NCBI GenBank assembly: GCA_900088475.1
Contig: FLMG01001180.1
Coordinates: 1 to 43,191, forward strand
DNA: 43,191 nt
Direction: 5' to 3'
Source: Hyphochytrium catenoides
Lineage: Eukaryota > Protista > Hyphochytriomycota
Part shown: one piece after another, positions 1-43,191 of the stretch
How the letters are laid out: each line of letters begins with the position of its first letter
Position numbering within the stretch: the stretch's first letter is position 1
Position numbers and translations under genes: made by a program
The notes under the pieces: generated by a model
What the model was told of the DNA's origin: nothing
The model's input: the letters and a program-made list of their open reading frames with translations, nothing else
The model's database searches: none

Positions 1-3000
1 CATCATAGTCACTACTCCATCCGTCTATCCATATTTATTGCCCCATAACATCCTTGTTTCTTATGGGGCTATTTGGACTGTGCTAGGGTGATGAGGTTCT
101 TCCCATATTATTCGTTCTATCACTGATGACCCAAAGCAACGGGCAACAATCAGCCAACGGTGGACAAATACTGAGGAAAGCACCTGAAGAAGAGACCAGA
201 AGAAGATGCCTCTCCCCTCCGCTGCTACTATGTGGCGACAGAAGATTGAAGTAAGAGACCTCAATCTTGTTCTTCATCATCAAGCATGGATCCAACAACG
301 TATGAAGGATGGCACCTGGATAAGAGTATTATCCAAGACACAACCGATCAAAAGAGACTCCTCTTCTCTATCATCGTTCCTTTTTATGCTAGATACGTGA
401 CGCCCAGCTGGTGAGGATAGACTCAATGAAGTCGAGCAGCGTCGTTATCCTCCTCTCTCCAATCACTGATCAAAAGGTTTGTTGCGATGAGCGTGAGAGG
501 ATAGATGAAGACATTGATTTGCTTGGTAGCAAGAAGGATGGAATCCACCGGTAATAATACTAGCTATACTACACAAAACGTGAAAGGAAGGGCTATGCAC
601 CACAAAGGGAGAGGACAGAAAAGAAGAAAAGGAAGTAAAGTAGTCCTTGTTGCTCTTACCACAACCGTGAACATAGAATGACGAGCTTAGGGCAGGCGAC
701 AGCAGCGGGCTGTGAGCGACAGTGATATCCTTGTCCAGGACAAGAACAAAAACCGGAAAGGTTCTCCAGGTCTGAAGTAGTAGTCTTCACGACCCCTTAG
801 CCATGAAGAGATTGCTCGCTGCGTTTGTCCAGCGATAAAAAAAATTAGGACTTTGTTTCGCGGACCTCTGGGAAAGGAATTTATATGGAGAAAGTGGGGT
901 GCCGAGGAAACAACAGTTGTTGCGGTCTTCTCAGTAAACCCGCATACAACTACTGGGAGCAGTAGTAGGCTGCATTTTCCCTCAGTGGGTATACTGTTCT
1001 CTTCTAAAGTCAGATCAGTAATAAAGTAATAGGCTGCATCAGCCGCCATTTATTGTCAATCACCTACAGTGCATGGCATGGGTGAATATTTATCTCCAAA
1101 GTGTCAGACTGTCGATGGCCTAGCATGTCAGAAGATTGACCACCAGCGATGATAGTTGTGGACAGCAGTCATCAATTATATCATGATGGTAAGACTATCA
1201 AGGGGAAACAACCGGGCAATGATTGAGAGCAGGGTGACGGAAGGGCGGAGGAAACAGCTGGCCTTATTACACCCGTGCTGTTAGATCTGTAACAATGTAA
1301 ATAAAGGTCTGCGAAGCTAAACTGCACCTCGATGCTGAACCTTACGGAGATGATGATAGTGGTACTTACAGATATTGATATGTGCGGCGACCACGTGGTG
1401 GGTTAATGCTGAAACGAGACCTCTAGAGAGCGTAGTCAGGAGAGTTACGCGGGAAGGTTTTATTGGCAGAAAGCCTTTTCACTCCGGCTTTATAAGTACT
1501 GCCCCTTCTAATAAAAAGCTGAATTTTTACCTACACTTGCAGGAGGACTTTCCATGATGACTAGTACGCTGGCCTCTCTTCCGGCTAATGGCTCTGCCGT
1601 ACAGCCGATAATATTCGGTGCAGAAGATTCTCATGCTCTGGCCAGAAGAAGCCAGAGGAATCCAACAGAGAGCCGTTATCCATAGACCATGGCGACCCGG
1701 CAGCTGAAAGAAGAAGATTTTTTTGGTGGTCCAGTAGTAGGAGTGGACGAGGTTAGATTTGAAGCCCGCAAGGAGGGTGACTGCTTGGAACTTGACTCTG
1801 CTCTACTACCCTTAACAGGAAGACCGGTCACTACAGTGGTGTTCGAGGAGGAGCCGCGCACTATCCGTTTCAGTTATTTCTATCTAGGAGGGGCTTAAGA
1901 AAGTTCGAGCAATCCCACTGTCAGGCGGAGCACCATCACCTGTTTGCTGACTACCTGCTGGTTTCTTCTAGGGAGATAGAACAGGAGGGAGATCATCTTT
2001 TCTACTGCACCACTTTCCTCTCTTAGTGCGGCACCAGAGTTCCTTCTTCGTCCGCGAACTATTTAGAAGAGCGCAGTCTTCAACATTAATTTAGTAGGTA
2101 TTATATTGATGAGCTGACGTAATGATGAGGATCGGAGGAATAAGAGTTAAGGAGGACAGCCACACTAAGCCGGTTACAGGTGAAGCGATAACAGCAACTA
2201 TTTATCCTATTTATGGGACTAGCTACAGTGGGTATGTGTGATGGTGGTCTATAAGGTCACCATCACCCATCTTCTCTCCTTAACGGCCGTTGATGATTGT
2301 TTTACCTTTTATAAGAAATGCGGACGAGTACTTCCAAACAGCACTGTTTCGTCCGCCACTTCGATGCCACCAGCCACCATTCTTCTTCTTCTGAGAGATG
2401 AGCACCATAGCACCATCAAGAAAAAGAAGCCACTTTAGCAGCCTTGGCCTGTCGTCAATCGGAGTAGTGAATGTCGTCTTCTCTCCTTTCATAAAACCTA
2501 TCTTTCAGCTCCTCCAAGCATCACTAAGATGGACGACGACAATGAGAGGAAGAGCAAGTAGTGAAAAGGAGGAGGAGGAGCAAGCGAGGCGGCGCGGCGG
2601 GAGTTACTTTTCACATCACCTTCCCAAGAGTTCACTGAAAACATGAATCTAGCAGAATAATGTGCCTTTTCATAATAGCTGGACTCCTTTTTGTTGGTTC
2701 GCCCGCTCTCTATGTACCCCAAAAAGGTACTGTACTTCTACTCAGCCGCAGGCTTAGGAGGAACTAGACCTTTGAAGATGAAGTTGACACCAGGCAGGGC
2801 AAGCACCCTTTATAACACTATCAAAAAGCAGGATAAGGAACAGTGCAGCAAAAGCAAGGAACTCATGGCAGGCATACGACGTGTCGCTTTCTTTTCACCT
2901 TTCTGACCACTTGGCAATGGAGGACCATGGAGGAGACCAAGCAGTTGAGTATCTTTCGTCTTTTTATCAGGCCGTCGGACATTGGGGCCAAGAGCCATGT

Positions 3001-5562
3001 TATCCTCCTCAGGTAGTCGCCTTCTCAAGAGAGACCTTTATAGCTGATGGTAGAGACCTTCTTTGAAAGTGAATGGTTTTGCCACAGTCCTAATATTGTC
3101 GCTATAAACGCAGGAATTGGCAAGAGCGAATCTCTTGAGGCTTGGGCGGGTCCGACCTGCTATTATTGTCCTTTGTGCTGTGGAGATAGGAACTACTACC
3201 AATCCCGCATCCCTCCCGCTCCCATCACTTGACTGACCCTCGTTCCATTGTAGATAGGCCTGACTAGGTCTGGAATATTAGAGCTTTTTACCGTGTCTAT
3301 CCTTGATATCCCTCTCTTCTACCAAGCCACCTTGGTCTAAGATGAGTTCAGGGAATTAATCGTCTAGGCACTCATGAACTTCCCATATGCTGTCTTAGCT
3401 CCTGACCGCAGCAGAAGAAAAAAGGGGTCCACAATTCTTAAAGATTTATCCCTCAAGCCCTACCTCTTTCACAGTTTTTCTCCTGGTGAGAATCAAGTAT
3501 CGACTCCTCCTTCAAACTCCGCAAGTTCGTTCTTGGAATACTTTTCCAGTCGCCAAAGAAGTTACAAGCTCAGATTTCTTATAATATCTCGTCGGTTCGT
3601 GGGGTGCAGAAGGATTGAGGCGAGGACGGGAACACGCTTACCTGATGGATTCCCACCTGTCAGGACAGGGAGCATAGCCAGCCCGTTCTGAACACATTTC
3701 CGCTAACGGCCACCATTTCAAATCGCTAAGAGTCAACACCTTCAACAAGGAAACATTGGTTCGTTTCTATGTAAGCTTCACTCATTATTTCCCTAGTTGC
3801 ACAAACAGGACTTAATCGAAATAGATTGCGTCTTTTCATCGGGTGAAGTCTACTTTTCCCCAAAAGCTCGTTTTTGTAACTCAGTTGGGGTGACACAGAG
3901 TGGCTCTAAAAACCTTTCCGTTAGGTTTGGTCGTTCTCGTGTACGTGTCGTGCTTTCGTGAGACGTCCTAGCTTTAGAAGGCAGGGGATAGGAAGGAGGC
4001 CAACGGGAGAGAAACGCCATGTGCGTATCTTCTCAGCCAAGTCGATTTCGGTCGGACAGATGCTATCTTAAGCCTCATCAAAAAAAAAGACAGAGTAAGG
4101 TATAGACCAAGGAGAAGAGGTAAAAGAGAGAGATTCGACCAACCGGTCAGCTATGGCTCTCAAGACAGAGCGCCGATAAAGCGTGGAATTGACAGTGAGA
4201 GAGGCGAAGCGGATGGGGCCTTACAGAGGGAAAAAGATCAAGCGTCAGGCTGCCTGGACGGAGGGAGCAGTCCGGAGCGGTAAGAAAAGGGTGGATGCTC
4301 AAGGGGCAATTAGCCGTCTTAGCCTAGAACTCGATCGAGAAGGCAAATGTAGAGGCATTAAGGATGCCCATAAACGTAGCAATGACCAAAAGTGAGACCT
4401 GCGCTCGTTTGCAGGTGTGTTTTCTTCCCCCAGTGGAGCACCTGCTGCTGCAGCTCCACCCTCCTGTTTCTAGAAGAAGAAGTACCTCTCTTCCATCTCC
4501 GCCACTTAGGTGCCTAGAAAGGGAGAAGGTGGGATGAGGAAAACAAGAAGGCCATTTGGAGAGGCCCAAGCAGGATGGGGAAGGTGGTGGCGACAAACGA
4601 GTTGATTCCGCCGCATATTTGAGAAGAGAGAAGAACGTGTGAGTCAAGCAATATTAGCAGAGTTCCAATTATAGTGAGGAGCATGCAGCATGACAGAGGT
4701 AGATTTTATGGCGAAAGAAGCTGCTGGTGAGACACTTACTACCCAGCTACTTACCCTGTAAAGTGATAGCGGTTGTTACTTGGAGCGGTGCGCAGAAACC
4801 ACATTCCAGATAATTCCTTTGAAAGAGGAGGTAGAAACTAGTTGTCGAGGTCTATCAAGTGAGCGCGATCTGCTTTCTCCCTTCTTCTGCTCCATACTCT
4901 ACTTGCGGATCAGCATTTCTGCTACTGCTCCCTTATAAGGCAAACAAGGAGCAAGGCGAGCAGCTCAGCAGGAGTGTCCTTACTGCCTACTAGCTCCCTC
5001 CACTCGATATAAGAAGAGGTTTCTTCGCCGCAGTGTTCGTGCGGTGTTGGACTACTGCTTCACTTACTCTTGATTGAACGTAAGAGGAGGGACAGGAAGG
5101 CCTTAACGGCCTGAGAGGCGTGCTGTTCTATCTTCTTGGACTCATCCCCACAAAGTTATTTTCTTCTCGAAACATAAGAGGTGCCTGGAGGTGCCTAGTT
5201 CGTTGCGGCTTCACTCTTCTCTTCCCTCGTCAAAAATAAGTCAGCTTGAGTCCTACTGTCGCAGTAATTCTCAAGAGCCCATCGTCTTGTTTCTCAGCGG
5301 AAGAAGGTACTCGCGCTGGACGAACAGCACCATCCCAAGAGGGCATCTCGGAGTCTTCTTCCCGTTCCCGTCCAGCTGTATTCTCCTCTGTTAGCCACGA
5401 ATTGTAGGGCTAGAGATATTACACCGGCTATTATCTCACCACGCATGGTGGCCTCCTTACCTGAGGCCGGGTGACTTTTGTAAGCAACCGATACCATCAG
5501 GCTTGCGGAACCAGCTAGCTTGACATAAGCACCGGCGGCGTGCTACATTACGGTCTTGTATA

Positions 5563-6432
5563 ATGGCAGGTAGTTTCCCAGTTTTCAGTCCAGTTTCTAG
5601 AGAGCGCGAGAAGCCAGTGAGATTGGATCTGACGACTATGGAACCGAGCGGACAACCCGTGGGAGCAGACGGTGTGGTTCGACTCTGTAAGATTCAAGGC
5701 TGCACTAGATATGTCCAAAAGCGAGGAGTTTGCATCACACATGGCGCCCGACGGACGCGATGCAAGGTGGATGGCTGCGAAAAGGGCGCCGTGCGTGGAG
5801 GTGTCTGCAAGGCACATGGAGCGAAGATGAAGGGATGCGCCACGCCAGGCTGCATTAGGCAAGCAGTTAGGGGCGGGCTTTGTATCGCTCATGGTGCACA
5901 AGTCAAGCGTTGCAAAGTTGAAGGTTGCGGGAAGCACTGTCAACGTGGAGGCGTCTGCGTCGCCCATGGCGCGAAGGTCAAGCGCTGCTCAGTTGAAGGC
6001 TGCGGAAAGTATTCAGTAAGAGGCGGTGTCTGTGTCTCTCATGGCGCCAAGGTGCAATACAAGCGTTGCAAGCAAGTGAACTGCACGAGGAACGCGCAGA
6101 AAGGTGGATTCTGCGCCACCCACAATGCTGAGAAGATGCAAAGCGCCGATGCTTCTTCATCATCAGCCACATCGACCAAACAGCCAATCAGTGAGGAAGC
6201 CCATATCCTAGCCTCCATGAAGCAAAGGAAGCTACCTCCGTTAGCTGGAGGGTCAGCCACTACCGCATGTACAATCATGGAATGCAGCGTGGCATCTATT
6301 ATTGGAAGTAGGGATGGATTTTGTTTGACGCATGAGCGTCAAGTGCTTCAGAGGCACAACTGTGCCCATGCTAGCTGCCCAAGATATGCTAAGATTGCCG
6401 GTGTATGCCTGCTTCATGGGAGTCACCGGTAA
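5563..6432 (+). CDS. WRKY19-like C-x4-C-x9-C-x2-H zinc-finger repeat protein (intronless, 289 aa)
   Basis: Six tandem repeats such as CKVEGCGKHCQRGGVCVAHG, an S/T-rich linker, then two further diverged C-terminal repeats; this repeat type is known from oomycetes, diatoms and plant WRKY19-like proteins. ATG to TAA open frame. Confidence 0.85.
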   Translation: MAGSFPVFSPVSREREKPVRLDLTTMEPSGQPVGADGVVRLCKIQGCTRYVQKRGVCITHGARRTRCKVDGCEKGAVRGGVCKAHGAKMKGCATPGCIRQAVRGGLCIAHGAQVKRCKVEGCGKHCQRGGVCVAHGAKVKRCSVEGCGKYSVRGGVCVSHGAKVQYKRCKQVNCTRNAQKGGFCATHNAEKMQSADASSSSATSTKQPISEEAHILASMKQRKLPPLAGGSATTACTIMECSVASIIGSRDGFCLTHERQVLQRHNCAHASCPRYAKIAGVCLLHGSHR

Positions 6433-8262
6433 CAAGCCATAGACAAGCCCAGTCCAAATGGCGGATGGCGAATTGATAGAGCAATACGAGCTTCCTTGAA
6501 GGGCTGATACATCTATTTTGCCCCTATTTATGAGATGATAGTTTTGTCTATAAGCAATCATCAATAATACTTTTGGAGCCAACTGCTCCTGCCCCTGTTC
6601 CTCCAAGTTCTTCTGTGCCTTGCGATAGCTCCTGGCTAGAAACTAATAAGCCGCCTTCATGATGCCCACCAGGCAAAGCTGCCGTGCTCCGTTGGATGGT
6701 CGACGCAGACGTTTCCTGCTTTCTCTTCTGCCGAAGATCATTCTATCATCTTCGTCTATCGCTCCTTTCCTTTTGGTTGTTGGCGCCCTTCGAAAGCCGG
6801 GTAAGCGGCTGCTGCAATTATAGGCGGCTGCTGAAATTATATGACAGCAAGGAGACAGTGCTACAGGCAATAATGGAGACGGTTGCCAAGGGTTAGGAAT
6901 AAAGGATTAGGCCAGTGCCTACTACCATCCAAGCGGTGCCCAGCAACAATCACACGATTCGGCTGAGTTGAGAGGCATGTGATCCTGTACCAACCCTCAT
7001 ATGGAGCAGCAGCATACAATGATGCAAGAGGATGGCGAGACTTTACCAGTAGATTTTTGCGGCAGGAACTCTTACACTGGGTGCATCACTAGAAGTTGTT
7101 ACGACGGGAAGGAGAAGATATGGGCTTTTCCCTAACTACAGGTATCAAGAGGAGCGCTATCTAAGCATTAGTCTTCTGCACGTATCATCTATGGGCAGCA
7201 AGGACGCCGCTTGGTCCCGTACGAAGATGTAATTTACTAGCCGTAAACTCCCATCTACTAATCTTTTAGTGGGCCTTATGATCATGACGGCTGCCTTGCC
7301 AGAGGAAGACAGAAGGGGCTAGAGTATAAGCTGCAAGATAGTCCAGGTCACCACCTCTTTCTCTTGTTACGAGTGTCCTTTCCTCACACGTCCTCCTCTT
7401 CATGTGAAGGTCCTAGGAGAGTTGAGATACAATAATCGAGCTCTGCTGCAAACAGCTCGCCTTTAGTTAATGGTGCTTACGACCCTTTTCTCTACGTTCT
7501 CTACGTTGTACGTAGGCCAGTTCTGAGGGTTTTCTCTGATTGAGAGTGCGGAGCAGCCAGACCGTGGTCAGCCGCAGGGTAGCCTGCCCCTGCTGCTTTC
7601 TTCCCTGACCAAAGAAAGTAATGGATACTTCAGACGACGAAGGACTGGCGGATGCCTAGTTGAGATCTCTATTCCTAGGTCAAGCTATGCTCTCAAGGCC
7701 TCCCTGGCCAGCCATTAGATACATACTTCCTCTCTATCTTTCTTTCTTTTTCTCTCGCATCGCTGCGCCATCATGCTATTCTTTTGTCCATCGCTCTTCT
7801 TCCCAACGCCACACAGAGTCTACCGGCTTCTTCCCATCTGTTCAGGTCTCGGACCAAGGCTGTCCGCCATCATCGTCCGACCTATGTGACTTGCAGTGAC
7901 TTTCAGAAACGAAGACACGTTTATTTAGGAGTTATTTTTGTCCTACTTCCTAGTCTCCACCTTGCTTCGCCCATGCCGTGGTTCTTGATGAGTACGTGAT
8001 TGAATGAGCCTTGACACAGAGGGAGACACCGCTCGATAGAGAAAGTGAATGCGGATGGACAGTAACAGACTTGGTTCGTCGCCTGTGGTTAGTGCCCTAG
8101 ATGCTGTGGCTAGTGCTATAAAGGTCCCTACTCTCTCCTTTGGCATCCACCCACCTAAGGCTTTTCTTAACACTCTCTTCTTCTAGTTCCCTCCTTCACT
8201 ATCAAACCCACCACAAGTCCTGCGCAACTTTGGTCTCTTTCTTATGGTTAAAATGATGTTTC

Positions 8263-8780
8263 CTGTCCCACGGCTCGCTGACATTCTGCATTGAAGCATA
8301 CACCGCTCTCAGCAGCCATCACCAGCCATCATCATGATAAGCTAACCTTGATAACCGCGGAGCCGCCGCAGAACAAGGAAGAGTTGTACAAGTGCTATGA
8401 AAGAGTAAGAGCGCAGCCCCTCCCAGAGTTATAATCCCACTTGCCCATGCTTACATGGTGCTTGCTGTCCCATGCTCGCTAACATTTGCCAGTCAAGCAT
8501 ACATTGCTCTCAGCGGCTATCATCGTGCTGAGCAAGCCCTGAAAGCGAGCCCGATGGATGCATGACGATGCAGGGTGCACACCTGCTATGGAGTTCTCCG
8601 ATCGAGCCACCATAGTATATTGCTCTCAGCAGCCATCAGCAGCCATCATCGTGCTTAGCTTGGTGCTTAGTGCTTAGCTAGCTCAGACTTACTCGCTGAT
8701 CGCAAGTTGAGCCATCCTCAGCAGCCATAGATATTATGTTGCTATCTGATGATGATTGGCTCATGATGGGCGATGGGCCG
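8263..8780. repeat. Diverged local repeat cluster (core AAGCATACAYYGCTCTCAGCRGCYATCA), possible MITE/satellite relic
   Basis: Related copies begin at about 8263 and 8465 (ctgtccca..gctcgct.acatt...aagcataca..gctctcagc.gc.atca), a third core at about 8613-8659, a partial at about 8711-8729, short GTGCTTAG iterations at 8651-8678 and a loosely inverted GATGATTGGC/GATGGGC tail at about 8748-8779. Confidence 0.6.
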
Positions 8781-9258
8781 AACCGCCGAACCAGATTCGT
8801 TACACTTCTAATTTGATAACCTTAATCTGATTCTTTATCTTTCAGTTTTTGTGGGACAAGGGTGGTACTGTAGGTGATGGCTGAGAGCTGGTCTCCTTGA
8901 AGAGTTTTACTGAGCTTCTGATGATGAACATGAGGAAGCTCAGGGCTGGAGAACGGAGACTCACAGGCATATTGCCGTCTGCCACTGTTACCTAGAGACC
9001 CTCTCATCGGTGGGCTGCAGTGGCACTCTCAACGCGAGGCAAGGGACGAACAGAGAGAGTAGAAAGGCAGGTTAGAAGCCGTCTGTGCAGGCTACGAAAG
9101 GGCCACGTACAGCGCTGAGCAGTACTAGTTCTACGAGCCGTTAAGCTTGGGAAGAAACGGCAAGCGTTCGTCTCAATCCTTTCATTGCGATCCCTAGGAC
9201 GGACTTGGCAGGAGAGTCCTTGATACTTCTTGGCTCTAAGGGTTACAGTCGCCGAAGG

Positions 9259-12200
9259 ATGAATACAGTGTCCTTGAGGTCTATTGCCGCTGCGCGTCCC
9301 GTGCTTCAGGCATCGAGGTCTGTTGAGAGTCGCTTTTTCCCTCTTATAAGCGATGTCGGGCACAATAGTAATATTTATTTTTCACACACAGGTTTGCTGC
9401 GAGAAAAGGTGTCCCAAACGGGACTGCCGGCTTTTCTAGTGCTGCTCCGCATGCAGACGAGCAGATTATTGAACCAAGAAGTCAAACGACAAGAAAGCGC
9501 TCCTTGAACGATGGAAAAGAGCTGAAGGACTTCATTCAGGCATCGCTTGGGCCCTTGCCGACCACGGTAAATACTATCCGGCTTTAGACGAGGACCTACA
9601 TGCAAGCACCTCATTGTTTCATGTAGGAGAGCCGTGAATCAGAAATGTCCGTGCCACACACTGGCTTTGCAGACATGGACCTTGGGCTGCAAGGAGCCAA
9701 TATGCAGAGTCCTGGACTGCATGTTTGTGTAGAAACGTGAGTGAATATCGTCCTCATCTCCGATCTTTCTGCAGAGCTCAAACGAACTCGTTTCCCGTCT
9801 CTCCAGGTACGGGTGTCAGATGAATAGCGCGGATTCGGAGCTCATCCGGTCAATCTTGCTGGTAAGTGAGCCCCCTGGTGGAGCTTACTGATAGTTTGTA
9901 CCCCGCGAGACCTCACCGCACTTGGTATGCCTTTGACAGGGAGCTGGCTATCAGATTTCAGAAGCAGCAGAAGAGTCAGATGTTATCCTTCTCAACACTT
10001 GCGCCATCAGGGACAATGCGGAAAGAAAGTAGGTGACGAGTGTCAAAGATAGGTACTCCGTACATGTGGCTAAATATTCCACCCAAGGATCCGACAACGC
10101 CTTCAGCACTATCGCGGAATGAAGAGAAAGCAAAAGCGTCAACTGTCCGTAGGCGTCTTGGGCTGCATGGCAGAGAGGCTGAAGACAAAGCTGCTAGAGT
10201 CAGAGAAAGTGGTCGATCTAGTCGCCGGTCCAGATGCCTATCGAGACTTGCCTCGGCTGCTGTACGACCATTCATTCTACATCCAGCTTCCATGCTTTGG
10301 TACCCTGACTTCTCTTCCCCTCCTCTCCTTTTGTTTGTCTCACCAGTAACGTCGTTCGTGGAGGAGAAAGGGTGGCCAATGTCCAGTTATCAGCTGACGA
10401 GACCTATGCTGATATCTCGCCCGTGAGAGAAAACCCTGACAATCCTGGAGCTTTCATCTCAATCATGAGGGGCTGCAACAATATGTGTTCATACTGCATT
10501 GTCCCTTTCACTAGAGGTAAGACTGCATCTGGAGGCTTGGCCATTATCTCTCTAGAAGCTGAAACTCATGTCCGCTTAGGCCGGGAAAGGAGTCGTGATC
10601 TGTACTCTATAGTAGAAGAAGTGAGAAAACTCTCTGCGGAGGGAGTAAAGGAAGTTACTCTCTTGGGCCAGAACGTAAATAGCTATCACGACTCGAAGTC
10701 TGAAGGTGCAGGTNNNNNNNNNNNNNNNNNNNNNNNNNNNNNNNNNNNNNNNNNNNNNNNNNTGTTATCTCCATTGAGCCTTCTCATTTGAACCATTTAG
10801 ATGTACATGGCCGGCCGTACGAGGCTGCTCCGGGCTTTAGCAACATGTTTAGAAGCCGGAATAGGCTAGGATATCGCTTCCTGGACCTCCTAGAGGTCAG
10901 TCAATCCCGCAGGATTGTTTGATGCATTCGTAGGGCGCTGAAAGAGTTACAATTATCAGGCGGTCTCAGACGTTGACCCAGAGATGCGGATCAGGTTTAC
11001 TTCACCCCACCCAAAGGACTTTCCGCACGAACTGCTCCAGTTGATCAGCGAACGGCCCAACATCTGTAATAGGTACCTGTCTCTTCTGCTATTTAATCTA
11101 CCTGTGTGTCTCTTCAGCTTCGAGTTCTCCCTAGTCAACATGTGTGCCATCTTGGCTCTTTATGTTCTGCTGGGACAGGTTGCTATTTGTCTTGTCGCGC
11201 GTCACTCTACTTTCGCGAACCGGCTAATTTAACCACAATCTGCTATTCGTGCCTTGCAGCATCCACATGCCAGCACAAAGCGGTAGCACAGCCGTGTTGC
11301 ACCGGATGCGAAGGGGCTACACGCGGGAGGCTTACTTGGAGCTTGTCACTGCTATGAGGTCAGCGACCTGCCTGCCTATAGAGTTGTAGGTCTTTAATCA
11401 ACGAAACGCTTGCAGGGAGATCATTCCTGGAGTGGCTATCTCGTCAGACTTCATATCGGGCTTCTGTGGCGAGACAGAGGAAGACCATCAGGATACGGTA
11501 GCACCCCACACCTCTTCCAGTCTTTATCGCTGTTCTCTAACCCTAGCCCTTCGTGCACACTAGCTGTCTCTTATGAGGATGGTGCGATACGACCAAGCCT
11601 ATATGTACGCTTACTCTCTCAGGGAGAGAACTCATGCCGCTTACAAACTTGAAGATGACGTGCCGCAAGAGGTGAAGCTCCGTCGACTGCAAGAGGTAAG
11701 GATAAGAGTTTAGCCCATGGAGTTGGGGGATAAATGACAGGAACTAGGAAGATGATCGGAGCGGATTTAATTTGGGGGTGGGGGGATGAAAGAGGACAGC
11801 GATTGGACGCGAAGTTTAAAGGATATAGGGCTACTGAGGAAGTCAGCAAGACCATGTAAATGGGATAGACCGTAGCAGTAACAAGGCTCACCAGTCTCAG
11901 GATTAGGCTTAAGGAGAGAAAACACGAGAACCTCCCCGGTCGGGTTGACTGACTTCACTTTTTTGGATAGGTAACGCAGACCTTCCGGGAGAGTATCGCC
12001 CTGAAAAACAAGGCAGAAGACGAACAACGCTTCCATGTCGTGCTGCTAGAAGGGCCAAGCCGCCGATCTACGCCAGAGGCCCCTGAGATCCAGGGCCGCA
12101 GTGACACGAATAAGCGTGTGGTCATGTCTGCAGGTAAGTTACATCCCCCTTCGTCTCCCAGCTTGTTCTCATTTATTCTTTCGCTCTCCTCTATTATTCC

Positions 12201-12465
12201 AGATCCGGTAGTGGCTCCCAGCATTCTCGATCTTCTAGGTTCTTCAGAGCCCGCGGCGCAAAGTGCTCAGGGCTTTGTGGAGTTGGCTTCTGCCTACCCT
12301 TCTGCTGGTGTGAAACTTTCCAAGGGTGACTATGCCTTGGTCTACGTGACCGAAGCTGGACCCTCGACGCTGAAGGCCATACCTATTGCTAGAACAACTC
12401 TCGCAGAGGCTCACAGCGTTCCCATCTTGGCGAAACTTCTGGGGCCCCGTACAGAGAAAGCTTAA
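9259..12465 (+). CDS. CDK5RAP1: Mitochondrial tRNA methylthiotransferase CDK5RAP1 (MiaB family, radical SAM), multi-exon
   Basis: Spliced exons give [42 protein letters not shown], radical [73 protein letters not shown] and a C-terminal TRAM-like region. N-terminus [21 protein letters not shown] resembles a mitochondrial presequence. About 14 GT-AG introns, one spanning an N gap. Confidence 0.93.
10714..10762. other. Assembly gap (N run) inside a CDK5RAP1 intron
   Basis: Ns directly follow a CAG|GT donor; the acceptor CATTTAG follows at about 10800 and the reading frame resumes. Confidence 0.9.
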
Positions 12466-12554
12466 GGATGTGATGGTGGTGATATCTGTGGGCCTTCTCA
12501 AGGTCACAGACGACTGCAGTATATATATGTTAGCTAAAACATAATGAGAGTATT

Positions 12555-14891
12555 TTAGAGCTTCTTGCCTACCCAAAAGCTGGCGTACATGTTTACTCTA
12601 TCGATACACTGGTCCTTCTCTCGAATTTGCACAGGTTTGCACTCGAAGCCATTCTCCGTGAAGAGCTTGTTATACCAGGGATGCTTCCCTGCACTACGCC
12701 ACAGAACCAAGCCGCCTGAACGGACTTTCCTGGCCAAAACTGAGATTTCTTCTCTAGCATCTTCCTCTGAGAACCAGTCCAGATGATCCATCACTATCGC
12801 TTTGGTAAGTTCGTTGTCCTCTATCTTCTCGCTCAGTACGTTGATAATCTTATCAGTGTGGATGCGGATACTTTTAAGCAGTTCGGGCCGTTCTCTAAAG
12901 GTTTCAAACGCACCAGAGGTGAGATACGTGGGGCAGCTCTCTTTGCTATAGCGGAGCATGAGGCAGTGGTAGAAGAAGTAGCTGTCGTTTTTGAACAGAG
13001 TGCACCGGACAATGGGATCCAGGGTGTTTGCCACATAATCATAGGCTGTGCCGTCCTCCAGAAGCATCTGCATTTGATTCGCAGGAACTCCTAGAGCGCC
13101 CCAGAGAAACTTGTCATTGTTGAGCAGCTGCACAAGCATTGGAGAGAGAATCTTGGGCCGAAGCTTCGTTTCCCAGATCTGCCACTGCTCTTCCAGGCTG
13201 TTCGCATGGCACATCTGATAGACAGCATCCCGTAAGCCAAACAGCTTGATGACTGCTTGAAAGATTCTGATAGCGAGTCCTGAGCACCCGGTTAAATAGA
13301 GATTGGTAAAGTTGTTGTTCCTATGCCAGAACTGATAGGCATAAGGGGACATCTTCGTAGCCAGTTGCGTCTCAAGGACCTTGTCAAATGCGGGTAGACT
13401 TCCTTCTCCAAAGAGCTTCCATAAATCTTCATAGCTAAAAGTTGATAGGGAAGCAAGCTTTAGCTCCAACATGTGGCCCTGCGCAGGGTTCATGTCTACC
13501 GCATGGATGCGGGCAGGTCCATGCAGAGCATACTCGAGCACGTTGCACCCTCCTGATGTCATCACCATCATTCGATCATCCGGCTGAATATCAAGAACCT
13601 TCAGATCCTCCCTAGGGTCCTCCCAGGCAAAAGCGTAGATGTAAGTATTGAAGAGGTTGTTCAACTTCGTATCAAAGGGCTCCCGCCACTGGACTCCGTG
13701 CCCATGGACGTGGTCTCGGTGTACAATGAATTCTGTTGGGGAGCTGGTAACTACCTCATGTGCTACGGCTGTGGCATCGCCAGCCGACATCTGGGGCAGA
13801 GGAGACCCGAGAGCTTTCTGCGGCTCTGTCTTTGCCATAAAGCTCTTCTGCCCTCCAACCCAAACATAGTACGGAATATAGATAAAAGGCCATAAGAAAG
13901 GGTTCAGATGGCTTGACATCTTCACCGTCGTAAACTTATGCTCAAGGTAGTCTCTGCGGGAAGGATGCAGGTAGATGCCATCCAGATCAAACCACATTGC
14001 CCAAAACCAGCGCATGAACCAGCCAAGCTGTCGGGTTGGGTCGCTGCTTGACCTCTTTGAGGATACATAAAAGTCAGCCACGCCTACAATACCATGTGGG
14101 CTCAGCAGCTCCACGATACGATCGATGACAGGGTATATTGTCTCCATCATGGAAAGAGAGTAAGAAAAGGTAATAAGAGAGACGTCCAGCTCCTCGTCGC
14201 CGTTACCCTTAAGATCTTCCTCCGGGATCTTGAAGGTCGTAGCATCGCTGCAAACGACAACCACGTTATCCCATCCCAGCTTTTCAAATCGTCGCCTTGC
14301 TACCTCGCACATGGAGGGCGTGATATCTACGCAATAGACCTTGTCAAAGCTTGAAATGGGCAGATACTCGTTCATTTTCTCGATGTTTGACCCAGTTCCA
14401 CCCCCGATGTCTATCCAAGCAAGGCGTTTACGGTTCCGCGGAGATCCGGCGGTGGACTGATGCGAGCTCGGCCGCTGCCTATGACGACTAGCGGTCCCGC
14501 TGTCTGTCTTGGCCTTCATTTGTGAACTTTGCCTCTCAGTTCCGGCATAGATGAGGTATGGGTAGAAGTGCATCAGCTGCCCAGCACATAGGCGGAGCAT
14601 CGTGTTTCGTCCCCTAAGAAGCCTGACCCTCGTGGTGTCATAGACCTCTACCTGGCCCTCATAGAAGTCTTCCAATCTGGACTGGTGAGCATTAGTCTCA
14701 GTGGTCTTTACAGATTCTTTGCGTCGCTTGAGAAAAGGCTTGACAAAACAGTTGTACGCGAAGACAAGCGTGGGCCTGTTGGTGACATACATCACACCCA
14801 GCACTACCGTGGCGGCAACAACGGCCAGCACCGCCTGGGGGACGATCAAGCTTCCTTGGAAGTCATCGAAGAGAGATTCAAATGGTAACAT
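12555..14891 (-). CDS. BTA1: Betaine lipid (DGTS) synthase, fused BtaB methyltransferase + BtaA (DUF3419) domains; intronless
   Basis: Single ORF (first ATG at 14891, MLPFESL; the ORF track extends to a TTG at 14933). N-terminal hydrophobic segment + FAYNCFVKPF, LEDFYEGQVEVYDTTRVRLLRGR, SAM motif WIDIGGGTG, FSYSLSM, GVADFYVS; second domain YIYAFAWEDPREDL, MTSGGCNVLEY, AVDMNPAQGHMLELK, MDHLDWF, terminal DRVNMYASFW. Confidence 0.93.
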   Translation of the reverse strand: MLPFESLFDDFQGSLIVPQAVLAVVAATVVLGVMYVTNRPTLVFAYNCFVKPFLKRRKESVKTTETNAHQSRLEDFYEGQVEVYDTTRVRLLRGRNTMLRLCAGQLMHFYPYLIYAGTERQSSQMKAKTDSGTASRHRQRPSSHQSTAGSPRNRKRLAWIDIGGGTGSNIEKMNEYLPISSFDKVYCVDITPSMCEVARRRFEKLGWDNVVVVCSDATTFKIPEEDLKGNGDEELDVSLITFSYSLSMMETIYPVIDRIVELLSPHGIVGVADFYVSSKRSSSDPTRQLGWFMRWFWAMWFDLDGIYLHPSRRDYLEHKFTTVKMSSHLNPFLWPFIYIPYYVWVGGQKSFMAKTEPQKALGSPLPQMSAGDATAVAHEVVTSSPTEFIVHRDHVHGHGVQWREPFDTKLNNLFNTYIYAFAWEDPREDLKVLDIQPDDRMMVMTSGGCNVLEYALHGPARIHAVDMNPAQGHMLELKLASLSTFSYEDLWKLFGEGSLPAFDKVLETQLATKMSPYAYQFWHRNNNFTNLYLTGCSGLAIRIFQAVIKLFGLRDAVYQMCHANSLEEQWQIWETKLRPKILSPMLVQLLNNDKFLWGALGVPANQMQMLLEDGTAYDYVANTLDPIVRCTLFKNDSYFFYHCLMLRYSKESCPTYLTSGAFETFRERPELLKSIRIHTDKIINVLSEKIEDNELTKAIVMDHLDWFSEEDAREEISVLARKVRSGGLVLWRSAGKHPWYNKLFTENGFECKPVQIREKDQCIDRVNMYASFWVGKKL

Positions 14892-15192
14892 CTTCCTCAA
14901 CTTCTCTCGTCGCTGTTTCTCTCCTTGGCGCAAGTGGCGGTGAAGTGATCAAACTGCTTCGGATGCCCACTGGATAGCGAAAAGCAAATAGTGAATCAGG
15001 AACCGTGGGCCGCATGTAGACTCAGGCTTAGCCTCTGCCTCTGCCTGGATGTAGAGTGAAGGCCCTGAGGGTCTGCTGATAGGAAAGGAGCAAGCTTGAG
15101 ATAACTCGAGCATAGTCAAAACGAGGAAGCGAGAAGAGGAGAGGGAATGGGAGGGAAGAGCGAGAGAGACAGAGGAGAAGAGCAGCGAGTGA

Positions 15193-15196
<4 letters not shown>

Positions 15197-15244
<48 letters not shown>
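15197..15244. repeat. (AG)24 microsatellite upstream of BTA1
   Basis: Perfect AG dinucleotide run of 48 bp inside a purine-rich tract (about 15120-15260), roughly 300 bp 5' of the BTA1 ATG. Confidence 0.95.
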
Positions 15245-15245
<1 letters not shown>

Positions 15246-18200
15246 CAATAGAAAGTGAGAGAGCAGGGCCAAAGATCGGGAAGGCTTCAAAGGGCCTCAC
15301 GATCTGCTGTCATTAACTATGAGAAAGAGGTTGAAGAGGTGCTCGCGCCAATAGTAAGAAGTAAGAAGGCTGACATGTGGACTGATGTCCAAGATCCCCA
15401 GGCGGATATATATCAGGTTAATGCCTCAGAGGTCTGAGTAGCAAGAGACAGTGTGCATGATTGATAGCGGCGAATCTATGGATCGCTGAAGTTTTTCACA
15501 AACAGCGCTAGATACTCTGTAGATAAGGGACGCTGCTGGACTGACACCGATATTTGACCTCTGTCATTTACCTAGAAGTAGGATTGTTCTGTCTCTTAGG
15601 GTCGCCCGGGGTCCGGGTGTTACAATTTGAAGGCAAGCGAATCTTCAGCTCTGGCGCGTGAGCAGAAGATTCGTCGGTGCGGCGGGTTCGGTCTCCAGCC
15701 TACGCCTCTTGGGACTCGAAGAAAGGACAATAGAGAAACAGCAGCATCGTTTGCCCCTGCTGCCGCCCTGGAGCAGCATCATCTAGGAAAGGCGTTTCTT
15801 CATCGCCTATGTCCTCTCCTCTATCCTACTTCCCTCCTCCGGCTGCGTCACTCTACTCTCTTTCCTCCCTTCTTGTTTCCCTATCTCTCCTGCCTGTCTC
15901 TCGTTCTCTAGGAGGTATCTGAAGGTCCCAGGAGTATCTTAAAGTTGTCGAAATGCCATCAGACCCTCCCCCTGCGTCAGTTTGATTCAGCAGCTTGCTG
16001 TCTAAGAAGGTGACGAGCAATCTGATGTATGATACGTAATCTCAACCCCTCTCTCTCAGCATCTACCTTTCGTACCGTCTCTCTGCTCGCTACCTCCCAA
16101 CTGTCGTTCTTTCCCGCCAGATAGTCACTCGCAGCACTTTTGGGCATGTGTCTGCATCTTTCTCCTGCTTCGAACCTATCCTCTTCGAGGCAGCTACCGT
16201 GTAAGAAGAAGACATTGATAGGTTCTCTCACTCAGAACCCCACCAGACTCTACGTTCTATAGAGAAAGGGCTATCTGTTTAGTCTCCGAGAAGATTCATC
16301 AACTTCAAGGCTCTGTCTATGAAGATTCATACGCGAAAGAGGGGCCGGCCACAAACCCTACAATGACGACTGGATACTCTAGGACATGCAGTAGATAGCT
16401 TTCGAAAAGGCACGCCTGAGCGTTTCTCATTCTACTGCTTGCTTGAGACTAAGAACCGCAACCTCGACAGTCTTCGATCATAATTGAGGGTCCTGCTATG
16501 ACCTCCGCATTGATGACGGACATTCTCGATGCACTGAATGTTTAGATATGACGACTATCTCCTTGCATTACCGGCATCCTCTCTCAGTGGTAAAGCAGCA
16601 CATAGTTCTAGTACGGTCATTCTTACAGAGTAGCCCAGAGGCCAGCTATGTCGTGTTTGTGAGCTGTGGGGGCCCTCAGGTCGTGTATTAAATCGGCAGT
16701 AACATGAAAGCTGCGCCTGTACTCCCTGCTTCTGAATCTAGAGGTCACTGCCGTCTTTTTCTTCGTCCTCGTTGATCCCTTTTTTTTACCTAGGCAGCAC
16801 CATATTTGAGCAGCAGAGTCTCCCTGATTGGTAGCTAGCTCATAACGTGCCTCGTTGCTGATGAATGCAGTACAAGTCTACAAAGGAGTAGGTGCCAGCG
16901 TAACAAAGTGTGTTGGCCGAGCTCTCGCCAGACTCTTCACAATCATAACATTGTCTTTCTCTCTCCTATAAATCGCTGCCACCCTCAACTGGTTAAATTT
17001 GAGCGCGCACGCAAGGAGATCTTACAATTCATCGTCGTTATAAGCGATAGTAGTGATTTGAGCGAACATCTTAATAGAAGATACAGAGGGTTGTCGTCGT
17101 TGCGTGTCTCTGCCAGTAATGATGATTGAGGGGTCCACGAATTATGTAACTAGAATATAGAACAAGTATTTACACACAGTGTCTAGGACATATTCCAAGA
17201 GTTGGCCCTGATAGCAGCCAGAGATATGTTCTCTTCATAATACCTTCATCCAGACCGCCTCGCAGGCTTCCTTCCGCTCCATTCTGGACAAGAGACTGTT
17301 CTGCTCGTACAAAGCAAGAAGTTGAGACTTTACTTTCGATATCCCTTGTATGGAGACAGTGGCCCTTCTTCCAGAGAGGCATTCTCTCTCTCATATTTGC
17401 ATCCTAACATGTTCCCATAAACGTGTCTACCCACGATATGCGTTGCTCATCGTGGACTGCGAGGAGGTGTCAACGATAGAGTATGATGTATAACTCGCAC
17501 TATCCCCAACTCTAGCCTTGTTCAATCAATCTGGTGAACTATAGACAAGCCCTCCTTAGAAGGATAAACCTCCGTCGTCCACGCCGTCATCATTTTCATC
17601 GGTGCCAGCAACCCTTGATGACTAGCTGCTGAGCTCCAGAAGGTTCTTTGAGTTTCAGTTCCACCTCGACGCTATGAAAAGTCAGCAAGGTCACCGCACA
17701 CTGCATAGCCAACAGACAATTCTCAATCCCGTCATTTGATTTGGTTTCCTGCTTTATCTTCCTCTAATTCGACTGGCAGGGGGAAAAGCAAGCGAAAACA
17801 GCGAGGTGGTGGTAGAGTCAGTCGAGTTAGAGGAAGAAGAAGTCTGACTGGGTCTAACCCGAGAAAGAACCTCAGCATCAACTCGCTGCCACAGCCTCTC
17901 GGGTCGTGTCAACAGCATCATTCCAGCTTTCACTCCACACGCCAGAGTTGCCATGGTCATTAGTAGTGCCGGCTGCCGGCTGACCCTGTTGAAAGAAGAT
18001 CGCTCAGAGAGACAGTAGACAAGTAAAGGATATACCTTTCTGAAGATTGTGCCATTGTCCCAGATACTCATACATTTACTGTACAAAACTGGAGCGGCAC
18101 TACTGTACTACACAGAGTCCTAACATTTTATACTGTAGATTGGAAGTTGGTGGTTATTTGGTGGTGAAGATGGATTTTCGCCGTCTGATAACTGAGTTTA

Positions 18201-18699
18201 AAGGTTCTTAGAATCTATGGCTCGATTACCAAACATTCGTATGAAACTGCCTTTCAAGCAATCACCATCCAGAGTGGTGGCCTTACAATATTTCTATGCC
18301 CTAAAAACTGTGCCTACCTTTCTCATTGTCTTCGAGAGAGGCGAAGCGCAGCAAGCATTGGTGCCAGAGATGCTGGTCAAAGACTGCCAATCTCTCTGAA
18401 GCCACCTGCAGGCTTATTGCATAGTCTGCCAGTAAGCAGCATGTAGACTCTCTGAAGAGCGTGAGGCTGCAAACCGTTTTGGGTTTACTTCTGAGACACC
18501 GCTAACGTGGGCCACGATCTCACCTTATTAGTGGTTATAGGAGCTCATAGACAGGGCAAGCATTGAAACACACAGCACGCTCTCGCGGGTAGCTGAAAGC
18601 CGGCCTCGATTTACGAGTACCAGAGGAGACACGTTCCCAGGCCATACATAGGTCTTGAGCTACATACCCGTTTGGCTAGGAAAGGGCACCATAGGAAAG

Positions 18700-19353
18700 A
18701 TGCCGAAGAACAAGGAGGTCAAAGAGTCGGACTTCGCAGTCCTACCAGTCTTCTTGAAGCCAGACTCTAACCCCACTGGCAGGGTTAAGATAGGCGTGGA
18801 ACATGACACCGTGAAAAACTTGGCCTACCAGAAAGTTGAGCGTGAAAAAGAGCAGCTACGACGGCAGCGTGAGCTTCACGAGTCCAAAGCTGACACCACT
18901 AGACAAGCTGCTCAAATGAGAGCTTATTTTGACAGAATAGACAAGAAGCGACAACAGAATGAACTGCTAAGAGACCTTCAGCAGCAAGTTTCAGAAGCAC
19001 AATCGCGTCATGCTTCATTGGCCAACCCTATCTCCCCCTTATCAACGACAGCAGGATTGACAGCGAAGTCTATTATTCCCATAGAACCCGACAATGCTGC
19101 CGCTCTGCGGCGAATAGAAAGCGAACGGCTAAGGGCAGGACTACACGGACAAATGAAGTCAAAGGAGGTGCAAAAGGAGGTACAACGGAATGTGAAGGAT
19201 TATGAGGACCAATTTTTCATGCAGAGCTTAAACAATCAGTTTTCAGAGGAGAGGCGGCGGCGGAAGGTGAAGCAGACGCAGGACGCAAAGCTTCTGCGGC
19301 AAGAATGGGATAAGCAAGTCGCTGCCAATAGGGCAAGGAGAGATATGAGCTAG
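18700..19353 (+). CDS. Uncharacterised coiled-coil protein (about 217 aa, intronless), possibly cilium/centrosome associated
   Basis: Open frame from ATG (MPKNKEVKES) to TAG; strongly E/K/R/Q-rich helical segments (KVEREKEQLRRQRELHE, LLRDLQQQVSE, LLRQEWDKQV). Function is a guess from composition only. Confidence 0.7.
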   Translation: MPKNKEVKESDFAVLPVFLKPDSNPTGRVKIGVEHDTVKNLAYQKVEREKEQLRRQRELHESKADTTRQAAQMRAYFDRIDKKRQQNELLRDLQQQVSEAQSRHASLANPISPLSTTAGLTAKSIIPIEPDNAAALRRIESERLRAGLHGQMKSKEVQKEVQRNVKDYEDQFFMQSLNNQFSEERRRRKVKQTQDAKLLRQEWDKQVAANRARRDMS

Positions 19354-19413
19354 GATTATAAGTACAATCTATAAGGAGCCTGACAGTGGTGGCGCAAGCT
19401 CTACAATCTCATG

Positions 19414-21530
19414 TCAATGTCCAACATCTCGGCACGCTCTAAACCATTCATGCTGTTGAGCGTCTCTCAGAAGTATTCGGTCTTTGGGACTCTTTTGGAG
19501 GAACTATGGAAGACATGAGAAAGAGAATCAGAAAGAAACCTTGTAGCCGAAGAGCTGTGATTGCTTGTACTTACCTTGCGGATGAGGTCCCTCGCTTCTG
19601 GAGATACAAAGGCTGGTATTCTATATCTCGCTTCCATTATCCTCTCAAAGGTATCCTCCCTGGCCTGCGTTAAGGTTGACGGCATTTAGTTGGGGTCAAA
19701 GATGCTGTTAGGGGCATCTAATTCCATACAAACTCTCCTTACCTGTGCTTCGAAAGGAGGATGTCCGACAATAAACTCATAGAGCAAGACCCCCACGGCC
19801 CAGACATCAACACTTTGATCATACTCCATGCCCTATGGTCAGCATGTCCATTCAATCCTTTTAGCTCCATGGAGGACGTAAAGCTTCTCCTAACCTATAC
19901 CCACTTACCAGAACCATCTCTGGCGCTAGGTAGTCCAGAGTGCCGCACATCGTCTCTCGACGATTCCTGCAGAGAGCGATGGTGAATATAAGTTAATCCT
20001 CATGAGGAAAGGAGAAAGGGTAACCTTGAATCAACTCTTGCAACAGACCACCCAAAGTCTGCTAGCAGCAAGTCGCCCTGTCAAATGCGAACTTAGTGAC
20101 CTAGTCCCATTGGGCATGAATCACGTAGGATCAACGCCGGTAGTACCTCTCCACTGAGTAGAAGGTTCTCGGGCTTGATATCTCTGTGCACAATGTTGAA
20201 CTTATGGCAGACGCGCAGAACGCTGTGTAAGCCTAAAGTGAGACTTCCACACTTATTCACTTAAGAAGGTCTTCCTGTTAGGGGTCTACCTGATTAGCTG
20301 ATAGATAAACTTGGCTGCCACGCTTTCCGGGAATCTACAGTAGAACGGCAATCAACTCAATGGCCAGGTAGGGCTCAGGCAGTGCTACATCTTCTTACCT
20401 GCCCTGCGGTGAAGACTTGAGAAATTTGTAGAGCTCGCCTCCTGCCGCATACTCAAGGATTAAATAGACTGATGGGTCCAGAGCAGAGTGTTCAGCCAAA
20501 AGAGTTTAGGAGACATGAGGCCTACGAGGGAACAGCTCACCTCTCTTTTCATCCTGAAAGTAGGCATATAGCCGTAGTATGTGTTTAGCTCTCATCCGTG
20601 ACTGAATCTCTACCTCGCGCTTTAGCTGGTGCTGCACACCGGCTTGCTAAAAGTCGTCCGCAACAGTTATAAGCTCATCTCAAGTGTCCTGAACTTAGCG
20701 CACTCACCACAAGTTCAGACTTAAACAGAACCTTCATTGCCACAATCTTCTTTGAGAGCTTTTCACGAGCCAAGTACACATGTCCTAGGAAAGGAGCACT
20801 TTGTCAGATTGGCGGTTGTGAGTTCGTCATGCAACATAGATTATGGGTCCAGACCAAACTTTCCCTTGCCCAAAGGCTTGCCAATCTCAAAATCGTCGAT
20901 CGACCATCTCTTTCTTGGCGATGGACCAGTAGACTCGCTTTGCGCTTGTGCCGCTGACTGAGGAGTTATAGGCTGCTGCGGGGTGTAAGACTCGGTACAA
21001 GCGCTGTGATGCCGCTGTTGAGTACTGTGCAACCCATCGCGTGAGCCTGTTCTCTTCATAGGGTCAAGATATGTTCTCTGTTCGTCTTTGGTGAGCTGTA
21101 TTTTCTGTGTAGGATGCCGGGCGGATTCCAGCTCCTTCTTCTCCTCCCCTGACACTCGGTTGAGAGCCTTGCCATCATATGTGTTATTTTGAGAGTGAGC
21201 AAAGCCGTCTGTGCCAAGGTCCCGCACATTCACCCTAAGATTTTCCTTTTCGTCCTCTAATCCTGCCTGTGATTGCACATCTTCAGGCTGGACTTTAGCT
21301 CTTCCGGAAAGTTGAGACGAGGTTGATGACGTAACTTCTATCCTCTGAGAGGCATGCACCTGGTGGTGCGACCGAGAAGCCCCAAGCCCGTAAGGAGCGG
21401 CGACTCCAATTGGATGTTGGGGCCCCGCGAACCTCAGCCTTGATGGAGCACTCCTTCCAGTGGCTCTGCTGTTGCTCTGAGCTACAAGAGGGATGCTTTG
21501 ACGTTGACGAGGCTCTCCAGCCATCGGCAT
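19414..21530 (-). CDS. AURK: Aurora kinase, multi-exon
   Basis: Long disordered first coding exon ending [19 protein letters not shown]; ten GT-AG introns join [95 protein letters not shown]; stop TGA at 19414-19416. Confidence 0.95.
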
Positions 21531-21906
21531 CGCTCCTCCCTCTCCAATGGGCCTATGGCAGGTTAGGAATAGCAGGAAGGCGTCCAGGAAAACAGACTCT
21601 ATTCAAAAGTAGGAGACCGGAAGAACTCCTTTGCGCAATGAAGAACAGCCACCAAGGGCAGTGCTCTATATCTGCCTAGCAAGAAGTGTCCGGAAGGACC
21701 AAACAATGCAATGGCGCTTCTCCTCTCTCACCACTCGCCTACGCTGTCTCCTATGTCTATTCACGCCTTGAACATGTACGGCTATGCCTTCAAGGACAGC
21801 GTAACAAAGCGCAGGTATGGGAATGAAAGGAAAGCAGCGAGAGGCAGCACCCAAGCCCAGAGCAGACAGAGAGACTCGGACGACCAAGCTTCATCTCCTT
21901 ATCTCC

Positions 21907-21991
21907 TTTATATTTTTAAAGTCCCCCTAGCCGTTCCGTAGCCGCTAACGCCTCTACTCATGATTAAATTCGGCATTATAGCCGCTAACGC
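21907..21991 (-). promoter_or_regulatory. Candidate Aurora promoter: duplicated 13-bp TAGCCGCTAACGC element plus TATAAA
   Basis: Exact 13-bp direct repeat at 21939-21951 and 21979-21991 (40-bp period), related TAGCCGTT at 21928-21935, and TATAAA on the minus strand at 21907-21912 pointing toward Aurora. Confidence 0.4.
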
Positions 21992-22255
21992 TCAGTGGTC
22001 TCACTCTGACTATGGTGCTCGGAGTGTGCTAATTTATAAGAGCTGATGGGAGGATAGGACGACGAAGAGGCCGTGTTGGCGGGAGGGACCAGGAGCTGAA
22101 CTGTGATGGATATAGTTTTTTTTTTCTGCTAAAGAGTGCCAAGATGTAGAAAGGATCGTGAGCACTGTGCTGCCCAAGGTGAAGAGGAGCTGGCGTGGAG
22201 CTCACAAAGCTTCTAAAAAGTATAAACACTTCCTGTCAACGGCTTGTACACTGAT

Positions 22256-25200
22256 CTACATGTCTGGAGAGGGCTTTGAGGTCTTGTTTCCCTTGTCGTA
22301 ACCTCCACGAGAACCTTTGTCAAAGCCTGAATAACCATGGTACTGGTGTGGGAAAGGCTGTGGCGCACCCCAAGAGCCGCCCCAATATCCTTGCTGTTGA
22401 GTGCCATAGCTGCCAGAAGGGAAGCCTGGCGGAGAAGCCTGTGAAGGCAATCCCGATGATAAGTCAGAGCCTGCTGTCCCTGTCCCAGTTGTTCCCGATG
22501 AAGCGGTAGACGATCCACTTTGTCCAGCCTGCCCCTTGCTTCCCCCTTGTTGGGATGGGTGAGGATGCTGGTGCAGATAGCCCATATCGTTGCCGAATCC
22601 TGGTACTCCATACTGGGGCAGTGCTTCGTAGCCAGCCGGGAACGCGCTACCACTATAGCAGCCAGATAGAGTTAAGAGAGAGAGTGGCGGGATAGAGAGA
22701 CGACGAAGAAGACCAAGCGAGGTTCAGCGAGCAGGAAGTTCAGTTAGCCGTGCTTCTACGGCGGATACTACTCTCAAAGCCCATACCTTGGGTTCGAGTA
22801 TGAAGGATCCACATAGCCCATACTACCGCGAGGAGGGTTCTGGTACATTCCACCCCTTGGGTGATTGTACGGTGCAAATCCCTACGGAGAACACAAGGGC
22901 AGCGATCTTCTTTAGATTAATTGGACAATGGATGACGATCTCCCTCAGAACAAAAGTCGCGTAGCCCATAGTTTCCATGTTTCTCGGGAAGATCAAAACG
23001 ACACAAAGAAGACCACATCAACACCGTGACTTACTTGCGGAGTCTGATAGTAGCCATAATTCCCTTGATAGTTGTACCCATAGTTATACATGTTGTATGG
23101 CGCCATGCCAGGGGGTGGCGGTGGAAGATACTGCTGCTGGTAGAGATGAGCCTGACTCGTGCTCGTAGATTGTCCAGAGGAGCTCGTGGAGCTCTGAGAC
23201 GTAATGCTGTCAGCTCCAGCTGTCGAAGATCCTGTTCGGGTACCCTTGCTGTGGGGCTCAGGTTGTGGCGGGTAGGGATGAGGGTAGAGCGCCTGCACAG
23301 CACATGAATCAGTGAGATAAAGATGATGGATACAAGCAAACACAGCACCAAAGAGTAAGTAAGGCAAAGCACCAAGAGCTCTTGCGGAGAAAACCAGTAG
23401 AGGGTCATTCTTGTGATAGTGGCGATCCAGAACCAAGCGGTATATTAATAGCAAGTCCTACATTGTACGGGTACTGCTGGTAGGCAGGGTCCAGTGGCTG
23501 GCGGAACTGCTGATGGTCCTTGTGCCCTCTCTCCTAAGGCCAGAACGATCTAAGCCATTTCTATATAAGAGAATAACGGGTACGGCTGTCCTTACCTTAT
23601 GGTGAGAGGTTCCCTCCTTTCTTCCATCACCTTGATCCAACTTGCTGGCTGCCGGATTCATGCCGAAGCCTGACAATCCTGGAGGTGCATTGGTCGTCTT
23701 CTTTTGTGCAGACTGCTGGAGTGGCCTTGTCACACCGACAGGGGTCGAAAGGGTCTCCTTCTGCATCTGTGAAGCCTGGGACGGTGCCTCCGCCTTGGCA
23801 CTACCCCAGCCGCTAGAGGAAGAGACAACAGGGGCGGCACCCCATGTCCCGGAAGCAGGAAGCGACGGAGACAAGGAAGTATCCTCAAGGCTAAAGCTGC
23901 CAAACTCCAATACTGGTGCCTCCAAGCTCTCTGACGTGCCCAGGCTGTCCCACTTGCCCATCTTCAGGAACTGTTTGGGGCTGTTGGCATGCAGCTGCTG
24001 GCTCTGTGGAGCCTTGGGTGACTCAGGCTTCTGAATAGGGCTGCGATGAGGGCTATTACTTTTGTCCGCTTCCTTCCTGACTGCCTGGACGGCCAGGGGA
24101 GAGGCTGTCTTCGGAGAACTAACCACCTCTGGCTTTGGCGCCCCAACCTTTCTGGGACTTTCCACCTTTACTCCCCAAGAAGTCTGAGCAGAAGGCGCTG
24201 ATGTCAAGGTAGCCTTCTTAGGTGACGCAGGAGCAACCCCCCATCCTGACTGAGCCGCAGATGCAGGTGCTTGGCCCCACCCAGTAGGCTTCGAAACAGT
24301 GTTAGCCTTAGGCGCCTCGCCCCAGCCTGTTGATGCCGTACTTGGCTTCTCTGCTCCCCAACCGGTTGCTTGTGGCACTGGTGAAGGCGTGGTTGCCTTT
24401 TCCTTTGAACCCCAAGCTGACGTTGACGCAGGCGCAGGAGAGGGAGTCGTTTCTTTGGCTGCCCAGGTAGAGCTTCCCCCAAGACTTGAAGGCTGTTCTT
24501 TAGACTCTCCCCAGCCCGGAGGAGGAGGAGGAGTGCTCTTGTCCTTGACGCCCCACGCAGACGCTTGACTTGCCGCGGAAACACTCTTTTCCGTGGTACC
24601 CCAGCCAGAGGGCTGTGGTGCCTTATCTTTAACTGTCCACGCGGAGGGTTGAGCAAGAGGCGTTGACTGTGTGGTTGTTGAAGCTGGAGCCCTATCACTC
24701 CAAGCGCCCTCAGGCGCGTCGTCCTTCTTCACTCCCCACGCATTCGCTGGCTCCACGTGTGCCGTTCTCTTGGGCGAACCGCTCGTTGCCCACCCCGTCG
24801 GCTCTGACTTAACGCCCCAGTCTGCCTTCTTACCAGTCTCCGCAGCTCCCGGACCCCAAGCCGTCCCTGCAGTGTCTCTGTTAGCGACTGGCTCCGCAGG
24901 TTCCACCGTTGCAGGTGACTTCTTAGAAGGAGAACTTGTACCCCAGGTAGCTCCAGCCTTTGCGGGCCAATCAGCAGTTTGGCCCTTGGAGGGGCTCGCA
25001 GGAGCCTTCTGGTTCCATCCAGCTTGCGCCTTCTCACGCTTCGGAGAGCTAGGGTGCTTGATGGCCGCGTCTTCCGATGCATCATTTAGAGTTTCTGAAG
25101 GGGCAGGAACGGGCTTTGACAGATGGGGAGCACCTCTCGCCCATGCGTTCACTACTCTTCTGGGTTGTGTCTCTGCAGCATTAGTAGACGAAGTTGCTGT

Positions 25201-26016
25201 TTCAGCACCTCCATTTTCATCGGAACTCCGACTTGGAATGGTCTCATGGTCCGCGGTAGTCGTAGACCATCCAGACGAGACCGCTGCCTCAGCTTTAGGT
25301 CTTTGCTGAGGAGCTTGACGGCCTGTTGGCCCTATTGAAGTTCCCCTACCAGTGGAATCTAAGTGTGGTGTGCCATTTTCTCTTTGTGTAGGCCTTCCCC
25401 CGCCTCTTCCACCAGCAGGCGGCGCACTGCGACCACGCCCTCTGCCACCGCCAAGACCTCCTGGACCTCCTCTTCCTCTGCCGCCTCCCAATGGCCCCGC
25501 TGGCGCATCCTTCGTCTCCTACTCAGCGGCCATGAAAGAATTATCATCTCAGTACTTTACCAACAGCCAAAGCCGATGCAATAAAGTTTACCTTCTTTTT
25601 CCCTTTTTTCTTGACAACGGGGGCCCAGTCATCTTCTACATTGCCCCTGTGATCTATTCCAGACAAATAAACTCGTCAATCCAGCCTATGCTTTAGCGGT
25701 GCAGGCATGAATGAGTGGTTGTACTAACCTTCCCATAACTCACTGATAGCTCTCTCTATCCTAGCTTTGTCACCTCCAAACTGCTTCACATACCCTTCAA
25801 CAACCCTGGGTGACGTTCCAGATGGACATATTTCAAGATAACCAGCGACCTAGAGACAGAGGCATATGAGCGCGCGTTACCACATCTAATAGATTCAGAA
25901 CTCACCTCCTTCGATAGCTTGCCCGTCGCCCGCTCATCTGGACCGCTTTTATTTATGTCACTTGTGAGTTGCTGCACATGAAGCCCTCGGCGGATGAGCT
26001 CTTGCTGTTCAGACAT
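22256..26016 (-). CDS. UBAP2/Lingerer/Def1/GIP1-like low-complexity RNA-granule protein with a GW/WG-rich central region, multi-exon
   Basis: Spliced N-terminus MSEQQELIRR...VAGYLEICPSGTSPRVVEGYVKQFGGDKARIERAISELWE (UBA/CUE-like) then DDWAPVVKKKGKKK, RGG box (GGGRGRGG...GGRGRGR), about 500 aa S/T/P/A/K-rich region with regularly spaced Trp, LEFGSF motif, and Q/Y/P/G-rich C-terminal exons ending KPSPDM-stop. Introns have GT-AG ends and keep frame where I checked. Confidence 0.8.
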
Positions 26017-27809
26017 TGTGTTTGATGATGGTACGTGAATCTATATGATATAATTTGCCTCTTTGTGGCAACGATCTACCCGCATCCACAACCTGCAATA
26101 AGTATTTCACTTAGTCCCAGCAGTTAGTGCCTCCGATTCTCCAAGATACTCACCAGAATATAACCCTTACGCGCAGACTGTCCTATGCTCAGAGGTCTTC
26201 GCCCTGACAAGATAACAGGTTAGCTTGAACCAGGAGCCTTGGAAAGGCGGGCTCCGTCCTAACTCTTTCCTTTTCCAGCTCCTTTCGTGTCTCTTGATTG
26301 CACCCTGGCAGCTCAGATGCAAGAAGAAGACTCTATTATTAGCCTGTCCGCAGCTTCAGAGCTGGGCATTGGCGGAGGCGGCAGAGGAGAGGTCAAGCGG
26401 GCGGCTGTGCGTTGGCTTCCCTTGCGCACAATTTCCCATTCAAAGACCATGCCTACATTTAGTAGGAGAAGAATACTGCGCACTCCGTACCACAGTCCAT
26501 GTCTCTACCTTAGGATATCCGCACGTACACAGAATACAAGAAGGGAGGTGGAGGAATGCACGTTAGCGGCCGTTAGGATGGGTAGGTGATCCATGAGTCC
26601 GTGATCTTGCGAATGACCGTGATGGTTCTGATTATAGCAGCTAGATTGCGTACATGCTACAAAGACGTGTTTATTGATCTGCAGATAGCGGAACTTGACT
26701 TTTGCTCACGCTTGATGTTCTCATAATTCCACGTAACTGCGGAGTATTCGCAGTGCTTCACAGTAGTTCCCTCACAACTCTGTTTTTGAGAGCCCACCCA
26801 CCAGAACGTTTGGCCCTCAGGGGTAGAGAGGGTACCGCCCAGCATCCGGGAGAGTCTACATACAGTAGAACGATAGGGAGGAGCCTCTGGTTACCGTGTA
26901 TCTTGGTGTGGTGGGAGAACATCTCCCCCTCATTCCCTCCTTCTGAGCAGAAAGGTTACCCTCTCACACCACTGACGACCGCTGATGAAGTGGAGACTGC
27001 GATGATTTCTTCTCCTGCCTCCTCGATGATCCACAGACAGCCGCCTTATTACTTCCTGTTGAAGCTCCAGCGCAAGAAGGTAGGTGACCGAGTGGGCTGG
27101 GCTTCCGTGTCTCTTCATGGTCGCACTGCATAGTCTCAAAGCTTCTTGTAAGGGGGACAGAGGCAGCAGTCCACCAAGAATCACTCTCTAATAGTCAGAC
27201 GAGTTGGAGGTAAAGCTGCTGAAGAGGAGAATGCTTCAGATGCTGAAGTGGAATAATTGTGACAAGGATGGCCGGGTGTTGCCGTGCAATGTGGTTGGTT
27301 TGTCAGTGCCTTATCTATCTAGGAGAGTGCTGTCAACAAAAGGCACCGGTAATATCTTAATAAGAAGGATGCTATTGAGAAGCTCATGCTATCAGAAAGA
27401 GCGTAAGAAAAACCGATGCAAACAAGAGACGAGAAAAACGAACACGAAGAACAGACGAGTCAGGAAAGAGGTGCCATAAGGACAAGGAAGGCGAGCTGAA
27501 CCCAACTGGTGAAGACAATACGAAGAATGCTAAGAGTTGCAACAATAATTGACAGCTGCGTCTTGTTCCTCGTGGAGCCTCATGAGAGAAGTCCTCCCTA
27601 GTAATACGCCTCTCTCTAGTTTGCATGGGGAGAGGGAGAGTAAAGGGAGATGGCGTCAGCTTCAGATCTTTTTTCATCGTTGTTTGCATGCGGTCAAACG
27701 GCAACAGCGAAGGCTGTAGAAAGTATGAGTCTGAAGACTCTCGATCGAACAAGTCCTAGAGCTTCTTCGTGAGAAAAGCTGGGAATGTTGCTATCAAGAC
27801 TTGCTTGCT

Positions 27810-29206
27810 TTAGTTCCCAGTAGGGCGACGGCCTCCTTTTTTCTTCTTTAAGAAGCGCTCCACTTCTTCCCAAGCTTCACTATCTTGTTCGGGGATGCTC
27901 GTTTCTTCCTTCTCTTTATTCTGATGCTCGTAGTTTGACCACTGCAACTCTCTTTGCCTCTGCCCCATTCTCTGCGAGGACTAGGACCCTCTCCTCTTCG
28001 CAGTTGCGCCAGGTAGATTCTTTCTAATAGATGCTGTATCCTCTAATAGTGCTCCACGTCATGTTAAGTTACGAATGAGGTAGCCACACCCGCGCGGGGG
28101 CACGAGCTGTCCGGCTTACCCTATGGATATACGTTACCATGGGCTGGGATGTCGAGGTTGAGAACTACGTCGACTGAAGGGATGTCAGTCCTCGACTGAA
28201 TAACGACTTCACTAGCAATGAGGATATTATGCTGCTTCGCTTTGCACTTATTTAGTGCGCCAAGCTGCTTGGGTTGCGTCATCTGTCCATGGAGGCAGAT
28301 GGCCCCAAAGCCCAGACAACGCAGCAGAATGGCTATTCTCTGGGAATTGTTGCAGGTAGCACCAAATATGAGTACTGCTTGTCCCTCGAACTCGTTAAAA
28401 ATAGAAGCCAAGTAGCAGCAGTCCTTGTACTTTGGGGCCGGGATAAATATTACTGCTGCACCGAAGCCTCCGGAGATGTGAACTTGTGGCTGATCTCTAC
28501 TTTAACAAGATCGATGAGTGAGTGAGGCTCGTTGGAGCTTTGCCATTGTGGCACTGAAGAGATAGGTATTCAGCTCCTTTGGGACGGATAAACCTTAGAG
28601 TATTGTTTATCTCTTCCAGTCCATACTTAGCATTCGGTCTGCCTCGTCCAGAACAAGGCATTCGATACTTCTTAGGGAGAATCCCTAACAAACGGCGACG
28701 AGGTAATTAACTCATCTTCTGCTGTACTTCTCCAAATCTCTTGGGGCTTGCCTCACCTTTGTTTTCGAGGTGGTCGACCAAACGCCCATGAGTGGCAATG
28801 ACAACTTGAGCTTTTTTGGCGAGGGCGACGGCCTGCTATGCCATCATCATATCTATGCCTCCTACTACGCAGGCACATTTAACCCCAATAACTGCTCCCA
28901 TGCTTCAACTTGCCCAGAGCTCTCTTTCTAAAGTCAAACAATTCTCTCGTCGGGGCAAGCATGACGGCATAAACAGCTGGGGGTTTCTTCAGTATGTTCC
29001 GGGATCAGGATTGCAAAGTCCCCGGGTTTTCCCGATCCAGTTCCGGCAACACGTCCAATGATGTCTCTCTCTTCCACTCCAGCTAGAATGCATTTTGCTG
29101 GATCTTGGTCGGGCGCGCCCACCCAAGGGCTGGTGCTGCCTCACAGGTAGAATCATGACAACCTAAGCTTGGATGTGGCAGGTTCTTCTTCCTTACTGCC
29201 CGTCAT
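27810..29206 (-). pseudogene. DDX47: DEAD-box RNA helicase DDX47/RRP3 pseudogene (non-processed)
   Basis: Fragments across frames: LGWARPTKIQ, RDIIG..GTGSGK, LAPTREL, IATHGRLVDHLENK | intron GTGAGG...TGTTAG | GFSLRSIECLVLDEADRMLSMD, TYLFSATM, LHGQMTQPKQLGALNK, DIPSVDVVLN, YIHRVSRTARA, SFVT*HDVEHY*RI. Multiple frameshifts and stops. 3' end approximate. Confidence 0.9.
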
Positions 29207-29851
29207 TGTACACCATTTAAACTTATGACCACGCTACGCACTACAGGTCGGCGAAGTAGGGCGGGTCACTAGTCGATGTCCTCTAGGTCTCTCTCCTGCT
29301 TTGGTAAATGTGGGTACCCCCAACATGCCTCTATTATATCCTGAAAAATGGCGGTAGTGACCTGTGGGAGTAAGGTGTTCGTCTCATGTTCATCGCTACC
29401 GTTCATCGCTACCGATTTGTCGACCATCCTAACTGGTATAAGTTCATAGTAAGGTATCCTTGCTTCCCCGTTCTCTATAACTATCTCTACTCGCCCATGT
29501 ACTTGTTTAATCCTCTTTACTCTACTCAATGAGACGGAGGGACAAAGCATCCTCCTCATATTTTGTAGAGCAACGCACCAGGCTTGCCAAGTGTCCCAAA
29601 CCACCTTCAACGAGGCAGCGTTGCTTGCCAGGAACCATCTGAGCATCTGTAGAGTTGCATGCGTTTTCAGCTCTGTGTCAATGGAGGAGAGACCTCAACC
29701 CCTCCCGAATTGCTGCTTCCGAGCCGGCGCGCTAACACTCGGCTGGGTGAAGCACTGGACGCATGATGTGTCCTATGGCGCTGAACTTTCATGGACACAA
29801 AGCTGCCAGGGAATGAGTTTATGAGCCAAAACGGCATTGTAAGTCTTCCCT

Positions 29852-32800
29852 TCACATGCTGTTTATCTCGCCGACAATGTGAATCTTATGCCCAGGATAA
29901 AGTGCACAGAGAGACTTCTCCATCTGCGACGACGTCGGTGGCAGTAAGAGGAGCCGAGTGAGTCAGAACATGAGTCAAGGGCATTGCAACCATGTACCAC
30001 ATTACCTTCTTCCTTAACGAGAGAGTAGCCTCCTTCATCATCGCCATTTTGGGGAATGTCTGTCAACCGGAAGAACGTAGGCGGGTTAGTTTGGCTCACA
30101 AATATCGGACACGAGTAGCGATGGTGGTGACATACTCTTCCCATCTCTTCCGAGAGCTCTTCACGTTTCTTTTCGAGCTTGGCAATCATGTCCTTGAGCT
30201 TGGCTATGTGGTCAACCCTCTGTTGCAGTGAGTTTACAGTCCGGTCTAGGTACCTGATGTGAGGACACTGTTAAAAACATGTTATCGGTCTGACCCATCA
30301 AGTATGGCTCCCTTAGTCCACAGTCCTCTCTTCCAGTGCAGTACCATTCCTCCCATCTAGACTGAATATTTGGTGGAGGGTCTGTCCAAGGCCTACAAAA
30401 AGAAAAGCTATGCACTTACTTGCCAGAGTGCTGGATCATTACTAAGTGCGTCAGTCTCGGAGATGCCAAGAGACGCAAGGTGTTTTCAACGGCCGTCTTC
30501 AGTCCGGCAACGCTGGTGGCGGTCTGCTGCTGCATGACAGCTAAAAGAGCCACGTGGTAATGATCAATGAGACCACCGATGGCCGAACACATAATCGGTA
30601 AAGCAAGAAGGAGCCGTCGGAGGACTGAGTCACCTGGGATATTCGTGAGGCCAGCAAATCCTTCGTCCGATCGAAGTTCCGCAATCCTCTACGTTCCACC
30701 TGTCAGTCGCATTGTCTCCTACATCTATCGTGAGGTAATGCACCTATCTACTCCACCTGATCTAAAAAAGCTTGTAATTCCAGGAGATCATTCTCAAGTT
30801 TTGTGCGCACATCCTGACTTGAGAGAAGCTTCATACACGTCAGCGCGTCGTCTGTGGTCTCCCTCAATTCGATCTCTGGGTTTCCCTATTGAGTGTCAGC
30901 ATTAGGATCCTACAACTCCACTTAAATTTGACTACAGATGCACCATCCCCATGGTCAAAAAGATAGAACTGCATATGACCCACCTTGTCGTCCCAAGCGA
31001 TACTAGCGCCGTCTCCTTCCCAGCTAATTTCTACTGGCTCGCCTTCCGCTGGATCTACATCCCAGTTGACTCCATCGGTCGCTGAGGTCGAGAGCTCTCC
31101 AGCCAAGGCTGGCGCCTCTCCACTATCCGCTGGTTGCTCTGTGTCCCAGTTTATATCAACTGCCATGAGAAAGAGCGTTAGCCTGAGAAGGCACCAGGGT
31201 GAGATAACAACTTTGGAACGACCGGCAGCAGATGGATCGGTGTCCCAGCAGATAGCTCCGTTGTCCCCGCCCCAGTCCACTCCAGCTTGCTCTTCGGCAT
31301 CGTTTCTATTATCGTCGGGATCAAGGTTGGGAACCTTCACCTCAAGGCTACCCTTGTCAAGATCTAGAAACTGCTTTAAGGTCTCCAAGAGCTAATGAAT
31401 CACAGGGGAGTCGGTTATGAGACGAGGCACGGGGCAGGAAAAGCAGATTCAAACTTCACCGGCTCAATCGCTTTCTGGTTCTTTTGTGATGACTCCTTTT
31501 GTCCTCCTTTGCTCTTTGACTGGCATATGGGATTCATGATAGAGCGTAGAGATGAAAGAAGGAGATCTTCAGTTCGCGGGTTAACAGTGAATACCAGGCG
31601 GGATACTAGCTCTAAGCCTGAGAGACAAAACAAATGCAATCTACGAAGGACCAAGGAGATGGAGCAAAGACAATAGCATGAGGAGTGCCATACCACAGGC
31701 TCAATATCCCTGAGAAATGTCACGAAAGCTTCGTGATACTGAGCTGCATCTCTGACTCCTTCAAGCTTCACTGAGTCGACTATCTCTTCATATGCCGAGG
31801 GTAAATCCGCCGCGGTAGCCAACAGTTCGCGGCGAAAGTTCTTCCCCTTCATAGATGCCCAGATAAAGGGAGCAGCGATGGATCACAGACAAGAATGGTC
31901 GCACTTTAGCTTCAAAGAGATGCTCGACTCTTTCCACATCGCCCTTTGATACCTCTATTTTCAGTTCCTGGCATTGTTGGCTGAGCTTCCGTTCGTAGTC
32001 ACCGATAGTTCGTGTGTAATCCTACCATACAACGACACAAATAAATGAGCGAGGCAAATTAAAGGGGGAAAGAGCCTGGCTCGTCTAAAGCGGCAAAAGC
32101 CTTTTAGACCAAGAAGGAGCAACCAGCTGAGCATGGAGCAGAGCAGTTAATAAGAAACGAAGTCAATGGCATGACGAGATAGGAAGGCGAAGAGTTCAAT
32201 GCCGAAGGAGACTTCCTGCCGAAACACATTATTTGGAGTCCTCACCAATATCTTTCTATTTATCTCGCCTATCTGTTTCTCATTCTGTTGAACAGTACGC
32301 TTCATAGCCGGCCTGTAGACATTTTGCATAGATTGCTCTGTGAGGACTCCTCCTTTGGCCGCGAGAAAATAGCAAACACAGAGAACAATGAAGAATGGGT
32401 ATAGATGAGGAACATCTTCATGAAGGAGAGAGTGCCGTCATGAAGCATAAGAGTGCCTAAGAAACTTGCAATGTCGTTCAGGTGACTGGATGGCTTACAT
32501 TTCGTATGAAGCATTTTGGATGAGGACTCTGGCCGCTTCGCCGAGATACACATTATCCTTCTCATAGGCTTTGATGACAGCAGCCCAAGTTCTCATCACG
32601 GCTGAAGAGTACTATGAACAAGCGAAACAATCAGTTGCTAAGAACCTCGTGTGCAACTCCTCAAAGACCCATTCACCTGCCCAAAGAAAGTCTTCCCTTC
32701 GCCCTCTCCTGAATTCTCCAGCACCTCCATTATGGTTTTACACCTATAGTAATCAATGACTGCGCCAGAGAGAAAGTTGGAAAATGGCTGTGAGAGATAA

Positions 32801-33196
32801 AGACTGGGGAACCAGGGGCTGGAGCCAGACAGGAGAAGCACTAGAAGAACAACAAAAAGATGAGAGTCTTCCCCCCAGTCTTGGATAATCAACTGTTTAG
32901 TAGTAAACGTTGCGAAGGTTCCTCACATGCTCCCTTCACTAGCTCATTGATCTCCACCCTGTCTGGCATCTGCGTAACTCCTTCATTTATCTTCTGACGA
33001 ATATCACGGATCCTCTCGGGCCATTTGGCGGGCAGCTTCTTTCGTTCTACAAGCCAATCTACACTTCCATTGAGTAAGTAGTCCCGCGGCTTGTAAAAGG
33101 AGAGGACATACCTATAAGCTTTGCATAGTTCACGTCTATGGTCACTGCCTCCAGCGGTTTGTTGGGTCCACCGCCGCCCCTAGAAAGGCCATACAT
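29852..33196 (-). CDS. CDK5RAP3: CDK5RAP3 / C53 (DUF773), UFMylation and ER-phagy adaptor, multi-exon
   Basis: Spliced: VTIDVNYAKLIDWLVERKKLPAKW, IDYYRCKTIMEVL, KTFFGQYSSAVMRTW, AYEKDNVYLGEAARVLIQNASYEIPAMKR, GKNFRRELL, acidic linker with W-D/W-G motifs, YLDRTVNSLQQ and terminal KIHIVGEINSM-stop, all matching the family pattern. Confidence 0.92.
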
Positions 33197-34420
33197 TTTT
33201 CCTTACACCAAATCCTTCAGGGTGGTCAAGCAAATAGCTAGAGCTGCCAACTGCGCTTTACACCCAGACCGCGTCAAGGTCCTTGAGTGATTCTTTGCGA
33301 TAGACCCTGCTCACCGAGCAAGAAGCCAAGGTCTCGAAAGCCTCAAGCTTGACAAATGTGGCTCTAGCCTAGTCGCTTTGCTCCTTGAGGGAGACGAACG
33401 ACGGCACACGCTGTTGCCGGTAAATCCCCTTGCCGCAGAGGTGCCTGGGAAGGGTTCTGCAGCGTTTTACTTGCCGCTCTCGCAGGTTCTGAGGTGAAGT
33501 GGAGCTTATTACTTCAGACGTACTTGCATTGTACAACTCTTTGGATCATTTAACAAGCAGTACAGCGGACTACAGACCAAATTCTGTCATCCCTCATCAT
33601 CCATCACCCAGATCATCATCTCTATAAGAACCATCATCACGACCTTTGAAGAGGGCTGAGGTTTGCCCTCCTCTGTCATATCTATGGGCACCCCAAATGA
33701 TGATAGATGCGGATTGCCAGAGCTGTCGCTTGGATGCTACGGGTCTGCCGGCTATCTGACAACACAGACCAGGGCCAACCCGTTGTCAGGCTCCTTCATA
33801 GTGACGCTTAGTAAAAGTTCATTTCCTGCCGGTGCTGTCTGCCACATCGTGCCTTGCCCCACCACCAGCACTTGCAACTCATTCTGCTTCCTTACTGGCT
33901 TCCTTTTGCTAAAGGGAGTAACTTATGTGCATGATCGAAGAAGAAAACAGGCTCATTGACAATCAGCAGAATGCAGAGCAGCAATGGTTGAGCTCGCTGG
34001 TCTTCTTACAGCTTTCAAGCTGTGCCATTCTCAATCTGTCGATACATTCATCCTCTTGTGGAGCATATGCATTCCAACGCGATAGGAATATGTTCCTTGT
34101 GCCTTTGAGGCCATCCAATACTCACGTAGACACGGAGAGAGGGAGAACAATCTTCCCTCACAGCTAGCTGTTCCGTCTTTGAATAGGTCTTCCGAGGATT
34201 GCCTTAGCGCTACTTTTACTTCTTTTCTCTTCGTTCGGGCGATCTACCCGTCCGCGTCCGCTCCGCATAAAGCACAAATTTAGCAAGGTTCAAACAAGAG
34301 CTAGGAGAAATCTTATGCTATAGAGTCTGCGCTGCGTGTGCAAGCGGCTTCTGAAAGTGCTTCGCCTCTCGGCACAGTACCGACAGAGGTGATTGTTCTT
34401 TTCAGTAAGAGCGAATGAGG

Positions 34421-37400
34421 TTATGAAATTTCATTTCGACTTGGGCAGGAGTAGAGCAACGTAAGGCTATCTTGTGCGTCCAAAAAAGCTAGTTGATGGC
34501 GGGCCTCATCCTCGTCTTTCCACTCGATCCCCGAGTCCTTCCATGACCGTTTCGCCCTCATAGCTTCTAGCGCACGATAGCCCTTCAAAGTACCCTGAGG
34601 TGAAGGTCGAGAATGGTCAAACCGGAACAGTCTGTGGAAGCCATCCTCCATTTGTTACCTGAGGCACTATTATCATGCACGATCCGGGCGGTAAACTTTT
34701 GGCAACATCGTCAAGCAGCTTATCCAGCTCCTGAATCCTCCCTTTCTGGTGGTCCTTGAAATCAGCAAGAGCCGCCTTCTCATATGCAAATGTAGTTTCT
34801 TCATAAAGCTGCAACAATACTAGATGCTCAGCACCCTGTGATGCCTGCAGAGCTACTTCTCTTCCTACTGCGCTCCACTGTTCAGCAGTCACGTTGCTGT
34901 GGCGTTCCGCCAACTCATCACGTGTGAGATCGCTGCTCTCAAAAAGGCCCCAACTGTGCCTCTGAAAAGCGAGATGTTGTTAGATGCCCTCATCTTAGTC
35001 TACTTTTTCTTACATACCGTCCAGGGCCTTTCTTGAAGATGCAAAGGCCGGGTTCCACTTATCCGCACCTTCGATTCTGGCAAATCGCGCTTCAGAACGT
35101 CAAAGAAGCTCTCGAACTCCAGCTGTGGGCTTCTCGCAGGGACGCCAAAGCCGGGGCCTTTTTCTACCTGTGGGTATGGGCAGTTATATACGACGTGACT
35201 CATGTCCGGATGGCCGAGTTTTCGGTACCTTTAACATCGCTAGTTCTAAGGCTGTGAACGCGTCCTCTAGACTATCATGTCCGTCATCACCGTGGTTCTG
35301 CAGACGCCCTGTCTTAGTGCTAGAAATGTTAAAGCTCAATACATGAAGCAGCTCACCTGAATGACTTTGGAAAGATACTGCTCCGCTAGATGCTTTAGCC
35401 CGTACTTAAAAGGCTGACCGCGAGGATGGGGATAAAGCATTGCTGTGTCAACTATGCGCCGGTGGACGAGGCGGATCGCACGCAGGTCACTGTCGAGGGA
35501 ATGACCAACCTGAATGGTGTGGTGAGATTCAATCCAGCTCGTAGCGTCCCATATATATACCTGTGCTTACCAAAATAGTAGAACTATCAATGAGCTGAAG
35601 AAGCTCCTCCTGAGCCTCCAAAAGTGTCCGCGTGACATCTTTGAGGTGGCTCTCCGTGATGCCACTAAACTGTGTGTTATAGGAAATCACTTCGCCTCCA
35701 GGTTTGACGAACTCGTCGTAAACCTTGATGCAGCAGTGTGAAATCGCGTAGGAAGCTCCTTAGAGTCAGGCAGAAAGTACCTTTTCTCCTTGCTGATTCA
35801 CAAGAGTGATTCTCGCCACTTCCATGCCCTAGACGGAGGTGACAATCAGGTTTCTGAAGCACTGAAAGATTAGGCCATGATATGATTATTACAAATTCTG
35901 TCACGATCATCTCGCAGTCCAGCCCTAGTAACTTATGCTTCTTTCTGTTTGAATTGGGGCTAGTCGGATCTCCTTCTGTCACTTTGTACCTAAGGGCAGG
36001 GGAATCAGTGTGGTTGGGCCCACACACTATTGCGCATTTGAGAGCTTTCAGACGATTCGCGTCCCATTACCTGTCGAGGCATCTACCAGCCGTCTGACGC
36101 TTCAAGGCCAAGTCCTCAGCATCGCAACTAAGAGGAAAGTTTGCGGACAACAACTCCGCCTCACTCGCCAGATAATGCTCAATATCGAACCTGCTTTTGT
36201 CCACTTCTAAACGGAGCGTCAAGGTGAGAATGAGAGTCGCGATCATAGGTGGCGGTAGGGAAAGAGTACTTGCCTGTTGTTCTCTTTGCGGCTGTGGTGA
36301 GGTCGTCGAGCTAATGCGGCAGGAGGCTGAGACTCACTCTACATACATTCATCTACTCCACAAATGTACTTACCCGGCTGATGTTTGCCCTGATAGCGCG
36401 AAGGAGGTGAAGTTCTGACACACCGCTCTCCACTGTGTCCAGTCCATACTCCTTCGTCAGCCTTTCACTGGAAAAAAAAGCGTAGCTCCCGTCTTGTTCC
36501 GCAAACTCCAATATGTTTAGACCTCTGCGTTTGGATATTATTAGTATTAATGTGGAGAATGAGTCTTGACATGCACTTAAACACTACCTCTGACCCCAGT
36601 CCAAGTGAAGGATATTGTCATGAAGCTTCCACTTGCCGCTGTCATTTGTCCGTTGCCTATAGAAGGTGTGATCTGGGTAGAATGATAGCTCATCACTCCA
36701 ATTGGTATGAAAAGCCTTAAACTTCAGGCAGCAGCTCTCGAAGAGCTGATCCAGCTGCATATCTCTGAGAAAGCACTTAGCCCATCTATCTATTATAGAG
36801 CGTTTACCAGGGATACGTCCAACCTGTAGTTCATCTGCTGCAGCTCGACTTGTGTTAGAAGCTCTGTAAGAGGTTTGATGGGTGCTGTTCCAAGCAAGTC
36901 GTGCGAGAGCCGGGTAGGAAACGACGAGCATTTGCCAAAGAACTGGGTCTTCCTCACCCGCCTGGCAAGTTCACCTGTTACAAGAGAGTGAATTGAGTTT
37001 GAGCCAATGAGCCTCAAGGTAGACAATGGTAAGGGTAGTCGTACTAGGGCTGGTGTCTCCAAGGACGCATACAACAACCTTGCCGTTTTGCGTCGCTATA
37101 GGTGCTGGAAGGGAGACAATATCGGGAGCGTCCCGCCCTTCCAGCGCAGAGACTATGAGGTATTGAAGGTCCTACGTGAGCCATCAGCATAATATAGCAG
37201 AAACCACCTTCAATTGGCAGCTCTTACCTTCACGCTTAGCCTGCAAGTATTGTACGGCTCGCGTATCCATCGGTTAAACGAAAGGCGGAAGTTGCTCTCT
37301 TTCGCCTCGAATGGAAATTGGATCCCATCCTGCGCTCGTTTGGGATAGATTATCTCTTCTTCAGTATCAGAGCCGTCAATATTGGGTTCTTCGTCACTCA

Positions 37401-37725
37401 GCCGGCGACGCTTGTGAGGTGGCTGTTCTAAAAGAGCTCCCTCATCACCTACACTTAGGTTAGTTCGGGAGATAATCCTCACTATCATGTGTCCATGCTT
37501 CACACCTGGCGCATCAGCCGACGATTCTTCCGCTAGGTTGGTGCCGTTTGTCTCCTATACCGGATTTTGGCTCGCGTGAGTCAAGCTCCACAAAACTCGT
37601 AGCCGTTCTACCCTTACCTCAGCCTGCTTGGCATCCGAAGCAAGGTCATCTGCCTCTATCTCGCCATCCTCTATCTCGCCTTCTTCAAGCTCCTCGTCCG
37701 AGCACTCTTCGTGCTTTCGTTTCAT
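34421..37725 (-). CDS. DEDDh 3'-5' RNA exonuclease, REXO1/REXO5/Rex1 (RNH70)-like, multi-exon
   Basis: Acidic N-terminus MKRKHEECSDEELEEGEI; DLQYLIVSAL...KVVVCVLG; catalytic motifs LLGLDCEMIVT, VARITLV, YDEFVKP, YNTQFSGIT, ILVGHSLDSDLRAIRLVH, IVDTAMLYPH, LKHLAEQYL, GHDSLEDAFTALELAMLK, then KGPGFGVP. Confidence 0.88.
36207..36273 (-). other. GC-AG intron (67 nt) in the exonuclease gene
   Basis: Donor CAG|GCAAGT and acceptor TTTAG| join LDDLTTAAKRTT-E-VDKSRFDIEHYL in frame; the GT four bases downstream gives a frameshift. Confidence 0.75.
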
Positions 37726-38483
37726 CGTATGTCCCTTCAACTAAGCACAAGGACCTTGTAGGAGACTCCGCGCTCCTCCTCTGTCACCTCTAAACCGTTC
37801 CCTTCCGGCAATATAGCACATAGACACCTCCTTAGTTTATCGGGATGTTCCAGCGAAGAGCAGAAAGCGACTGCAGGACATGCTGAGGAAATGCCGCCGT
37901 CAGTCTCTCTCCACGAGCGACAGTGCGTTAAGAAACAAGATACTGCTTCTTGAGTGATCAGAAAACTCCTCCCCTTGTACATCAACCAAAGACAGAGATT
38001 TATCCTCATTTAGGAATAGACTGTAGGTTTGGCGTTCATATTAATGATATATGACGTCAGGTTGAGAATAGATTGGCACACTGCCGCGAGACTGGAGGAT
38101 TCAAAAGGTGGTGATGATGGATGATGGTGCTTGGGACTCTCACTTTCCAGGCTGTCACAGGTAACACAAAGGATGAGTCCTCATGATAGGGTTCGTATAG
38201 CAAGGATCCTGATCGAGGAGGACAGGTCTCGTTCTTGGTTTCAGCAATAACGCTGTAATGCCACCTTGGAGCCCCATGACAGGAGAGAGAACAGTCAAGG
38301 CCCAACGTGAGGTCTACGGATTGCCGGATCGCAAGGCTAGCTAGCTAATCACGCACATACCGCTACTGGTGTGATCAAGGATGTCAGTGACGGAGGTGGT
38401 AACGGAACGGGTAGGAAGCTAATTACAGCGGAGGCTTGCGCTCCAGATGGCATACTAAATTGTCGTTTCCCCGTTCTCCCTAG

Positions 38484-40187
38484 GTCCTCCAAACCAAAGC
38501 AGATGCAAGAACGACCCTTGAGCAGGTTTTTAGCACCTATGCTCGCACTGAGGTAGCTCCTGTATCTCTGCCAACTGGTTGCAAGCGGTTCCTAAGTCTG
38601 CGTCTCGCCCTGGTATAGATTGAGACGGAAACTTTATGGCATGAGTACCATCGTTTGGATCTCTTGCTTGCAGCAATAAGGGAGGCATTGCTCAACGTCC
38701 CACCACCTTCATCGGTGGAATGCAGTCGAGATGGTCGGCGAGAAGAGCACCTGAAGGTAGTACGCGGGATGAGAGGGCGTCCTCAAGCTCTACCATGCAA
38801 CAGGACTAATTCTGCGTTAATAGATGCTGAAGACAGAGCTTGCCATGTGCCAGAGTCAGCTCTTAGCGCTGGAACCCGAACTGAAGGTGAGCCTTTCCAG
38901 CTCTAGCCGGTGTTTCCTTTCAACATATCGTCGTAAAGTGCCCTGACATTTTTCTCGAAGCCTCTAGGGATAACCGAGGCAAACTTGCAGCTTGTCAGTA
39001 AGTATCAACATCCTAATAAAGCTAAACCCATGCTCATAGCTGAGCCCTATTGCTTCGGCCATTGAAATAGGAGACTCGGCGCACAGAAACAGAGAAGCAG
39101 CTGAGGTATTTGCTCGTCTGCTCATCGCCAACTACTATGGATCTTTCTTGATGGATGACGTAGGCGATACTGGTACAAAGAGCTGAAGGTATTCTCTGGG
39201 AGCAACTCGAGACCGCGGAGGAGTTTCTGCGGAGCAGCCTAGAGAAAACTGGTAACGATCGCTGTCGAAACCTCAAAATGTGGTGCATAAAGCAATCGAA
39301 GTAACTAGCCTTCCCGTGATAAAAGATGAGTCCGGGAATTTGACCATTGTGGAAATGGTGGAGGTATGAAGTCGCACGTTATAGGTTCAGCCCGACCAGG
39401 CACGTTTTTTAAAGCGAATGCAGCTCCAGCAACGGAGGCTACAGGAGAGCAAGACGGCATGTCTTATCGGGCAGGGAAGATTAACAGAGCTCCGTAGCTG
39501 TTTGCGAGAGGTACATGATCTGTGATGCATAGTGTTGGTGTTCTAGACTAACTCGCCACACTATTTATGCAGGTTCTCACCAGCGTGGCAAATTGTCTGA
39601 TGACATTGTTGGTTGACTATAAGATAAACATCTACAGCCGCGAAGAGGAAGGGAAGGTTCACACTTTAGAGGTAAGGGGTAAAGTCTTCACTTTGAAGCT
39701 TCCCTCGCTCTAACCAACTTACCGGACCTTCATTACTGATCATCTCATGATGTAGACGTATTGCCAAACCCTGCAAGACAAGCTCCACCTTCTTATCGGA
39801 CAGCTTCAGTCTGAGACATATACAGAGAAAACCATGGGGGCGTTGGTCTGCATCAGGTACTACCTTTCAGAACTCCCATTTAAACACTTCCCTTCAGTGC
39901 GGACCCACACTCCCCGGGCAGGCTACTTCTAGATAATGAGTTCAGGAAAGCCAAGCATCAAAACCAAATGGTAAGGATTGAATCTGGGCAAAGCTTTCTA
40001 AAAGCCAACTAGTGCGGTAACCCAAAAGCCTCGTTGCTCATCGCGGCAGCTACGAGACAAGCTTGCACAGTACAGGGCGGCTGGACCTGAGCTAACAGCC
40101 CTAGCGGAAGAATATCGAAGTATAAAGGAGAAAAGCCACCGAAAGCACATGTGGCTATCGAAGCTTGAAACACCCGTGAAGCGATGA
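38484..40187 (+). CDS. HAUS4: HAUS augmin-like complex subunit 4, many small exons (true 5' end not resolved, probably further upstream)
   Basis: Spliced C-terminal exons LLVDYKINIY, TYCQTLQDKLHLLIGQLQSETYTEKTMGALVCIR and LRDKLAQYRAAGPELTALAEEYRSIKEKSHRKHMWLSKLE match the HAUS4/AUG4 C-terminal signature (KL..L...I...TYT...V.AL..IR; L..Y...G..F..L..EY..L......K.W.L). Missed by the ORF track because exons are short. Confidence 0.75.
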
Positions 40188-41252
40188 CCACCTCGATAAA
40201 GAAAACCTGGACAAGAGCTAACCAACAGAGTTCTGCTCCTCTTGGCCGTAGTAGTACCTCCTTTCTGGCCTAGAGCTAAATATTTTCTAAAGCACATACC
40301 ATTTGCTTGTTCTTTGTCTGTGCATCCTCCGATGAAGAGCGATAAGCCTAGGAAAAGGTTTGGCAAGAAGCTCAACTCTTGACAGACGAAAGAATAGCAA
40401 GAATAGTGCCCTGTAGCCTGTAGAACCCTATCCCTTTACACAATCCAACCGCCTCCCTCCAAAAGTACTCTAAGACTCATAGCAGTACCATCGCCATTGG
40501 GAATTTTCTTGTTCTTGGTAGCTGAGCCACTGGATAGTCTACACCTGCAGGTACAAAGACTGGCGCTATTTTCATTCCTCAAGTTTTGGCTGTTTTTCCC
40601 TTGCTTGTGATTCTTTGGCCTTGTACTGCCTCGCCTAGTAGTAGTGTTTGCCCGATTGTCCATCAATCTATAGTTCTACTCCTCTCACCTTGCGATCATT
40701 GGGCGGGCCCACAGCAGGGTGACGGGCTGGCCTATCTATGCTGCACATCATCACCTTCCGCCATCAGGTTTGACTCTTAGCCTCTTGTCGACCTCGGCAT
40801 CCTCGGCTTCAAAGCTCAGTGAATGTGAGGAGGGATTATTCTGTCCACTGTCCACCATGGCGTCGTCATCTCTGTCTTCAGGTCACGTCGCCAATCAAGG
40901 AGCCATCCTGGTTGATAAGAGTCCCGTTGGCTCTCGCTGGATTGAGCCATTTCCTCTCTCCTTTTATGCTGCACAAAGGCAGGCTTAGGCTCCGAAATCT
41001 CCTTCATAGTGTGATAGAAAGAAGAAATGGCCCTCAACTGCAGGCTTCTCTGTTGCAAAGTTGTTTACTTACGTTGACCCTAATACGCCTCCTCATTCTA
41101 TAGAAGTATTTGTCCGCGACGATGGACCTTTATAAAGCTGATGACAGTTGACGAACATTGATACATTTGCTTAGAAATAGCGCAGGCGTCCAGCTTGAAA
41201 GCAAGCTCCAAGCTTTCCAATAGTCCGTAACCCTAGATCTCACAAGCGAATA

Positions 41253-43059
41253 ATGTGGGTACTGAAACCGAGAACACAGCTAGCGGCAGCGCTCCCCGTA
41301 CTTTTGTGGGCGCTACAGCTAGCGGGAGGCCTCTCGGCCACCCGACCAGCGGTTAAAGTCCCTCCGCCCGAATCTCCGCCTGCAGGTCTCTCCTTTCTCA
41401 CCCTTGGAGACTTCGGTGCCACTTTACCATGGCAGGGATCAGCAGATGTTGACGTTGAAGGTAATGACAAGGATCCAATGTGTCAGTTCGCCCTGACAAA
41501 CAGTGGACACAAGGGATGGGGCTCCCGCGTCAATGAGAAGGGACCCTATGTTGCCTGTAACTCCGAAGGTTGGTGGCGTCAGTGGCACGCCCAGGCCGCC
41601 CTGGCTCTTCTTATGGGTGATTCTTCAGCGAGGATAAAGCCTAAGGCTGTTATCACACAGGGAGATAACTTCTACTGGGATGGAGTGGCGAACCCGCAGT
41701 CTGAGATGTTTCAAGCAGTCTTTGAGGACATCTACACAGCACCTAACCTGGTGAACATTCCTTGGCTGATGTGCTTGGGCAATCATGACGTTGGCGGCAC
41801 CGGGTTTCTCTGTGGTACCGATCCGGGTACGGCAGAGGCCAATGACATGTGGCATAGAGAGTGCACGAGCGCCGAGGAAACAAGGGAGGCTGTGCTGAAG
41901 TACTTCAACGCTCAAAAGGAATATAAAGGGAAGAATCAGCGCTGGGTCTTTGAAGGTGCCTTCTATAAAAAGGAGTTCAAAGACGGAGATATCAAGGTGA
42001 GGAGAGAAATCCCTGCAATCCAAAGACCTAACGCAATCAGCCTCTGTTGCACATGCTGCCACTTTCCGTTGTCTTGCTTTCTTTCCGCCGTTAGGGAAGA
42101 CAATTGAGCTCTTACCGTCTCACAACCTTGTGTGTGTGTCATAGATTGATGTCTCCATCGCCTACTTACCTTGTTCACGGCACAGGTGGATGTGTTCACT
42201 GTTGATACCAACGTGGCCACTACCCATGGAATGAAGGAGATATGTTGCCAGTGCTTTGGCTATGGGAACAAGGACACATCTATCACATGTGCTAAAGGAA
42301 AGAACGCGGCCAGTTGTGGTATGTGCTCGAATATTGAAGTTGGCAAGCCACACTGTGCACCACCGGACATCTACAATGCGTGCACAGAGGTTCTTGAAGG
42401 CTGGTTTGAGGAATCAATGGCCGGTTTGGAGAAGGCTTTAGAGGCCTCTGATGCCACATGGAAGGTAATCAGCAGTCATTATTGCCCTGTAAGGCACTTT
42501 GCTGCGGCAGATAAGGAGTACAAGCGGATTATGACGGTTATTGGAGGAAAGGCGCATATCTGGCTCTGCGGTNNNNNNNNNNNNNNNNNNNNNNNNNNNN
42601 NNNNNNNNNNNNNNNNNNNNNNNNNNNNNNNNNNGGGAGGCAGGAGGTGTATATGCCTTCACAGAGCTCTACTTTGGGCCTCAGTGGGCGACGGTGAGAT
42701 TTCTAGGGCCAGACAAAACTTGGAGATGGGACCAAACCTTTACAAAGGGCGGTTCGGAAGAGCTCTACTGTTCACATATTCCTGTCGATGGGGGCCCTGC
42801 CGTTCAGTGCAAGGACGCCAAGAACTGGAAGCCATCAACTAGCGCTCCATCTCGAAGTCCTACACAAGGAGGAAGCGGAGGAGAAGGAGATGGGGTAGTG
42901 CCAAGTAGCTCTGGTGGGGACGCTGGCGGTACAACTGGGAACACTGGGGACGGCCAGAAAGAGACGTCAGCTGCCAGGCAGTCCTTAATACCAGCCTCTT
43001 GTGGTTTCCTCATATACCTAGCTATGATAGCTCTGCTGATGGCATCTGCTCAATCATAA
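41253..43059 (+). CDS. Secreted calcineurin-like metallophosphoesterase (purple/tartrate-resistant acid phosphatase type), probable GPI anchor
   Basis: Signal peptide (LAAALPVLLWALQLAGGLSA), motifs LGDFG, GDNFYWDG, LGNHD, VDTNVATTHG..EICCQCFGY, ISSHY, WLCG(gap); intron at about 41997-42185; S/G/T-rich stalk and hydrophobic C-terminal tail (FLIYLAMIALLMASAQS). Confidence 0.88.
42573..42634. other. Assembly gap (N run) covering the GHxH metal-binding motif of the phosphoesterase
   Basis: Ns start right after WLCG; frames on the two sides differ, and the expected GHxH and GAGG segments are absent, so the true gap is probably longer than 62 nt. Confidence 0.85.
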
Positions 43060-43191
43060 GTTAACGTCGTGTGGAAGTATATTGGTGCCATCAAGATTAT
43101 GGAAGACCTGGATGACGCTCTAGTGGGAGTGGTTTGATTGAGCAAGAACCTTCGGTTGTTACGTGGCCCGGCTAAGTTGTGACCAGATGAC

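Follow-up and report, generated by a model that had tools for sequence, protein, structure and literature searches.

GW/WG platforms are the chief known route from Argonaute to downstream machinery, and research on them has covered animals, plants, fission yeast, and ciliates. GW182 uses Trp motifs in its silencing domain to bind CCR4-NOT (CNOT9/NOT1) and PAN3. Across WG/GW platforms, what persists is limited to the Trp-Gly pairs and the general composition, and low contents of Cys, Phe, His, Met, and Tyr have been described for WG/GW domains (PMC2910046). The three Trp pockets of Argonaute are strongly conserved only among metazoan Argonautes and are variable elsewhere (PMC12477606). UBAP2L-type proteins nucleate condensates or stress granules (PMC11248227; PMC11962251), and residues 205 to 290 of UBAP2L, which follow its RGG box, are needed for the docking of stress granules to P-bodies (PMC11248227). 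The Phi-x-FG or FGDF motif is the consensus for the NTF2-like cleft of G3BP, which is touched by the Phe and the Gly of FGDF-type motifs (PMC11962251). In the literature, we found no paper tying GW/WG platforms to stramenopile-type protists and no description of a Trp-rich, enlarged post-RGG segment in the UBAP2L/Lingerer/Def1 family.

Here, we analyzed a stretch of 43,191 nt of Hyphochytrium catenoides DNA (the window). The locus between 26016 and 22256 on the minus strand is a protein-coding gene, whose eight exons, separated by seven GT-AG introns, join into a single frame of 1,012 codons (Table 1). The frame opens with an ATG at 26016, 8 codons downstream of an in-frame stop, and closes with a TAG at 22258 to 22256, with no other stop in the joined frame. 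The introns are 56 to 169 nt long with consistent phases, and their GC content is 0.41 to 0.51, versus 0.567 in the coding sequence; one open frame alone covers 677 codons in DNA of 52 to 59% GC. Exon 5 is the least certain exon, and the frame is also kept when it is skipped. The eight exons were joined by script only for counts of codons, stops, and junction residues, while the queries for all searches and for folding were individual exons and not the spliced protein. For transcripts, a search of sequencing runs listed no RNA run. A neighboring betaine-lipid-synthase-like ORF finds its best matches in chytrid fungi (52 to 57%) and Aphanomyces (51 to 53%).

Table 1. Exons and sequence features of the H. 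catenoides gene (positions in the window)
Feature	Position	Strand	Description
Exon 1	25906..26016	-	37 codons from the ATG; polar leader ending in LSKE; donor GTGAGT at 25905
Exon 2	25729..25849	-	UBA/CUE-like three-helix piece of 40 residues (VAGYLEICP ... RAISELWE); encodes VAGYLEICPSGTSPRVVEGYVKQFGGDKARIERAISELWE
Exon 3	25592..25653	-	Basic patch DDWAPVVKKKGKKK; W..V.KKK motif, NLS-like
Exon 4	23596..25518	-	641 codons; predicted disordered throughout; RGG box, 24 array Trp, FG motif
RG/RGG box	25395..25491	-	Start of exon 4, about exon-4 residues 10-42
GW/WG array	23806..25269	-	24 Trp, 18 adjoining Gly
VLEFGSF	23890..23910	-	Phi-x-FG / FGxF short motif match
Exon 5	23462..23533	-	24 codons, ERGHKDHQQFRQPLDPAYQQYPYN; acceptor TTAG, donor GTAGGA; phases fit
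Exon 6	23035..23292	-	86 codons; S/T-rich, then Q/Y/P/N-rich; NMYNYGYNYQGNYGYYQ
Exon 7	22787..22881	-	31 codons plus 2 bases; P/Y/G/N-rich
Exon 8	22256..22652	-	Stop codon included; G/S/Q/P/Y-rich tail with YWGGSWG; ends in DKGSRGGYDKGNK

The first-pass annotation of this DNA had described 24 regularly spaced Trp residues, 18 of them in a GW or WG context. Exon 4 encodes exactly 24 Trp (codons 25269 to 23808), among which 18 are flanked by Gly and seven lie in GWG, and all six motifs quoted at that time (SGWGT, PGWGE, TGWGA, TGWGE, TGWGQ, and SGWGV) were recovered. Two motif types recur in the array, (S/N)AWGVK(D/E)K and (S/T)GWG(A/E/Q/T). Shuffling exon 4 gave only 5.1 ± 2.0 Gly-flanked Trp, and none of 20,000 shuffles reached 18 or more; for GWG, 0.3 was obtained in shuffles versus the seven observed. 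The regular spacing holds for the 19 Trp of the core (residues 161 to 460), which lie 8 to 29 residues apart with a coefficient of variation of 0.31 versus an expected 0.90, a regularity found in 0 of 20,000 shuffles, but it does not extend to the remaining five, which are 36 to 75 residues apart. The minimum spacing of 8 was equaled by 0.075% of the shuffles.

The array spans about 490 residues and is basic, with abundant Ala, Ser, Pro, Thr, and Lys and little Asn, in which it differs from the plant and animal reference domains. Trp is almost its sole aromatic residue, in (S/T/A)(G/A)-W-G contexts of small residues. As described for WG/GW domains, its contents of Cys, Phe, His, Met, and Tyr are low. 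Exon 4 as a whole encodes no Cys, no Tyr, and four Phe, with a pI of 9.8, and its AlphaFold model has a mean pLDDT of 37.9 and no secondary structure. No tandem or direct DNA repeats of note were found in the array, the only pair being one of 22 nt at 82% identity, so a recent repeat expansion was rejected. Because repeats are absent at the DNA level, it seems that the Trp-Gly motifs persisted while the linkers diverged.

To score the array as an Argonaute hook, we re-implemented a published method (Karlowski et al. 2010) and its plant WG/GW matrix, for which the cut-off is 6.99. Residues 258 to 449 reached a dos score of 60.8 half-bits, on a scale where the medium class covers 25 to 150 and TNRC6A to TNRC6C score 90 to 107 (Karlowski et al. 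2010). The array is above the cut-off, but sequences shuffled at constant composition reach 33.8 ± 11.4 on this scale, which places the observed value only about 2.4 SD higher, and composition by itself accounts for over half of the score. With the same re-implementation, residues 33 to 96 of exon 8 scored 34.7. No Argonaute was found in the window.

These features lead us to a tentative reading, drawn from sequence, of the protein as a granule-type adaptor, with the Trp array as a putative dock for Argonaute or for another protein with a Trp pocket. The exposed Trp side chains would bind Trp pockets multivalently, and the likeliest pockets are those in the PIWI domain of the host Argonaute, as for GW182, NRPE1, SPT5L, and Tas3. 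The basic, Asn-poor composition of the array, the share of composition in its dos score, and the variability of the Trp pockets outside metazoan Argonautes speak against this reading, as do the lack of relatives of exon 4, of RNA runs, and of Pfam matches. The main alternative keeps the same gene and takes the Trp residues as generic aromatic stickers, which, with the Tyr of the tail, would drive condensation with no Trp-pocket partner through cation-pi and pi-pi contacts with the RGG box of the protein, its Lys-rich linkers, and RNA. This is possible, although we consider it doubtful. The very even spacing of the core Trp, the near absence of other aromatics from the array together with 10% Tyr in the tail, the combination of an RGG box with a basic array, the full predicted disorder, the large contribution of composition to the dos score, and the condensate nucleation by UBAP2L-type proteins would all be consistent with stickers. 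However, Gly adjoining three-quarters of the Trp, with seven GWG, is the specific signature of known Argonaute hooks and superfluous for stickers, and natural sticker regions mostly use Tyr or Phe, as this protein does with Tyr in its own tail. The two readings are mutually compatible.

RG/RGG boxes typically serve in RNA binding and arginine methylation. Exon 4 begins with GGGRGRGGPGGLGGGRGRGRSAPPAGGRGGGR, which holds two RGG (at exon-4 residues 16 and 38) and five RG (at 14, 16, 26, 28, and 38) in 30 residues, in agreement with the RGG box first annotated. Likewise, the LEFGSF motif is present as a single copy at exon-4 residues 537 to 542, where APVLEFGSFSLE starts at residue 537. Shuffles of exon 4 contain FG.F with a chance of 0.2% and Phi-x-FG-x-F with 0.03%. 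By its sequence, VLEFGSF fits the G3BP-binding type Hydrophobic-x-F-G-(D/E/S)-F and lies in a disordered region, which makes it a candidate motif; a word-index protein search with residues 510 to 560 around it found no relative. The C-terminal tail comprises 272 residues (G 16%, P 13%, S 13%, Q 10%, Y 10%) and is prion-like, and the Q/Y/P-rich tail with YWGGSWG that had been noticed earlier is borne out by the last exon. No relative of exon 8 was found among metagenome contigs. In the docking reading, the RGG box, the FG motif, and the tail would link bound complexes to RNA and G3BP-type condensates.

Alternatively, the Trp motifs may recruit Trp-pocket effectors other than Argonaute, so that in RNP granules the protein would serve deadenylation or decay as an adaptor, which we regard as improbable. 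This proposal draws on the same sequence features as Argonaute docking, and the sequence offers nothing to tell the two apart. GW182 is described as bridging Argonaute to the deadenylases PAN2-PAN3 and CCR4-NOT (PMC4615383), and the post-RGG segment of UBAP2L connects stress granules with P-bodies; both would suit such an adaptor. Against it stands the absence of a PAM2 motif from every exon, as judged by a PAM2-type regular expression modeled on that of ELM, which a weakly PAM2-like string, GMNPAASKL, does not match.

At the N terminus, a UBA/CUE-like region had been proposed from the sequence, and modeling is consistent with it. The AlphaFold model of exon 2 has three helices with a mean pLDDT of 79.6, and UBA, CUE, or EF-Ts UBA-like domains make up about 20 of its best 50 structural matches, with Z scores of 3.8 to 5.0. 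The CUE matches include Cue2 (1otr, Z 5.0), Tollip, SMARCAD1, and TAB2. Z values of 4 to 5 are poorly discriminating for a helical piece of 40 residues, and the fold comparison covers exon 2 alone, since introns split the domain. Foldseek with exon 2 listed UBA domains in six of eight weak rows with E values above 6, and a fold search of the Atlas gave a generic helical list with one CUE-containing cluster. Comparison of exon 2 with PDB sequences gave chance rows only, and a feature search of the ESM Atlas with this exon gave no usable match. The loop ICP and the helix-3 segment AISELW recall what we take to be the MFP and di-Leu signatures of CUE domains. From the model, the N-terminal piece possibly has a UBA/CUE-like fold, for which ubiquitin binding is conceivable. 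Exon 3 encodes the annotated W..V.KKK motif, in a DDW..VVKKKGKKK patch between the UBA/CUE-like piece and the RG/RGG box.

This region bears on a further proposal, in which the protein is a Def1-like nuclear factor whose CUE-type domain and Gln/Tyr-rich tail act in the ubiquitylation of stalled RNA polymerase II, while the GW array is a polymerase-associated Argonaute platform like those of NRPE1 and SPT5L. The CUE domains among the best fold matches, the by-eye resemblance of ICP and AISELW to the presumed CUE signatures, and the likeness of KKKGKKK to a nuclear localization signal would speak for it. So would the report of UBAP2 and UBAP2L as the human Def1 orthologues, made in a reference as cited in PMC11248227. 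However, there was no sequence match to CUE or Def1 models, the fold matches are of the poorly discriminating kind, and the FGDF-type motif and the RGG box favor cytoplasmic granules, which leaves this proposal quite improbable.

Exon 4 had no match among 1.84 billion representative proteins in an exhaustive HMMER search and none in a word-index protein search; metagenome contigs contained no relative, and a feature search of the ESM Atlas gave no usable match. Pfam searches (E up to 10) with exons 1, 2, 4, 6, and 8, that is, all but exons 3, 5, and 7 and covering most of the C-terminal tail, identified no UBA, CUE, DUF3697, DUF1296, or RRM. The only row returned, UL135 (E 0.02), was spurious. 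The absence of homologues and of RNA runs, together with the reliance on prediction of exon 5 and of the weaker donors GTTAGT and GTAGGA, could suggest a non-functional locus, whether a pseudogene, an ORF arisen by chance, or a mis-modeled gene, but this is highly improbable given the 677-codon ORF in DNA of 52 to 59% GC, the in-frame joining of all eight pieces across seven GT-AG introns up to one stop, the lower GC of the introns, and the array motif statistics that no shuffle matched.

Returning to the adaptor reading, the models suggest, again tentatively, an almost wholly disordered protein that belongs with the builders of messenger-RNP granules, and its N-terminal UBA/CUE-like domain would possibly bind ubiquitin. 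The support is at the level of sequence features, and the link between Argonaute, G3BP, and ubiquitin that the first-pass annotation had put forward as convergent is a reasonable hypothesis and not a finding. A fuller version would be a convergent, lineage-specific counterpart of GW182, in which a UBAP2L/Def1-like scaffold, with its post-RGG segment grown into a 24-Trp Argonaute platform, would join small-RNA effectors, G3BP-type granules, and ubiquitin signaling; we consider this full version unlikely. If it were true, one polypeptide would join Argonaute complexes, G3BP-type granules, and ubiquitin in a eukaryote that is neither animal nor plant, providing a further case of convergently invented Argonaute adaptors and a handle on the wiring between small-RNA silencing and RNP granules outside animals. 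At this stage, the H. catenoides protein is a well-defined, testable candidate, not yet a result.

Like GW182/TNRC6/Gawky, the H. catenoides protein combines a GW/WG array predicted to be disordered with a Gln-rich region and, possibly, a UBA-like domain in one polypeptide, and the dos score of its array is comparable to those of TNRC6A to TNRC6C. Unlike GW182, it carries the UBA-like piece first and has an RGG box and an FGDF-type motif, both of which are missing from GW182. Membership in the GW182 family was rejected, since RRM, PAM2, and homology (zero matches for exon 4) are all lacking, and the likeness to GW182 is by analogy only. With NRPE1, SPT5L/KTF1, GTB1, Tas3, and the Tetrahymena proteins Wag1/CnjB, it shares repeated WG/GW in hydrophilic disordered sequence (PMC2910046; PMC12477606). 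However, arrays of the NRPE1/SPT5L/Tas3 type sit on polymerase, elongation-factor, or other scaffolds, and in plants they form clear tandem repeats with much Gly, Ser, Asn, and Asp, whereas the H. catenoides array, which is basic and no DNA repeat, is rich in Ala, Ser, Pro, Thr, and Lys. Its VLEFGSF shares the hydrophobic-x-Phe-Gly-x-Phe pattern with the motifs of USP10, Caprin1, and alphavirus nsP3, from which it differs in that it occurs as a single copy with Ser replacing Asp.

In layout, the protein parallels UBAP2L, in which a UBA/CUE-type N terminus, an RGG box, a disordered segment, a G3BP-binding motif, and a low-complexity tail follow one another (PMC11248227; PMC11962251). Two UBAP2L-type features, an RGG box after the UBA-like piece and a long low-complexity C-terminal tail, are present in the H. 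catenoides protein. Unlike the UBAP2L family, it has no detectable sequence homology and no Pfam match to UBA or DUF3697. The G3BP-binding motif of UBAP2L/Lingerer is DUF3697, whereas exon 4 has only the short VLEFGSF, with no DUF3697 match at E values up to 10. Of the UBAP2/Def1-type scaffold originally proposed, the parallel module order stood, while the Pfam match and a relative of exon 4 were wanting. Therefore, the layout appears to parallel that of UBAP2L/Lingerer/Def1 in module order and not in family membership, and compared with UBAP2L, the post-RGG segment is enlarged to about 490 residues with 24 Trp, mostly in GW/WG contexts.

The GW/WG-array gene, a minus-strand candidate of 1,012 codons, is built around an ORF of 677 codons (23458-25491, minus strand). 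Its eight exons were derived from a three-frame reading of 26300-22100 together with inspection of the DNA; a search for public RNA runs at this locus listed none, and the model is built from sequence logic alone. All seven introns (56, 75, 73, 62, 169, 153 and 134 nt) have GT...AG borders, six of them end in TAG, and their phases are mutually consistent; the joined exons (3,039 nt) contain a single stop, at the terminus. GC content is 0.41-0.51 in the introns versus 0.567 in the coding part, and an in-frame stop lies 8 codons 5' of the start ATG at 26016. Exon 5 is the least certain of the eight calls, with a GTAGGA donor and a frame that is also preserved without it.

Predicted exons of the GW/WG-array gene
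Exon	Positions	Strand	Basis
1	26016-25906	-	three-frame reading and DNA
2	25849-25729	-	three-frame reading and DNA
3	25653-25592	-	three-frame reading and DNA
4	25518-23596	-	three-frame reading and DNA
5	23533-23462	-	three-frame reading and DNA
6	23292-23035	-	three-frame reading and DNA
7	22881-22787	-	three-frame reading and DNA
8	22652-22256	-	three-frame reading and DNA

Upstream of this gene, a DEAD-box helicase C-terminal domain fragment (28121-28411, minus strand; PF00271, E 1.9e-11) is part of an intron-split gene. The first exon of the downstream neighbor (20841-21530, minus strand) encodes a disordered leader of about 210 residues and then a kinase glycine loop, Aurora-like by eye; a Pfam scan of this exon alone gave no match. 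A 174-codon ORF at 30864-31388 (minus strand), also without a Pfam match, carries six acidic motifs built around Trp on the pattern hydrophobic-x-W-(D/E/G) (VDWGG, ICWDT, INWDT, VNWDV, ISWEG, IAWDD), which in our view look similar to C53/CDK5RAP3's shuffled ATG8-interacting motifs. An intronless 289-codon ORF (5563-6432, plus strand) consists of six WRKY19-type zinc fingers (Zf_WRKY19, PF24906, E 2.9e-42), and unknown bases at about 42500-42640, seen as X in two ORF translations, mark an assembly gap within a metallophosphoesterase-like gene region.

Exon 4 holds exactly 24 Trp, with codons spanning 25269 to 23808, and 18 of them are adjacent to Gly, as the first-pass annotation had counted; its quoted motif examples were all found here. 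In 20,000 shuffles of the exon, Gly-flanked Trp averaged 5.1 +/- 2.0 and never reached 18, and GWG occurred 0.3 times versus the 7 observed. Tyr and Cys are absent and Phe occurs only 4 times. Two motif types, (S/N)AWGVK(D/E)K and (S/T)GWG(A/E/Q/T), recur and partly alternate. Across the array, a search of the DNA found no tandem repeat and only a single 22-nt pair (82% identity); therefore, recent duplication was rejected as the source of the Trp motifs.

WG/GW Argonaute-binding domains are known to be rich in Gly, Ser and Trp and to contain little Cys, Phe, His, Met or Tyr, with conservation limited to the WG/GW pairs (Karlowski et al. 2010, PMC2910046). We re-implemented the scoring matrix and extension rule of that study (dos; array scored by this alone of its two scores, the other being ics) and thereby delimited five domains within exon 4. 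With 13 Trp across residues 258-449, the main domain reached 60.8 half-bits, above the cut-off of 6.99 and within the "medium" class (25-150; TNRC6A-C, 90-107), while composition-matched shuffles already gave 33.8 +/- 11.4. Unlike the reference sets, the array is basic (pI 9.8) and rich in Ala, Pro, Thr and Lys. Structures of GW182 with AGO2 show that neighboring pockets can be filled by Trp lying about 10 or more positions apart, and the spacing of 8-29 among the core Trp is compatible with such occupancy. Strong conservation of human AGO2's three Trp pockets is confined to metazoan AGOs, and the pockets vary in other AGOs; GW interactions have nonetheless been reported for plants, fungi and the PIWI clade (PMC12477606).

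Exon 4 begins with the expected RG/RGG box (2 RGG and 5 RG inside 30 residues), and the LEFGSF motif noted earlier lies within VLEFGSF, which uses 2 of the 4 Phe; only 0.2% of shuffles contained FG.F and 0.03% Phi-x-FG-x-F. Folded alone, exon 4 gave a mean pLDDT of 37.9 with secondary structure absent, which, together with its composition, indicates intrinsic disorder. The 272-residue tail (exons 5-8; G 16%, P 13%, S 13%, Q 10%, Y 10%) contains YWGGSWG, in agreement with the Q/Y/P-rich tail proposed earlier. At the N terminus, exon 3 encodes DDWAPVVKKKGKKK and exon 2 encodes 40 residues ending in RAISELWE. The N-terminal domain is interrupted by introns, and exon 2 was the piece folded and compared; it gave a compact helical model (pLDDT 79.6). 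Foldseek returned no significant match for it, with UBA domains in six of eight weak rows. The top 50 of an exhaustive structural aligner included the Cue2 CUE and EDD UBA domains (both Z 5.0), alongside other UBA domains (Dcn1, NBR1, TNK1, TAP, FAF1, TDP2, HHR23A), CUE domains (Tollip, SMARCAD1, TAB2) and EF-Ts UBA-like domains; the aligner itself notes such Z values as non-discriminating for a 40-residue helical piece. Exon 2 had no Pfam match and is consistent with the proposed UBA/CUE-like fold, short of proof.

We tentatively read the protein as a granule-type adaptor, in which the Trp array would act as a multivalent ligand of Trp pockets, with Argonaute the foremost candidate partner; the RGG box may contact RNA, the FG motif G3BP and the UBA/CUE-like domain ubiquitin, and the tail could self-associate. 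The main rival draws on the regular spacing: the CV of the 19 core Trp was 0.31 versus 0.90 in shuffles, none of which reached it, and Trp so evenly patterned could be mere aromatic stickers driving condensation, which we consider somewhat less likely than the adaptor reading. Recruitment of CCR4-NOT or PAN3 by the Trp motifs, a Def1-like nuclear role and a non-functional locus are lesser alternatives.

No Pfam family matched the five exons scanned (1, 2, 4, 6 and 8). Exon 4 found no relative in a word-index protein search, 1.84 billion representative proteins (HMMER), the ESM Atlas or JGI metagenome contigs, nor did its FG-motif region or the last exon when searched separately. The intronless betaine-lipid-synthase-like ORF at 12555-14933 (minus strand; DUF3419 and a methyltransferase domain) has its closest relatives in chytrid fungi (52-57% identity) and the oomycete Aphanomyces (51-53%); since its best identity is only 57%, the source genome is evidently absent from the searched libraries.

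For the adaptor candidate, we rejected membership of the GW182 family: the domain order differs, Pfam found no RRM in the five exons, a pattern search of the exons found no PAM2, and there is no homology. UBAP2L has a UBA domain, an RGG box and disordered regions, binds G3BP through its DUF region, and needs residues 205-290 for stress granule docking to P-bodies (PMC11248227). The G3BP NTF2-like cleft recognizes Phi-x-FG, or F-G-D-F in USP10 (PMC11962251), and VLEFGSF matches both forms by pattern. Pfam (UBA/DUF3697, five exons) gave no match and sequence searches no relative in support of family membership, so of the UBAP2/Def1-type scaffold only the arrangement stood. With the UBA/CUE-like piece, RGG box, array and FG motif in place, the module order is therefore the same as in UBAP2L; the resemblance is only a parallel in layout, in which the GW array occupies the place of the P-body-docking segment.
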